Shown here: positions 1 through 64,000 of the stretch, piece by piece
How the letters are laid out: each line of letters opens with the position of its first letter
How positions within the stretch are numbered: the stretch's first letter is position 1
Assembly: GCA_044229975.1 (NCBI GenBank)
Contig: JBGARZ010000006.1
Location: 384,001 to 448,000 of the forward strand
Origin: Polyangiales bacterium
GTDB taxonomy: Bacteria; Myxococcota_A; Polyangia; Polyangiales; Ga0077539
Direction of reading: 5' to 3'
Length of the DNA stretch: 64,000 bases
Notes under the pieces: generated by a model
What the model was told of the DNA's origin: nothing
Databases searched by the model: none
Seen by the model: only the letters and a program-made list of their open reading frames with translations
Position numbers and translations under genes: made by a program

Positions 1-856
1 CCACCTCGATGTGAACCATCAGGTCACTCGCCTCACGCCGAGATGTCCCCGGAATGCCCTTACCCCGCAGTCGAAGCTTCGCCCCGTGTGCCGTGTGCGG
101 AGGAACCCTCAGCGTCACCTCACCGCCCGGAGTCGGGATGGTCACCTTCGTACCGCGCCACGCCTCGACCAACGCCACGGGCAAGCGCACGTGAAGATCA
201 TCGTCCTCGATCCAGAACCACGGGTGCGCGTCGACCTTCACTTCCAACACCAGGTCACCGGGCTTGCCACCCGGTGCCGGCATTCCCTTGCCCGCGATCC
301 TCAGCCGAGTGCCAGCCTTGGCCCCGGGCGGGATACGCACCCGAACACTCTCTCCCTGGACCTTGAGCGACAGCTCACCACCACGCACCGCCAACGGCAG
401 GTCGATGGTGACCTCGCTCTCCAGGTCACGCCCGCGCGGCGGGCCTCGTCGACCCGACGGTCCAAAGGGAGAACCCCGACCGCCACCCGAGAACATCTGT
501 CCAAAGAGGTCGGACATGTCGGGCCCACCGGCGCCCCCGCCGAAGATGTCCTCAAAGCCACCCGCGCCCGGACCGCCACCACCACCACCCGCCGACTGCC
601 ATTGGCGATAGGCGTCTGCGTTGAAGCCCTCACGCAATCCCATCTCACCGAAGTCGTCGTAGAGCTTTCGCTTCTTCGGGTCGCTCAACACCTCGTTGGC
701 GTGATTGACCGCCTTGAACGACTCCTCCGCCTTCTTGTCGCCTGGGTTGCGATCGGGGTGGTACTTCAACGCCAACGCCCGAAACGCCTTCTTGATCGTC
801 TCGGCGTCCGCCCCCCGGGGGATTCCCAACACTGCATACAGGTCTTGTTCCGCCAT
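1..856 (-). CDS. DnaJ-class (CbpA-like) co-chaperone, partial (runs off left edge)
   Basis: Manual translation from ATG at 856: [48 protein letters not shown] (J-domain with HPD), then a G/F-rich region; no CxxCxGxG zinc finger seen. Missing from the ORF track because it is truncated. Confidence 0.93.
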
Positions 857-979
857 GTTCGCCGCCCGAAGCTAAGGCGCGACCGTTCACCCGGCAATCA
901 CGACCCTCCATCCCGGCGCACATTGCGACCCCCGACGAGCGCGTAGTAACTACCGCGACGCCCGCCGCGCAAAACACGC

Positions 980-1744
980 ATGAACACCATCGAACTCCAC
1001 AACCTCCCGCTCCGCATCGCCATCACCATGGATGGCAACGGCCGCTGGGCTGAGCTCCGTGGCAAACCCCGCATCGTCGGCCACCGCGCCGGGAGCCACA
1101 CCGTCCGCCGCATCGTCCGCGCCTGTCGCCGACTCGGCGTCCAGGAACTCACCCTCTACGCCTTCTCCGAACAGAACTGGGGTCGTCCCACCGGCGAGGT
1201 CGACGGCCTCATGACCCTCCTCGAAGAGTATCTCCTCGGCGAACGCGACGAGATCCTCCAGAACCGCATCCGCCTCCGAGGCATCGGCAACCTCGACCGC
1301 CTCCCACCCCACGTCCGCGACTCCCTGGAGTTCATCTCCAACGCCTCGCGCGATCACCAGGGAATGACCCTCTCCCTCGCGCTCTCCTATGGTGGCCGCG
1401 AAGAGATCGTCGACGCCGCCCGCTCCCTCGCCCAACAGGTCGCGGCCGGAGCGCTACGCCCCGACGACATCACTGAAGACCGCCTCGCGGCGCTGCTCCC
1501 CTCCATGGCCCACGGTGCGCCCGACCTGATGATTCGGACGGGTGGCGAGCTTCGCGTCTCAAACTTCCTTCTCTGGGGAGCGGCCTACAGCGAGCTCTTC
1601 TTTTCCGATATCCTGTGGCCCGACTTCCAGGTCGATCACCTCTATCAAGCCATCGCGGCGTACCAACGCCGACAGCGACGGTTTGGGCTGGTCTCCACCA
1701 CCAACACCCTCGGGCCATGTCCAACCTTGTTGTCCGGTTCCTGA
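980..1744 (+). CDS. uppS: Undecaprenyl diphosphate synthase (cis-prenyltransferase)
   Basis: ITMDGNGRWA, LYAFSEQNWGRP, LSYGGREEI, PDLMIRTGGELRVSNFLLW motifs; adjacent to cdsA. Confidence 0.97.
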   Translation: MNTIELHNLPLRIAITMDGNGRWAELRGKPRIVGHRAGSHTVRRIVRACRRLGVQELTLYAFSEQNWGRPTGEVDGLMTLLEEYLLGERDEILQNRIRLRGIGNLDRLPPHVRDSLEFISNASRDHQGMTLSLALSYGGREEIVDAARSLAQQVAAGALRPDDITEDRLAALLPSMAHGAPDLMIRTGGELRVSNFLLWGAAYSELFFSDILWPDFQVDHLYQAIAAYQRRQRRFGLVSTTNTLGPCPTLLSGS

Positions 1745-2571
1745 CCGCCGTCGTCGGCATCCCCGTCATCCTCGGCATCCTCTACGTCGGCCCTCCCGTC
1801 GGCTGGTTTGGCCTCTGCGCCGTCGCCATGCTCATCGCCGCCTGGGAGTTTCTCGCCATGACCCACCCCGACGACCCGCCCGGTCGCTGGATCGGCATGG
1901 CCCTCACCCTCGCCACCTTCTGCCTCTTCGTCTCCACCCGCTTCGGCGCCATCCACGGAACCACCCTCGGTCTCGGCATGGCCGCCCTCGCTCCCATCAC
2001 CCTCCTCGCGGCCCTCGCCCGCCCAGCCCACATCCCCACGGCTCTTCCGCGCGGTTCTGGTCTCGTGATGGCGCCGCTCTACCTCGGGGTCCCCATGGCG
2101 GCCCTCGCCCTCGTCCACACCTACGGGACACGCTTCCAGGGCGGCAGCCTCTGCCTCCTCGCCATGATGTTCTCGTGGATGAGCGACACCGCCGGGTACT
2201 TCGCGGGCAAAGGCATCGGCGGCCCCAAGCTCTACGCCGCCGTCTCTCCCAACAAGACCTGGAGTGGTGCCATCGGCGGACTCGGTGGCTCCATCCTCGG
2301 GAGCGTCATCGCGCACTTCACCTTCCTGCCCGCCCTCTCGCTCGGACAAGGCATCGCCCTCGCCGCGGTCGCCGGCGCTCTTGGTCAGGTGGGTGATCTG
2401 TGTGAGTCGATCTTGAAGCGCAGCGCCGGGGTGAAGGACTCCGGGGCCCTGCTCCCGGGCCACGGCGGAATCCTCGACCGCATCGATGCGCTGTTGTTCT
2501 GTGGGCTGACGATGTTCGCCGCCCTCCAGTCAGGCTGGTTGGAAGGCTTCGTTCAGCGCGGGCGCTTGTAG
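1717..2571 (+). CDS. cdsA: Phosphatidate cytidylyltransferase
   Basis: SDTAGYFAG, SPNKTWSG, GDLCESILKRSAGVKDSGALLPGHGGILDRID signature; multi-TM. Start reassigned to ATG 1717, overlapping the uppS end. Confidence 0.96.
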   Translation: MSNLVVRFLTAVVGIPVILGILYVGPPVGWFGLCAVAMLIAAWEFLAMTHPDDPPGRWIGMALTLATFCLFVSTRFGAIHGTTLGLGMAALAPITLLAALARPAHIPTALPRGSGLVMAPLYLGVPMAALALVHTYGTRFQGGSLCLLAMMFSWMSDTAGYFAGKGIGGPKLYAAVSPNKTWSGAIGGLGGSILGSVIAHFTFLPALSLGQGIALAAVAGALGQVGDLCESILKRSAGVKDSGALLPGHGGILDRIDALLFCGLTMFAALQSGWLEGFVQRGRL

Positions 2572-3665
2572 AAGACCTTCTTCGCGACCACCGCGTTGCC
2601 GATGCGACCGCGCTCCGGGTCGCGCAGCCGCAACGCCGTCCCGACAGCGGTGAGAGCAGTCGGGACGTAGGCGAGACCGATGTTCTTGCCGACCGTGGGG
2701 CCGGGCGAACCGCTGGCCACATAGCCGACCTTCTTGTCGGACTCGTCGATCACTTCCCAGTGATCACGGGCGATGGCCTTGTCGGTCATCTCGAAGCCGA
2801 TGAGCTTGCGAGAGAGACCCGCGGCCTTCGCCGCCACGAGAGCGGCCTTGCCCACGAAGTCGGCCTTGTCGAGCTGAACCACCCACGAGAGGTCGGCCTC
2901 CAGGGGGTTGGTCGTCTCGTCGATGTCATTGCCGTAGAGCGCCATGCCGCACTCCAGGCGAAGCGTGTTGCGCGCGCCGAGACCCGTCGGACGCAGCCCC
3001 GCCTCCTCGCCCGCTCCCAGCAGCGAGCGCCAGAGGCGCGCTGCCTCGTTGGGCGGACAGAAGATCTCCACCCCGTCCTCACCCGTGTACCCGGTGCGAG
3101 ACACCGTGCACGGAACGTTGAACACCGGGACATCGCCGAAGTGGTAGGCGGGCAGCTCGTGGGCGCGACCGTCGCTCACCCCCGCCCGCAGGATCTCCAT
3201 CGCGCGCGGACCCTGGAGCGCGATGAGGGCCGTGTCGTCCGAGATGTCCCGAACGTCGTGCGTCGCCTTCAGCCGCTCGGTGAAGTGACCGACGATCTTC
3301 TCGCGGTTGGACGCATTGCACACGATCAGCACGTTGTCGGCTGACACCCGGTAGATGATGAGGTCGTCGAGGATGGTCCCTTCCTCGTTGCAGCAGACCG
3401 TGTAGCGGGCCTGGGCGTCGAGCATGCCCTGCACCTCGCGGGTGATCAGGCCATCCACCGCGCGAATCGCGTTGGGGCCGGTGATGACCAGCTCGCCCAT
3501 GTGCGACACGTCGAAGAGGCCGGCCGCGCGCCGCACCGTGTGGTGCTCGTCGACCAGCCCCGTGTACTGAACCGGCATCGAATACCCCGTAAACGGGATC
3601 ATCCGGGCCTTCGCCTTGATGTGCTCTTCGTAGATGGGCGTGCGCTTCAACTCGGTGGTTTCCAT
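2553..3665 (-). CDS. gcvT: Glycine cleavage system aminomethyltransferase T
   Basis: LKRTPIYEEH, GLFDVSHMGE, SRTGYTGEDGVE, GLGARNTLRLE motifs. Likely start ATG 3665; the upstream in-frame extension is the antisense shadow of the lipase. Confidence 0.96.
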   Translation of the reverse strand: METTELKRTPIYEEHIKAKARMIPFTGYSMPVQYTGLVDEHHTVRRAAGLFDVSHMGELVITGPNAIRAVDGLITREVQGMLDAQARYTVCCNEEGTILDDLIIYRVSADNVLIVCNASNREKIVGHFTERLKATHDVRDISDDTALIALQGPRAMEILRAGVSDGRAHELPAYHFGDVPVFNVPCTVSRTGYTGEDGVEIFCPPNEAARLWRSLLGAGEEAGLRPTGLGARNTLRLECGMALYGNDIDETTNPLEADLSWVVQLDKADFVGKAALVAAKAAGLSRKLIGFEMTDKAIARDHWEVIDESDKKVGYVASGSPGPTVGKNIGLAYVPTALTAVGTALRLRDPERGRIGNAVVAKKVFYKRPR

Positions 3666-3722
3666 GACGGCCGCGGACCGTATCAGACAACCACCGATGG
3701 TTGTATCGTCGGGCGCCCCCAC

Positions 3723-4793
3723 GTGCGCTCGCCCGCCCTCTACCTCGGTGCGCTCCTCGCCCTCGGCTGCTCGTCCGCCGAGATGGCCTCCATTGAGGAC
3801 ATCCATGACAGCGGCGCGCCCACCTTCGACCTCGCCGCTCCTCCCGACCTCGGAGACGACGACACCCCCGCCGTCGACGCCGGAAGCCCGGCCCCGCTCG
3901 ATGTACCCGCCCTCCCCGAAGCGGGAACCGTGCAACGTGGGCCCTTCCCCATCGTCCTTGTCCATGGCTTCGCCGGCTTTCAGAGCGTCGGGCCGCTGAC
4001 CTACTACTTCCGTGTCGCCGAAGACCTGCGCCGTCGCGGTGAGACCGTCTCCGAACCCGAGCTCCCGCCCTTCGCCCCTCCCTCCACCCGCGCGCCCGTG
4101 CTCGCGGCCGCCATCAACCGCGCCCTCGCCGAGAGCGGTCAGCCCAAGGTCGTGCTCATCGCCCACTCCCAGGGGGGACTCGACGCGCGCTACCTCATCT
4201 CCACCCTTGGCTACGCCAACCGCGTCGCCGCCCTCGTCACCGTCTCCACCCCCCACCGCGGAACCCGCCTCGGTGACGCCTTCGCGGGTCTCATCCCCGG
4301 TGTGAGCGACGGACTCCTCGACGCCGTCGCTACCGGCCTGGGCGCCGTCTACAACGGTGCCCCCGGCCGCGCCGCCATCCGCTCGACCCTCGTCGCCCTC
4401 TCCGAGCGCGAAGCCACCCGTTTCAACGAACAAAACCCCGATGACCCGCGCGTCAGGTACTACTCCGTCGCGGGGCGCTCCAACCGACGCGACGGACGCG
4501 CGGTGTGCGGTGACGCCCTGGTCGCCAACGACCCTTCCATGGTCGATATCCCCAATCCGCTCATCGCTGTGCTCATGCCCTTCCTCGAAGGAAACGACCC
4601 GACCAACCTCGTCAACGATGGCCTCGTGACCGTGCGAAGCGCCCGCTGGGGGAGGTTCATCGGGTGCGTTCCTGCGGATCACTTCGATGAGGTCGGGCAG
4701 ATCGCCCACCAGGGAGCCGATCGCTTCTCGGGCTTCGACCACGTCGTGCTCTATCGCGACCTCGTCCGACGCCTCCGCGATGACGGGTTCTGA
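3723..4793 (+). CDS. Triacylglycerol lipase (family I, alpha/beta hydrolase), predicted lipoprotein
   Basis: PIVLVHGFAG, AHSQGG nucleophile elbow, STPHRGT, NDGLV, DHFDEVGQ; lipobox LALGC after GTG 3723. Confidence 0.9.
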   Translation: MRSPALYLGALLALGCSSAEMASIEDIHDSGAPTFDLAAPPDLGDDDTPAVDAGSPAPLDVPALPEAGTVQRGPFPIVLVHGFAGFQSVGPLTYYFRVAEDLRRRGETVSEPELPPFAPPSTRAPVLAAAINRALAESGQPKVVLIAHSQGGLDARYLISTLGYANRVAALVTVSTPHRGTRLGDAFAGLIPGVSDGLLDAVATGLGAVYNGAPGRAAIRSTLVALSEREATRFNEQNPDDPRVRYYSVAGRSNRRDGRAVCGDALVANDPSMVDIPNPLIAVLMPFLEGNDPTNLVNDGLVTVRSARWGRFIGCVPADHFDEVGQIAHQGADRFSGFDHVVLYRDLVRRLRDDGF

Positions 4794-4797
4794 TGCC

Positions 4798-5634
4798 ATG
4801 GAGACGACTGACGACAGCACCGCGCTCGTCATCGCCGGCAGCGACTCGTCCGGGTGCGCTGGACTCCAGGCCGACCTGCGCGCCCTCGATGCGCTGGGCG
4901 TTCATGGCTTGAGCGTCGTCACGCTCGTCACCGCGCGGGGAAAGCGCGGCATGAAGAAGGTCGACCCGCTGCGGAGTGAGCTCGTCCGCGCGCAGCTCGC
5001 CGCCGCCACCGAGACGGGTTTACCCAATGCGGTAAAGGTCGGCGCGCTGGGCAACGCCGCCGTCGTCGAGATCGTCGCCGATGCCCTCCGGCAGATGGGA
5101 GCCGTCCCCGTGGTGCTCGACCCCGTCATCACTCCGGTGCAAGGGAGGGTGTTGCTCGATGAGTCGGGCTTCGCGGCGCTGCTGCGGGAGCTGGTTCCGC
5201 TGGCGGGGCTGTTGGTGCCCAACCGTGAAGAGGCGGGGCGGCTCGTCGGGAAGACCGTCTCCACGCAACGACAGGCGCGCTCGGCCTGCCAGGCGCTCGT
5301 GGGAATGGGCGCGCAGGCCGTGCTGCTCAAGGGCGGACACTTCGACGACAATGATTGTATCGATCTGCTTTATGATGGCAGCGACTTCGTAGAGCTGCGC
5401 GTTGCACGAAGAGCCCTCCCCCCGATGCTGGGACTCGGGTGTGCGCTGTCGTCGCTGGTCACCGGCGCGCTCGCGCTCGGGAGCCCGCTCGTCGATGCGG
5501 TGGTGCGTGCCCACGCCATCGTGCAACGGGCCGTCGAGCATCCGCGCAAGCTCGCCGATGGGGTGTCGCGGCTGAGCGATCTGCGCGCGGCCGTCGCCGC
5601 GGTGGACGGTCAGGGAGCCGACGCGTCGGGCTGA
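4798..5634 (+). CDS. thiD: Hydroxymethylpyrimidine/phosphomethylpyrimidine kinase (ribokinase family)
   Basis: IAGSDSSGCAGLQADL, AVKVGAL, VVLDPV, PNREEA, VLLKGGH; the anion-hole motif reads GLGC rather than GTGC. Confidence 0.85.
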   Translation: METTDDSTALVIAGSDSSGCAGLQADLRALDALGVHGLSVVTLVTARGKRGMKKVDPLRSELVRAQLAAATETGLPNAVKVGALGNAAVVEIVADALRQMGAVPVVLDPVITPVQGRVLLDESGFAALLRELVPLAGLLVPNREEAGRLVGKTVSTQRQARSACQALVGMGAQAVLLKGGHFDDNDCIDLLYDGSDFVELRVARRALPPMLGLGCALSSLVTGALALGSPLVDAVVRAHAIVQRAVEHPRKLADGVSRLSDLRAAVAAVDGQGADASG

Positions 5635-6080
5635 GGAGAGCGGCCGCCGCCCGCGCGGATGGCCTCCACCGTGGGAAACACCAGGTCGATGCGCCAACGG
5701 CCGCCCTCGCGGACGAGAGGGACGTCCGCCACGCCGCCGCCCGTTCCACGGACGGTGACCACCGCGCGCTGGTCGGTGATGCGAGAGGCCATCGCCGACG
5801 GGTCGAAGTCGAGGCGCAGTCGAACGCGGCCAGGGGCGATCATTTCCCAGGGCTGGAGTTCCCACCCGGAGAGCTGGGAGGCCTGCTGGGCGCGCTCGGT
5901 GAGGGCGTCCTGCGCGCGCTGCGAGAGCAGGTCGTACATGCGATGGCGGGCCGTGTTGTCCGTGCGCGCGGACTGCACCGCGCGGGCAAAGGCCTCAACC
6001 GTGGACTCAGGGGTCTCGCCGGGCGCGCGACTGCACGCCGAGACGATGAGCGCGAGGGCGAGGAGACGCCGCACGCTCAT
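5610..6080 (-). CDS. Hypothetical lipoprotein (possibly NTF2-like fold)
   Basis: MSVRRLLALALIVSAC lipobox; C-terminal VPLVREGGRWRID strand; ATGA-coupled to the upstream gene. Confidence 0.7.
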   Translation of the reverse strand: MSVRRLLALALIVSACSRAPGETPESTVEAFARAVQSARTDNTARHRMYDLLSQRAQDALTERAQQASQLSGWELQPWEMIAPGRVRLRLDFDPSAMASRITDQRAVVTVRGTGGGVADVPLVREGGRWRIDLVFPTVEAIRAGGGRSPQPDASAP

Positions 6081-6682
6081 CGCGCTCGAACGAGGCCCGC
6101 GTTGACCGTGGCGCGAAACACCAGGCCCGCCAGGATCTCGATGGCGCTGTCGTCGCGGCCCGTACCCTGGGCGAACCAGGGCTTCGCCGCGATGTAGCGG
6201 GTGGCGAGGCGGAGCGACCAGAGCGTGGTGGTTCCGACGTAGAGGGGGAGGTCGGCGCCGCCGCCCAGCACGAAGCCGAAGCCGCTGGCGTCGGAGGAGC
6301 CGGGGCGCAGCCACGCCGCGCCGAGCTCGATGCCGATGGAGTCGACGAAGAGGTCGAGCCAGCGTGAGCCGCGCTCGTAGTCGTAGGACCAGCGCGCGAA
6401 GAAGGCCGGGCGGAAGTCCACCGCGGCGAACAGCAAGTCGTAGCGGGCGCCCGTGAACGCGCGGTCGTAGCCGACGACGGCGCCCACCATGTCGAGCGAT
6501 CGCGCTCGCACCGCGACGGAGCCAGCGCCCGACCAGGCGCCGGTGTCGGCGGCGCCGCCGAGCACCTCGACGGAGAGCGAGAGGTCGCCGCGCAGACGAC
6601 CGTAGACGCCGTCCGCGGTCTGCGCGGACGCCGAGGAGGACGCGGTCAGGAATACAAGGGCAGGTAAGAGGGCGGGGCGCAT
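6077..6682 (-). CDS. Exported protein, probable small outer-membrane beta-barrel
   Basis: Signal peptide MRPALLPALVFLTASSSASA; amphipathic beta-strands with aromatic residues. Confidence 0.6.
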   Translation of the reverse strand: MRPALLPALVFLTASSSASAQTADGVYGRLRGDLSLSVEVLGGAADTGAWSGAGSVAVRARSLDMVGAVVGYDRAFTGARYDLLFAAVDFRPAFFARWSYDYERGSRWLDLFVDSIGIELGAAWLRPGSSDASGFGFVLGGGADLPLYVGTTTLWSLRLATRYIAAKPWFAQGTGRDDSAIEILAGLVFRATVNAGLVRAR

Positions 6683-6808
6683 CGGAGAGAGGATGGGGAC
6701 GGCGCGGACCGTATCACAGGGGCCGAGTGTGCCGTATCCGCACGGGGCTGACGGGGGAGTCGCGTCGCAAACGGCACGGTATTTCCCGATGAAACGCGAA
6801 GGAGCGCG

Positions 6809-6823
6809 TGGCCTGCTTCGTGC
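6809..6823 (+). promoter_or_regulatory. Possible sigma54 promoter (TGGCCTG-N4-GTGC) for the beta-propeller operon
   Basis: GG-N10-GC spacing about 15 bp upstream of ATG 6838; imperfect consensus. Confidence 0.3.
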
Positions 6824-6837
6824 GATGGGCGCCTCGC

Positions 6838-8505
6838 ATGAGACAACTGATCTTGTCGGCAGCGGGGCTGCTGGTGGCCTCGTGGGCGATCGCGGCCTGT
6901 GGGAGCGACTCGGCCACGGCGCCAAACAGCCCGGGTGGGCCGTGGTTGAACACCGACGCGGGGAGCACGGCGACGGACATCGGGTCGAGGCCGCAGCCGG
7001 CCGTGGACGCGGGGCTGCCGCCGGAGGTGGAGGAGCGGCGGGCCTTCGAGACGCCGCAGGCGGGCGCGCGCTTCGTGTACGTGGCCAACCCGAGGCGGGA
7101 CAACGTCGCGGTCATCGACTCGCAGACGCTCGCCATCACGTCGATCGAGGCGGGGGATGGGCCGACGTATCTGGCGACGGTTCCGGGGAGGGACGAGGCG
7201 CTGGTCATCAACGTCAACGCGTCGACGGCGACCCTGCTGCGCACGACGACCGCGGGAACGACCACGGTGCAGATGCCCGTGGTCGGAGGCGCCAACGCCA
7301 TCGCCATCGCGCCGGGCGGGCATTACGCGGTGGTGTATCTCGACACCACGCAGCCCAACAGCGGGGTACCGGCGGGGAGCTTTCAGGAGATCGCCGTGCT
7401 GCGGCTCGACGCCGGCATGGAGCGGGGGTTGCTGCTCTCGGTGGGCTTCAGGCCCGTCGACGTGACCTTCAGCGCGGACGGCGAGACGGGCTTCGTCATC
7501 ACCGAAGACGGAGTGTCCATCCTGCGATTTGCGTCGCTCACGGGGCCGGCGCTGGTGCCGACGGTGTCGTTCTATGACGACAGCATCGTCGCGCCGACGG
7601 ACGGGGGCGTGGCGGATGGCGGAGTCGTGGGGATTCCGAGGGACGCGCGCGCCGAGGACGTGTCGGTCACGCGTGATGGTCGGTATGCGATCGCGCGCTT
7701 CGCGGCGAGCTCGCTGGTGCGGGTGGTGGATCTCGTCGCGCGAACGGTGCAGACGGTGGACCTCGGCTCGCAGGTGACCGACCTCGACGTGTCGCCCGAT
7801 GGGACCTTCGCGCTCGCGGCGCTGAGGGATCAGTCGCGGGTGTTGCGAGTGCCCATCCCAGCGGGGTTTGCGGATGCTTCGGCGCGGCGGGCGATCGATC
7901 TGCCGGGCGAGGTGGTGGGGTCGATCACGCTGACGCCCGATGGGACGCGGGCGCTGGTGTACAGCACGGCGGCGATGACCGAGCGCGCGACGCTGCTCGA
8001 CCTCGCGGGGGGAGCGGCGCCGTCGGTGCTGCGGCTGCGGAAGACCGTGCGCGCGGTGGCGTTTGCGCCCGATGGGCGGTCGGCGCTTATCGTTCATGGG
8101 AGGACGGAGGGCGACCCGATGGCGGCGGGGCTGGACCTCGAAGCGCAGATCGATCGCTCGTACGGGTATTCGTTGTTGGATGTGGGCGAGCGCTTCATCC
8201 GACTTCAGTTGACATCGGCGGAGGTGGGGCCGTTTGCGCTGGTTCCGGGTGGGACGCACGCGTTCGTGCTGCTGCGGGACGATGCGCGGGGTGTGTCGAA
8301 GGTGCAGCGCATCACGCTGGGGAGCTTCACCGTGCAAGACCTCGCATTGGGTTCACCGCCGCGCTCGGTGGGGGCGGTGCCGACGACGGAGCGGGCCTTC
8401 ATCGGGCAAGAGCACCCGGAGGGGCGCATCACCTTCATCGACTGGAACACCGGGGCCCAGCAGTCGATCACGGGCTTTGAGCTCAACAGCAGGATCGTGG
8501 AGTGA
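6838..8505 (+). CDS. Beta-propeller (YncE/YVTN-like) lipoprotein
   Basis: Lipobox AIAAC; repeated blades FVYVANP, DVTFSADG, DVSPDG, TLTPDG, AFAPDG. Confidence 0.85.
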   Translation: MRQLILSAAGLLVASWAIAACGSDSATAPNSPGGPWLNTDAGSTATDIGSRPQPAVDAGLPPEVEERRAFETPQAGARFVYVANPRRDNVAVIDSQTLAITSIEAGDGPTYLATVPGRDEALVINVNASTATLLRTTTAGTTTVQMPVVGGANAIAIAPGGHYAVVYLDTTQPNSGVPAGSFQEIAVLRLDAGMERGLLLSVGFRPVDVTFSADGETGFVITEDGVSILRFASLTGPALVPTVSFYDDSIVAPTDGGVADGGVVGIPRDARAEDVSVTRDGRYAIARFAASSLVRVVDLVARTVQTVDLGSQVTDLDVSPDGTFALAALRDQSRVLRVPIPAGFADASARRAIDLPGEVVGSITLTPDGTRALVYSTAAMTERATLLDLAGGAAPSVLRLRKTVRAVAFAPDGRSALIVHGRTEGDPMAAGLDLEAQIDRSYGYSLLDVGERFIRLQLTSAEVGPFALVPGGTHAFVLLRDDARGVSKVQRITLGSFTVQDLALGSPPRSVGAVPTTERAFIGQEHPEGRITFIDWNTGAQQSITGFELNSRIVE

Positions 8506-8590
8506 GCACCGTCATGAAGACTCTCAATACAGTACGGATTCCGGCGTCCTCACGGCCGCCGGTTCCTCGAAGCGGGCGGGACGGGCGGGG

Positions 8591-10198
8591 GTGGCGGTGG
8601 GAGCGATGGCGCTCGCGGTGGTGATCGCGGGGTGTGACGATCGGGACACGCGGTACACGCGCTCGATGGCGTCGCTGGCGCCAGTCGCTGCGGGTGGGGC
8701 GGTCGTCTATGTGCAGCCCGCGCTCAATCGCGCCGTGGTCGTCGACCTCACGCCGGATACGCCTTCGGTGCGGTCGGTCCCGGTCGGGGATGATCCGGTG
8801 GTGGTGACGCCTCGGGCAGCGGCGGCAGGAGCGGTAGGGACGGAGTCGGAGGCGTTGGTGTTGTCGCGTGGACAGCGAGGTGCGCTCGGGGTCGCGCCGA
8901 CGCCGGGGTCGCTCACGGCGGTGACCGCGGCGGGTGTGGCACGGCGATGGAGCCTCGGCTCTCCCTTCAACGCGCTCGCCCAGACCGACGATGGTCGGTA
9001 TGCGATGGCGTACTTCAGCAGCCGAAATGCGAGCGCGGGGCGGTTGTTGTTCAACCCCAATGAGGTGGCCATCGTCGACCTCAGGGCGACCGCGGCGACG
9101 CCCACCGTGGCGCCCGTCATCAGGACGGTGCGGAGCTTCGGGGGTGTTCCGAATGGGGTTGTCTTCTCGCCGCAGATGACCGTCGCGGGTGAGCCGCGGA
9201 CGCTCGCGGTGGTGCTGTCGGACGCGTACGTCACGGTGATCGACCTCAACCACCCCGATCGTAGCGAGATCACCGTGCGCCTCACGTTGCCCGAAGACGC
9301 CCGCGCCGTCGCGCCCGCCCAGGTGCTCTTCGATGCCGACAACGCCACGATGTACCTGCGGGCCGATCAGTCCAATGACCTCTATGTGCTGAAGCTCTTG
9401 CCGGTGACGCCGGACTCGGCGACGGGCAACGACTTCCGGCCGTCGCTCAATCAGCTCGCGGCAGGCGTTCGACCCGCGGACATCGCGCTCTTCGGGGCGA
9501 CCACCGGGCGCAAGCTGCTGGTGGTGTCACCGGGCAGCCGCGACGCGCGGGTCATCGATACGGTGGCCAATACCACCACGGTGATTCCGCTCGATGCGGT
9601 GGCCAATCGGATCCTGTTGTTCGATGGGGCGCCCGCGGGGTCGACGACGCCGATTCCGCGCGCGCTGCTGTACGCCACGCAGGGCGTGTCCAATGCGGTG
9701 AGCTTTCTGGAACTCGCGGAGATCGAGTCGCGGCGCTCGCAGAACGTCGAGGCGCTCCAGCTCGGGCGAACCATCAACCAGGCGCTCGCGCTTCCTGAGC
9801 GAGGCGTCGTGATGTTTGGTCATCCGACGAGCTCGATGGGGAGCCTGTCGCTGCTCAACCTGACCACGCGAACGGCGTCGCCGATCTTCTCCGAAGTGGC
9901 CCTGGAGAACGCGCGCTTCGACGACGATCGACGGGCGCTGTGGGTGGCGCCGCCGACGGGGCAACGCCTCGGCTTCATCGAGCTGCAGAACTTCCGACCA
10001 GGGGAGATCAGGCTCGATGCGACGGTGACGGAGGTGATCCCGGTGTCGCGCGGAACCGAGCGGCGCGTGGTGGCGCTGCACGACGCCGAGGACGGCTGGA
10101 TCACGGTGGTGGACGGCAACGAGCCCACGCGGGCGACGGCGCGGTCGATGCGGGGCTTCCTGTTGACGGGTCTGTTGGACGAAGGCGAGGCGCAGTGA
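8591..10198 (+). CDS. Second beta-propeller lipoprotein (start uncertain)
   Basis: Lipobox VIAGC; blade-like beta repeats. In-frame starts at GTG 8591 and ATG 8606; an out-of-frame ATG at 8514 may be the real start (see findings). Confidence 0.8.
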   Translation: MAVGAMALAVVIAGCDDRDTRYTRSMASLAPVAAGGAVVYVQPALNRAVVVDLTPDTPSVRSVPVGDDPVVVTPRAAAAGAVGTESEALVLSRGQRGALGVAPTPGSLTAVTAAGVARRWSLGSPFNALAQTDDGRYAMAYFSSRNASAGRLLFNPNEVAIVDLRATAATPTVAPVIRTVRSFGGVPNGVVFSPQMTVAGEPRTLAVVLSDAYVTVIDLNHPDRSEITVRLTLPEDARAVAPAQVLFDADNATMYLRADQSNDLYVLKLLPVTPDSATGNDFRPSLNQLAAGVRPADIALFGATTGRKLLVVSPGSRDARVIDTVANTTTVIPLDAVANRILLFDGAPAGSTTPIPRALLYATQGVSNAVSFLELAEIESRRSQNVEALQLGRTINQALALPERGVVMFGHPTSSMGSLSLLNLTTRTASPIFSEVALENARFDDDRRALWVAPPTGQRLGFIELQNFRPGEIRLDATVTEVIPVSRGTERRVVALHDAEDGWITVVDGNEPTRATARSMRGFLLTGLLDEGEAQ

Positions 10199-10896
10199 TG
10201 ATGACGCGCGTGGCGGTGGTGCTGGGTGCGCTGGCGGTGATGGCTGCGGCGACGAGCGCCGAGGCGCAGATGCGCCCGGTGGATGCGCCGTGGCGGGTGA
10301 GCCTGGAGGTCGGCGGGCGGTGGCATCGGGACCAGGCCCTGGATGCCTTCAGCACGACGAGATCGCCGGCGGCGTTCGGGCTCTCGGTGTCGCGGGACGT
10401 TGCACGGTTTGGCGACCGGACGGCGTTGGCCGTGGACCTCAACTGGAACAACGCCGTGCTCGAAGGGCAGTTGCGGGAGGCGTTGCAGGCGCGGATGACC
10501 GTTCACTCGATGAGCGCGGGACTGACGGTGCGGTGGCGGCTGCTGTGGTGGCTGGAGCCGTACGGGCGGCTCGCCGCGGGGGCGATGTACTCGGACCTCA
10601 CGCTGACGCCCGAGCAGAGCACGTCGGGGGCGCTGACCGGGGATGCGTGGGCGTTCATGGCGTCGGCGGGGGCGGGCGTGCAGGTGACGACGGGGAGGTT
10701 TCTCGGGCCGCTGCGATTGGTGATCGGGCTGGAGGGCGGGTACCAGATGGCGCTCGATCAGGGGATGAGCGTGCGGCAGCAGCGGTTGTTGGACGACGCA
10801 GCGGAGGCCGATCGGTTGCCCGCGGCGGAGACCAACCTTGGCAGCGTGAACCTGAGCGGCGGATACCTGCGGTGGATGCTGGGGTTCAGGTTCTGA
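10198..10896 (+). CDS. Outer-membrane beta-barrel protein
   Basis: Signal peptide ending AEA-Q; alternating strands (WLEPYGRLAAG); C-terminal beta-signal YLRWMLGFRF; TGATG coupling. Confidence 0.8.
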   Translation: MMTRVAVVLGALAVMAAATSAEAQMRPVDAPWRVSLEVGGRWHRDQALDAFSTTRSPAAFGLSVSRDVARFGDRTALAVDLNWNNAVLEGQLREALQARMTVHSMSAGLTVRWRLLWWLEPYGRLAAGAMYSDLTLTPEQSTSGALTGDAWAFMASAGAGVQVTTGRFLGPLRLVIGLEGGYQMALDQGMSVRQQRLLDDAAEADRLPAAETNLGSVNLSGGYLRWMLGFRF

Positions 10897-10921
10897 CGAA
10901 GGAGAGAGCACCTCAAGTGGC

Positions 10922-13276
10922 ATGAGAGGTGCGATGGTCGGCCGCATGAGCGGGACGACGGGACCCTTCGGAGGAGTGCTTTCCCTCGACAATGGTGTCA
11001 CCCGAGAGGTGCTGACGGAGGCGCTGGCGGCAGCCCTCGTGGCCACACAGGGGCGCGCGTACACGTTGCCGGTCGAGGCGGCGGATGCCGAGATGGCGCG
11101 GGTGGTGTTCTTCCGCTTCGAGGCGGAGGGCGTGCGCTACGAGGGTGACGTCTCGCGCTTGCAGCCGTGGCGGCTGGAGTCGCCATCGACGGCAGAGGCG
11201 CTCGCGGCGCTGGCGAGCGTCGGGCGGTGTCTCGGGCGGCTCCATGAGCGCGGCATCGTCCACGGTGACCTGCGCGCGGAGATGCTCCGCGTCGATGAAG
11301 CGGGGAAGGTGACGGTGCTGGTTCCGGCGCACGCGAGCGCGCCGGGGGCGGTGTTGAAGGCGCGGCTGCACCCGGGTGGAGCACCGGCGATCGCGGTGGG
11401 TTTTGCGGCGCCCGAAGCGGTGGAAGGCGCGGAGGTGACGGCGGCGACGGACGTGTACGGGCTCGCGGCCATCGCCTACGCGACGCTCACCGGGCAAGCG
11501 CCGCTGGGACAGGTGGAGCGCACGGCGGCGCGAAGTCTCAGCGGGTCTGGCGCGTTGGTCGATGGGGCGCTCAGGCAGGTTCCGCCGATGCGGCCGAGCA
11601 TGGAGACGCTCGTCAACGGGCTCGCGAAGGGGGCGGCGTCGTGGAACTCCGAGGAGGCACTGCACAGCAGCGCGTACCGCACGGCTCCGCATGGGCAGGC
11701 CGCGACGCCAGGGGTGGTCGGAGCGGGCGCGCCGGACATCTCGCCGGTGTTGGTGCTGGTGCTGGTGATTGGTGGGCTCTGCGCCTTCGTGGGCGCGGTG
11801 CTGCTCGTGGTCGCGGTCGGGGACGCGGTCGGTGCGGCCGGGCGTGTGGCGACGCTGCTCGGGGTCGCGGCGCTGTCGTGGGGCGCCGGGGCGCTCGCGG
11901 GGCGCTACCGCATCGACGCGGGGGTGACCGTGGGGCGCGGGCTCGCCGGGCTCTTTGCGACGGTCGCGGTGGCGTATGCGTTCTCGCAGCTCGACGAGGT
12001 GGGGCGCCTCGGGCTGCTCATCGGACTCACGACGGGGGCCTTCGTCGGCGGCGCGATGGCCGGGAAGCGCGGTGCGCCGTTGGGTGGCGTGGTGTTGCTC
12101 GCGCTGGGGAGTCAGCTCCTCTGGGTCGTCGGCGCGCAGATCATCAGCATGAGCCATGTGGGCGACGGTCCGGGCGTCATCGCGGTGCTCGCGGCGGTGG
12201 TCTCGCTCGTGACGTACGGACTCGCGCTGCTGCGACGAACGGGGCCCTTCGGCGTGCTCGCGGCGATGGACGTCGCGGTGCTGTGCGCGTCGCTCGGGGC
12301 GTACCTGCGGACGGGGACGGTGATGGGGCCGGCGACGTTTGCGCTGGGCGTGGCCGGGCTGTACGCGCTGCTCGCGCAGCTCGCGGCGTGGCGTGAGGCG
12401 AAGAGCACAGCACTGCCGATGACACTGGGGGCGGCCGGTGCGGCGGGGCTGAGCGCGCTCGCGGGCGGTGTGGTGATGGTCGATCACTGGGACACGCACG
12501 GGCTGCTGGGCGCGGCGTGGCCCTTCGTGGTGGCGGCAGCGGCCGCGGTGGCGGTGGTGGCGAAGGCGTCGTCGCCGCTGAAGGACGCGGCGGCCTTCGT
12601 GGTGGGGGCGATCGTGGTGCTCGCGCCGACGAGCGAGGCGATGCTGCGCGACGAGCTGGGGTTCACGCTCTTCGCGGTGGGCGTCGGCGGTGCGGTGCTG
12701 GCGGCGGCGCTGTGGCGGCCGGAGCTGAAGGAGCGCGGGGAGGTTCGCGCGGAGGCGCTGCTGGCGGGGTTGTTCGGGGTGATGGCGTCGCCGGACGCGC
12801 GGCTGTTGCACGCCATCGGGGAAGGCCGCGGTGAGTGGTTGGCGGGAGACAGCGGCGGGCGCTGGGTGGTGATGGGGGCCGTGTCAGTGGGATTGCTGGT
12901 GATGTCGTACGCGGTGACGACGCGGGTGAGCCGCGCGCGCTACCGGCTGCTGGAGGTGGCGGCGCTGGTGCAGTGGTTTGGGGTGCTGACGCTGCAGGTG
13001 CTGGCGGCGCATCGGGAGGCGGCGCCCGCAGCGCTCGTGCTGGGGTCGGCGGGGGGACTGGTGGCGCTGGCGGTGGGGACGCGGCGCGCGGCGGTGCTGT
13101 TGATCTCGGTGGCCGCGCTGATCGTGAACCTGTGGGTGCAGTACTTCGCGCGGCTGGAAGGGGTGTTTCCGTTGTCGGTGAGGCTGGTGGGGTTCGGCGT
13201 CGGGCTGCTGGTGGGCGGCGTGCTGTACGAACAGCAGGTGAAGCAGCGGCTCTCGCGGCTGAAGGACTGGGGATAG
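10922..13276 (+). CDS. Degenerate protein-kinase domain fused to a large polytopic membrane domain
   Basis: HGDLR, GFAAPE, TDVYGLA and RP C-lobe motifs, but no GxGxxG, VAIK or DFG; the C-terminal ~500 aa hold many hydrophobic helices. Confidence 0.8.
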   Translation: MRGAMVGRMSGTTGPFGGVLSLDNGVTREVLTEALAAALVATQGRAYTLPVEAADAEMARVVFFRFEAEGVRYEGDVSRLQPWRLESPSTAEALAALASVGRCLGRLHERGIVHGDLRAEMLRVDEAGKVTVLVPAHASAPGAVLKARLHPGGAPAIAVGFAAPEAVEGAEVTAATDVYGLAAIAYATLTGQAPLGQVERTAARSLSGSGALVDGALRQVPPMRPSMETLVNGLAKGAASWNSEEALHSSAYRTAPHGQAATPGVVGAGAPDISPVLVLVLVIGGLCAFVGAVLLVVAVGDAVGAAGRVATLLGVAALSWGAGALAGRYRIDAGVTVGRGLAGLFATVAVAYAFSQLDEVGRLGLLIGLTTGAFVGGAMAGKRGAPLGGVVLLALGSQLLWVVGAQIISMSHVGDGPGVIAVLAAVVSLVTYGLALLRRTGPFGVLAAMDVAVLCASLGAYLRTGTVMGPATFALGVAGLYALLAQLAAWREAKSTALPMTLGAAGAAGLSALAGGVVMVDHWDTHGLLGAAWPFVVAAAAAVAVVAKASSPLKDAAAFVVGAIVVLAPTSEAMLRDELGFTLFAVGVGGAVLAAALWRPELKERGEVRAEALLAGLFGVMASPDARLLHAIGEGRGEWLAGDSGGRWVVMGAVSVGLLVMSYAVTTRVSRARYRLLEVAALVQWFGVLTLQVLAAHREAAPAALVLGSAGGLVALAVGTRRAAVLLISVAALIVNLWVQYFARLEGVFPLSVRLVGFGVGLLVGGVLYEQQVKQRLSRLKDWG

Positions 13277-13291
13277 GCGAGGGCGGGAATA

Positions 13292-13362
13292 CCCTATCGG
13301 GTAAGGCCGGGTGCTGGGGCGTGGGCGGACGCGTCCCTATCGGGTAAGGCCGGGTGCTGGGG
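13292..13362. repeat. Perfect 28-bp direct repeat (ccctatcgggtaaggccgggtgctgggg x2, 43-bp period)
   Basis: Copies at 13292-13319 and 13335-13362; the second contains the MFS stop codon. Confidence 0.95.
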
Positions 13363-14557
13363 ACGTGAGCGGGGGCTCGTCTCGGCGCGAGCGGGCCATC
13401 ATTCCGAGCGCGGCGAGCGACGCGAAGAGGGCGCCGACCCCGAAGGCCACCCGCGGGCCGTGCCACCGCAGCAGCTTCCCGAACATCACGCTCGCCGGGA
13501 GCACCATCAATCCCGCCACCAGGTTGAACGCCCCGTACGCCCGACCCAACGAGCGCTCGCCCGCCAGCGTCGCGACCAGGGCCCGCTCGGTCCCCTCGGT
13601 GAGCCCGTAGTAGGCGCCGTAGACCAGCAGCGCGATGGCTGCCATCCAGGGCTTCGTCGACAGCCCGAAGCCCAGCCACGCCACCGCGTACAGACACCAG
13701 CCCAGCGTCAACGCCCGCGCCCGCCCGATGCGGTCGGCTACCCAACCGCCCGGAACCGTCGACGCCGCGCGCAGCAGCGACAGCGCGCCCCAAGCCAGAG
13801 GAATCCACCGCGTCGCGACCCCGAGCTGGTGCGCCCGCAGCACGAGAAACCCATCGCTCGCGTTGCCCAGCGAAAATACACCGACCAGTAAGAGAAAGCG
13901 CTTGAGCGCGCCCGGCAGCGGCGCCCGCGCGTCGTCGGCCGCGGCCTTCTTCGTCTCCGCGGTCTCGACCACCGGCGTCTCGCGCACGAAGAACACCACC
14001 GCCAGCAGCGCGAGCGTCCCCGGCACGATGGTCGCCGCGAACACCATCCGCAGGTCGTCGTGCGTCGCCGTGAGCACCGCCAGCGCCACGAGCGGGCCGA
14101 ACACCGCGCCCAGATTGTCCATCCCGCGGTGGAACCCGAACGCGTACGCCCGGTGCTTCTCGGGCGTCTCGCGCGCGATGAGCACGTCGCGCGGCGCCGT
14201 GCGGATGCCTTTGCCCACGCGGTCGACGAAGCGCACCGCGAGCACCTGCCACGGCGCCGCGGCCAGCGAGAGCAGCGGCCGCACCAGGTTGGCCACGCCG
14301 TACCCGAGCAGCACCACGGGCTTCTTGCGCGGCATCCGGTCGGACACCTTGCCCGAGATGAACTTCACCACCGCCGCGGTCGCCTCCGCGACGCCCTCGA
14401 CGAGGCCCACCCAGTCGGCCGACGCGTGCAGCGTCACCGTCAAGAACAGCGGCAGGTACGGCACCACCATGTCGGCCGCCACGTCGGTGAGGAAGCTCAC
14501 CGCCGACAGCGCCACCACCGCGCGCGCCAGCTTCGGGCGCGTGTCGCCCGCGCTCAC
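13337..14557 (-). CDS. MFS transporter
   Basis: SGKVSDRMPRKK and GGWVADRIGR motif A; RFVDRVGKGIRTAPRD; ~12 TMs; GTG start overlaps the upstream stop (GTGA). Confidence 0.92.
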   Translation of the reverse strand: MSAGDTRPKLARAVVALSAVSFLTDVAADMVVPYLPLFLTVTLHASADWVGLVEGVAEATAAVVKFISGKVSDRMPRKKPVVLLGYGVANLVRPLLSLAAAPWQVLAVRFVDRVGKGIRTAPRDVLIARETPEKHRAYAFGFHRGMDNLGAVFGPLVALAVLTATHDDLRMVFAATIVPGTLALLAVVFFVRETPVVETAETKKAAADDARAPLPGALKRFLLLVGVFSLGNASDGFLVLRAHQLGVATRWIPLAWGALSLLRAASTVPGGWVADRIGRARALTLGWCLYAVAWLGFGLSTKPWMAAIALLVYGAYYGLTEGTERALVATLAGERSLGRAYGAFNLVAGLMVLPASVMFGKLLRWHGPRVAFGVGALFASLAALGMMARSRRDEPPLTSPAPGLTR

Positions 14558-16080
14558 TCGTCGACGATGGGCGTGACCATCTCCTCGGGTCCGAAGAGCG
14601 AGAGCTGTAGCCACTTCGCGAGGCCCTTGCCCTCCATGCGAGCCACGAGCTGCTGGGCCGCGCGGTTCATCTTCTGGAGCTCACGCAGGCGCAGGTTGCG
14701 CTCGGTAGGCAGCGCGTCGGCGAAGCGCCACGCCGTCTTGCCCTCCGGGTGCGACACGATGCGAAGCCACGTGCGCCACTCGTGCGCCGCCGCCTCGGAC
14801 ATCACCCGCCGCGTCAGGTCGTGCAGCGCCGGGGTCGCCTGCTCGTTGCCGTGCGTGCTCTCCAACAGCATCCCCGTGGTGAGCGACTGCGCCCCGCGCG
14901 TGAGGCACGCGCACGCCTCGGTGAGCACCACGCGCGCCACGTCGTGCAGCTTCGAGGTCTCGCGGAAGTTGCCGCGCTCAGCCGCTACCGGGAGCGCCAA
15001 CTGGAGCAGCGGCTCGGGGGCGATGAGGTCGTCTCGCACGTCCGCGTTGACGTGGTACTGGAGCGCCGACAGCACGCGGATGGCCGTGGACGCGGGGGTG
15101 CGCGCGCCGAGCTCCAGCGAGAGACCTTCGCGGTCGACGGTGAAGAGCGCCGCGCGGCCCACGTCGAGGTCGACGGCGCGGATCTGGAAGCTCTCCGCGC
15201 CCGTCTGCTCGGGGATGCCCCACAGGCGGAAGGGCTCGGTGCCCGAGAACATCCGACCGACTCCATACGCCAGGTCGTCGAGGGTCCAGCGCACCGGGAT
15301 CATCACGCGCCGTGGGGTCTTCTGCGCCGCCTCCAGCGCCGTCACCAGCGTGTCGTGCTCGGCCAGCAGCGCCTGCACCAGGCGCTCGTGGTCGGCGAAG
15401 GAGGTCCCGATCGCGGTGATCTTCCCGGTGTGGAACACCTCTGCCAGGCAGTACTTCTCGTCGTCGCCGAGGCGGACGCGCACGCTGTACACGCTCGTCG
15501 CCATCGGCAGCACGTCGCTGTGCCGCAGCTTGTCGAGGGTCTCCTTGGCGCGTGGTCCCCAGAAGCGCAGCGTCACCGAGTCGATGCCCGCGGGGTCGGG
15601 CGTCCTTCGCAGCGGTCGACGGTCGTGCCGCAGCGAGAACAGAACCATCTTCGCCTCCTGGCTCTTGGCCAGGGTCTCGAGCGCGCGCGGCGGCAGCCAT
15701 ACACACTCCAGTAAGCCCGAACCCGACACCAGCATCTCGTGGACGCGGTCGGCGTCCTTGGCGGTTCCGACCGTGTAGAGGCGGTGGATGCGGACGCCGG
15801 AGGTGTCGAGCCAGAGCTGCACCTCCTCGCCGAGCCACAGCGCCACGAGGTGGGCGTCGTCGGTGCGCTCGACGGTGATGCCGAGCGGGCCGCACAGCTC
15901 CTGGAGGGCGCCGTAGGGGTCCGAGCGCATGCGCCCGTGAGCTTCCAGCAGGAAGGTCTTGAGGGCGGTGCGGGCTTCGATGTCTTCGTCGATCGCGGGG
16001 CCGCCGGCGCGCGTGGACGCTGCGGTCATCTGCCGCTCCAACAGCAGCGAGAGGTCGCGCCGCGAACGGATCGTGAACAT
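14554..16080 (-). CDS. Hypothetical soluble protein with a C-terminal QLSLF motif
   Basis: 508-aa ORF with genome-typical codon use and ordinary protein composition; no family recognised. Confidence 0.8.
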   Translation of the reverse strand: MFTIRSRRDLSLLLERQMTAASTRAGGPAIDEDIEARTALKTFLLEAHGRMRSDPYGALQELCGPLGITVERTDDAHLVALWLGEEVQLWLDTSGVRIHRLYTVGTAKDADRVHEMLVSGSGLLECVWLPPRALETLAKSQEAKMVLFSLRHDRRPLRRTPDPAGIDSVTLRFWGPRAKETLDKLRHSDVLPMATSVYSVRVRLGDDEKYCLAEVFHTGKITAIGTSFADHERLVQALLAEHDTLVTALEAAQKTPRRVMIPVRWTLDDLAYGVGRMFSGTEPFRLWGIPEQTGAESFQIRAVDLDVGRAALFTVDREGLSLELGARTPASTAIRVLSALQYHVNADVRDDLIAPEPLLQLALPVAAERGNFRETSKLHDVARVVLTEACACLTRGAQSLTTGMLLESTHGNEQATPALHDLTRRVMSEAAAHEWRTWLRIVSHPEGKTAWRFADALPTERNLRLRELQKMNRAAQQLVARMEGKGLAKWLQLSLFGPEEMVTPIVDE

Positions 16081-16141
16081 GGCGGAGGACGCTACGCTGC
16101 GCGGCGGCGGGGGCGGTAATTTCCGGGCAACCGGGGGAGTG

Positions 16142-18280
16142 TCAGCGCACCCAGATGGCGTACGCCGCGCCGGGGTTGGGGTAGTAGATCAGCCCGGTGC
16201 TGTAGCTGCTGTACATCCAGTTGGAGGCGTTGGCGCCGCACAGCGTGAGGCCGTTGTTGGTCCCCGCGTTGCCGAAGTCCCAGCCGTCGCCGAGGCTCCC
16301 GTGGCCCTTGCAGTCGGCGGGCGCGCCCGCGGGCTGGTTCACCTGCCCGGAGCCCCCGTCGGTGTAGCTCGCCGGGCCGCCGCACCAGTAGAAGCCGTCG
16401 TTGTTGTAGAGGTAGTAGCCCGGCTGCCCGAAGCGGATGCGCAGGCTCGTGCGCTGGATGTCGGTGCTCAGGTACGTGCGCGCCCCCGCCCCGTAGGCCG
16501 CCAGCCGCATCGTCGTGTACGGGAACGCGTTGAGGTCGACCCAACCCGCGACGCCCGTCGTGCTCGATGAGGCCATCGCAGGGTTGGTCGCGAGCGCCGC
16601 CACGTTGGTGTACGCCGCGCCGAAATCACCGTAGTTGCCGCGGTGCGCGGAGTTCTTGAGGAAGGTGAGCGTCCAGCCGCCGCCGCTCGTCTCCATGTCG
16701 CACACCACGCTGAACGCCGCGACGCCGCCCGCCCCGTCAGGGTCGATGGAGTACACCCCCGACGGCAGCGCAGGTAGCGCCGCGTGGATCGCCGCGCAGC
16801 TCGCCAGCGCCGTGCACGCCCCCGCCGCGCACCCCTGGCCCGTCGCGCAGACGCGACCGCACGCCCCGCAGTTGAGCACGTCGGCGCGCACGTCGCGCTC
16901 GCACCCGGTCGACGCCATCCCGTCGCAGTTGTCGAAGCCCGTCGCGCACGTCGTGACGGAGCACGCGCTCGCCGCGCACGTCGCCGTCGCGACGTTGGCC
17001 GTCACGCAGCTCCGACCGCAGCCGCCGCAGTTGGTCGCGCTCGTCGCGAGGTTGGTCTCGCACCCGTCGCTCGCGTCGCCGTTGCACTCGCCGTAGCCCG
17101 CCACGCACACGCTCGAACACGCGCTCCCCGTACACGCCGGAACCGCGTTGGGACGCGTCGCGCACGCCGTCCCGCACACCCCGCAGTGCGTCGCGTTGGT
17201 GCGCGTGTCGACCTCGCAGCCGTTGCTCGCGTTGAGGTCGCAGTCGCCGAAGCCCGTCGTGCAGGAGGCCACGGTGCACACGCTCGCCACGCACGCGCCG
17301 GCGGCGTTGGGCGGGGCGCAGCCGCGGTTGCACGCGCCGCAGTGGGCGGCGCTGGTGCGGGTGTCGACCTCGCAGCCGTTGCTCGCGTCGCCGTCGCAGT
17401 CGGCGAAGCCGGTGAGGCAGGTCGAGCCGCAGACGCCCGCCGCGCAGGACGCGGTCGAGTTGGCGGGGACGGGGCATGCGTTCATGCACGCGCCGCAGTG
17501 CGCGAGGTCGGACTGGGTGTTGGTCTCGCAGCCGTTGGTCGCGTTGCCGTCGCAGTTGGCGTTGGGCGCGGTGCAGGTGCCGACGGCGCAGGTGCCGTTC
17601 ATGCACAGCGAGGTGCCGTTGGTGATGGTGCACCGCGCATCGCACGCGCCGCAGTGGGCGACGTTGGACTGCGGGTCGACGCACGCGCCCGCGCAGCACT
17701 GCTGCGACGACGGACACGGCCGCGACGGGTTGCACCCGGCGACGCAGACGGCGCCGACGCAGAGCGTTCCGGAGGGGCAGTGGGCGTCGGTCACGCAGTC
17801 GACGCAGGCGTGGGTCGCCACGTCGCAGCGCCGCGTGGACACGCCGCCGTCGCCGCTCGTCGCGCAGCCCTCGTCGTTGCGACAGCCCGCGGTGCAGGTG
17901 TTCGTCCCGGCGACGCAGTACTGACCCGCGGGGCAGGTGTCGGCGCTCGCCACGCACTGCACGCACCGACCCGAGACGGTGTCGCACGTCGCACCGCCCG
18001 CGTTGCCCGCGCACGACGCGTTGTCGGTGCAGCGAAACGGGACGTCCACGGCGGGGGCGTCCCCCGCGTCGATGCCCGGCACGTCGGGCGCGACCTGCAC
18101 GTCGACCACGTCCATGCCTTGCACGTCGGGCCTGTCGATGGCGGGAACATCCACCGGGTTGGAGCCCGTGTCCGAGCTGGCGTCGACGTCGGCGTCGTTG
18201 CCGCCCACGACGGTCTGGTTGTCGCTGCACGCCACGGCCAGCGAGCACAGGGCACAGGCGGTCCACCATCGAAGTGTCAT
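16142..18280 (-). CDS. Cys-rich repeat lipoprotein with a C-terminal fibrinogen-like domain
   Basis: Lipobox LAVAC; Asp-rich linker; repeated NCDGxxxNGCExxxxxxxxHCGAC units; SCAAI...SGVYSIDPDG...VCDMETSGGGWTL. Confidence 0.88.
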   Translation of the reverse strand: MTLRWWTACALCSLAVACSDNQTVVGGNDADVDASSDTGSNPVDVPAIDRPDVQGMDVVDVQVAPDVPGIDAGDAPAVDVPFRCTDNASCAGNAGGATCDTVSGRCVQCVASADTCPAGQYCVAGTNTCTAGCRNDEGCATSGDGGVSTRRCDVATHACVDCVTDAHCPSGTLCVGAVCVAGCNPSRPCPSSQQCCAGACVDPQSNVAHCGACDARCTITNGTSLCMNGTCAVGTCTAPNANCDGNATNGCETNTQSDLAHCGACMNACPVPANSTASCAAGVCGSTCLTGFADCDGDASNGCEVDTRTSAAHCGACNRGCAPPNAAGACVASVCTVASCTTGFGDCDLNASNGCEVDTRTNATHCGVCGTACATRPNAVPACTGSACSSVCVAGYGECNGDASDGCETNLATSATNCGGCGRSCVTANVATATCAASACSVTTCATGFDNCDGMASTGCERDVRADVLNCGACGRVCATGQGCAAGACTALASCAAIHAALPALPSGVYSIDPDGAGGVAAFSVVCDMETSGGGWTLTFLKNSAHRGNYGDFGAAYTNVAALATNPAMASSSTTGVAGWVDLNAFPYTTMRLAAYGAGARTYLSTDIQRTSLRIRFGQPGYYLYNNDGFYWCGGPASYTDGGSGQVNQPAGAPADCKGHGSLGDGWDFGNAGTNNGLTLCGANASNWMYSSYSTGLIYYPNPGAAYAIWVR

Positions 18281-18314
18281 TGCGTGCGAAGCCTCCGAAG
18301 CGCGACGCTAACAG

Positions 18315-20000
18315 ATGTCTCGCGGCGACCGCGACGACGACGTCACCGGGCCTACACCGCCGTCACCATCGGGTAGTCTCCCGCTGCCCGCCATGTACCG
18401 CGAACCCTCGTACGCCCAGGCTGCCGACACGCTCACGCCCTTCGTCCGCCTCGCGGCCGGATCAGCGGGCGTCCCCGAGCTCCGCTTCGCGCCCGACATC
18501 CCCGCGAAGCAGCTCCAGGGGTGCCTCACCTTCGCGCAGGTCGCGCCCCACGAGCAGCCCGTGGCGCTCGTCGACACCACGGTGCTCCAGTCGGGCAAGG
18601 GCGGCGTGCTCGTCACCAACCTCGCCGTGCACATCGACTCGCCGCGCATGCGCATCCCGTTGGAGCTCGTTCAGTACGAGCCGACCTTTCCGCGCGGGCT
18701 CACCGAGGCCGGCGCGCTGCACACCACGCAGGGCGCGACGATGCTCCCGCGCATGCCGTCGCGCGAGGTCTCCATCGCCCTCGCGCGGCTCTTGAGCGCC
18801 GTCGCCCAGTGGGTGCGAAGCGGCGGTCGCGCGACCGTGGGCGCAGGCGCCGTCGCGGGGCCCGTCGGCGCGCTCGCGTCGCAGTGGCTGCGCGGCGAGG
18901 GCATCCTGTCGCGGCCGGTGATCGCGGCGCCGAAACTCCACGTCGTGGCGGGGTGCATGCCCGACTGGGTGGGCCCCGACACCGACGAGGAGCTCATCGC
19001 CCTCGTCGACGAGACCGTGAGCGGGGACGGCACGCGCGCCATCGTGTTCACCGACCGGCGCATCATCACCAACGCCGACACGCGGCCGATGCAGATCGCG
19101 TACGGCGCGATGCAGTCGGTCGAGGTCTTCAAGGGCATGGTCAACAGCTCGCTGCGCATCGCCGTCAATGGCTCGCGCATGGAGCTCAACACCGTCGCGA
19201 CGCGCGAGTCGGCGCAGGCCATGGGCGCGTTTCTGCACAACCTCCTGGCGCTGCCGCCGGACTATCGACGCGCGGCGCCTGCCGAGGCGCCGGGGGCCGA
19301 TGATCCGACGGGGGCGATGGCCTCGCTGCGCGCGCAGCCGTGGCCCGACCCGCGGGTGTCGGCGCTGTTCGAGCTCATCCACGCGGCGCACGCGAAGGGG
19401 GAGGTTCCGCTGGAGGCGGCGGGCGACCTCGTGGTGCGAACGCGGTTGCTCCAGCGCGCGGTGGGCTCGGGGCACGGGCGCTACAACGGCGCGTGCGTGT
19501 CGCCGTTGTCAGTGGTCGACCTCGACTTCCTGCTCTTTCAGAGCCTGGGGCAACCCTTTCGGCAGCAGGTGGTGCCGGGCGGCAAGGTGCTGGAGTTCGA
19601 CCTGCGAACGGGCGGCAACGCGGCGGGGATGATCGCCTCCAACGTGGTCGGCCTCGCGATGCTCGCGGTGGTCGGCATCGGCTGGGTGGGCGGCGGCGGC
19701 AACCGCTCGCAGCAGGTGTTCGCGCGCATCTACGAGGCGCCGGTGGGGTCGTACTTCTCGCTCACTGACGCGTCGGGCAAGAGCCTCGCGGAGTCGGAGC
19801 CGAAGCTCTACGGCACGCTCTCGTCGGCCTTCGCGGACGCCGCCGCCGACACGCTGCTGCGACGCGTTCTGTTTGGGTGGAACCATCCCCCGCACACGCT
19901 CCACGCGCTCCCGGTGGCGACCATCGAGCAGCGCGTCGTGGCGTTGTTGGGACGCGGTGATGCGGGGGTGTTTCTGCGACGCGACGGGCTCGGCGGCTGA
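18315..20000 (+). CDS. Hypothetical protein with two repeated PH-like modules
   Basis: Internal repeat EQPVALVDTTVLQSGKGGVLVT / EELIALVDETVSGDGTRAIVFTDRRI; one hydrophobic segment near the C-terminus. Confidence 0.7.
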   Translation: MSRGDRDDDVTGPTPPSPSGSLPLPAMYREPSYAQAADTLTPFVRLAAGSAGVPELRFAPDIPAKQLQGCLTFAQVAPHEQPVALVDTTVLQSGKGGVLVTNLAVHIDSPRMRIPLELVQYEPTFPRGLTEAGALHTTQGATMLPRMPSREVSIALARLLSAVAQWVRSGGRATVGAGAVAGPVGALASQWLRGEGILSRPVIAAPKLHVVAGCMPDWVGPDTDEELIALVDETVSGDGTRAIVFTDRRIITNADTRPMQIAYGAMQSVEVFKGMVNSSLRIAVNGSRMELNTVATRESAQAMGAFLHNLLALPPDYRRAAPAEAPGADDPTGAMASLRAQPWPDPRVSALFELIHAAHAKGEVPLEAAGDLVVRTRLLQRAVGSGHGRYNGACVSPLSVVDLDFLLFQSLGQPFRQQVVPGGKVLEFDLRTGGNAAGMIASNVVGLAMLAVVGIGWVGGGGNRSQQVFARIYEAPVGSYFSLTDASGKSLAESEPKLYGTLSSAFADAAADTLLRRVLFGWNHPPHTLHALPVATIEQRVVALLGRGDAGVFLRRDGLGG

Positions 20001-20003
20001 CGG

Positions 20004-21332
20004 CTACGCCTGGCGCTTGATGGCCGCCGCGAGCGTTCCGACGAGCTCGTCGATGTGCGACTGCTCGACGATGTACGGCGGGCACAACACCAGGTTTTCG
20101 CCCGCGGCGCGCACCAGCGTCCCGTGGTGGAAGCAGTCCAGAAACACCTCGTACGCCCGCTTGCCCGGCGCGCCCGCGATGCCGCTCAGCTCCACCGCGC
20201 CCGCAAGACCCAGCGTGCGGATGCCCACCACGTTGGGCAGTCCCTTGAGCGCCGCGTGCATCGCGTCGCCCAGCGCCTTGCCCATCACGCCCGCGCGGGC
20301 GATGAGGCCCTCTTCCTTCATCAGGTCGAGCGTCGCGACGGCCGCGGCGCACGCCACCGGGTGACCCGAGTACGTGTACCCGTGGAGAAACTCCACCGCG
20401 TGCTCGGGGCCGGTCATCATCGCGTCGTAGAGGTGGTCGCGACACACCACGCCGCCCAGCGGAATCACCCCGTTGGTCACACACTTGGCGAAGTTGAGCA
20501 TGTCGGGAACGACCCCGAAGTAGTCCGCGCCGAAGCCCGTCCCGAGTCGGCCGAAGCCCGTGATGACCTCGTCGAAGATGAGCAGGATGCCGTGCTTGTC
20601 GCAGATCTCGCGCAGGCGCTTCAGGTACCCCTTCGGCGGGATGTACCAGCCCGCGCTCCCCGCGATGGGCTCCACGATGATGGCCGCGACGTTGCTCGGG
20701 TCGTGCAGCGGCAGGATGCGCGTCTCCAGCTCGACGAGCGGGTCTTCCGCCCAGACGGGTTCTTCGTTGTGGATGTACGCGTGATTGACCGGGTCGTGCA
20801 TGAAGCGCAGGTGGTCGACGCGCGGCAGCAGCGCGGCCCCGAACGCCTTGCGGTTGGCGGGAATGCCACCGACGCTCATGCCGCCAAAACCGACGCCGTG
20901 ATAGCCGCGCTCGCGGCCGATGAAGACGGTGCGGTGGCCTTCGCCGCGCGCCCGGTGGTAGGCGAGCGCGACCTTCAATGAGGTGTCGGCGGCCTCCGAG
21001 CCGGAGTTGCAGAACAGCACCTTGTTGAGGTCGCCCGGCGCCATGGAGGCGATGCGCTCGGCCGCGAGGAAGGCCTGGTCGTTGCCGATCTGGAACGCCG
21101 TCGCGTAGTCGAGCGTGTCGAGCTGCCGCTTGATGGCCTCGTTGATGGGGCGGCGGTTGTGGCCCGCGCCGACGCACCAGAGGCTCGACACGCCGTCGAT
21201 GACCTTGCGGCCGTCGTGCGTGGTGAAGTGCATGCCCTCGGCGGCGACGAAGACCCGCGGGTCCTTGCGGAAGTGACGGTTGGACGTGAAGGGCAACCAG
21301 TGGTTGTCCATCGTGAACTCGGGAGTCGTCAT
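20004..21332 (-). CDS. Class III PLP aminotransferase (omega-amino acid/beta-alanine:pyruvate type)
   Basis: WLPFT, SSLWCVGAGH, NSGSEA, GYHG, LIFDEVITGFGRLG, FAK (PLP Lys), HGYTYSGHP. Confidence 0.93.
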   Translation of the reverse strand: MTTPEFTMDNHWLPFTSNRHFRKDPRVFVAAEGMHFTTHDGRKVIDGVSSLWCVGAGHNRRPINEAIKRQLDTLDYATAFQIGNDQAFLAAERIASMAPGDLNKVLFCNSGSEAADTSLKVALAYHRARGEGHRTVFIGRERGYHGVGFGGMSVGGIPANRKAFGAALLPRVDHLRFMHDPVNHAYIHNEEPVWAEDPLVELETRILPLHDPSNVAAIIVEPIAGSAGWYIPPKGYLKRLREICDKHGILLIFDEVITGFGRLGTGFGADYFGVVPDMLNFAKCVTNGVIPLGGVVCRDHLYDAMMTGPEHAVEFLHGYTYSGHPVACAAAVATLDLMKEEGLIARAGVMGKALGDAMHAALKGLPNVVGIRTLGLAGAVELSGIAGAPGKRAYEVFLDCFHHGTLVRAAGENLVLCPPYIVEQSHIDELVGTLAAAIKRQA

Positions 21333-21348
21333 GGGAGTGATGTCCTCT

Positions 21349-22401
21349 CTACGGCCAGGGGAACACCGCCGCCTCGCCGTGGCGCTCCACCTGTCGGCGG
21401 AGGTTGGCGAGCAGCGCCTGTCGGCGGAGCTCATACCCGGTATAGGCCCGCGACGCGACGAGGTGCACCGTGCTCGCCATCGGGTCGTGCGACACCGACT
21501 CGCGCAGCACCTCCGGCGTCACGCGCTGCACCGACTCGTACAGGTAGCGCGGCACGCGGCGCACCACGTTGGGATCACCCAGGCGGTTGATGACGTCGGG
21601 AAACCACCCGGCGTCGTTGTCGCGGAACACCAGGTCGTCGTGCTCGTCGGCGGTGATGTTGCAGCAGTTCCAGCGGTCGTAGTTGGCGGCGAGGTAGTCG
21701 AAGACGAGCACCTCGGACACCTGCCGCGCGCGCTCTCGCAACGCGCCTTCGGGGAGCGGCCGCGCGGGGTTGACCCACGACGACCATTCGCGACGCGCCG
21801 GGGGCAGGTGCATGTTCACGCGGTTGAGCGTGGGCATCCACACGCTGGCTGAGCCGAGCACCATCCCGCGGCGGTCGACCACGAGGTTGACGCCGCGCGC
21901 GAAGCGGCCAAACGCCGCCAGCGGAACGCGCTTGCCCACCGTCGGCGGCACGCGGTTGTCGATGCCGAGCAGCCGCGCCAGGTGATACGAGGTCACCTCG
22001 CGACGCCAGAAGGTCTCCTGCCCGGGGCGCTCGGGCTGGAAGCTGATCTCCACGCCGTCGCCGAGGTCCATGTGGAAGACGAAGAGCGTGCTGTGGAAGC
22101 GCTCCATCGTCCGCACCACCGGGCGCTCGGACATCTGCCGCAGCCACTCGTCCTCGCTGCGACCGCGAAACATCCGCACGCGCTCGCCCGTCGGCGCTGC
22201 TGCGACCACCGCAGCGTCGGGCGGAGGGCCCGCGTCGGGCACCGCGGCGTCGACCACCACCGTCGGCGCGACCGGGACATCCGCGGGCGCCTCGACGACC
22301 CTGGGCGACGTCGCCGGGGTGACGGGTGGCGCCGACGGCGAGGCGCACGCGGCGAGAGCGACCATCGCGCCAACGAGAGAAGAGAGACGACGAGAGCTCA
22401 T
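21349..22401 (-). CDS. Lipoprotein with an atypical kinase fold (Fam20/Four-jointed-like)
   Basis: Lipobox LAAC; Pro/Ala linker; REVTSYHLARLLG, VPPTVG, VFDYLAANYDR, FRDND. Confidence 0.75.
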   Translation of the reverse strand: MSSRRLSSLVGAMVALAACASPSAPPVTPATSPRVVEAPADVPVAPTVVVDAAVPDAGPPPDAAVVAAAPTGERVRMFRGRSEDEWLRQMSERPVVRTMERFHSTLFVFHMDLGDGVEISFQPERPGQETFWRREVTSYHLARLLGIDNRVPPTVGKRVPLAAFGRFARGVNLVVDRRGMVLGSASVWMPTLNRVNMHLPPARREWSSWVNPARPLPEGALRERARQVSEVLVFDYLAANYDRWNCCNITADEHDDLVFRDNDAGWFPDVINRLGDPNVVRRVPRYLYESVQRVTPEVLRESVSHDPMASTVHLVASRAYTGYELRRQALLANLRRQVERHGEAAVFPWP

Positions 22402-22455
22402 GCGGTGGGTCGTTAGGTTCTGTCAGGGCGTCGGGTCGAAGCAAGAAAGTCCGCG

Positions 22456-23019
22456 TCACCGCGCCCGGCGCCAGCGCCACGCGGCCACCATCGCCCCGAA
22501 AACCAGCGCGCCCAGCAGCACCACCCGCGCCGACACCCCGTGCCGCAGCACCACGTCCACCCGCTGCTCGATGCGCCTGCCGTCGCGCCCGCCAGCGTGG
22601 CCGTCGATCGAGAAGCGCTCGTCGTGCTCCCTCACCACCGGCACCCAGCGCACCGTCGCGCCGCGCGCTCGCACCCTCGTCGCCACGTCGTCGAGCAGTC
22701 CCGTCGAACGCGTTTCGACGTCGGCGCTCACCAGCGCAAACGCTCCCGCCACCGTCGCTCCGGGCGGCGCCTGCGTCGCGTGGTGCAACGTCAGCGACAG
22801 CTCCATCGATGGGCATCGGTACGTCGCCCGAACCGTCGCTCCCTCCACGCTTGCGCCCGCGAGACGACACCCGCCGTGCAGCACATCGCGACCGCCCAGC
22901 ATCGCCAGCACCGCGCGCTCCTGGCCGGGCGGAATCACGCACTCGTCGCACTCCTCGGGCGGCAGCGACCGCGCCTCACACGCAGCAAGCAACAGCAGCA
23001 ACCACCAGGGGCGCGTCAC
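22456..23019 (-). CDS. Hypothetical lipoprotein/membrane protein
   Basis: GTG start coupled to the upstream stop; LLLAAC lipobox; C-terminal TM followed by basic residues. Confidence 0.55.
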   Translation of the reverse strand: MTRPWWLLLLLAACEARSLPPEECDECVIPPGQERAVLAMLGGRDVLHGGCRLAGASVEGATVRATYRCPSMELSLTLHHATQAPPGATVAGAFALVSADVETRSTGLLDDVATRVRARGATVRWVPVVREHDERFSIDGHAGGRDGRRIEQRVDVVLRHGVSARVVLLGALVFGAMVAAWRWRRAR

Positions 23020-24698
23020 GGGCGGTCCCACCGGAGAACGGCGATGGTCACCGACGGATCGAAGCTCGGGATGTCGTGCGACGGGTTCGTCGAGCGGCGG
23101 ATCACCCGCGACGCCACGGTGCGCCACGGCAGCGCGTCGAGCGCATCGGCGCACGCGGGGATCATCCGCCCGAACGGCGTCACGCGGCTCTCCGTGAGGG
23201 TGAGCGCCGACGCGTCACCGCAGCCGCGCGGGCCGGGAGTGATGCAGAGCGGGTTCACGAAGCACACGCGGTCGAGCAGCAGGTACACGGGTCCTGCGAC
23301 GGTGGACGACGCCACCCGCGGGAGCATCGACGCGCGGATGAAGCGCCAGCGCGGGTGCTGCGCGGTGACCCAGGTTCCGCCGACGTGCGGCAGCGGATCG
23401 TCGGGGAGGTACACCACCGCTCCGCGCTCGGGGAGCGCGCGGAGTGCGTCGTGGAAGAAGCGGTACTCCTGCACATGGGGCGTCGCGATGCGATAGCCGT
23501 CGGGACGCCGCCACAACGAGACCGCCGCGAGCGCCACCACGGCCCACGGCGCGACGAGTCGCAGCCGCGTCGGCAACCGCTTCGCCAGCGTCGCGACGAG
23601 CCAGCCCACCGGGATCAACAGCGCCGCCATCGACAGGAGCTGGTGACGCAGTCCGGTGGGAAACCACCCCGTCCGCACGAGGCCGCCTTGCGCCAGCGCG
23701 ATGAGCGGAACCACCCCAACACCCAGCGCGAGGCGAACGTCCCTCCGTCGCACGCAGCCCACCGCGAGCGCGACGAGTGAGAGCGCCATGCACCAGCCCT
23801 CCCAGCGCGGGATGTACGGCTCCATCCACCCCACCCACCCAGGGTTGCGGTGCAGGTCGCTCAGCCACGGGAGGTTGGGCGCCCCCATGTAGCCGGGCGT
23901 CGCAGGCAGCGCGCGCCACGCCGAGACGATCCGCGCGGCCTGCACGATGAGCAACGCCGTCATGGCCGCGACTACGCCCACCGTCGCGCGCCACGCAACG
24001 CGCCCATCCGACGTACGCGCCGAGAGCAACGCCGGGACAGCGAGCGCCGCGAGGGGCAGCGTGATCTCGCGCGACGCGGCCGCGAGGCTGAGGGACAGCG
24101 CGCCGAGCGCGAGGGTGGCGCGGAGTCGTTGTGCAGCGCCGACGTGGAGCAGCGCGATGCCCGCGAGTCCGAGGCCCGACGCGGATACGAGAAACTCTTC
24201 CGTCGTCGCCATCGCGATGGCGAGCGGTTGGAGCGCGAGCAACGCGCCCGCGGTGTAGCCCGCGGTCACCGATCGGGTGACGAGGGACGTGTACGCGGTG
24301 AGTCCAACAACGGCGACGGAGGAGAGCACCGCGCCGAGGACGAACGCCCCGTGATCGCCGCCGCCTGCGAGACGAACGAGGAGGAGGTGCGCGGACGGGA
24401 CGCCGTGGGCTTCGGCAAGCGCGTTGAGACCAGGGGTCCAGGCGAGGTAGCGGTAGCCGTGGTGGTTCTCGTGGATGAGCGAGTGCGAGCCGAGCGTGAG
24501 GCGCAGCGCGAGGGCCGCGGCGAAGAGCGCCAACGCGAGCGCGAGATCACGGCGGCGGTGCGTCCAAGAGAGGCGCGAGAGCTCGACGAGCGCGGAGGGC
24601 GCGATGGCCACAGCGGCGAGCACCACGAGCAGGAGGAGTGTGATGGGGAGCGAGGTCGCGGTCGGTCGCAGCAGGTCGAGGTCGATGGTGGGGATCAC
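23016..24698 (-). CDS. Polytopic membrane protein, putative GT-C glycosyltransferase
   Basis: ALALRL followed by a loop with HENHHGY; ~12 TMs; RE and RH motifs; C-terminal soluble domain. Architecture resembles PMT/ArnT. Confidence 0.55.
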   Translation of the reverse strand: MIPTIDLDLLRPTATSLPITLLLLVVLAAVAIAPSALVELSRLSWTHRRRDLALALALFAAALALRLTLGSHSLIHENHHGYRYLAWTPGLNALAEAHGVPSAHLLLVRLAGGGDHGAFVLGAVLSSVAVVGLTAYTSLVTRSVTAGYTAGALLALQPLAIAMATTEEFLVSASGLGLAGIALLHVGAAQRLRATLALGALSLSLAAASREITLPLAALAVPALLSARTSDGRVAWRATVGVVAAMTALLIVQAARIVSAWRALPATPGYMGAPNLPWLSDLHRNPGWVGWMEPYIPRWEGWCMALSLVALAVGCVRRRDVRLALGVGVVPLIALAQGGLVRTGWFPTGLRHQLLSMAALLIPVGWLVATLAKRLPTRLRLVAPWAVVALAAVSLWRRPDGYRIATPHVQEYRFFHDALRALPERGAVVYLPDDPLPHVGGTWVTAQHPRWRFIRASMLPRVASSTVAGPVYLLLDRVCFVNPLCITPGPRGCGDASALTLTESRVTPFGRMIPACADALDALPWRTVASRVIRRSTNPSHDIPSFDPSVTIAVLRWDRP

Positions 24699-24708
24699 GG
24701 AGCCGCGA

Positions 24709-26172
24709 TCACCCGTCGACGCAGCGGATCTCGGTGGTCTCGAAGGCGCGGGTCTTGAGCAGGCCGCGGCCGAGGAGGAGCCGCGCGCACTCCTGCACGC
24801 CTTCGGTGATGGCGGGATGGGGATGCACGCAGTAGTCGATGTCTTCGAGCGCGGCGCCCTGGTCGATGAGGAAGGCGACGCCCTGGATGCAGCTCGACGC
24901 CTCGGGGCCGACGACGCGCAGGCCGAGCACCTTGTGCGGCGGGTCGCGCGAGGCGAGCAGCTTCACGAAGCCGTCGACGCGGCGCATGGCGACGTAGCGG
25001 CTGATGAGCCGACCCGAGAGCACGGCGCAACGGTAGGGGATGCCCTGCTTGCGGCACTGCTGTTCGTTGAGCCCCACCGAGGCGACCTCGGGCTCAAGAA
25101 ACATGATTGCTGACAGCGCTTCGTAGTGGATGTCGCGCGGTGTCTTTCCGCACGCGAGCTCGGCGGCGTGGCGGCCTTCGAGCTCGCCGACGTTGACGAG
25201 GGCGACGTCCATGGTGACGTCGCCGACGGCGTAGATGTGCGGGACGGAGGTGACGGTCCCGCTGACCTCGACGCTGCCGTTGGGGAGCAGCTTGACGCCC
25301 GCGAGGTCGAGTCCGAGGCCGTCGGTGTTGGGGACGCGGCCGATGCTGACGAGGGCGCGCTCGACGCGGATGGTCTCGCGTCCGCGGGGCGAATCGATGA
25401 CGTACTCGACGTGGTCGCCGACCGGAGTGAGCGAGACGAGCTTCGACTCGCGGTGGATGACGATGCCCATGCGCTCGAAGTTGCGCGCGACGCACTCGGC
25501 GACGTCCTCGTCCTCGAAGGGCAGGATGCGGGGCTGGCGGTCGATGATGTGGATCTTCGTCTTGCCGAAGTGCGCGAACATGGTCGCGTACTCGCAGCCG
25601 ACGACGCCGGCGCCGACGATGACGACGCTCTCGGGGAAGCGTTCCCAGCGCTCGATGTGGTCGCTGGTGACGACGCGAACGCCGTCGATGGTGACGCCGT
25701 CGAGCTGCCGCGGTCGCGACCCCGTCGCGAGGACGAAGTGGGAGGAGTGTTGGAGGGAGACGGTTCCGTCGGGGGCGGTGACCTCGATGGTGTGCGCGTC
25801 GACGAAGCGGGCGGCGCCGCGGAGCAGCGTGACGGAGCCGCCTTCGGGCGAGGGGACGGCGAGGCGGGCGAGCTGTTGTTCGAGGAGGGCGCGGCGCTCG
25901 TCGACGGCGCAGCGGACGGTGGCCATGACGTCGGCGTAGTCGACGCGGAGGTTGTCGGCGCGGTAGCCGCGGTCGGTGCGCGCGGCCGTGGCGTAGTCGT
26001 TGGACAGGTGCCACAGGGTCTTGGAGGAGAGGGCGCCGTCGTGGATGCCGGTTCCGCCGACGCGGCCGCGCTCGACGAGGAGCACGCGGCGGCCGAGGTC
26101 GTAGGCGCGCATCGCGGCGGCGAACCCAGCGGGCCCGGCGCCGAGGACACAGAAGTCGTAGGTGGCATCCAT
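24709..26172 (-). CDS. FAD/NAD(P)-dependent pyridine nucleotide-disulfide oxidoreductase family protein (SthA/Lpd-like)
   Basis: GAGPAG, ATGSRP, GAGVVGCE, IYAVGD, HPHPAITE; no redox CxxxxC. Confidence 0.88.
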   Translation of the reverse strand: MDATYDFCVLGAGPAGFAAAMRAYDLGRRVLLVERGRVGGTGIHDGALSSKTLWHLSNDYATAARTDRGYRADNLRVDYADVMATVRCAVDERRALLEQQLARLAVPSPEGGSVTLLRGAARFVDAHTIEVTAPDGTVSLQHSSHFVLATGSRPRQLDGVTIDGVRVVTSDHIERWERFPESVVIVGAGVVGCEYATMFAHFGKTKIHIIDRQPRILPFEDEDVAECVARNFERMGIVIHRESKLVSLTPVGDHVEYVIDSPRGRETIRVERALVSIGRVPNTDGLGLDLAGVKLLPNGSVEVSGTVTSVPHIYAVGDVTMDVALVNVGELEGRHAAELACGKTPRDIHYEALSAIMFLEPEVASVGLNEQQCRKQGIPYRCAVLSGRLISRYVAMRRVDGFVKLLASRDPPHKVLGLRVVGPEASSCIQGVAFLIDQGAALEDIDYCVHPHPAITEGVQECARLLLGRGLLKTRAFETTEIRCVDG

Positions 26173-26242
26173 CGATCGCGAGCGTACCGGAGGAACGGCG
26201 ACGGGCGGGAACTCTCCGCCGTCCCCGCTGTCACTCCATCCC

Positions 26243-27205
26243 ATGTCTACCGAGCAGCCCGCACGCGACGTCCTCCTCACCGCCCGCGGGCCCAATGCCT
26301 CCGTGCTCGCCTTCGCCGTGACCGCCCTCGTGGTGGGCGCACTGGTTCATGTGTGGACGATCTGGTTCAGCACAGACCAGCAACTACTCGTGAGTGCCGC
26401 CACCTTCGCGACCGCGTGTGGAGCCATCGTCGCCGTCGCCGCCCGCATCCGACACCGTGTCGGCGCTCTCCTCGCGCTAATGTCCGGCTGCGTTGCGTTG
26501 ATCGCGGTCACCGCTTCGGAGTGGACCTGTGCCGCTGTGACCTATGCGCTGGGCGGCTACTGCTTCCAACGGGCGGGATACTGGGTCCTGGCCGAGCACC
26601 ACTGGGTCTGGTTTCCCATCGCGGTGTCCTCGCTCGCCGCGACCCTGACGCCCGTGCTGCTCGTCGCCCAGAGCGCGCGTCGCAAGCCCACGATCGACGC
26701 GCGCGCTCGGGTCGCCTTCGGCCTCGGCGCGTGCCTGGTCGTCGCGGCCGCGGTCGGTGCGCTGCTCTCCGTCGCGAGTCTCGCGTCGCTGTTGGCGCTG
26801 ACCATCGTCGGTGCGCTGATGCTCGGGGCCTCGCTCCTCGATGCGAGGCGTCGCGCCCACGCGCTCTCGGGCCTCGCCGACGACCGCGAGTCGTACGTGA
26901 CGCCCGCGCAAGAAGACGACCCCGTCGACCTGCCGTCGTTGGCGATCTTCCCCTCGCGGCTATCTCTCGGCGTCGTCCGTGTGGACGAGCCCGTTCGTCG
27001 AGATGCCTATCGTGCGCCCCGCCTGAGCGTCGCCGTCGCGCGCTGCCCTGTCGACGTCCGCGCAGCAGCGCAGTGCCTCAACCGGCAGGTGCGCGTCCGA
27101 TGGGCGTGGCTCGTGGCCTCGCTGCTCGTGGCCGTGTTCATCGATCAGGCCGATCGGACCATGCGGAGTCGAGAAGTCGCGCCGATCATCATCGAACTGC
27201 ATTGA
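26243..27205 (+). CDS. Hypothetical membrane protein
   Basis: Multiple hydrophobic helices; ATG 26243. Confidence 0.65.
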   Translation: MSTEQPARDVLLTARGPNASVLAFAVTALVVGALVHVWTIWFSTDQQLLVSAATFATACGAIVAVAARIRHRVGALLALMSGCVALIAVTASEWTCAAVTYALGGYCFQRAGYWVLAEHHWVWFPIAVSSLAATLTPVLLVAQSARRKPTIDARARVAFGLGACLVVAAAVGALLSVASLASLLALTIVGALMLGASLLDARRRAHALSGLADDRESYVTPAQEDDPVDLPSLAIFPSRLSLGVVRVDEPVRRDAYRAPRLSVAVARCPVDVRAAAQCLNRQVRVRWAWLVASLLVAVFIDQADRTMRSREVAPIIIELH

Positions 27206-27221
27206 GACCATGACGGCGTTG

Positions 27222-27268
27222 CCCGTTGGGCCGGGGTTTGGCGTTCGCCTGCACCCCGGCCCATCGGG
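27222..27268. terminator. GC-rich hairpin between convergent genes (probable bidirectional terminator)
   Basis: cccgttgggccggggt / accccggcccatcggg arms (15/16 complementary) with an inner ggc-gttc-gcc stem; no U-tract. Confidence 0.6.
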
Positions 27269-27278
27269 TCACACGAGA

Positions 27279-27740
27279 TCAGAGCCCCTGGGCGAACGCT
27301 TCGAGCTGCGTGATGCAGGTGTTCCACCCTTCGTGGAAGCCCATCTCCTCGTGCTTCTTCCGGTCGGCCTCGTCGCGGTGCAGCACGCGCACGTCGTAGC
27401 GGGTGCCGGCGCCCTCATCCTTCAACGAGAAGAACGCCGTCATCCCAAGCCACGGCGTCGCCGGGCACCAGCCGCCGGTGAGCATCGACGTGAACACGAT
27501 GCGCTCCTGCTCGACGACCTCGATGAAGCACCCCGGGTTGTCGCTCTCGCCACCATCGGGCCCGCGCATGAACGTGTAGAAGTCCCCGCCCGCGCGAAAC
27601 TCGAACGCCCGCACCTCGGTGGTCCACGGCTTCGGGCACCACCACTCGGCGAGCATCTTCGGGTCGGCCCACGCCCGCCACACGCGGGCCCGCGGGACGG
27701 CGAGAAAGCGGGAGATCTCGATGCCGTTATTCTTGTTCAT
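27279..27740 (-). CDS. SRPBCC/AHSA1-domain protein
   Basis: ISRFLAVPRARVWRAWADPKMLAEWWCP, EFRAGG, HEEMGFHEGW. Confidence 0.92.
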   Translation of the reverse strand: MNKNNGIEISRFLAVPRARVWRAWADPKMLAEWWCPKPWTTEVRAFEFRAGGDFYTFMRGPDGGESDNPGCFIEVVEQERIVFTSMLTGGWCPATPWLGMTAFFSLKDEGAGTRYDVRVLHRDEADRKKHEEMGFHEGWNTCITQLEAFAQGL

Positions 27741-28071
27741 TGTCCTTTTCACCTTTCAACAGCAGCTCGTCCATTCGATCGAAGCGCGACTCCCAGAGGG
27801 AGCGCTGTTCGGCGATCCACGACTGCGCGGCGTCGAGTCGCCTGGGGTCGAGGCGGCAGGTGCGCACGCGCCCGACCTTGCGGCTGGCGACGAGGCCGCT
27901 GTCTTCCAGCACCTTCAGGTGCTGAGAGACCGCGGGGAGCGACATCTTCAGGGGCCGCGCGAGCTCGCTCACGCTGGCCGGGCCGCGCACCAGTTGGGCG
28001 ATCATCGCCCGGCGCGTGGGGTCGGCCAGGGCCGAGTACACGAGGTCGAGCGCGGCCGATTGCTTAAGCAC
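27727..28071 (-). CDS. ArsR/SmtB family transcriptional regulator
   Basis: ALADPTRRAMI, SVSELA, SLPAVSQHLKVLEDSGLV, GRVR; standard ArsR-SRPBCC pair. Confidence 0.93.
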   Translation of the reverse strand: MLKQSAALDLVYSALADPTRRAMIAQLVRGPASVSELARPLKMSLPAVSQHLKVLEDSGLVASRKVGRVRTCRLDPRRLDAAQSWIAEQRSLWESRFDRMDELLLKGEKDNEQE

Positions 28072-28197
28072 GTCGTTTAGTATCGCGCCGCACCGACGGG
28101 CGCAAGAAGAAAGAACAGAACTCGCTTAAGTGTCGCGGTCACCGCTCCGCGTTTCGCGCTAGTCGTCCGCCCCCCACCTGACCTATAGACGTCGGCC

Positions 28198-29453
<1,256 letters not shown>

Positions 29454-29457
<4 letters not shown>

Positions 29458-30257
29458 ACGCCGGTCAGGGAGCCCTCCGCGTCGAGCGCGTGCGCGGCCG
29501 CAGCGTCGCCACCCGGTGCGTCGCCGCGAGCCCCCTGCGCTGGCTGCTCCCCGACAACCGCGGCCACGCGCTGTGGGCTTACACCACCTCGTATGGCGGC
29601 GGCATGGTCGACGGCGACGCGCTCTCCCTCGACGTCGACGTCGGCCCCGACACCTCGCTGCTCCTCGCCACGCAGGCCAGCACCAAGGTCTTTCGCGGAC
29701 CATCGGGATCACGGCAATCGCTCGCGTTGAAGGTCGGTGAGGGATCGCTCGCCGTCGTCGCGCCCGACCCGGTGGTCTGCTTCGCCGACGCTCGCTACGC
29801 CCAGCGCACCGACGTCGACCTCGGCGCTGGAGCGTCGCTCGTGCTGCTCGATACGCTGCACGCGGGTCGCGTCTCTCGCGGCGAGCGCTGGCAGTTTGCC
29901 CGCTACGCCAGCCGCCTCGACGTGCGTCGCGAAGGGCGCCTCGTGGTCACCGATCGGCAGCTCCTCGACCGCGACCACGGCCCCATCGCCGATCGCCTCC
30001 GCGGCTTCGACGCGCTCGCCAACCTCTGGCTCATCGGCGATCACGTCGCCTCGCACGCCGCTGCGCTCCTGCAACGACTCGCCCGCGTGAGCCCGGCGAC
30101 CCACGCCACCCGCGTCGAGTCCGTCACCGCCGTCGATGGAGGCGCGCTCGTGCGCGTGGCCGCCACCACCGCGGCCGAGGCGTTGGGCGTGATGCGTGGG
30201 CACCTCGGGTTCATGACGGAGGTGCTGGGGGACGATCCGTTTACACGGCGTTGGTGA
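29454..30257 (+). CDS. ureD: Urease accessory protein UreD
   Basis: [43 protein letters not shown]; lies next to the urease subunits. Confidence 0.92.
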
Positions 30258-30297
30258 AGCGGCGCGTCGGGATGCGCTAGACACGGCGCGTCAACCG

Positions 30298-30951
30298 ATG
30301 CACCTGACGCCGCGCGATCTCGACAAGCTGCTCCTGCATTCCGCTGGTTTTCTCGCGCAGAAGCGCCTCGCGCGCGGGGTGCGGCTCAACGCGCCGGAGG
30401 CCATCGCGCTGGTCGCGACGCAGTTGTTGGAGTTCATCCGCGACGGTCGCTCGGTGGCCGAGCTCATGGACCTCGGGCGCCAGATGCTGGGTCACGCCGA
30501 CGTGATGCCGGGCGTCGCCGACCTGCTCGACGAGGTTCAAGTCGAAGGAACCTTCCCGGATGGGACCAAGCTGGTGACCGTTCATCGGCCCATCGCGTCG
30601 GAGCGGGGTGATCTCGCGCTGGCGCTGTATGGGAGCTTCCTGCCGGTTCCGACGAGGGCGGAGGTCTCACCGGACATCACGTCAGTGAAGCCGGGTGAGG
30701 TGCTGGTGGCCGAAGGGGAGATCGAGCTCAACGTGGGGCGCGCGACGCTAACGGTAGAAGTGACCAATCACGGCGATCGTCCCATTCAAGTGGGGAGTCA
30801 CTTTCCCTTCGCGGAGACCAACCGGGCGTTGTCCTTTGACCGGGCGGCGGCGGCGGGGATGCGGCTGGATGTTCCGGCGGGGACGGCGGTGCGCTTCGAG
30901 CCGGGCGAGCAGCGATCGGTGCGCCTCGTGCGCGTGGGGGCGGTGGGATGA
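30298..30951 (+). CDS. ureAB: Urease gamma/beta fusion subunit
   Basis: [11 protein letters not shown]...[14 protein letters not shown] (gamma) joined to PGEV...[13 protein letters not shown]...[15 protein letters not shown] (beta). Confidence 0.96.
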
Positions 30952-32663
30952 GCGTCTGGATTCCGCGGGCGAGCTACGCGGCGATGTTTGGTCCGACGAC
31001 GGGTGATCGGGTGCGGCTCGGCGACACCGGGCTCGTGGTGCAGGTCGAGCGCGACGAGACGACCTACGGCGACGAGTGCAAGTTCGGCGGCGGCAAGGTG
31101 CTGCGCGACCGGATGGGTCAGGCCGCGGGTGTGTCCGATGAAGACGCGCTCGATCTGGTCATCACCAACGCGCTCATCGTGGACTGGACGGGCATCTACA
31201 AAGCGGACATCGGCGTGAAGCGCGGGCGCATCGTCGGCATCGGCAAGGCGGGCAACCCCGCGGTGATGGCGGGCGTCACGCCGGGGATGATCGTGGGCGT
31301 GACCACCGAGGCGCTCGCGGCCGAGGGGCGCATCGTGACGGCGGGCGGCGTCGACACGCACATCCATTTCATCTGTCCGCAGCAGGCCGACGAGGCCATC
31401 GCGAGCGGCGTCACGACCATGGTCGGCGGCGGCACCGGCCCGATGACCGGAACCAACGCCACGACGTGTACGCCGGGCGTTCATCAGATGGGGTTGATGT
31501 TGAAGGCGACGGACGCGCTGCCGGTCAACATCGGGCTGACGGGCAAGGGGAACACGTCGGACCCCAAGGGCCTCGACGATCAGGTTCGGGCGGGCGCCAT
31601 CGGGCTGAAGCTGCACGAAGACTGGGGGACCACACCGGGAGCCATCGATTGTTGTCTCGCCTTTGCGGAGGGTGAGGACGTTCAGGTGACCATCCACACC
31701 GACACGCTCAACGAGTCGGGCTACGTGGACGATTCGATTGCAGCCTTCAAGGGAAGGACGATTCACACGTACCACTCGGAGGGAGCGGGCGGCGGGCATG
31801 CGCCGGACATCCTGCGGGTGTGCGGTGAGGCCAACGTCCTACCGAGCAGCACCAACCCGACGCGGCCGTTTACGGTGAACACCCTCGACGAGCATCTCGA
31901 CATGCTCATGGTGTGTCACCACCTCGATCGGCGGATTCCCGAGGACGTGGCCTTTGCGGAGAGTCGTATTCGCGCGGAGACCATCGCGGCAGAGGACATC
32001 CTCCACGACCTCGGCGCCATCAGCATGATGGCGAGCGACTCGCAGGCGATGGGGCGTGTGGGGGAGGTCATCACGCGGACATGGCAAACGGCCCACAAGA
32101 TGCGCGAGCAGCGCGGCCGGTTGTCCGAAGAGAACGGCGAAAACGACAACGCGCGGGTGAAGCGATACGTCGCGAAGTACACGATCAACCCGGCGGTAGC
32201 GCACGGGTTCGCGCACGAGGTGGGCTCGGTCGAGGTCGGCAAGCTGGCTGACCTGGTGTTGTGGAAGCCGGCGTACTTCGGCGTGCGACCGGAGCTGGTG
32301 TTGAAGAGCGGGTTCGTGGCGTGGGGGCAGATGGGTGATCCGGGCGCGTCGATTCCGACGCCGCAGCCGTCGTACATGCGGCCGATGTTCGGGGCGCTGG
32401 GTGGGGCGATCGGGGCGACGAGCCTCGCGCTGGTGTCGCAGCGGGCGTGGCGCGAGGGGACGACGGCGGGCCTCGGGTTGCGCAAGACGGTGACGGCGGT
32501 GAAGGGGTGCCGCGGATTGACCAAGCGGGACATGCGGCTCAACGACGCGCTGCCGCGCATCGAGGTCGACCCGGAGACCTACGAGGTGCGCGCGGACGGG
32601 GTGCTGCTGCGGTGTGAGCCGGCGACGGTGGTGGCGTTGGGCCAGCGGTATTCGTTGTTCTGA
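30948..32663 (+). CDS. ureC: Urease alpha (catalytic) subunit
   Basis: [50 protein letters not shown]. Confidence 0.98.
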
Positions 32664-33346
32664 TGGATGGCGCGGGGACAGCGGGGGCGGCGCGATGGCG
32701 GGTGTGGCAGCTCGTGGACTCGGCGTTGCCGACAGGCGGGTTCGCGCACTCGGGCGGGCTCGAAGCGATGGCCCAGGCGGGGCTCGTAGCGGGTGGAGCG
32801 GGCGTGCGAAGGGCGCTCGATGAGGCGCTGTGGCAGGCGGGTCATGGGGTGTTGCCGTGGGTGCGCGCGGCGTGGATGGAGCCGGGCTCGGCGGGGAAGT
32901 TGGATGGGGAGTGCGAGGTGTTTCTGGTGAGCGCGGTGGCGCGGCGGGCGAGCCGGGCGCAGGGGCGGGCGCTGCTCGATGCGGGCGCGAAGATCTTCCC
33001 GACGGAGCTCGCGGCGCTGCGGCAACGGGCGCGCGAAGAGCGATGGGGGATGCACCTCGGGCCGATGGCGGGCGTGGCGTTGGGCGCGCTGGGGTTGGAG
33101 TGCGAAGAGGCGCAGGCGCTGGTGCTGCATTGGACGCTGCGGGGAGTGGCGTCGGCGGCGGTGCGGCTCGGGCTGGTGGGGCCGTTCGAGGCGCAGCGGA
33201 TGCAGGCCGAGGGCGCGGTGACGATGGCGAGAGTGCTGGCGGCGTGCGGCGGACTGACGACGGAGGAGGCCGCGCAGACGGCGCCGCTGGTGGAGGTCGC
33301 GGGCATGGGGCACGACGCGCTGTATTCGAGGTTGTTCCAGTCGTGA
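32663..33346 (+). CDS. ureF: Urease accessory protein UreF
   Basis: QLVDSALPTGGFAHSGGLE, SAAVRLG, C-terminal HDALYSRLFQS. Confidence 0.95.
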   Translation: MDGAGTAGAARWRVWQLVDSALPTGGFAHSGGLEAMAQAGLVAGGAGVRRALDEALWQAGHGVLPWVRAAWMEPGSAGKLDGECEVFLVSAVARRASRAQGRALLDAGAKIFPTELAALRQRAREERWGMHLGPMAGVALGALGLECEEAQALVLHWTLRGVASAAVRLGLVGPFEAQRMQAEGAVTMARVLAACGGLTTEEAAQTAPLVEVAGMGHDALYSRLFQS

Positions 33347-33388
33347 GCGAAGGGGCGATGGCTCACGTGAAGAGAGGCGATTGATTCC

Positions 33389-34135
33389 ATGCACGACGAC
33401 CACGACCACGACCACGACCACGATCACCCGCACGACCACGGGCACACCCACGAGCACTGGCATCACCCGGGGCGCTTCTCGGAACGCGAGGCGCCGCGCG
33501 ATCGGGACTACCGCGCGCGCTCGTTTACCGTCGGCATCGGCGGGCCCGTCGGTAGTGGGAAGACCGCGCTGCTGCTCGCGCTCTGCCGGGCGCTGCGCGA
33601 GAGGCACCACCTCGGGGTCGTGACCAACGACATCTTCACCGAAGAAGACGCGGAGTTTCTCACGCGCAACGAGGCGCTGCCGCCCGGTCAGATTCGCGCG
33701 GTGCAGACCGGCGGGTGTCCGCACGCGGCCATCCGCGAGGACATCTCGCCCAACCTCGCGGCGCTCGAACAGCTCATGGAGGACGTCGCCCCGGAGCTGC
33801 TCTTCGTCGAGAGCGGCGGCGACAACCTCGCCGCGCAGTACAGCCGCGAGCTCGTCGACTATACCGTCTACGTGATCGACGTGGCGGGGGGAGACAAGGT
33901 TCCGCGCAAGGGGGGACCGGGCATCACGCAGTCCGACCTGCTGGTCATCAACAAGACCGACCTCGCGCCGCACGTGGGCGCCGACCTCGCGGTGATGGCG
34001 CGCGACGCGAAGGCGATGCGCCATGACGGCCCGACGGTGTTCGCGCAGGTGACGAAGGGCGTCGGGCTCGACGACATCATCGCGAACATCATCACGGCGT
34101 GGCGCGCGACTCTGGTAGACCAGCCGGTGCGATGA
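33389..34135 (+). CDS. ureG: Urease accessory GTPase UreG with a His/Asp-rich N-terminus
   Basis: [38 protein letters not shown]-terminal [25 protein letters not shown]. Confidence 0.97.
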
Positions 34136-35457
34136 AGCACAGCGCCGGGTTCGTGTGTTTTGCGGGGTGTGGCGAGCGCTACGCCCTCGACGAGGTGGTC
34201 TACCGTTGCCGCGCGTGCGGGGCGCTGCTCGACGTGGAGCACGACGTCGAGGCGCTGAGAGACCGCAGCGCGGCGGCGTGGATGACCACCTTCGAGCGGC
34301 GCTGGATGCGCACCGAGTGGCCCTTCGGGTCGGGCGTGTGGGGCAAGCGCGAGTGGGTCTATCCGGGCATCGCGGACGAGAGCGTCGTGAGCTTCGCCGA
34401 GGGCGGGTCGAACCTCCTGTGGGCCGAGCGATACGGTCGCTCCATCGGGCTCAAGGACCTGTGGGTGAAGCAGTGCGGCAACTCGCACACCGGGTCGTTC
34501 AAGGACCTCGGGATGACCGTGCTGGTCTCAGCGGTGCGCGAGATGATCCGTCGGGGACGGAGCGTTCGGGCGGTGGCGTGCGCGAGCACGGGTGACACGT
34601 CGGCGGCGTTGTCGGCGTACTGCGCGGCGGCGGAGATTCCGGCGCTGGTGCTGTTGCCGAAGGACAAGGTGTCCATCGCGCAGTTGCTCCAACCGTTGGC
34701 CAATGGGGCGATGGTGTTCTCGCTGGATACGGACTTCGATGGCTGCATGAAGGTGGTGCAGGCGCTCACCGACGACGGGTCGATCTACCTGGCCAACTCG
34801 ATGAACAGCCTGCGCATCGAGGGGCAGAAGACCGTCTCCATCGAGATCGTGCAGCAGTTCGATTGGGAGGTTCCGGATTGGATCGTCGTTCCGGGTGGCA
34901 ACCTCGGCAACGTGTATGCGCTGGGCAAGGGGCTGCTGTTGATGCGGGATCTCGGGCTCATCTCGCGGCTGCCGCGGCTGTGCGTGGCGCAGGCCGAGCG
35001 GGCCAACCCGCTGTACCGGGCCTACGTCGCGGGCTTCGAGAAGTACGAGCCGATCACGGCCTCGCGGACGTCGGCGAGCGCGATCCAGATCGGCGCGCCG
35101 GTGAGCATCGACCGCGCGGTGAAGACGCTGCGCGCGACCAACGGGGTGGTCGAGCAGGCGACGGAGGACGAGCTCGCGGACGCCGCGGCGCGGGCCGATC
35201 GCACGGGGATGTACAACTGCCCGCACACGGCGGTGGCACTGGCCGCGGTGGAGAAGCTGGTGAAGGTGGGGACCATCGCGCCGGACGAGCGCGTGGTAGT
35301 GGTAAGCACGGCGCACGGGCTGAAGTTCACCGAGTTCAAGCGGGCGTACCATGCGGGCGCGCTGGAGGGCGTGACGTCGCGGCATGGCAACGTGCCGATT
35401 GAGTTGCCACCGGACGTGGACGCGGTGCGACGGGCGATCGACGCGCGGATGGGGTGA
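34132..35457 (+). CDS. thrC: Threonine synthase (plant-like subtype)
   Basis: [59 protein letters not shown]-coupled to ureG. Confidence 0.94.
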
Positions 35458-35464
35458 GTCGCCG

Positions 35465-36652
35465 TCACGGCCCCGTGAGCGTCGCGGCCTCGTCGCGCAG
35501 CGTCTCGAAGCGCGCCATCTGCACCAGCGCCACCACGTCGCCGCCGCGCACCGCGAGGTCTCTCCCGCGCCGCGACCGCGCCGCCAGCCGTCCCAATGCC
35601 AACGAGAGCTGCGACGTCACCCGCGCCCTGCCCTCCTCGTCGAGCGCCGCCCCGCTGCCGCGCAGCCGTGTGATCGCCGCGTTGATGTCCGCCACGTCCG
35701 CGGCCCCACCCCGCGAGAGAACCCCGATGGCCGCCACGTGCGGAGGCCGCGGCGCGAGCGACCACCGCACCAACGCCGGCAGTGGACCCACGAGCACCCT
35801 GGGCGTCGGCGTCACGGCTATGCCCAGCGGGCTGAACAACACCCGCTCGCCCGCATGCAGCGCTCCACTCGCGACAGGCCGCAGCACCGCGTCGAGCTCG
35901 CGAATCTCCACGTCGAGCAGCACCGGGTGGTCGGGTGTCTGCCGACGGAGCTCGGCGATCTGCGCGGGCGTGAGTCGCGTGACCCGCGCGGGAGGCGACG
36001 GAGGCGACGGCCACACCGTCACGCCAGCGCCCTCGGCTGCGACGAAGGTGCTCCCGTCGTCGGCGACGGCGAGGGTGCAGCGCGTTCCGCTCACGATCAC
36101 GCGGCCCGATGGTGTGTCGACGCGGAGCGAGTCGGACGTGAGCGCCGGGACGTCGACCACCGCCACGCCGCGGCTCAACACCAGCGACGCGCCCGCGTGC
36201 CCGGAGCCCTCGACGAGGCCGCCGCCGTGCAGCACGAAGCGCCCGCCCGGCTGGACGGCCAGCGTCGTCTCGCCCGTGCTTCCGACCATCAGCGCGTCGC
36301 CGGGGTAGAGCGATTGACCGACGTTGGCGGAGGCTGTCCCCGCGTCGCTCTCGCCGGTGTCGCGAGGGCGCTCGACCTGCCCGGCGGCGTCGCGTCGGGG
36401 GAGGCGCAGCGACGTGTCGACGGTGGCACCGCCGCCCGTCAGCGCGACCACGGTCACCTGCGCGCCGGCCGGTCGCACGGGCGGCGCCACGGGTGCCGGA
36501 CCAGCATCGGGAACGGGCACCAGATCGACGTGACCGACCGCGGGCCCGACGTCGAGCGTGCGGACGTCGACGCGGCGGGCGCCGTTGTCGCGAGGGGCGT
36601 TGCGCGGCGAGCACCCGAACGCGAGCAACAGCATCAGGAGGGGGCGTCGCAT
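35465..36652 (-). CDS. FecR-domain lipoprotein
   Basis: Lipobox LAFGC; LYPGDALMVG, LSRG, VDTPSGRVIVSGT FecR-like strands. Confidence 0.65.
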   Translation of the reverse strand: MRRPLLMLLLAFGCSPRNAPRDNGARRVDVRTLDVGPAVGHVDLVPVPDAGPAPVAPPVRPAGAQVTVVALTGGGATVDTSLRLPRRDAAGQVERPRDTGESDAGTASANVGQSLYPGDALMVGSTGETTLAVQPGGRFVLHGGGLVEGSGHAGASLVLSRGVAVVDVPALTSDSLRVDTPSGRVIVSGTRCTLAVADDGSTFVAAEGAGVTVWPSPPSPPARVTRLTPAQIAELRRQTPDHPVLLDVEIRELDAVLRPVASGALHAGERVLFSPLGIAVTPTPRVLVGPLPALVRWSLAPRPPHVAAIGVLSRGGAADVADINAAITRLRGSGAALDEEGRARVTSQLSLALGRLAARSRRGRDLAVRGGDVVALVQMARFETLRDEAATLTGP

Positions 36653-36766
36653 GAGGGCAGTCGGTCCTTCCGTGGGGGGCGCCGGAGAGGTACCGCGGCG
36701 CGCGTGACAACGTCGAGCAACCGGCGGGTAGCGCGTCCCGAGTTGGGATACCCTCGCGGGCCTACG

Positions 36767-37756
36767 ATGCGCCTCGCACCCTGCCTCGCCCTCCTCCTCG
36801 TCGCTCCCGCCGTCGCCGCGCAGCAGCAGCCTTCCACCGGCGGCGACGTCAACTCCGCCGCCGCAGCTTTTCAGGAAGGCCAGCGGCTCCAGCTCGCCCG
36901 CGAGTACGCCCGCGCGGCGGAGTTTTTCGAGATCGCCGATCACTCCGCGCCGTCGGCCGCGGCGCTTCGTAGCGCCATCCGCAGCCACCAGGCCGCCAAC
37001 CACCTCGCCCGCGCGGCCACCCTCGCCCTCATCGCCCGCGCCCGCGACGCGGCCGACCCCCAGAGCGCGCAGCTCGCGACGAGCGTTCTCACCGAGACCG
37101 CGCCGCGCCTCTCGCGGGTGCACGTCACCTGCTCGCCCGCGTGCACCATCACCGTCGATCGCCTCGCGGCGAGCGGAGACGCCGCCGAGTCGCACACGTT
37201 CTTCGTCGAGCCCGGCGCCCGCAACCTGGAGACCCGCTGGGCCAACCGCGGGACACGCTCCCGCCCGCTCGAATGCACCGCGGGCCAGAGCATCGAGCTC
37301 TCCCTCGACGCGCCGCCGCCCGAGGTCACTCCGCCCGTCACCCCGCCCGCCCCGGTGGTCGTCCCGCCCCCCATCGTCGTGGTCGCGCCGCCACCACCAC
37401 CGCCCGTCGCGCAGCCCGCCCGGCGACCGCTGCCGCCGGTGGTGTTCTGGGTCGGACTCGCCGCCACCGCCGTCACGGGCGGCGTGCTCATCTGGTCGCA
37501 CCTCGACACGCTCTCGGCGCGCGATGCGTACGTCCTGCGTCCGACCGAGGCGGGCTACAACGACGGGGTCTCGCGGCAGACGCGCAGCACCGCGCTCGTC
37601 GCGACCACCGCCGTCCTGGGCGTCGCGACCGCGGTGGTCGGGGTGTTCTTCACGGAATGGTCGGGGTCGACCAGCCGGGAGCGGGCCCTGCGCGTCGTCC
37701 CGTCGCTCGGGCTCGGGAATGGTGGGATGCAGATCGGGATGATAGGGTCGTTCTAG
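36767..37756 (+). CDS. Exported TPR/PEGA-like protein with Pro-rich linker and hydrophobic C-terminal module
   Basis: Signal peptide; AAAFQEGQRL...AAEFFE TPR-like helices; beta domain TITVD...VEPGAR; two hydrophobic helices; ends GMIGSF. Confidence 0.75.
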   Translation: MRLAPCLALLLVAPAVAAQQQPSTGGDVNSAAAAFQEGQRLQLAREYARAAEFFEIADHSAPSAAALRSAIRSHQAANHLARAATLALIARARDAADPQSAQLATSVLTETAPRLSRVHVTCSPACTITVDRLAASGDAAESHTFFVEPGARNLETRWANRGTRSRPLECTAGQSIELSLDAPPPEVTPPVTPPAPVVVPPPIVVVAPPPPPPVAQPARRPLPPVVFWVGLAATAVTGGVLIWSHLDTLSARDAYVLRPTEAGYNDGVSRQTRSTALVATTAVLGVATAVVGVFFTEWSGSTSRERALRVVPSLGLGNGGMQIGMIGSF

Positions 37757-37770
37757 AGGGCCCTTCCGCC

Positions 37771-39342
37771 ATGAGCCAAGCCACCATGACTCCCGATCGG
37801 GAGATGCTCGATCGCTACGAGCTCATCGCTCCCATCGCGCGCGGCGGCATGGGCAGCGTGCACCTCGCGCGGCTGCCCGGCGCGGGCGGCTTCCAGCGCC
37901 TCTACGCCATCAAGGTGATGCACCCGCACCTCGCGGAGGAGACCGAGTTCGTCGGCATGCTCCTCGACGAGGCGCGCATCGCGGCGCGCATCCACCACCC
38001 CAACGCGGTGCCCATCGTCGACGTGTGCCACAGCCCGCGCGGCTTCTACCTCGTCATGGACTACATCGACGGGGTCAACCTCGCGAAGATGCTCACGGCG
38101 ACGGCGACGCTCCCGTGGCGCGCCCGCACCCGCGCCGCCATCCGCATCATCCTCGACGCGCTCGCCGGCCTGCACGCCGCGCACGAGCTCACCGACGACG
38201 AGGCCACCGCCCTCGGCATCGTCCACCGCGACGTCTCCCCGCAGAACATCATGGTCGGCTCCGACGGCGTCGGCCGCATCACCGACTTCGGCGTCGCCCT
38301 CGCGGCCTCGCGCATCATCGCGTCGCGCCCGGGGCTCATCAAGGGCAAGCCCTCGTACATGTCCCCGGAGCAGATCTCGGCGGCGGCGGTCGACCGTCGG
38401 GCCGACCTCTTCGCCATGGGCATCGTGCTGTGGGAGGCGCTCACCAGCGGCCGCCTCTTCCACGCGGAGATGGAGGTCGGCGCGCTCATGCAGGTCATGG
38501 CCGCGGAGATCAAGGCACCGAGCTCGGTCGTGCCCGACGTGCCCGCGTCCATCGACGCCGTGTGCATGAAGGCCCTCCAACGGCCGGTGGAAAACCGCTG
38601 GCAGACCGCTCGCGCGATGGCCGAGGCGCTCGAAGCCGCCGCCGTCGCGGCCGACCTCCTGGCGCCCGCTCATGAAGTGGCCGACGTGCTGCGCGCGGCC
38701 TTCGTCGAGGAGTTCGCCGCTCGCAAGGCGCTCATCCGCGACCACGCGCGCGGCACCTCCGTCTCGGCGCCGCGCGGCCGTCTCAGCCAGGCTGACATCC
38801 TCGGCACCAGCCCCACGGCGATGGTCATCACGCCGGCGCGCATCAGCGACAGCAAGAGCATCCCCGCCATCGAGGTCGCCTCCAACGGCCGCGGTATGCG
38901 CTCGCCTGTTCCGCCCGATGGGCGCTCGTCGACCGAGTCGCAGGTGACGGCCCGCCCGCGGCCCGCGTGGGTCGTCCCGATGGTCGTCGGCGCCGTGGCG
39001 CTGCTCACGGTGGGCGCGGGCCTCGCGCTGCACAAGGCACCGCAGGCCCCGTCGCCCAACGTGCACGCCGCCGCGACCGCGCCGCGCCCGGAGCCACCCG
39101 TGACGCCGCCGCCACCCGTCGTGGTCGCAGCGCCTCCGGTGGTGGTCGCTGCTCCCGCGGTGGTGCCCGTGGTCGACGCGTCGGTGGTCGCTCCGATCGT
39201 GGCTCCCGCGGCGCTCATCGCGTCGCCGCGACCGTCGCCGCACCCGCGCCGACCCGACCGCAACCCGACCGGTTCCACGCACTCGCCGTCGACCCCCTCG
39301 ACGCACCCTTCGATCGAAGAAAACCCCTACCTCCGCCGATGA
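37771..39342 (+). CDS. Membrane Ser/Thr protein kinase (Hanks type)
   Basis: ARGGMG, AIK, HRDVSPQN, DFG, YMSPE, DLFAMG; one TM; Pro-rich tail ending ENPYLRR. Confidence 0.95.
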   Translation: MSQATMTPDREMLDRYELIAPIARGGMGSVHLARLPGAGGFQRLYAIKVMHPHLAEETEFVGMLLDEARIAARIHHPNAVPIVDVCHSPRGFYLVMDYIDGVNLAKMLTATATLPWRARTRAAIRIILDALAGLHAAHELTDDEATALGIVHRDVSPQNIMVGSDGVGRITDFGVALAASRIIASRPGLIKGKPSYMSPEQISAAAVDRRADLFAMGIVLWEALTSGRLFHAEMEVGALMQVMAAEIKAPSSVVPDVPASIDAVCMKALQRPVENRWQTARAMAEALEAAAVAADLLAPAHEVADVLRAAFVEEFAARKALIRDHARGTSVSAPRGRLSQADILGTSPTAMVITPARISDSKSIPAIEVASNGRGMRSPVPPDGRSSTESQVTARPRPAWVVPMVVGAVALLTVGAGLALHKAPQAPSPNVHAAATAPRPEPPVTPPPPVVVAAPPVVVAAPAVVPVVDASVVAPIVAPAALIASPRPSPHPRRPDRNPTGSTHSPSTPSTHPSIEENPYLRR

Positions 39343-40391
39343 ACACCCTTCGACGCTTCCACACCGCGCTGCTCGGGGCGCTGTCCCTCGGCGGCTGCGT
39401 GGCGTTTGACCCCGCGCTCTACCAGCAGAACTCCTCGGGCGTGACGCTCGCCGACCGGTGCGAGGCGATGGCGAGCGTTCCGGTCATCCAGCCCGAGCTG
39501 TCGCGCATCGTGCAGGTCGACACCACCCGCCTCGCCGACCAGTACCACGAGTTTGCGAGCTGCACGGGCGGCGCCGATCTGCCGGGCAACGAGGGCTTCT
39601 TCGCGGTCAACATGCGCGTCGGCGAGACGTGGCACTTCCACATCGACGTCGACCCGGCGAACCCCAACGCCGACCCGGCGGTCTACGTGCTGCCCAACTG
39701 CAACACGCAGTCGTGCGTGCCGACGTCGTCGTCGGACGTGTGCGGCGCGGGCCGCAGCGAGCACTTCTCCTTCCGCCCGGTGACCGACGGCGTGCAGCTC
39801 ATCGGCATCGACAGCAAGGTGGCCGGCGGCGCGGTCTACAACGTCACGGTGGTGCACCCGTCGTGTGGCAACGGGTTGCTCGAACACGGCGAGCCCTGCG
39901 ACGACATGCGCCCGCAGGCGGGCGTGACCTGCGAGCAATGCCACAAGGTGCTGACCACGTCGGGCGACACGGAGGTCGGCGTCGCCAACGACGACTACGT
40001 CAACGCGATGGTGGTGCGGCCCGCGAGCGGCGGTCTGGCAGACTTCCCGGTGGTCGGGTCGCTGGCGGCCTGTGACACGGACATGTTCAACTTCGACGCG
40101 CCCGCCAACGCGGCCATCACCGCCACGCTGTCGCCCAACAACGGGGCGGCCCGGTGCCCGGACAACGTCTCGCTCACGCTGCTGCGCTCGCCCGCGGTGA
40201 CGGCGCCCGCGCTCACGCAGGCACCCGCGGCGGCGCCCGGAGCGACGACGATGATGGGCGCCGACGGCTGCCCGACGGTGACGCTGCCGAGCGCGGCGGC
40301 GGGGTCGACGTGGTTCCTCCAGGTGACGATCCGACCGTCGCCGACGATGGAGTTTCCGTACAGGCTGACGATCAACGCGCCGACGCCGTAG
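39339..40391 (+). CDS. Cys-containing lipoprotein with a myxobacterial Cys-rich repeat
   Basis: Lipobox LGGC; CGNGLLEHGEPCDD repeat; beta-sandwich-like flanks; ATGA-coupled to the kinase. Confidence 0.8.
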   Translation: MNTLRRFHTALLGALSLGGCVAFDPALYQQNSSGVTLADRCEAMASVPVIQPELSRIVQVDTTRLADQYHEFASCTGGADLPGNEGFFAVNMRVGETWHFHIDVDPANPNADPAVYVLPNCNTQSCVPTSSSDVCGAGRSEHFSFRPVTDGVQLIGIDSKVAGGAVYNVTVVHPSCGNGLLEHGEPCDDMRPQAGVTCEQCHKVLTTSGDTEVGVANDDYVNAMVVRPASGGLADFPVVGSLAACDTDMFNFDAPANAAITATLSPNNGAARCPDNVSLTLLRSPAVTAPALTQAPAAAPGATTMMGADGCPTVTLPSAAAGSTWFLQVTIRPSPTMEFPYRLTINAPTP

Positions 40392-40399
40392 CGGGCGAA

Positions 40400-40527
40400 T
40401 CAGGCATCGGTGGAGAAGACGGTGGAGGCGGTGACCGCGCGGGTGATCCAGCGGTCTAGCGGGGCGTTGTCGGCGCAGTCGACGATGCGAGCGCGGGCGG
40501 GAGCGTCGAGGCGCAGGTGACCGAGGG
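40400..40527 (-). pseudogene. Remnant resembling the C-terminal helical domain of Rpn-type proteins
   Basis: Intergenic frame reads LRLDAPARARIVDCADNAPLDRWITRAVTASTVF-STDA-stop, with no ATG/GTG start ahead of the motif. Similarity judged from memory of the family. Confidence 0.55.
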
Positions 40528-41181
40528 TCAGGTCCCTTCGGCGTCGCGCAGGTCGTCGGGCAGGTGCGAGGCGTCGCCCAGCAGCACCAGCATCGCGCCC
40601 GATGACTTCAGATCGAAGCGCGTCACCGTCGCGACCGGCTGCGCGATGCGGTCGCGAAACAGTCGCACGTCCATGCCCAGCAGCGCGCACGTCAGGATGC
40701 GCAGCGTCGCCTTGTGCGACACCAGCAGCACCCGACCGCCGTCCGGGTGCTTCGCCCGCACCCGCTCCAGCACCGGCGCCGCCCGCGCCGCCACCTGAAA
40801 CGCCGTCTCTCCGCCGGGCGTCCCGCGGCTCGCGGTGTCCGCCGCCCAGTACGCGTAGGCCTCGGGCCAGCGTGTCTTCACGTCCTCGTGACGCAGCGAC
40901 TCCCACTCGCCGTATGCGATCTCGCGCAAGCCATCATCAGTCGTGAGTCCGACACCCGCGCGCGACGCCACTGCCTCCGCCGTCTGCCGCGCCCGCGTGC
41001 TCGGCGAGCAGTAGATGGCGTCCCAGAGCTTCGCTCCGTAGGCCGCGCCCAGCGCGTCGGCCATGCGTTGCCCGACCTCGTTGAGCGGCGGATCGATGGA
41101 GCCGCAGAAGCGGTTCTCGCGCGAGAAGTCCGTCTGCCCGTGGCGCACCATGAACAGCTCCAGCGTCTTCGTCGTCGCCAC
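40528..41181 (-). CDS. Histidine phosphatase (phosphoglycerate mutase family)
   Basis: VRHGQT, SPSTRARQTA, LREIAYGEWE, PGGE, VSH. Confidence 0.93.
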   Translation of the reverse strand: MATTKTLELFMVRHGQTDFSRENRFCGSIDPPLNEVGQRMADALGAAYGAKLWDAIYCSPSTRARQTAEAVASRAGVGLTTDDGLREIAYGEWESLRHEDVKTRWPEAYAYWAADTASRGTPGGETAFQVAARAAPVLERVRAKHPDGGRVLLVSHKATLRILTCALLGMDVRLFRDRIAQPVATVTRFDLKSSGAMLVLLGDASHLPDDLRDAEGT

Positions 41182-41182
41182 G

Positions 41183-41605
41183 CTACGCCCCCCGCAGGCG
41201 CGCGGCGCCCGCCTCTTCCGATGGGTCGGGCGGCGGCTGCGTCAGCGTGAGCGCCTCGATCTCCGGCAGCGCCTCGCGCACCAGCGCCGTCACCACGCTC
41301 GCCGAGAAGGGATCACGGAAGAGCACCAGCAGCATGTACACGCCCGCGAAGGACTCCGCCGCGACGAAGGGCGGCTCGACGCTGCGGATGAGGTGCAGGT
41401 GACCGCCGCGTCGCAGCGGGTGATCGTGCGTGGCGGCGAGGACGAGCGGCTCCGCGGCCTGACGCAGCTGCTGCCAGTCAGGCGGGAGTTCGGAGTAGCC
41501 GTAGTCCTGGCCGGAGGTGTCCGTGACGAACGCGCACGACGCCTCGCACTGCGAGGTGAGCGTGCGCAGTCGCGCGTCGAGCAGTGCGCGTGGGCTGGTG
41601 GTCAC
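41183..41605 (-). CDS. Small hypothetical protein (possible roadblock/profilin-like fold)
   Basis: Helix-strand pattern CAFVTDTSG ... YMLLVLF; co-directional with its neighbours; start uncertain. Confidence 0.55.
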   Translation of the reverse strand: MTTSPRALLDARLRTLTSQCEASCAFVTDTSGQDYGYSELPPDWQQLRQAAEPLVLAATHDHPLRRGGHLHLIRSVEPPFVAAESFAGVYMLLVLFRDPFSASVVTALVREALPEIEALTLTQPPPDPSEEAGAARLRGA

Positions 41606-41652
41606 GATGCCATCGTCGCGCCGTGCACCCAAGGTGGCAAGGCCGCGAGACG

Positions 41653-42024
41653 TCAGCCGCGGACGATGCGCTTCGCCCCGCGCTTGCCGAGCCAGTCGGC
41701 CACGCGATCGACGATGTCGCCCTGCACCGCGACGGAGGCGTCTTCGCGCTGGGCCGCGGTGCCGAGGGCCTTGCGGAGTTCCTTCGCGAGCGCGTCGACC
41801 GCCGCCTCGTCGCCGCCATCGGGAAACTGAACCACCGTGACGGTCTTGCCGCCGCGGCCCTTCTTCTCGCGGCGCACCACGACCCGACGCGCGAGCAGCG
41901 CCACCACGGGGTCGGCCGCCTCGACGGGCGTCTCGGCCGCGGCGGGCTTCGCGTCACCGGGTGGTAGGTCGTTGCGGAGCGCGGCGAGTCGGGCGAAGGG
42001 GTTGGCGGGCTTGGGGTCGGCCAT
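41653..42024 (-). CDS. yciH: Translation initiation factor SUI1 family protein
   Basis: VRREKKGRGGKTVTVV, LAKELRKALG, VQGD. Confidence 0.9.
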   Translation of the reverse strand: MADPKPANPFARLAALRNDLPPGDAKPAAAETPVEAADPVVALLARRVVVRREKKGRGGKTVTVVQFPDGGDEAAVDALAKELRKALGTAAQREDASVAVQGDIVDRVADWLGKRGAKRIVRG

Positions 42025-42027
42025 GGT

Positions 42028-43647
42028 TCAGGGGTCGTCGGCGCAGCGGACGCCGTTGAGCACGCGGAAGTACGCGACGAAGGCAGAAGAGCCCGAGCCG
42101 CCAACGGCGAGTCCCGCATGGCACCTGGGTCGCCAGGCCATGCCGTTGAGCTGCACGCTCGATGGTTGCAGGTACGGCGTCATGGTCAGGTCGCCCATCC
42201 TCACGTCGGTGATGTCTTCGGTCGCAAAGAGCTCGTACCGATACTCGTAGACGCGACCCGCGCCACCGAACGCCACCGCCCGCGCACCGTCGGACGAGAA
42301 CGCCACCCCAAATGCGCCGATGACCATCGGCGCAGAGAAGCCTGCTGCCCAAACCCCGGCGCGGTAACGGTAGAGCCGTTGCCCCGACCAACCGACAGTC
42401 AGCGCGACGTCGCCCTGCGGGCGCGCGACGATGCGCGACACGTTGCCGATCTGACCGGCGAGCATCAACGAGCGGACCTGCGGCGACGCTGAGTCGAGCA
42501 TCGTGGCCGAGAGGATGTCGGCGCCGTTGGTCCCGCAGACCACCATCAGCGCGGGGTCACCGAAGCCATCGGGCACCCATGCGAAGTCGTTGCAGACCCT
42601 GCCCGAACTGATGCCGTAGCCGAAGGGCGTCCCGGTACGCGTGCCGTCGGCGGAGTACGGCCAGAACACGATGGAGCTCGGGCCAGAGGTGAGCAGCATC
42701 GCGCGGCTGCCGTCGGGTGACCACCGCAGCGACTGGTAGCTCGCGGTGGTGGAAGCCTCCGCGGTGCGCTCGGCGAGCATCCCGGTGGCGTGGTCCCAGA
42801 TGAAGATGCGGCCACGCACAGTGGCGCTCGAACCACTTCCCGTAGTGGTGTTGGCGAGCAGCAACGCGCGTGCTCCGTCCGGCGTGAAGACAACATCTCG
42901 CCAAGCCACGGTGCTTGTCGTCACGCCTACCCGGGTCACTGCGCGCGTCGAGACATCGTAACGGAACACCGTGCTGGAGGAGGACAGGATCAATGCGTAG
43001 CTTCCGGCGGGATGCCAGGCCACAGCGACTGGCGCGGCCAACAAGTCGGGTCGCACCGCCGTGTACTCGTACACGCCGACTGGAGCGGGCCCGGTCACCA
43101 CCGGAACATCCGGCGCGCCGCTGTCCCGCGCCCCGGTGTCCGTCGGTACGTCCACCCCACGATCCGGGAAGCCCACGTCGAAGCCGCTGTCGAAGCCGAC
43201 ATCGAACCCGCTGTCGAACCCGCTATCGAAGCCCGCGTCCGGTCGGTTCTCGACGCCGCTGTCCGTCGCGATGTCCGCGATCGTGCCCGCGTCGAAGCCC
43301 GCGTCCGTCCCGATGTCCGTCCCGATGTCCGTCCCGGTGTCGACGACCGTGCCCGCGTCCACCCCGACGTCCGTCCGCACGTCCGTCCCGATGGTCCCGC
43401 GGTCGGCCGGCGTGAACACGTCCTGCGGTTCAGGCCGGTCGGTGGTCACCTTCGGCGCCTCGACGCACAGGCCGTTGCGGTTGCACGTAAACCCGTCCTC
43501 ACAGTCGCGATCTTCCGCGCACTCGCTGAGGCAGCGGTTCATCTCGCAGCGCGCGTGCTGGCCGCACTCCGAGTTGATCGAGCACTCGATGTTCGCGCAC
43601 GACGTCGTCAGAGCGCAGACGAGGAGCGCGGCCGCCAGGGTCTTCAC
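42028..43647 (-). CDS. Cys-rich lipoprotein with Asp-Gly repeat linker and C-terminal beta-propeller
   Basis: Lipobox LTTSC; short Cys knots; DxGF repeats; blades VAWHPAG, VFTPDG, WSPDG, FSSDG. Confidence 0.82.
   Translation of the reverse strand: MKTLAAALLVCALTTSCANIECSINSECGQHARCEMNRCLSECAEDRDCEDGFTCNRNGLCVEAPKVTTDRPEPQDVFTPADRGTIGTDVRTDVGVDAGTVVDTGTDIGTDIGTDAGFDAGTIADIATDSGVENRPDAGFDSGFDSGFDVGFDSGFDVGFPDRGVDVPTDTGARDSGAPDVPVVTGPAPVGVYEYTAVRPDLLAAPVAVAWHPAGSYALILSSSSTVFRYDVSTRAVTRVGVTTSTVAWRDVVFTPDGARALLLANTTTGSGSSATVRGRIFIWDHATGMLAERTAEASTTASYQSLRWSPDGSRAMLLTSGPSSIVFWPYSADGTRTGTPFGYGISSGRVCNDFAWVPDGFGDPALMVVCGTNGADILSATMLDSASPQVRSLMLAGQIGNVSRIVARPQGDVALTVGWSGQRLYRYRAGVWAAGFSAPMVIGAFGVAFSSDGARAVAFGGAGRVYEYRYELFATEDITDVRMGDLTMTPYLQPSSVQLNGMAWRPRCHAGLAVGGSGSSAFVAYFRVLNGVRCADDP
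43168..43239. repeat. Coding 12-bp tandem repeat x6 (D-x-G-F)
   Basis: gaagccgctgtc-like units encoding DAGF DSGF DSGF DVGF DSGF DVGF. Confidence 0.85.
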
Positions 43648-43750
43648 CCCGTCGTGTGTACAGCACCTCCGCGCCTGCGGTGAAGCGCCCCCACGGGTTC
43701 GCCGCATCCCCCTTCCCGCCGCCTTCCCACCCGACGTAGAACCCGCGGTC

Positions 43751-46444
43751 ATGCCCGTCCTCCAGCTCAAGCCGCGCGACCACGACCTCCCCGTCTGCGA
43801 GCGCTACGACGACGAGGCCGCCCTCGTCCGCTTCGAGCGCGCCATGCGCGAGCACCGCGCCTTCACCGAGCCCTTCCGCCTCGAACGCGCCGACGACCGC
43901 GTCGACACCACCTGGTTCGTCTCCGGAACCTCCGCCAACGCCTACGCCGTCGACCTCGTCGACGGTGACCTCCACGACACCTGCACCTGCCCCGATTTCC
44001 TCTACTCGGGCCTCGGCACCTGCAAGCACATCGAGGCCGTTCGCCGCGCCGTCTCCTTCCGACCGACGCTCCGCCGCGCCCTCGCCCGCGTGCTCAACGT
44101 CCCCTTCGCCACCACGCTCACCGTCGTCGCCGCGGGCACTCCGCGCCTCCACGCCCTGGGCCGATGGACCCCCGCGCAGCACCGCGCCCTCGGCCTCGAA
44201 CGCCTCCCCTCCGGCGCCCTCCGCCTCGTCGACGCCGACGCGCTCGCGACCGGATCCCAGCGCACCGCCGTCCGCGTCACCCACGGCGCCGCCCTCTTCG
44301 CGCGCCGACTCGCCGAGCGCGAACGCCTCGCCACCCGCCAACGCGACGTGCTCGCCGCCATCGACTCCAACCGCCTCGGACTCGACGTGCTCAGCGAAGC
44401 CCTCTTCCCCTACCAACGCACCGGCGTGCGCTTCCTCGTGGGCGCGGGCCGGGCGCTGCTCGCCGACGACATGGGCCTCGGCAAGACCGTTCAGACCCTC
44501 GCGGCGTGCGAGCTGTTGCGCCTGCGCGGCGAGGCCGCTCGCATCCTCGTCGTCACCTCCGCGTCGCTCAAGGACCAGTGGGCCCGCGAGATCAAGCGCT
44601 ACGCGCGCTCCGAGGCCGTGGTCGTCTCCGGCGGCGCCGCCTCTCGCCGGGCCGCGCTGGAGTCCGACGCGCCGTACAAGATCCTCAACTACGAGATCAC
44701 CTGGCGCGAGCTCACCTCGCTGCAAAACCTCGACGCCGACGTGCTCGTCCTCGACGAGGCCCAACGCGCCAAGAACTTCCGCACCAAGACCGCCACCACC
44801 CTGCGAGCCATCCCGTCGCGCTTCCTCTTCGTGCTCACCGGCACGCCCGTCGAGAACCGCCTCGACGACCTCTACGCGCTGCTCCAGCTCGCCGACGCCG
44901 AGGTGCTCGGTCCGCTGTGGCGCTTCAACCTCCGCTTCCATCAACAGAACGCGCGCGGTCGCGTGGAGGGCTACAAGAACCTCGCCGCGCTCCGCGAGAC
45001 CATCGCCCCGCTGGTGCTGCGTCGCCGCAAGGAGGAGGTGCTCACCCAGCTCCCGGCGCTCACCGAGCAGACCCGCTACCTCGCGCTGTCCAAGGAGCAG
45101 GCCGAGCTCGAACACGGCTACCGCCACGAGGCCGCGAGGCTCATGCGCATCACCGAGCACCGCGCGCTCACCCTCGACGAGCAGAAGCGCTTGATGGCGA
45201 AGCTCCTGAAGGCGCGGCAGGCGTGCAACGCCGTGGCGCTGTGCGACCCCGGCCGCGAAGATCGGAGCTCGCCCAAGCTCGACGAGTTCGAGTCGCTGGT
45301 GGGCGAGATCGTCGCGCAAGGGACGAGCAAGATCCTGGTGTTCTCGGAGTGGCGCGAGATGTTGAAGCTCGCGGCCGAGCGGCTGGAGGCCATCGGCGTG
45401 GGCTACGCGATGCTCCACGGCGGCATCGCGACGGACCGACGACCGGCGCTGCTGGAGAAGTTTCGCGAGTCGCCCGACGTGCGCGTGCTGCTCTCGACCG
45501 ACGCCGGCGGAACGGGCCTCAACCTCCAGGTGGCGTCCTACGTCATCCACCTCGACCTGCCCTGGAACCCTGGTCGACTCGATCAGCGAACATCACGCGC
45601 GCACCGGCTGGGGCAGACCCGCGGCGTGTCGGTGACGTACCTCTGCGCGGCGGCCGGCATCGAGCGCGGCATCGAAGGAACACTCGCGGGCAAGCGGGCC
45701 GTGCGCGGCGCCGCGCTGGACGTGGCGAGCGACGTCGACGAGCTGGTGGCGCCGAGCTTCTCGATGTTCATCAAGGAGATGAGCGCGGCGCTCCAGGCGT
45801 TGGAGGATGACGAAGAGGTCGCACCGGAAGAGGGAGCCGCGGAGGTGGCAGCACCGCCGACCGACGCGAGCGCCGAAGAGGCGCCCGTCGAAGAGGGCGA
45901 CGTCGACGAAGCCGCGCCCGACGAAGCTGCGCCCGACGAAGCCGCACCCGACGACCCAGGTCCCAGTCCCCGGCCTTACCCGGAGCGGAGCGAAGGGACG
46001 CTCCCGCCCACGTCGACAGCGTCCGTCGAAGAACCGCTCCCATCCACCTCGCCGACGTCCGTCGAAGAGCCGTCCGCTCCGGCCGCACCGCGACGCATCG
46101 CCGGGCGCGCGGGCAATCGACTCCATCTCGCGCAGGTGGTGCTGGCGGCGGGTTTCCCTTCGGACGCGGTGCGCGCGGCGTACGAGGCGCTGGGCGCTGC
46201 GATCGGGGGAATGCTCGCGACGCCGCCGACGGGCGGGCATGCGGGGCTGGTGGCGGCGATCTACCGCGAGCTCATCCCGGGCGGTCGGCTGCCACACGCC
46301 GCGCACGCCGCGCTGGCGCAGTTGCATGACCTCACCTCGCTCGATGCGCACGGCATCGAGGTGGACGACGCCCTCGCACGATCGGCCGTCAACGAGGCCA
46401 CGCAGTGGGTCGAGCGCCTCGACGCGGGCCCACCCGCCGCGTAG
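43751..46444 (+). CDS. SWIM zinc finger - SNF2 helicase/ATPase with a C-terminal HEPN-like domain
   Basis: CTCPDF...CKH; LADDMGLGKT; DEAQ; LTGTPVEN; LRR; VFSE; STDAGGTGLNL; QRTSRAHRLGQ; acidic linker; helical tail with AVRAAYEAL. Confidence 0.9.
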   Translation: MPVLQLKPRDHDLPVCERYDDEAALVRFERAMREHRAFTEPFRLERADDRVDTTWFVSGTSANAYAVDLVDGDLHDTCTCPDFLYSGLGTCKHIEAVRRAVSFRPTLRRALARVLNVPFATTLTVVAAGTPRLHALGRWTPAQHRALGLERLPSGALRLVDADALATGSQRTAVRVTHGAALFARRLAERERLATRQRDVLAAIDSNRLGLDVLSEALFPYQRTGVRFLVGAGRALLADDMGLGKTVQTLAACELLRLRGEAARILVVTSASLKDQWAREIKRYARSEAVVVSGGAASRRAALESDAPYKILNYEITWRELTSLQNLDADVLVLDEAQRAKNFRTKTATTLRAIPSRFLFVLTGTPVENRLDDLYALLQLADAEVLGPLWRFNLRFHQQNARGRVEGYKNLAALRETIAPLVLRRRKEEVLTQLPALTEQTRYLALSKEQAELEHGYRHEAARLMRITEHRALTLDEQKRLMAKLLKARQACNAVALCDPGREDRSSPKLDEFESLVGEIVAQGTSKILVFSEWREMLKLAAERLEAIGVGYAMLHGGIATDRRPALLEKFRESPDVRVLLSTDAGGTGLNLQVASYVIHLDLPWNPGRLDQRTSRAHRLGQTRGVSVTYLCAAAGIERGIEGTLAGKRAVRGAALDVASDVDELVAPSFSMFIKEMSAALQALEDDEEVAPEEGAAEVAAPPTDASAEEAPVEEGDVDEAAPDEAAPDEAAPDDPGPSPRPYPERSEGTLPPTSTASVEEPLPSTSPTSVEEPSAPAAPRRIAGRAGNRLHLAQVVLAAGFPSDAVRAAYEALGAAIGGMLATPPTGGHAGLVAAIYRELIPGGRLPHAAHAALAQLHDLTSLDAHGIEVDDALARSAVNEATQWVERLDAGPPAA

Positions 46445-46455
46445 TACCGTACCCG

Positions 46456-47214
46456 ATGAGCCGCGACTGGACCGCCTTCGCCCGCCGCGTGCTGCGCCCC
46501 GGGCGACCGCGGTTGCCCGAGGCGCGCGCGGTCGTCATCGGGATGAAGGACGTTCGAGAGGCGTGGGAGGCGCTGATGGTGCGCGGGCTCGTCCCAGCGC
46601 CCGAGCACGACCCGCGCGGCGCGTTTCGCGAGCGACCCGCGGCGGCCGATGGGCCGACGTGGCAGCCGTTTCGCGAGGACGCGGGCGCGGCGGGTGATGG
46701 GCCCGCGCTGCCGGTGTCCATCGACGCGGCCGTGACGCTCGCGTGTGATCCGCGCGGCGTCGCGAGGGCGAGCGAGCTGGCGCTGGCGTTCGCGGCGGAG
46801 AGCGTCGCGTGGGAGGTTCCGTCGGTGCGGCGCGTGGCGGCCACGAGGGTGGCGTGGCGGGTCGTCGCGGCCGAGCGCTGGTACCAGAGCTACCTCGATC
46901 GGTACCGCATGGCGATGATCGCCCAGGAGCTGAGCCGGGCGCTCGTCGTCCGCATCCCGAAGCTCGCCGCGGTGATGGACGTTCGCGCGGTGCTCGACGT
47001 GACCGGGAGGGGGTACGCGCTGCGGGTGGCCGAAGACGTGGCGGCGTGCGTGCTGTGGCCGGAGGCGGTGGCGCGCGACCTGCGACGACCCGATGGTGTG
47101 GCGTACCGCGAGCTTGGTGACCCGACCGCGACGATGATCGACCTGTGGGCGACGGGCTACGCGCTCGACCACATCCGCGGCGACACGGTGGTGCTCGTCG
47201 CGCCGGCGCTGTGA
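46456..47214 (+). CDS. Hypothetical protein
   Basis: ORF 11 bp downstream of the SNF2 gene; C-terminal DP...LWATGYAL motif. Confidence 0.65.
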   Translation: MSRDWTAFARRVLRPGRPRLPEARAVVIGMKDVREAWEALMVRGLVPAPEHDPRGAFRERPAAADGPTWQPFREDAGAAGDGPALPVSIDAAVTLACDPRGVARASELALAFAAESVAWEVPSVRRVAATRVAWRVVAAERWYQSYLDRYRMAMIAQELSRALVVRIPKLAAVMDVRAVLDVTGRGYALRVAEDVAACVLWPEAVARDLRRPDGVAYRELGDPTATMIDLWATGYALDHIRGDTVVLVAPAL

Positions 47215-47215
47215 G

Positions 47216-48325
47216 TCAGAGCGTTCCGCCGCAGGCGATGCCGATGTCGCCGGGGCCCATGCCGCAGCGGATCGCCGCGTGCTCGCCCGAACGCGACGAT
47301 GGCCTCGTCACCAGAAGCACCGTTCCGAGCGCTGCGAACACTCCTCCGGCGATGAAGCCGGCGACGCTCACCGACTGCCAGGTGCGGCCCGCGTCGTAGA
47401 GCCCGTTGCAGTCGACGGACGATCCCGGCATCAACGACACGACCTGATCGGAGCCGTTCAACCCGCAGTAGTTGCGGCCCGCGTTGGTCGCGTTGAACTG
47501 CGTCGCGTTGTCGTTGCGCAGCACCAGACCGGCCACGCCGAGGCCGATGAGCCCCACACCGACACCGATCCCGGCGATGCCCAGCGGCAACTGCCACCTC
47601 GCCGTCGACGGCGGCGGCGTCACCACGGGCGGCGTCACCACCGGGTCAGGCCGTCGCACCAGCACCGGCGGCGTCACCACGGGGGGCGTCACGACCGGCG
47701 GCGTCACCACGGGGGGCGTCACGACCGGCGGCGTCACCACGGGGGGCGTCACGACCGCGACCGCCCGCTGCAACTCCGGTGCGACGACCATCGGCTGCGA
47801 GACGCCCGCCGTCACCGTCACGTCGCGCGTGGCCGGTGTGTAGCCTGCCGCGCGCAGCTCGACGCTCACCGGACCCGCCAGCACCCGCAGCGGTGCTGCT
47901 AGCGGTAGCGTGCCTCGCGCGACGCCGTTGACGCGCACCTCGGCGCCGCTGGGACCCCGAACCTCCAGCGCCCCGAGGTGCCCTTCGATGAGCCCGAGGT
48001 CGCGCGCGAGGTTCTGCCGGTTGGTGTTGATCCAGGCGTCGGTCGCGTAGCCCAGCGCCGCGCGCAGGTGCTCGTCGGCCTCGACCCAGCGTTCCGCTGC
48101 GGCTTCGGCCAGGCCCTGTCGCGCCAGCGCGCGAGGCTCTCTCGTCTGCGCGTAGATGTCGCGAAACACCGCCGCCGCCTCGACGTGGCGACCCTCCACG
48201 CGGAGCTGCATCCCGCGCCGATGCTCTGCCTCGCTCGCCGACGGAACCTGCGCCCACGCCGTGCCCGAGGCGGCGAGCACGACCAACAGCCACCAGCCTC
48301 GTCGCTTCATCATCAGTGATCTCAC
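47216..48325 (-). CDS. TPR + PEGA domain exported protein
   Basis: Signal peptide; TPR-like helices; PSGAEVRVNG...GTLPL...AAGY PEGA domain; VVTPP linker; two hydrophobic helices. Confidence 0.85.
   Translation of the reverse strand: MRSLMMKRRGWWLLVVLAASGTAWAQVPSASEAEHRRGMQLRVEGRHVEAAAVFRDIYAQTREPRALARQGLAEAAAERWVEADEHLRAALGYATDAWINTNRQNLARDLGLIEGHLGALEVRGPSGAEVRVNGVARGTLPLAAPLRVLAGPVSVELRAAGYTPATRDVTVTAGVSQPMVVAPELQRAVAVVTPPVVTPPVVTPPVVTPPVVTPPVVTPPVLVRRPDPVVTPPVVTPPPSTARWQLPLGIAGIGVGVGLIGLGVAGLVLRNDNATQFNATNAGRNYCGLNGSDQVVSLMPGSSVDCNGLYDAGRTWQSVSVAGFIAGGVFAALGTVLLVTRPSSRSGEHAAIRCGMGPGDIGIACGGTL
47665..47754. repeat. Exact 30-bp tandem triplication encoding (VVTPP)6
   Basis: ccggcggcgtcaccacggggggcgtcacga x3. 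Confidence 0.95.
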
Positions 48326-48326
48326 G

Positions 48327-49709
<1,383 letters not shown>

Positions 49710-49850
49710 GAGCCGAAGGTCCGCACCACACAGGTAACGGACCACGAAGCACCTCCCTTGGGCAAGTCACAGGGAGACGCCAGCCCGGGACACACTTCGA
49801 CCCACCCAAGGAACCAAACCGCCCGGGAATACATCCCCGCCACCATCGGG

Positions 49851-49880
49851 TTGCATGCCGCGCCGCCGCTGCGGTAGAGC
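49851..49880 (+). promoter_or_regulatory. Possible sigma70 promoter for the moxR operon (TTGCAT-N18-TAGAGC)
   Basis: Partial -35/-10 match in the divergent intergenic region. Confidence 0.3.
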
Positions 49881-49931
49881 GCCCGTCGCTCCCGTTCGCC
49901 GCACACACCCTCAAGCACAACACCCCGATCC

Positions 49932-50918
<987 letters not shown>

Positions 50919-50936
50919 GGGACAGTTGGTGCTTCG

Positions 50937-51839
50937 ATGATCGACAAGGAGCTGCTCAAGAAGCTTCGGCGCATCGAGATCACCACCGCGAGGCTCGCCA
51001 ACGACCAGCTCGTGGGCGCCTACGCGTCGGTGTTCAAGGGCCGTGGCCTGGCGTTCGACGAGGTGCGGATGTACCAGCCCGGCGACGACATCCGGTTCAT
51101 CGACTGGAACGTCACGGCCCGCACCAACGCGCCGCACATCAAGGTCTTCCGCGAAGAGCGCGAGATGACCGTGATGCTCCTGGTCGACCTGTCGGGCTCG
51201 CAGGACTTCGGCACCCGCGCGATGTTCAAGCGCGAGCTCGTCGCCGAGGTGAGCGCCGTCATGGCCTTCAGCGCCGTCAAGAACAACGACCGCGTGGGCC
51301 TCGTGCTCTTCACCGACCGCGTCGAGAAGGTGGTCCCGCCGCGCAAGGGCGCGCGCCACGTGATGCGGGTGGTGACGGAGATTCTCCAGTTCAAGGAGGC
51401 ACCGCGGAAAGATGGCGAACACGCCGGCACCAACCTCTCGCTGGCGCTGGAGGTGCTGGGTCACCTGTCGCGTCGGCGCGCGGTGTCCTTCGTGGTGAGC
51501 GACTTCCTCGGCAACGACTACGAGCACGCGCTGCGCGTGGCGGCGGCGCGGCACGACCTCGTCCCCATCTACGTGAGCGACCCGCGCGAGGACGAGCTGC
51601 CCGACGTGGGGCTCATGCTCGCCGAAGACCTGGAGACCGGCGAGTGGATCGAGGTCGACACCAGCCACCCCGCGGTGCGCGAGCACTACCGGCGCACCAT
51701 CGCGCAGCAGAAGATCACGCGCGACACGCTCTTCCGACGGCTCGGCCTGGACGCCATCAACGTGGCGACGCACCGGCCGTACATCAGCGCGCTGGCGGAG
51801 TTCTTCCGGCGCCGCGCGAGAAGGATGCACGCGGGATGA
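50937..51839 (+). CDS. DUF58 domain protein
   Basis: GLAFDEVRMYQPGDDIRFIDWNVTAR, VDLSGS, VVSDF. Confidence 0.94.
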   Translation: MIDKELLKKLRRIEITTARLANDQLVGAYASVFKGRGLAFDEVRMYQPGDDIRFIDWNVTARTNAPHIKVFREEREMTVMLLVDLSGSQDFGTRAMFKRELVAEVSAVMAFSAVKNNDRVGLVLFTDRVEKVVPPRKGARHVMRVVTEILQFKEAPRKDGEHAGTNLSLALEVLGHLSRRRAVSFVVSDFLGNDYEHALRVAAARHDLVPIYVSDPREDELPDVGLMLAEDLETGEWIEVDTSHPAVREHYRRTIAQQKITRDTLFRRLGLDAINVATHRPYISALAEFFRRRARRMHAG

Positions 51840-52915
51840 GCTACCGGGTCCACGTCGCCTTCGCGCTCGCCCTCCTCGCGCCCGCCGTTGCGTCAGCTCA
51901 GGACGCCGCCGTCGTCGCGACCGATGCCGCCGTCGCGGCTCGTCCCGCTGCACCTGCTCCGCGTTCTGGTGAGTGCGTCGCCGATCCCATCGCGGCCGAT
52001 CGGGCGCCCGTCGTCGAGGCCACGCTCAACCCGCCCAACCCGCAGGTCGGCGACCGCGTCCGCGTCATGTGGACCTTCCGCTATCGCGCCGCCGATCGCG
52101 TGGAGTTCGACCCCGACGCCGTCGCCCTCCAGCAGCCCGCGATCGAGCTCGAGTACGCCCGCGAGCAGCCCGAGCGCGACCGCAGCACCCACGGCGAACC
52201 CAACGGCCGCGTGCGCTCCGAGGTCGTCGTCGCGCTGCAACCGTTCCGCGCCGGCGAGGTCACCATCCGGCCGATGCCCTACCGCGTGAACACCGGCGAC
52301 GAGATCGCCCGGATGTGTACCCCGGAGGTGCGCTTCCGCGTGCGCTCGGTCTTCGGCAACGCCACGCACCCGCAGCCCAGGGACATCACCCGCCCGGAGG
52401 ACGTGCGCCGCGACGCGCTCACCCTCCGCTGGGTCTCGCTGGGGCTCGATATCCTCTTCCTCTCCATCGTGGCCGCGCTCTCGGTCGCCGCGTGGCTGCG
52501 CCGTCGCCCGAAGTTCGTGCCGCCACCTCCGCCGCCGCGGCACCCGTACTTCATCGCCCGCGAGGCGCTCGAAGCGCTCTCCAGCGGCGACCTGCTCTCG
52601 CGCGGCCTCACCAAGGACTACTACGACGCCATCTCCGACGTGATCCGCCGGTACCTCGGCGGCGTGCGCTCGTTCGACGCCATCGAGATGACCACCGACG
52701 AGCTCCTCGCGCACCTGCGCAAGAGCCCGCTGCCGGGCGTCACCTTCGTCGAGGTCGAGCGCCTGCTGCGCGAGTGCGACCTCGTGAAGTTCGCCCGCTA
52801 CGTCCCCGCCCACGAGGAGGCCGACGCCATCCTCGCCGACGCCGTCTCCCTCGTCGAACGCGGCCGCCCCATGAACTCCCCCGCGACCGAAGCACCCCGC
52901 GGAGCAACACCATGA
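51836..52915 (+). CDS. Membrane-anchored Bat-operon protein (exported beta domain + TM + helical domain)
   Basis: Signal peptide; TM; YYDAISDVIRRYL, EMTTDEL, DLVKFAR; coupled within the operon. Confidence 0.8.
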   Translation: MSYRVHVAFALALLAPAVASAQDAAVVATDAAVAARPAAPAPRSGECVADPIAADRAPVVEATLNPPNPQVGDRVRVMWTFRYRAADRVEFDPDAVALQQPAIELEYAREQPERDRSTHGEPNGRVRSEVVVALQPFRAGEVTIRPMPYRVNTGDEIARMCTPEVRFRVRSVFGNATHPQPRDITRPEDVRRDALTLRWVSLGLDILFLSIVAALSVAAWLRRRPKFVPPPPPPRHPYFIAREALEALSSGDLLSRGLTKDYYDAISDVIRRYLGGVRSFDAIEMTTDELLAHLRKSPLPGVTFVEVERLLRECDLVKFARYVPAHEEADAILADAVSLVERGRPMNSPATEAPRGATP

Positions 52916-54072
52916 AGCTCCGCGGTCGCCCCTCTCCCGTCCGCGCCGCCGTCCCGAAGCACCGCTCGCCCGCGGGGCCCGTCGCGTCGATCGCCGCGCT
53001 CATCCTCGTCCTCCTCGCCATCGCCGCCGCCGTCGCGGTCTACCTCGCGGGCTGGCAGATCCAGCTCAAGACCCCGTGGGCGCTGCTCGCGCTGCCCGTC
53101 TCTTTACTCATCTATGTATGCTCGCGGCTTCTCTGGAAGCGCGTCGACGCCGTCCCCGGCGAGGCCCTCACCCGCTTGAAGGTCTCCCAGGGCGCCGCCC
53201 TGCGAGCCGTCCCCCGCACCGTGAGCGCGCGCCTGGTGCACCTGCCCGCGGCCCTGCGCGTGGCGGCCATCGTGCTGGTGGGCGTCGCGCTCTCGCGCCC
53301 GCAACGGGTCGACGCGCCCGACGCGCTGGAGCTGTCGGGCATCGACATCGTGATGTCCCTCGACCTCTCCGGGTCGATGCGCGCGGCCGACCTCCAGCCG
53401 ACGCGCCTCGAAGCGGCGAAGGAGGTGGTCGGCAACTTCATCCAGCGGCGCCGGAGCGACCGCATGGGGCTCGTGGTGTTCGGCCGCGAGGCGTTCACCG
53501 TGGTGCCGCCGACGCTCGACTACACGGTGCTCCAGCGCATGGTGAGCGCCCTCAGCCTGGAGCTCATCGACGGCTCGGGCACCGCCATCGGCGACGGCCT
53601 CGGAACGGCCCTCAACCGCCTGCGCCACAGCGACGCGCGCAGCAAGGTGGTGCTGCTGCTCACCGACGGCGCCAACAACGCCGGTCACGTCGACCCGCGC
53701 GAGGCGGCGCAGCTCGCGACGGCCCTGCGCGTGAAGGTCTACACGATCCTGGTGGGCACCGCGGAAGACGCGCCGGTGCAGCAGGGCGTCGACCTCGCGG
53801 GGCGCCCCGTGTACGTGCAGGCGCGCTTCGCCATCGACCCGCAGCTCCTGCAGGACATCGCCACGACGACGGGGGGACAGTTCTTCCGCGCGGTCGATCG
53901 AGCGGCGCTGGAGCAGAGCTTCCACACCATCCTCGACCAGTTGGAGCGCAGCAAGATCGCCGACGCGGGTGCGCGCTACGCGGAGCTGTATCCGTGGCTG
54001 GTGGTGGCGGCCCTCGCGCTGCTCGCGCTCGAAGGGTTGCTCGCGTCGACGCGGCTGAGGAGGTTCCCGTGA
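52912..54072 (+). CDS. batA: vWA domain membrane protein (BatA-like)
   Basis: ALSRPQ, DLSGSM MIDAS, DRMGLVVF, GTAIGDG, LLTDG. Confidence 0.88.
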   Translation: MKLRGRPSPVRAAVPKHRSPAGPVASIAALILVLLAIAAAVAVYLAGWQIQLKTPWALLALPVSLLIYVCSRLLWKRVDAVPGEALTRLKVSQGAALRAVPRTVSARLVHLPAALRVAAIVLVGVALSRPQRVDAPDALELSGIDIVMSLDLSGSMRAADLQPTRLEAAKEVVGNFIQRRRSDRMGLVVFGREAFTVVPPTLDYTVLQRMVSALSLELIDGSGTAIGDGLGTALNRLRHSDARSKVVLLLTDGANNAGHVDPREAAQLATALRVKVYTILVGTAEDAPVQQGVDLAGRPVYVQARFAIDPQLLQDIATTTGGQFFRAVDRAALEQSFHTILDQLERSKIADAGARYAELYPWLVVAALALLALEGLLASTRLRRFP

Positions 54073-55112
54073 GGTTCGGGGCGGCGGCGTGGTTGTGGCT
54101 GCTGGCGCTGGTTCCGCTGCTCGGCGGGCTGATGGCGTATGCGACGTGGGCGCGTCGGCGCGACCTCGCGCGCTTCGGCGACGTGCTGCTGGTGTCGAGC
54201 CTGCGCGACGGATCACCCGCGGGCTGGCGCGCGGCGCGCTCCGTGATGGTGTTGGTGGCGGTGGCGCTGCTCGCGGTGGGCGCGGCGCGTCCGCAGCACG
54301 GGTCGCGCACCGAGGTGGTCGCGCGGCGCGGCATCGACGTGGTGGTGTGCCTCGACGTGTCGAAGTCCATGCTGGCGCGCGACGTGGCGCCGTCGCGCAT
54401 CGAGCGCGCGAAGGCGGAGCTCGAACGACTGCTGACCGAAGAGCCGGGCGACCGCGTGGCGGTGGTGCTCTTCGCGGGCGACACGATGGAGTACCCGTTG
54501 ACGACCGACCACGAGGCGGCGACGCGCTTCTTCCGTGACGCGCACCCGTGGGACTTCCCGGTGCAGGGGACGTCCATCGGCCGGGCCATCTCGGCGGCGA
54601 GGGATCTCTTGCGGCGCGACCCGCTGGCGGCCAGACGGTCGCGGGTGATCCTGCTCATCACGGACGGTGAAGACCTCGACGGCGACCCGGTGGCGGCCGC
54701 GCGCGAGGCGGCGACGGACGGCGTGCAGGTGTACATCGACGCCATCGGGAGCGCGCTGCCGGAGCCCATCCCGGCGTACACGCCCGACGGCCGCATGGCG
54801 GGCTACGAGCGCGACTCGCGCGGCGAGATCAAGCAGACGCAGTTCACGCCGCAGATGGAGCAGCAGCTCCGCAACGTGGCGACCGAAGGACACGGGACGT
54901 ACTTCCGCCCGCGGCAGGGCGAGGTGGGCATCGACGCGATCCGTCGGCAGCTCGCGCGGCTGCGGCGCTCGGAGGTCTCGGAGACGCAGCGCACGGTGTA
55001 CGAAGAGCTGGCGTGGGTGGTGTTGTTCCCGGCGTTCGCGCTGCTGGTGGCGGCCTCGGGGCTGTTGCCGGAGCGGGTGCGGCGGCGCGCGAAGACGGGG
55101 GGTGCGTCGTGA
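54069..55112 (+). CDS. batB: vWA domain membrane protein (BatB-like)
   Basis: AARPQ, DVSKSMLARDVAPSRIERAK, PLTTD, QGTSIG, LITDGED. Confidence 0.88.
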   Translation: MRFGAAAWLWLLALVPLLGGLMAYATWARRRDLARFGDVLLVSSLRDGSPAGWRAARSVMVLVAVALLAVGAARPQHGSRTEVVARRGIDVVVCLDVSKSMLARDVAPSRIERAKAELERLLTEEPGDRVAVVLFAGDTMEYPLTTDHEAATRFFRDAHPWDFPVQGTSIGRAISAARDLLRRDPLAARRSRVILLITDGEDLDGDPVAAAREAATDGVQVYIDAIGSALPEPIPAYTPDGRMAGYERDSRGEIKQTQFTPQMEQQLRNVATEGHGTYFRPRQGEVGIDAIRRQLARLRRSEVSETQRTVYEELAWVVLFPAFALLVAASGLLPERVRRRAKTGGAS

Positions 55113-56008
55113 GGGCGTACGTCGTCGCGGGGGTGATGGCCGTCGGGCTGACGGCGTTTACGGTGTGGGCGTGGCCGCCGCGGGAAGAGCTGGAGCCGCG
55201 CGTGGCGCAGGGCAACGCGGCCTTCGATCAGCGGGAGTTTCCGCAGGCGCTGGGGCACTACGAGTCGGCGCCGGGCGATGGTGCGCGCAACGCCGGGGTG
55301 CACGCGAATCGAGGGCTGGCGAAGTTCAGGGTGTTGCTCGCGCCGGGTGACGGCGGCGTGCTGCCGGAGCTGGTGATGGACGCCGCGGTGCCCGAAGGGT
55401 ACTCCGGGGCACAGGACGAGATCCGCAACGCCGCGCGGGGCATGGCGGGCGCGCCGATGGAGGACATCGAGACGCAGGTTCGCGCGCGGGCGCAGTACAA
55501 CCTGGGCAACACGTACTTCTCGGAGCACTCGTGGCGCAACGCCATCGACGCGTACAAGGAGGCCCTGCGGCTGCGCCCCGGATGGGTCGACGCCGCGTGG
55601 AACCTCGACCTCGCGCGACGTCGCAAGGACGAAGAAGACCACCCCGACGCGGGGCCCGATGCGGGCCAGGACGCGAGCCAGGACGCGCCGCCGGGTGACA
55701 ACCCACCGAGCGACGCGCCGCCGAGCGACGGCAGCAGCGGCGGTGATGGTGGCGGTCCGGGCGACGGCGGCGGACAGCAGGGAGACAGCGGGTCCAACGG
55801 CGGCGACAGCGGCGCCAGCGGAGACAGCGGGTCCAACGGCGGCGAGCCCGATGGGGGCGCCGACCAGCAGCAGGACGCGTCGGCGCCACCGCCGCCGCAG
55901 TCGCTCGCGCCGCTCGATCAGCTGGAGCGCAACGCGCAGGACCTGCAGCAGATGATGCTGCGACGGCGCGCGGGTCAGACGCCGCGCAATCCGGACGACG
56001 AGCGGTAG
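55109..56008 (+). CDS. TPR protein with a low-complexity Gly/Asp/Ser tail (BatC-like)
   Basis: GNAAF, YNLGN, AIDAYKEALRLRP, AAWNL. Confidence 0.8.
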   Translation: MRAYVVAGVMAVGLTAFTVWAWPPREELEPRVAQGNAAFDQREFPQALGHYESAPGDGARNAGVHANRGLAKFRVLLAPGDGGVLPELVMDAAVPEGYSGAQDEIRNAARGMAGAPMEDIETQVRARAQYNLGNTYFSEHSWRNAIDAYKEALRLRPGWVDAAWNLDLARRRKDEEDHPDAGPDAGQDASQDAPPGDNPPSDAPPSDGSSGGDGGGPGDGGGQQGDSGSNGGDSGASGDSGSNGGEPDGGADQQQDASAPPPPQSLAPLDQLERNAQDLQQMMLRRRAGQTPRNPDDER

Positions 56009-56009
56009 C

Positions 56010-56573
56010 TCACGGCACGGCGCGCAGGTCGCCGATGGGCACGCTGCCCTGGGCCATCGTCCCCTCGTTGGACACCGCGTCGCCGACGATCGCCGCGCGC
56101 CACGTCATCATTCGCTGCCCCTCCAACTGGTAGACGAAGAACACCCACTCCCCCTCGGCCGGCACCTCCTGCTGCGCTGACGTCGTCAGGCCCGAGGACC
56201 CGCCCGCCGGGCACCCGAGGTAGTCGACCACGGAGTCCCGCCCGGTGCGGCTCACGATGTCCACCGCCGAAGGCGCCGCCCCGCCGAGCGCATCCGTCAC
56301 GCGCACCGTCGCCCCGAGCCGCTGGCTCACCAGCGTGAAGTTCGCGCCCACCATCACGCGAACGGGCGGCAGCGATCGACGCTCGCCCACCACCACGCCA
56401 CGAAACACCAGTCCTCCGACGCGCCGGACGTCCCGCGCCAGCCCTGCGACGCTCTCGGGCGGCGGCGCGGGAGACGCTGACACGTTGCTCGCGAGGCTCT
56501 CGTCGCACACCCCGCCCGCGTCGCCGCACCCCAACGCGCCCAGGGCCACCATCACCGCCGCGGTTCGCATCAT
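56010..56573 (-). CDS. Hypothetical lipoprotein
   Basis: MMRTAAVMVALGALGC lipobox. Confidence 0.65.
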   Translation of the reverse strand: MMRTAAVMVALGALGCGDAGGVCDESLASNVSASPAPPPESVAGLARDVRRVGGLVFRGVVVGERRSLPPVRVMVGANFTLVSQRLGATVRVTDALGGAAPSAVDIVSRTGRDSVVDYLGCPAGGSSGLTTSAQQEVPAEGEWVFFVYQLEGQRMMTWRAAIVGDAVSNEGTMAQGSVPIGDLRAVP

Positions 56574-56582
56574 CGCGCGAGA

Positions 56583-57353
56583 CTACCCCCGCGCTGTCAG
56601 CCCGTTGCGCGCGAGGTACCGCTTCGCCGCGAACCACATGACCCACGCCACCACCGCCGCGCCCACCGTCGCGGGCGTCTGCCGCGTCACCGCGAAATAG
56701 AACGCCACCCAGAACACCGCCGCGAAGGCCAGCCCGGCCCCGAAGCGCCGCTTCTCTCCCGCCGACACCGCGGGCACTGGTGACGGTGCCACCTCCGTCT
56801 TCTTCGCCGTCTTGATCACGCCGTCGACCACCACGAGACGACCGTCGCGCAGCTTCGCGGCGAGCTCGTCGAAGTAGGTCGTGAGGTCGGGCGCGATGAC
56901 GGTGCGCTCCCAGTTCTTCGCCGACACGCGAATCACCTGACCGGCGGTTCCGCCATCGGGTGGGTCAAGGTCGAGGCAGTAGAAGTCACTCGCGCCACCG
57001 AGGAGGGCGAAGGGAATCCAGCGGCGGTTCCAGTACTGCGCGCGCACGTGGCCGACCGCGGGGGCGACGTTGCGCTCGCCCGAGTAGTGCGCGTCGAGCT
57101 GCGCGATCATCTCGTCGCGCTCCGACACGATGGCCGCGAGCGGCAGGTACTGAACCATCGGAAACAGGTACTCGCTCCCGCCGAACTCCTCGCCATCGTG
57201 TTCACGCCAGGTCGCACGAAACGCATCGGGTAACGCGACCCCGAGGCTCTCCTCGAAGCGTCGCAGCGCCTCCTCGTCGACGGGGACTCCGAGGCGTTCG
57301 AGCCCGCTGGGAAGGTGCTCGCGCATCCACGCTTCGATTGGTCGCCAGGACAT
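56583..57353 (-). CDS. SMI1/KNR4 family protein with a C-terminal TM hairpin
   Basis: FEESLGVALPDAFR, HDG, WNRRWIPFA, CLDLDPPDGGTAGQVI, IAPDL. Confidence 0.88.
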   Translation of the reverse strand: MSWRPIEAWMREHLPSGLERLGVPVDEEALRRFEESLGVALPDAFRATWREHDGEEFGGSEYLFPMVQYLPLAAIVSERDEMIAQLDAHYSGERNVAPAVGHVRAQYWNRRWIPFALLGGASDFYCLDLDPPDGGTAGQVIRVSAKNWERTVIAPDLTTYFDELAAKLRDGRLVVVDGVIKTAKKTEVAPSPVPAVSAGEKRRFGAGLAFAAVFWVAFYFAVTRQTPATVGAAVVAWVMWFAAKRYLARNGLTARG

Positions 57354-57443
57354 CGCCACGGCGCTACACCCACGCCCGCCGCGCGGTCAACGCACCCGGC
57401 GGCGCCCCTCGCGCATCCACACATCCACTACGCTGTGAGCCCG

Positions 57444-58037
57444 ATGACCTCCGACGCCATCCGCCTCCTCGGCGCGCCCTTCCGCGGGTACGCCGAGCTC
57501 GCCGCGCAGGGCGATGCCCTCCACGCCCGCGCGCTCCCGTGGCGCCTCCTCGGCGTGCTCGGCGTCGTCGCGACCTTCGTCTCCATCACCACGTCCGGGC
57601 ACATCGTCCTCGCGCACCTCGCGTGGTCGGTGCTCGCGTGGGCCTTCCTCCCAGCGCTGCAATCCGTCGCGCTCGCGGTCGCGCTCCGCGGCGTCGCACC
57701 CGACCGCTCCCGTCGCGCGGCCTTCTCGCTGCTCCTGCTCGGCGCTACCCCGTGGCTGCTGTTGCTCCTCAGCCTCGCGGGCGTCTGCCTGTTCGCGCCC
57801 TCCGTCTCCGCTGTGATGCTCACCCTGCTACGCACGGGCGCGCTCCCCGTCGCGGTGCTCGTCGCGCTGCTGTGGGCGATGACGCTCACCGTCGCGATGT
57901 TTCGCGCGGGCCTGGGCCTGTCGCGGCGCGCCACCGCCGTCTGCGCGCTGCGCTACTACGCGCTGCTCGCGTCGATGATCATCGGCTACTACGTCGCCGT
58001 CGGGGAGCTGCTGCCGCTGCTGGGGGTGTTCCCGTGA
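57444..58037 (+). CDS. Membrane protein (~5 TM, possibly Yip1-like)
   Basis: Hydrophobic ORF; GTGA-coupled to the PHP gene. Confidence 0.65.
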   Translation: MTSDAIRLLGAPFRGYAELAAQGDALHARALPWRLLGVLGVVATFVSITTSGHIVLAHLAWSVLAWAFLPALQSVALAVALRGVAPDRSRRAAFSLLLLGATPWLLLLLSLAGVCLFAPSVSAVMLTLLRTGALPVAVLVALLWAMTLTVAMFRAGLGLSRRATAVCALRYYALLASMIIGYYVAVGELLPLLGVFP

Positions 58038-58927
58038 GGGCGCCGTGGATCGTCGCCGCGGGTTGCTTCGCGCTCGGTGTGATTGGCGGATCGCTCTACG
58101 ACCATCGCGACGTCGCGGCGCCCGCGCGACGCGGCGAGTGGCTGGTGCTGGAGGGGGACTTCCACGCGCACACGCGCTTCAGCGACGGGTTTCTGTCGCC
58201 GCCGGAGCTGGTCATGCATGCGCGTCGGCGAGGGCTGCACGTGCTGGCGGTGACGGAGCACAACCTGGTGTTCCCAGCGAAGATCGCGCGGTGGTTCGCG
58301 CGGGCGACGGGGTCGCTGCCGGTGATCATCGTGGGAGAAGAGGTGACCACCGCGGGCTACCACGTGCACGGCATCGGGCTGGAGCGGGCGGTGGTTCCGA
58401 CGCGGGACATCGGGCCGGTGATCGACGCGGTGCACGCGCAGGGGGGACTGGTGATCGCGGCGCACCCGACGCGACGGTTCTGGTCGACGCTGGTTCCGGT
58501 GCGCGACCGCATGGACGGAACGGAGGTGATGCACCCCATCGCCTTCCAGGCGGCGCGTAGCGGGTGGCGGTGGGAAGACCTGCGCGACTACTACGTCGAC
58601 GGCAACCGCGGGGCGCACCGGCTGACGGCCATCGGCGCGTCGGACTACCACTTCTTCAGCCCGCTCGGGCTGTGTCGCACGCTGGTGTTCGCGCGCGAGG
58701 CGAGCGAGGCGTCGGTGATGGAGGCGCTGCGGGCGGGGCGCACCGTGGTGTACGACCGCGACGGCCACGCGTGGGGTGACCCGGCGATGGCGGTGCTGCT
58801 GGAGCGCGAGCCGTACCGGGCGGGACCGCGCGACGATGGGTACGCGACGCGAGGGTGGTTGGACGGGGTGCTGCGGGTGCTCGGATGGCTGGGCGCTGTC
58901 GGGATGCTGGTGCTGCGCCGGAAGTGA
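58034..58927 (+). CDS. PHP-family metal-dependent phosphoesterase, membrane anchored
   Basis: DFHAHTRFSDG, VTEHN, GEE, AAHP, ASDYH; hydrophobic N- and C-termini. Confidence 0.88.
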   Translation: MRAPWIVAAGCFALGVIGGSLYDHRDVAAPARRGEWLVLEGDFHAHTRFSDGFLSPPELVMHARRRGLHVLAVTEHNLVFPAKIARWFARATGSLPVIIVGEEVTTAGYHVHGIGLERAVVPTRDIGPVIDAVHAQGGLVIAAHPTRRFWSTLVPVRDRMDGTEVMHPIAFQAARSGWRWEDLRDYYVDGNRGAHRLTAIGASDYHFFSPLGLCRTLVFAREASEASVMEALRAGRTVVYDRDGHAWGDPAMAVLLEREPYRAGPRDDGYATRGWLDGVLRVLGWLGAVGMLVLRRK

Positions 58928-58954
58928 CGATGGGTTGGGACGACGTGAGCTGTT

Positions 58955-59000
58955 CCGCCGCCACTCCCGCCGCCACCCCCGCCGCCACCCCCGCCACCCC
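58955..59000. repeat. 12-bp tandem repeat (ccgccgccaccc) ~3.8 copies, upstream of the Rpn-like gene
   Basis: Seen directly in the sequence. Confidence 0.85.
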
Positions 59001-59031
59001 TGCAACGACGGCGTTTCTCGGTGAGTCTCGC

Positions 59032-59046
59032 TGGCACGCGCCGCGC
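59032..59046 (+). promoter_or_regulatory. Possible sigma54 promoter (TGGCACG-N4-GCGC)
   Basis: Perfect -24 box with GG-N10-GC spacing, about 15 bp before ATG 59062; -12 box is non-consensus. Confidence 0.35.
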
Positions 59047-59061
59047 TCTGGGAGTGCGGTG

Positions 59062-59979
59062 ATGGCGACGCCGTTCGACAGCCTGGCGAAGGAGATCCTC
59101 GACGTGCTGTTGCACGACCTCGGTCAACTGGAGACCGAAGTGGACGTGCCCGCGCTCGCGTCGCAACGCTCGGACGCATTCTTCGTCCCCGACCCGTTGC
59201 GGGACGACGAGCGTCGCGCGTTGGGGCTGCTCGGTCGCATCACGGCGGTGGCCGCGCTGCTGGAGCCCTTCCACGGAGCGCCGAGCCTGGACGACGTGTT
59301 CGCGTGCTTGCGCAAGATGCTCAACCACCGCCACGCGATGCTGTTGGCGAAGCGTCCCGTGGCAGAGCGCGCGTGGTTGTTCTGCGGCAGGCGCCCCGAC
59401 GCGGCTCTTCGCGCGCTGGGTGCCGTGCCCGCACCTGGGTGGCCTTCGGGCGTCTATCACTTGAGCGTGGGGATGCCGATGTCCTTCGTGGTGCTCTCGG
59501 AGCTGGAGCAGACCGACGACACGTTGCCGCTCCGACTCATGGGCTCCGGTGCGACGCTGACGTCAGCCCTGCGAACACTGCGCGAGCGCTACGGCGTGTT
59601 GCCGCGTGGGCGTGCGCTGTTCGCTGAGGTGGTACAAGTGTTCCTGGCGGCGCGGAAGCGCGGCGAGCGACTCACGGAGGAGTTCATGGTCGATCTCACC
59701 GAAGCCTACGAGTACATGGATCGCCAGCACGAAGAGGGCCTCCAGAAGGGCCTCCAAAGGGGCCTCCAGAAGGGCCGCGAGGAAGGCCGCGAGGAAGGTC
59801 ATGAGGAGGGAGCCCGCGCGGTGCTGGCCCGCCTCACAGAGCTGAAGCTGGCGCGCCCGCTGACCGACGCCGAGCGCGCCGTGATGCTCCGTCGGCTCGA
59901 CCTCGACGGCGTCGAGGCCGTAGGTGTGGCCCTGCTGTCTCTCGATCGCGACGCCCTCGCGAGCTGGCTCACCGGGTAA
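59062..59979 (+). CDS. Rpn/YhgA-like PD-(D/E)XK-related protein
   Basis: FDSLAK, TEVDV, RSDAFF, LLEPF, GVY, SEL...TLPLRLMG; C-terminal EEGLQKGLQRGLQKGREEGREEG repeat. Confidence 0.75.
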   Translation: MATPFDSLAKEILDVLLHDLGQLETEVDVPALASQRSDAFFVPDPLRDDERRALGLLGRITAVAALLEPFHGAPSLDDVFACLRKMLNHRHAMLLAKRPVAERAWLFCGRRPDAALRALGAVPAPGWPSGVYHLSVGMPMSFVVLSELEQTDDTLPLRLMGSGATLTSALRTLRERYGVLPRGRALFAEVVQVFLAARKRGERLTEEFMVDLTEAYEYMDRQHEEGLQKGLQRGLQKGREEGREEGHEEGARAVLARLTELKLARPLTDAERAVMLRRLDLDGVEAVGVALLSLDRDALASWLTG

Positions 59980-60070
59980 CCATCTCGTTTGAGGCCCTCA
60001 CGCATCGCCAGCCTCACCGACGACAGAGAGGCGGGTTGTCGCTGTCAGCGGTCGCGCCTACGTCCCGCTC

Positions 60071-60604
60071 ATGGATCGGGGAGAAACCCTGTGGGGCCAT
60101 CACCCGCTGCACCGCAGCACGCGTGACCCCGCCGACATCGATTGGATCTACGTCGACTCGCTCGCCGTCTTCGAGGTCGATGACGGCGCGATGCTGGCGC
60201 TCCTGGGAGAGCCCGACATTCCGTTGGCGTCGGAGCACGGCGCTGACCGCTACGACGCGTGGCTCCGCACCTGCCCGTGTGGCCTGGAGCTCATCATCAA
60301 GCACGACCCCCGCGACCGTCTCGCCTGGTACGTCTCGGCGAGCGACCCCGACGTCGACCACGTGCTCCACCACGCCGCACTGCCTGGTCGCCTCCACTGG
60401 CGTGCTGATGAGGACCCGCACCTGATCCCGTTGCTGCGCGTCGAGCCGTGGCTGCTCCGCCGCTACGACGACAACGGCCAGCACTTCGACGTGCACGTCT
60501 TCGCCTCGCAGCTCGCCGCCGAGTGCTCGCTGCGCACCTTCGAGGCCCGCGGTCATCGCCAGACCTACGTCGTCGAGCGCGTCGACGTCGCGACCGCCGA
60601 GTGA
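60071..60604 (+). CDS. Hypothetical protein with a C-terminal RxDDNG...RGHxQxY domain
   Basis: ORF with typical codon use; C-terminal WLLRRYDDNGQHF...FEARGHRQTYVV. Confidence 0.65.
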   Translation: MDRGETLWGHHPLHRSTRDPADIDWIYVDSLAVFEVDDGAMLALLGEPDIPLASEHGADRYDAWLRTCPCGLELIIKHDPRDRLAWYVSASDPDVDHVLHHAALPGRLHWRADEDPHLIPLLRVEPWLLRRYDDNGQHFDVHVFASQLAAECSLRTFEARGHRQTYVVERVDVATAE

Positions 60605-60625
60605 CCTGCGTTACCCTCTGCGCCC

Positions 60626-60964
60626 ATGATCGTCGAGACGCCGAAGCCCAATGCCTTCTGTGAGACCGTTCTCTCGTGGCGCCACGAGGATGGCACCGAG
60701 ACGCCCATCACCGAGGTCTATGTCGGCCCCGAGGAGTACTCCTCCGTCGGCCCCTTCTTCGGCCACAGCTTCGACTGGGTGCTCTACAACCACTCACCGC
60801 TCAAGCTCGTGGTGCGTCGCTGGAAGACCCGCAGCGGCTACCCCGACACCGAGAACGAGCGCGAGTACCTCTCCCTCACCATCTACCTCAGCGCGGACTT
60901 CGGCCGCACGTGGCGCGAGCAGCACAGCGAGTCGCTCGGCGCCTACGTCGCGTCCAGCAAGTAG
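60626..60964 (+). CDS. Small hypothetical protein with one Asp-box (BNR) motif
   Basis: YLSADFGRTW matches S-x-D-x-G-x-T-W. Confidence 0.6.
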   Translation: MIVETPKPNAFCETVLSWRHEDGTETPITEVYVGPEEYSSVGPFFGHSFDWVLYNHSPLKLVVRRWKTRSGYPDTENEREYLSLTIYLSADFGRTWREQHSESLGAYVASSK

Positions 60965-60979
60965 CCCACTGCTCCTCCG

Positions 60980-61699
60980 ATGCCCTCTCGCGTCGTCCAC
61001 CAGACCGACGGCGTCGCCTGGATCGCCGCCAACCCGCTGCCGGCCGACCACGCCGTCGTCACGTCGCTGCCCGACCTCTCCGAAGTCCCATCGCTCGGCG
61101 CCGATGGGTGGCGCCGGTGGTTCGTCGACGCCGCCGCGCTCGCGTGTCGACAGGTCGCCGATGAGGGCGTGGTGGTGTTCTTCCAGACCGACGTGAAGCG
61201 CGAGGGCCGCTGGGTCGACAAGGGCTTCCTCGTGAGCCTCGGCGCCGAAGCCGCTGGATCACACCTGCTCTGGCACAAGGTCGTCTGCCGCGCTCCGCCC
61301 GCAACCGCCACCCCCGGGCGACCCGGATGGGCCCACCTGATGTGCTTCTCCCGCGCGCTCCGACTGGACACCGCCGGATCGACCGCCGACGTGCTCCCGC
61401 GCCTCGGCGAGATGACCTGGGCCCGCGCCATGGGCGTCGAGGCCTGCGAGGTGACGTGCCGCTTTCTGTTGGAACGCACGGTCGCCCGCACGGTGGTCGA
61501 CCCGTTCTGCGGCGTCGGGACGATGCTCGCCGTGGCCAACGCCTACGGGCTCGACGCGGTCGGGGTCGAGCTCTCCGCGAAGCGCGCCGAGCAGGCGCGG
61601 AGGCTCGTCGTCGATGTCACCGCGAAGGGCGATGGCCTCCCGACGGACAATGGCGATACGCTCCGCGACGATGACAGGGCGAACGTTCGCGATCGGTGA
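60980..61699 (+). CDS. SAM-dependent methyltransferase (beta-class N4/N6 DNA-MTase-like motif order)
   Basis: N-terminal VVTSLPD; C-terminal VVDPFCGVGT and GVEL. Confidence 0.75.
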   Translation: MPSRVVHQTDGVAWIAANPLPADHAVVTSLPDLSEVPSLGADGWRRWFVDAAALACRQVADEGVVVFFQTDVKREGRWVDKGFLVSLGAEAAGSHLLWHKVVCRAPPATATPGRPGWAHLMCFSRALRLDTAGSTADVLPRLGEMTWARAMGVEACEVTCRFLLERTVARTVVDPFCGVGTMLAVANAYGLDAVGVELSAKRAEQARRLVVDVTAKGDGLPTDNGDTLRDDDRANVRDR

Positions 61700-62414
61700 C
61701 ATCCACGGCGAGCTCGACGAGCTGCGCACGCTCTTCTCACGGATGCCCAACGTGGGGCGAGACGACACCGTGGTGTTCATGGGGGACTACGTCGACCGCG
61801 GGCTGAGCTCGCGGCAGGTGGTGGAGGTCGTGCGCGGCCTCGACCACGACCGCGGCTGCAAGGTCGTGTGCCTGCGTGGCAACCACGAAGACGCGTGGCT
61901 CAAGGTCATCGACGAGGGCTGGCCGGGCTTCGTGCTGCCGCCGAGCAACGGGTGCGTCGCGACCATGTGCTCGTACACGGGCGACGACCCGAGCGACCCG
62001 CAGACACCCGAGCGGGTGCGCGCGCTGCTGACGGGGTCGTTCTTCCCCGACGAGGTCATCGCGTGGTTTCGCGCGCTGCCCATCTGGTACGAAGACGAGC
62101 ACGCCATCTACGTGCACGCGGGCATCCACCCCGACGAGAGCGGGCAGTACCCGCACCCCCGCGACGCCGAAAACCCCTCGACGCTGCTGTGGACGCGCAC
62201 CGAGGCGTTCTTCCGCAACTACCGCGGCAAGCGCGTCATCGTCGGCCACACCCACACGATGGACCTCCCGCAAGAACTCTCCACGTACACCGTCGACGAC
62301 CCGACCGACCTCTGGGCAGGCCCCGCCGTCACGGCCATCGACACCGGCTGCGGCCGCGGCGGGTTTCTCACCGCGGTGGAGCTGCCCTCCATGACGGTCT
62401 ACGAGTCGCGCTGA
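61671..62414 (+). CDS. Metallophosphoesterase (PPP-type Ser/Thr phosphatase, ApaH/PrpA-like)
   Basis: IGDIHG, GDYVDRG, LRGNHE, VHAG, GHT, IDTG. Confidence 0.94.
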   Translation: MTGRTFAIGDIHGELDELRTLFSRMPNVGRDDTVVFMGDYVDRGLSSRQVVEVVRGLDHDRGCKVVCLRGNHEDAWLKVIDEGWPGFVLPPSNGCVATMCSYTGDDPSDPQTPERVRALLTGSFFPDEVIAWFRALPIWYEDEHAIYVHAGIHPDESGQYPHPRDAENPSTLLWTRTEAFFRNYRGKRVIVGHTHTMDLPQELSTYTVDDPTDLWAGPAVTAIDTGCGRGGFLTAVELPSMTVYESR

Positions 62415-62512
62415 AACCCCCGACCGCCCAGCATGACGGGCGCCGGGCTGCGGTGTAGACGTCGCATTTCGCGGTTGTCTAGGGCGGAATCGTGGGGATA
62501 GCGTCCCGACCC

Positions 62513-64000
62513 ATGCGGGGCACGAAGCGTGGGCTCAGGGGTTCGTCGGTCAGGCGTTGGATGCTGTCGTGCGCGCTCACCAGCGCCGCCTGCGCGCCAT
62601 CGCTCAACCTCACCGTCGACGCCAGCGCCGACGCGCCCGCGGACGTCGCGACCGACGCCGGGTCGCCCGTCGACACGGCCCCCGCGGTCGATATGCAGAT
62701 GCCCGTCGACACGGCCCCTGCGGTCGATGTGCAGGCGCCCGTCGACATGGCCCCCGCGGTCGATGTCCCAGCTCCCATCGACACTGCCCCTGCGGTCGAT
62801 GTCCCAGCTCCCATCGACACTGCCCCTGCGGTCGATGTGCAGGCGCCGGTCGACATGCCGCCGCCCGTCGATGTGCCCCCGTCCGTCGACGTCGTCACCT
62901 GCGCGGGCGGCGCGACCCTCTGCGGCGCGACCTGCGTCAGCACCGCGACCGACCTCGCCCACTGCGGCGGCTGTAGTCGCGCGTGCGCCCCTGCCAACGC
63001 CACCGCGATGTGCACGGGCGGCACCTGCCGGGTGAACCGCTGCAACACCGGCTTCGTGGACTGCGACGGCGAGGCGAGCAACGGCTGCGAGGCGGCGCCG
63101 ATGACCGACGCGCGCAACTGCGGCGGCTGCGGCATCGTGTGCGGCGGCGCGGCGACCTGCGTGGCCGGGACCTGCGTGTGCGGCGGAACCCAGTGCGGCG
63201 GACGTTGCACCGACACCACGAGCGACGCGGCTCACTGCGGCGTGTGCGGGTTCGCGTGCCCGTCGGGCGTGACCTGCGCGTCGTCCCGCTGCGGCACCAT
63301 GGCCTGCGCGCCGGGCCTCACCGATTGCAGCGGTCGCTGCCTCGACGCGACCAGCGACAACGCCAACTGCGGGGTGTGCGGCCGCGTCTGCGGGACGGGC
63401 GCGAGCTGCGTGCGCGGGGCCTGCGCGACGACGCCGTGGTTTCGCCAGTACGGCACCAGCGGCGAGGACTACACCAACGCGTTTGCGCGCGACACGGCGG
63501 GCAACATCTACGCGGCCGGGACCTTCTCCAGCTCCATCACCCTCGGCACCACGACCTACACCGGCGGGGCCCGCGGGTGGATCGCGCGCTTCTCGCCGAC
63601 CGGCGCGGTGCTCTGGTCGACGACGGCGGGCACCACGGTGCGAGGCATCGCCGTCGACGCCTCCAACAACCTCTACGCGGTCGGAACCTTCACCGGCACG
63701 ACCACCATCGGCACGCGCATGCTCGGCTCCGCGGGCGCCACGGACTGGTTCGTCGCGAGCTACACACCCGACGGCGCGCTCCGCTGGGCCGTGCGCCAGG
63801 GCGGGGCGAACGACGACTACGCCTCGCACGTGGGCGTCGACAGCGCGGGCCGGGTCTGGGTCGCCGGCTTCTTCAGCAGCGCGACGACCTTCGACGGCCG
63901 CACCGTGGCGTCCATGGGAAACCTCGACGTGTTCGTGGCGCAGCTCAACGCCGCCGACGGCTCGCCCCGCGAGTTTCTCCCCTTCGGCAGCCCGAACTAC
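62513..64000 (+). CDS. Cys-rich repeat lipoprotein with C-terminal SBBP-like beta-propeller, partial (runs off right edge)
   Basis: Manual translation MRGTKRGLRGSSVRRWMLSCALTSAAC; 12-aa repeats; TDLAHCGGC units; DTAGNIYAAGTF, VDASNNLYAVGTF, DVFVAQL. Missing from the ORF track because it is truncated. Confidence 0.85.
   Translation, partial: MRGTKRGLRGSSVRRWMLSCALTSAACAPSLNLTVDASADAPADVATDAGSPVDTAPAVDMQMPVDTAPAVDVQAPVDMAPAVDVPAPIDTAPAVDVPAPIDTAPAVDVQAPVDMPPPVDVPPSVDVVTCAGGATLCGATCVSTATDLAHCGGCSRACAPANATAMCTGGTCRVNRCNTGFVDCDGEASNGCEAAPMTDARNCGGCGIVCGGAATCVAGTCVCGGTQCGGRCTDTTSDAAHCGVCGFACPSGVTCASSRCGTMACAPGLTDCSGRCLDATSDNANCGVCGRVCGTGASCVRGACATTPWFRQYGTSGEDYTNAFARDTAGNIYAAGTFSSSITLGTTTYTGGARGWIARFSPTGAVLWSTTAGTTVRGIAVDASNNLYAVGTFTGTTTIGTRMLGSAGATDWFVASYTPDGALRWAVRQGGANDDYASHVGVDSAGRVWVAGFFSSATTFDGRTVASMGNLDVFVAQLNAADGSPREFLPFGSPNY
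62666..62881 (+). repeat. Coding 36-bp tandem repeat x6 (PVDTAPAVDVQA-like)
   Basis: Contiguous units starting at 62666, 62702, 62738, 62774, 62810 and 62846, with no spacers. Confidence 0.9.

Follow-up and report, generated by a model that had tools for sequence, protein, structure and literature searches.

Does the 305-aa gene at 59062..59979 (+) of the window, by which we mean the whole 64,000-nt stretch of DNA analysed, encode a nuclease and, in the same reading frame, the inhibitor of that nuclease? An earlier note on this DNA had described the gene as Rpn-like and had placed a strong Shine-Dalgarno sequence (SD), GGAGGAG at 59676..59682 (+), before an in-frame ATG at 59686. Both are present in the sequence and in the list of open reading frames: the ATG is codon 209 and opens a small ORF of 97 aa (59686..59979, +) that begins MVDLTEAY. 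This product spans the repeats and the helical tail, as had been claimed: seven 4-aa repeats (EGLQ KGLQ RGLQ KGRE EGRE EGHE EGAR; 59734..59817, +) begin at its residue 17 and its model is mostly helical. We lean towards the view that the locus is a gene-within-gene toxin-antitoxin module, in which the 305-aa long form, a predicted toxic DNase acting on invading or damaged DNA, would be held by its own 97-aa C-terminus, the predicted antitoxin. Intragenic toxin-antitoxins of this kind, RpnL/RpnS, are known from E. coli RpnA-E and RpnP2 (COG5464, PF04754), as described in passages of Zhong et al. 2023 (PMC10400941).

The N-terminal domain (residues 1-200; 59062..59661, +) was compared with PD-(D/E)XK folds, a check that had been proposed, and such a fold is what the model predicts. 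The AlphaFold2 model of the 305-aa protein has a mean pLDDT of 85.5, and PD-(D/E)XK nucleases make up most of the best 35 VIA-align rows and top Foldseek rows, the closest fold match being the repair nuclease NucS/EndoMS. The candidate catalytic residues are D6 (59077), D38 (59173), E68 (59263) and K85 (59314), all on the + strand. In a set of 93 full-length genes dereplicated at <80% identity to 72 homologs, D6, D38 and E68 are conserved in 69, 72 and 66, respectively. The alignment by hhalign, of weak overall score, puts them in register with D11, D63 and E82 of RpnA, which are required for RpnA activity according to passages of PMC5350276. The motif had been read as D...EPF, and D38...E68-P-F is indeed what stands there; column 70 is F in 51, Y in 11 and A in 5 of the 72 homologs, not Q84 of RpnA and not the canonical K. 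R94 of RpnA aligns to the non-conserved A81, and K/R85, one turn away, may substitute for it. Because the equivalents of Q84/K and of R94 are missing, the nuclease activity is uncertain.

The description as Rpn-like stood for the predicted fold, the D/D/E register and the architecture, but not for membership in the Rpn HMM families. The nuclease domain passed no cut-off of PF04754, PF12784 or TIGR01784, and none of 63 N-terminal domains matched the Rpn Pfams at E<=0.1; the TIGR01784 score was 15.6 bits against a cut-off of 52.1, over the repeats only. Since every Rpn HMM cut-off was failed, this is by sequence profile a nuclease family apart from Rpn, a distinction judged by HMMs, while Zhong et al. 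define Rpn via COG5464 in the passages that give their definition (PMC10400941). A profile link to Transposase_31 was weak (probability 11%, P 0.0027), although above 20 of 20 shuffles, and the ESM Atlas returned unnamed clusters from Cyanobacteriota and Bacillota, one of them 24% Transposase_31 with 129 shared features, which is a lead only. A FliH identity was rejected, the Pfam, NCBIfam and PADLOC matches (FliH, Yae1_N, C3a178) all being driven by the repeats. A PDB sequence search gave a single match at chance level, and a screen of 7,995 candidates found no scoring longer or fused form, though as evidence this is weak.

The case for a second product is carried by the DNA around codon 209. 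The SD duplex energy of the ATG at 59686 is -9.5 kcal/mol against an assumed canonical anti-SD, used since the 3' end of the 16S rRNA could not be recognised in the assembly; the form scored is the one that we take to be canonical. An energy of -9.5 kcal/mol or lower is found at 2.8% of a sample of 8,439 in-frame ATGs inside genes, drawn from three contigs of this genome, and at 12.9% of the 124 internal ATGs that follow at least two Glu, and the 5' start of the 305-aa gene has no SD comparable to the internal one. Conservation of SD and Met in homologs, which had been named as a check, was found: the strict column holds 46 ATG and 8 GTG in the 72 homologs, and within ±2 codons there are 60 ATG, 10 GTG and 2 with neither (ATG occurs in 9% of background windows), so that 70 of 72 have ATG or GTG with a strong SD. 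At the column the SD energy averages -8.6 kcal/mol, versus -3.4 at 336 other internal ATGs of these homologs, -1.6 at M160 (itself conserved, n=39) and -3.6 at the 5' starts. The observed SD beats synonymous recoding in 56 of 72 homologs, and much of the signal comes from the Glu codons, because the recoded mean is already -7.4. Within the SD window, rare AGG makes up 5 of 16 Arg codons versus 5%, AGA is also enriched, and GGA makes up 5 of 9 Gly codons versus 11%.

As a further test, a clade outside this sample was used. Seventeen of 76 database proteins lack Met near the column, and most of them form one clade that carries Val. GTG was predicted beforehand and the DNA was then fetched; 26 of 33 loci were examined, 3 short or broken ones were dropped and 22 genes remained after dereplication. 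Their column holds 16 GTG, 4 ATG and 2 neither; all 16 Val codons there are GTG, versus 39% elsewhere, and the SD energy is -8.4 versus -3.3 kcal/mol. Three fetched members from cyanobacterial plasmids (168-179 bits on the N-terminal profile) all have ATG at the same place, with SD energies of -6.9, -5.6 and -9.2 kcal/mol, the gene's best internal SD in two of the three. The homologs are related, so p-values for conservation of start and SD are overstated; the signal nevertheless recurs across deeply separated clades of the tree.

A promoter-like motif, T(G/T)nTA(A/C/G)(A/G), was found by inspection 44-77 nt upstream of the internal start, and we liken it to an extended -10 promoter. The local copy, TGGTACAAG at 59630..59638 (+), is a candidate internal promoter for the small ORF; it uses a rare GTA codon and is without the final T of the consensus. 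The motif, picked post hoc, is present in 31 of 70 homologs, compared with 31 of 1,078 control windows, and is missing in the other 39; in the 31 it is always formed by rare GTA, CTA, ATA or TTA codons. In the out-of-sample clade it occurs in 20 of 22 genes versus 2 of 339 control windows. The 2 genes without it, which are one related group, also lack a start at the column and have the changes E68D and K85R; the coincidence is suggestive only. In the subclade of loci L247, L250 and L065, the start at the column and the motif are lost and a Met remains two codons downstream, with E68D, K85R and AT-rich 5' promoters. TGGTAC as an internal sigma54 box was dropped, its -12 spacing being unsuitable. 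The exclusive use of GTG and of rare TA-bearing codons cannot have its source in protein-level selection. Judging by these codons, the internal start is under DNA-level selection in the family, and the one at 59686 is very probably used. Internal transcription starts are present in E. coli rpn genes, in the passages of PMC10400941 on that point.

What the small protein may be is suggested by its fold and by its occurrence elsewhere. Its model (pLDDT 90.6) has one long helix and three short helices; Foldseek gave nothing significant, 7TH0 (RpnAS) was not among the matches listed, and DUF4351 was matched by 2 of 34 small ORFs of the family (best E 3.6e-6). Repeat number varies from the seven found here to three in an 85%-identical paralog on contig C4 and two in an orphan on C23; the repeats begin at or before residue 20 of the small ORF in 48 of 63 repeat-bearing homologs, and 9 of 72 homologs have none by the pattern used. 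Elsewhere in this genome, the small domain is also the C-terminal part of a true PDDEXK_2 Rpn and of a Transposase_31-related family. Two orphan small genes occur in the genome (G000), one of them with an ortholog in genome G001. At C23:459591 the small ORF and its SD stand directly after the stop of another gene. At C39:125894 the upstream repeats are joined to codon 152, the nuclease core being deleted, and the G001 ortholog (77% over 1.4 kb) has a different deletion end. Both of these small ORFs keep 97 codons (dN 0.143, dS 0.399, dN/dS 0.36, Fisher p 0.002), a sign of selection on the orphan, although the divergence could be older than the loss of the nuclease part. By analogy, the 97-aa product is likely an inhibitor.

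Two side observations concern the same tails. The C39 orphan (L151, G000:C39:121500-129500) adjoins genes that resemble a type VI secretion sheath and ClpV, by sequence appearance only. Internal SD+ATG candidates (-7.9 to -10.7) also stand ahead of the repeats in three other families without annotation, whose proteins of ~300 aa end in repeats, 8-aa ones in one family (L138:282-1166, L140:243-1142, L141:235-1152, L144:1865-2770, L152:1781-2680); from sequence, these families are probably additional gene-within-gene modules.

Upstream of the gene, the 12-bp tandem repeat that had been reported was recovered by TRF (CCGCCGCCACCC, 3.4 copies, 96% matches, 58955..58995, +); its units could be sigma54-activator binding sites. 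The candidate sigma54 box was upheld as GG-N10-GC (TGGCAC-N-GC, -24/-12, 59032..59046, +), but it lacks the TT before GC of what we take to be the sigma54 consensus and numbering. The predicted transcription start, ~59058, would make the long-form mRNA almost leaderless. The whole element, that is, 3-4 CGCCAC repeats spaced by roughly one helical turn, a spacer of 33-34 nt and TGGCAC, has 12 sites in G000 (C36:66198(-), C25:22532(-), C13:63(+), C2:62344(-), C24:175408(-) and seven more; L137-L145), and at 9 of them the start codon is 29-32 nt away from the T of the box. Three precede genes of the nuclease family, four precede genes of two other unannotated repeat-tailed families, and the others, by Pfam, a PDDEXK_3 nuclease, recA, radC, a 77-aa gene before a ComEA-like HhH gene, and a 194-aa unknown. 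Among 31 genomes the strict pattern was matched 47 times and its reversed control once, and the pattern occurs in 8 of 8 same-genus genomes; loose searches were at noise (28 against 29 in the control, and 27 against 30), only the strict pattern separating, and a PWM trained on the 12 sites added none. At 30 loci fetched from the strict search, recA lies downstream in three other genomes and radC in four (one call each confirmed by Pfam, the remainder made by near-identical N-termini), so that the element is common to recA in 4 genomes, radC in 5 and the small gene (77 aa in G000) in 3. The tie to recA and radC had gone unnoticed in the earlier note. It is lineage-specific, because it stands upstream of only 22 of 72 homologs; in G000 it precedes 3 of 6 full-length paralogs. 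That transcription depends on sigma54, that an enhancer-binding activator takes part and that translation is leaderless would follow from general consensus rules.

G000 has two recA genes, one with this element and the other sharing with lexA a GTTCAG motif, which we take to be the LexA box. The gene probably falls under a LexA-independent DNA-stress regulon, as far as upstream sequence can indicate; recA1 of M. xanthus is reported as LexA-independent in passages of PMC12288472. A full competence regulon was rejected, since dprA and comEC are without the element.

Several upstream features were seen besides. Half-sites appear inverted in other genera (CCGCCATGGCGG). The repeat and box element precedes L179:1579-2184 (Pfam Uma2, PD-(D/E)XK); the Uma2-like L147:1865-2788 has a similar N-terminus and upstream repeats, and the Uma2-like PD-(D/E)XK gene L035:7704-8327 is found close to a family member. 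Where the sigma54 element is missing, family members often have GCAAC...CGA or AATGTCA...GTG in common upstream, possibly ECF-sigma promoters (L072, L075, L076, L090, L091, L092, L108; L013, L073, L077, L094, L098).

The company of recA, radC and the small gene before the ComEA-like HhH gene is also what would be expected if an inhibited nuclease is real but its job is recombination, repair or DNA uptake, as a nickase licensed by this regulon. NucS/EndoMS as best fold match, the weak defence clustering described below and the finding, in passages of PMC5350276, that RpnA promotes RecA-independent recombination fit that explanation as well. We nevertheless consider it unlikely: dprA and comEC lack the element, matches to the N-terminal profile occur in only 6 of 151 genomes across the phylum, and an arms race accounts better than housekeeping for the copies, which are divergent, number up to dozens in a genome, vary in repeat number and include broken and orphan ones.

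The distribution is indeed uneven. G000 has six full-length paralogs and two C-terminal-only pieces, and the full-length profile was matched in 24 of 24 same-family genomes searched; the matches per genome range from 1 to 46 and count fragments as well as other families with the same tail. Named relatives are Myxococcota/Polyangiales MAGs, and the N-terminal profile matches 2,031 clusters at 50% identity in Myxococcota and Cyanobacteria. For P0034, a divergent homolog, there are matches in 40 plasmid records, which are annotated as hypothetical and are cyanobacterial wherever a name is given; no relative was confirmed in viral contigs, nor in phage records (one query). Flanking genes are unrelated from copy to copy. 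Among 147 neighbours at 19 loci, PADLOC recognised type I RM genes at a single locus, a methyltransferase at a second one and, besides, four candidate singletons. The remainder were generic kinase, helicase, ABC or other domain-level matches, so that these 19 loci lend no support to defence-island clustering. The neighbour at 56586-57326 (-) in the window matches PADLOC candidate PDC-M40A (E 2e-29) and presumably resembles an SMI1/KNR4-type immunity protein. Outside genome G002, whose copies were left out for their indel-prone appearance, five copies are broken by frameshifts or stops, all within the N-terminal two-thirds, which is non-significant.

Singletons in unrelated neighbourhoods, many copies, frequent decay and plasmid carriage would equally suit a selfish addiction cassette, in which promoter, toxin and internal antitoxin insert as a single gene that kills losers at no benefit to the host, and orphan antitoxin-like ORFs could neutralise incoming copies. 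Such a cassette would need no host stress promoter, however, and passages of Zhong et al. report phage protection by RpnP2 and found no transposition hallmarks (PMC10400941); we regard it as improbable. A catalytically weak or dead N-terminal domain, or an internal start that is not used, with the C-terminal piece serving only as a dimerisation or regulatory module, is very improbable: an aromatic residue replaces the K/Q of ExK, Glu-rich linkers yield SD-like DNA by default and one small clade lost start and motif, but the three acidic residues and K/R85 are near-invariant from Myxococcota to Cyanobacteria and protein selection cannot explain the exclusive GTG and rare TA-bearing codons.

The toxin-antitoxin module is thus the reading that we retain, with wide copy-number variation and the 40 plasmid records in its favour. 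Against it stand the members without a start at the column (2/72 and 2/22), the motif missing in 39/70, F/Y/A at position 70 with no counterpart of R94, RM genes at only 2/19 loci and the upstream element at only 22/72 homologs. The earlier suggestion that Rpn logic holds in this divergent family gains from the conserved start, the repeats, the orphans and the promoter-like motif, and loses from the lack of Rpn HMM membership and the weak defence context; the family would work like Rpn, yet matches neither the Rpn HMMs nor ExQ. In such a module the small protein would be made in excess from its own promoter and strong SD, pair with the long protein through the repeat-bearing helix, with repeat number setting specificity by analogy with RpnL/RpnS, and block the DNase. 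DNA stress, from phage or other foreign-DNA entry, would induce the near-leaderless sigma54-type long transcript together with one of the two recA genes and radC; the long form would outrun the inhibitor, and the freed nuclease would cut DNA. Whether the role is anti-phage is in our view an even question.

A literature search found no paper on the family or the upstream element, most subscription journals being outside its coverage. Myxococc, Polyangi, Sorangium and Cyanobacteria had no matches in two of the three supplement files of Zhong et al. (PMC10400941), and the third file or the GitHub data could include members. Koonin's commentary asks whether intragenic antitoxins exist beyond Rpn and how the toxin is released (PMC10400984). 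The family bears on both questions, with codon-level evidence for an internal start outside the Rpn HMMs and a release hypothesis in which a long near-leaderless transcript, induced via the recA/radC sigma54 regulon, rises over a separately promoted small protein. More tentatively, a family of >2,000 clusters outside the Rpn HMMs could have a modular antitoxin: one small helical domain, bringing its promoter and start along, would have been attached to several unrelated PD-(D/E)XK nucleases, which an undescribed sigma54 enhancer regulon of this myxobacterial lineage would fire with recA and radC. If true, a LexA-independent DNA alarm would couple recombination to a battery of self-inhibited nucleases. 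Members on plasmids of cultured cyanobacteria make the family testable now.

With the restriction-endonuclease-like folds of NucS/EndoMS and AF1548 the nuclease domain shares 14% identity over ~100-120 aligned residues, which implies no common function. A PF12784 gene on contig C19 has the same C-terminal domain (60.6 bits, small-ORF profile), so that the family is like PDDEXK_2 in its tail and unlike it in an N-terminal domain without a PF12784 match. As in the LexA-independent response of Myxococcus xanthus with RecA1, there are two recA genes, and here one shares GTTCAG with lexA and the other has the upstream element; sigma54, radC and comEA are absent from the passages of that account (PMC12288472), and the recA counterparts are matched by number, not by orthology. 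Unlike Rpn, the nuclease domain matches no Rpn HMM and has EPF/EAF/EIY instead of EHQ, the small protein is 75-125 aa against ~50 for RpnAS, defence clustering is weak and the sigma54-like promoter is common to recA and radC; the family is described here from sequence and models. Like RpnL/RpnS, it has ~300 aa with a predicted N-terminal PD-(D/E)XK domain and D/D/E in the same register, an internal SD and start with a predicted internal promoter, variable 4-aa repeats soon after the internal Met (8-20 residues in Rpn, residue 17 here), a helical small domain (DUF4351 in some) and a patchy multi-copy distribution, and its orphan small ORFs parallel the orphan RpnSs genes described in passages of Zhong et al. 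(PMC10400941).
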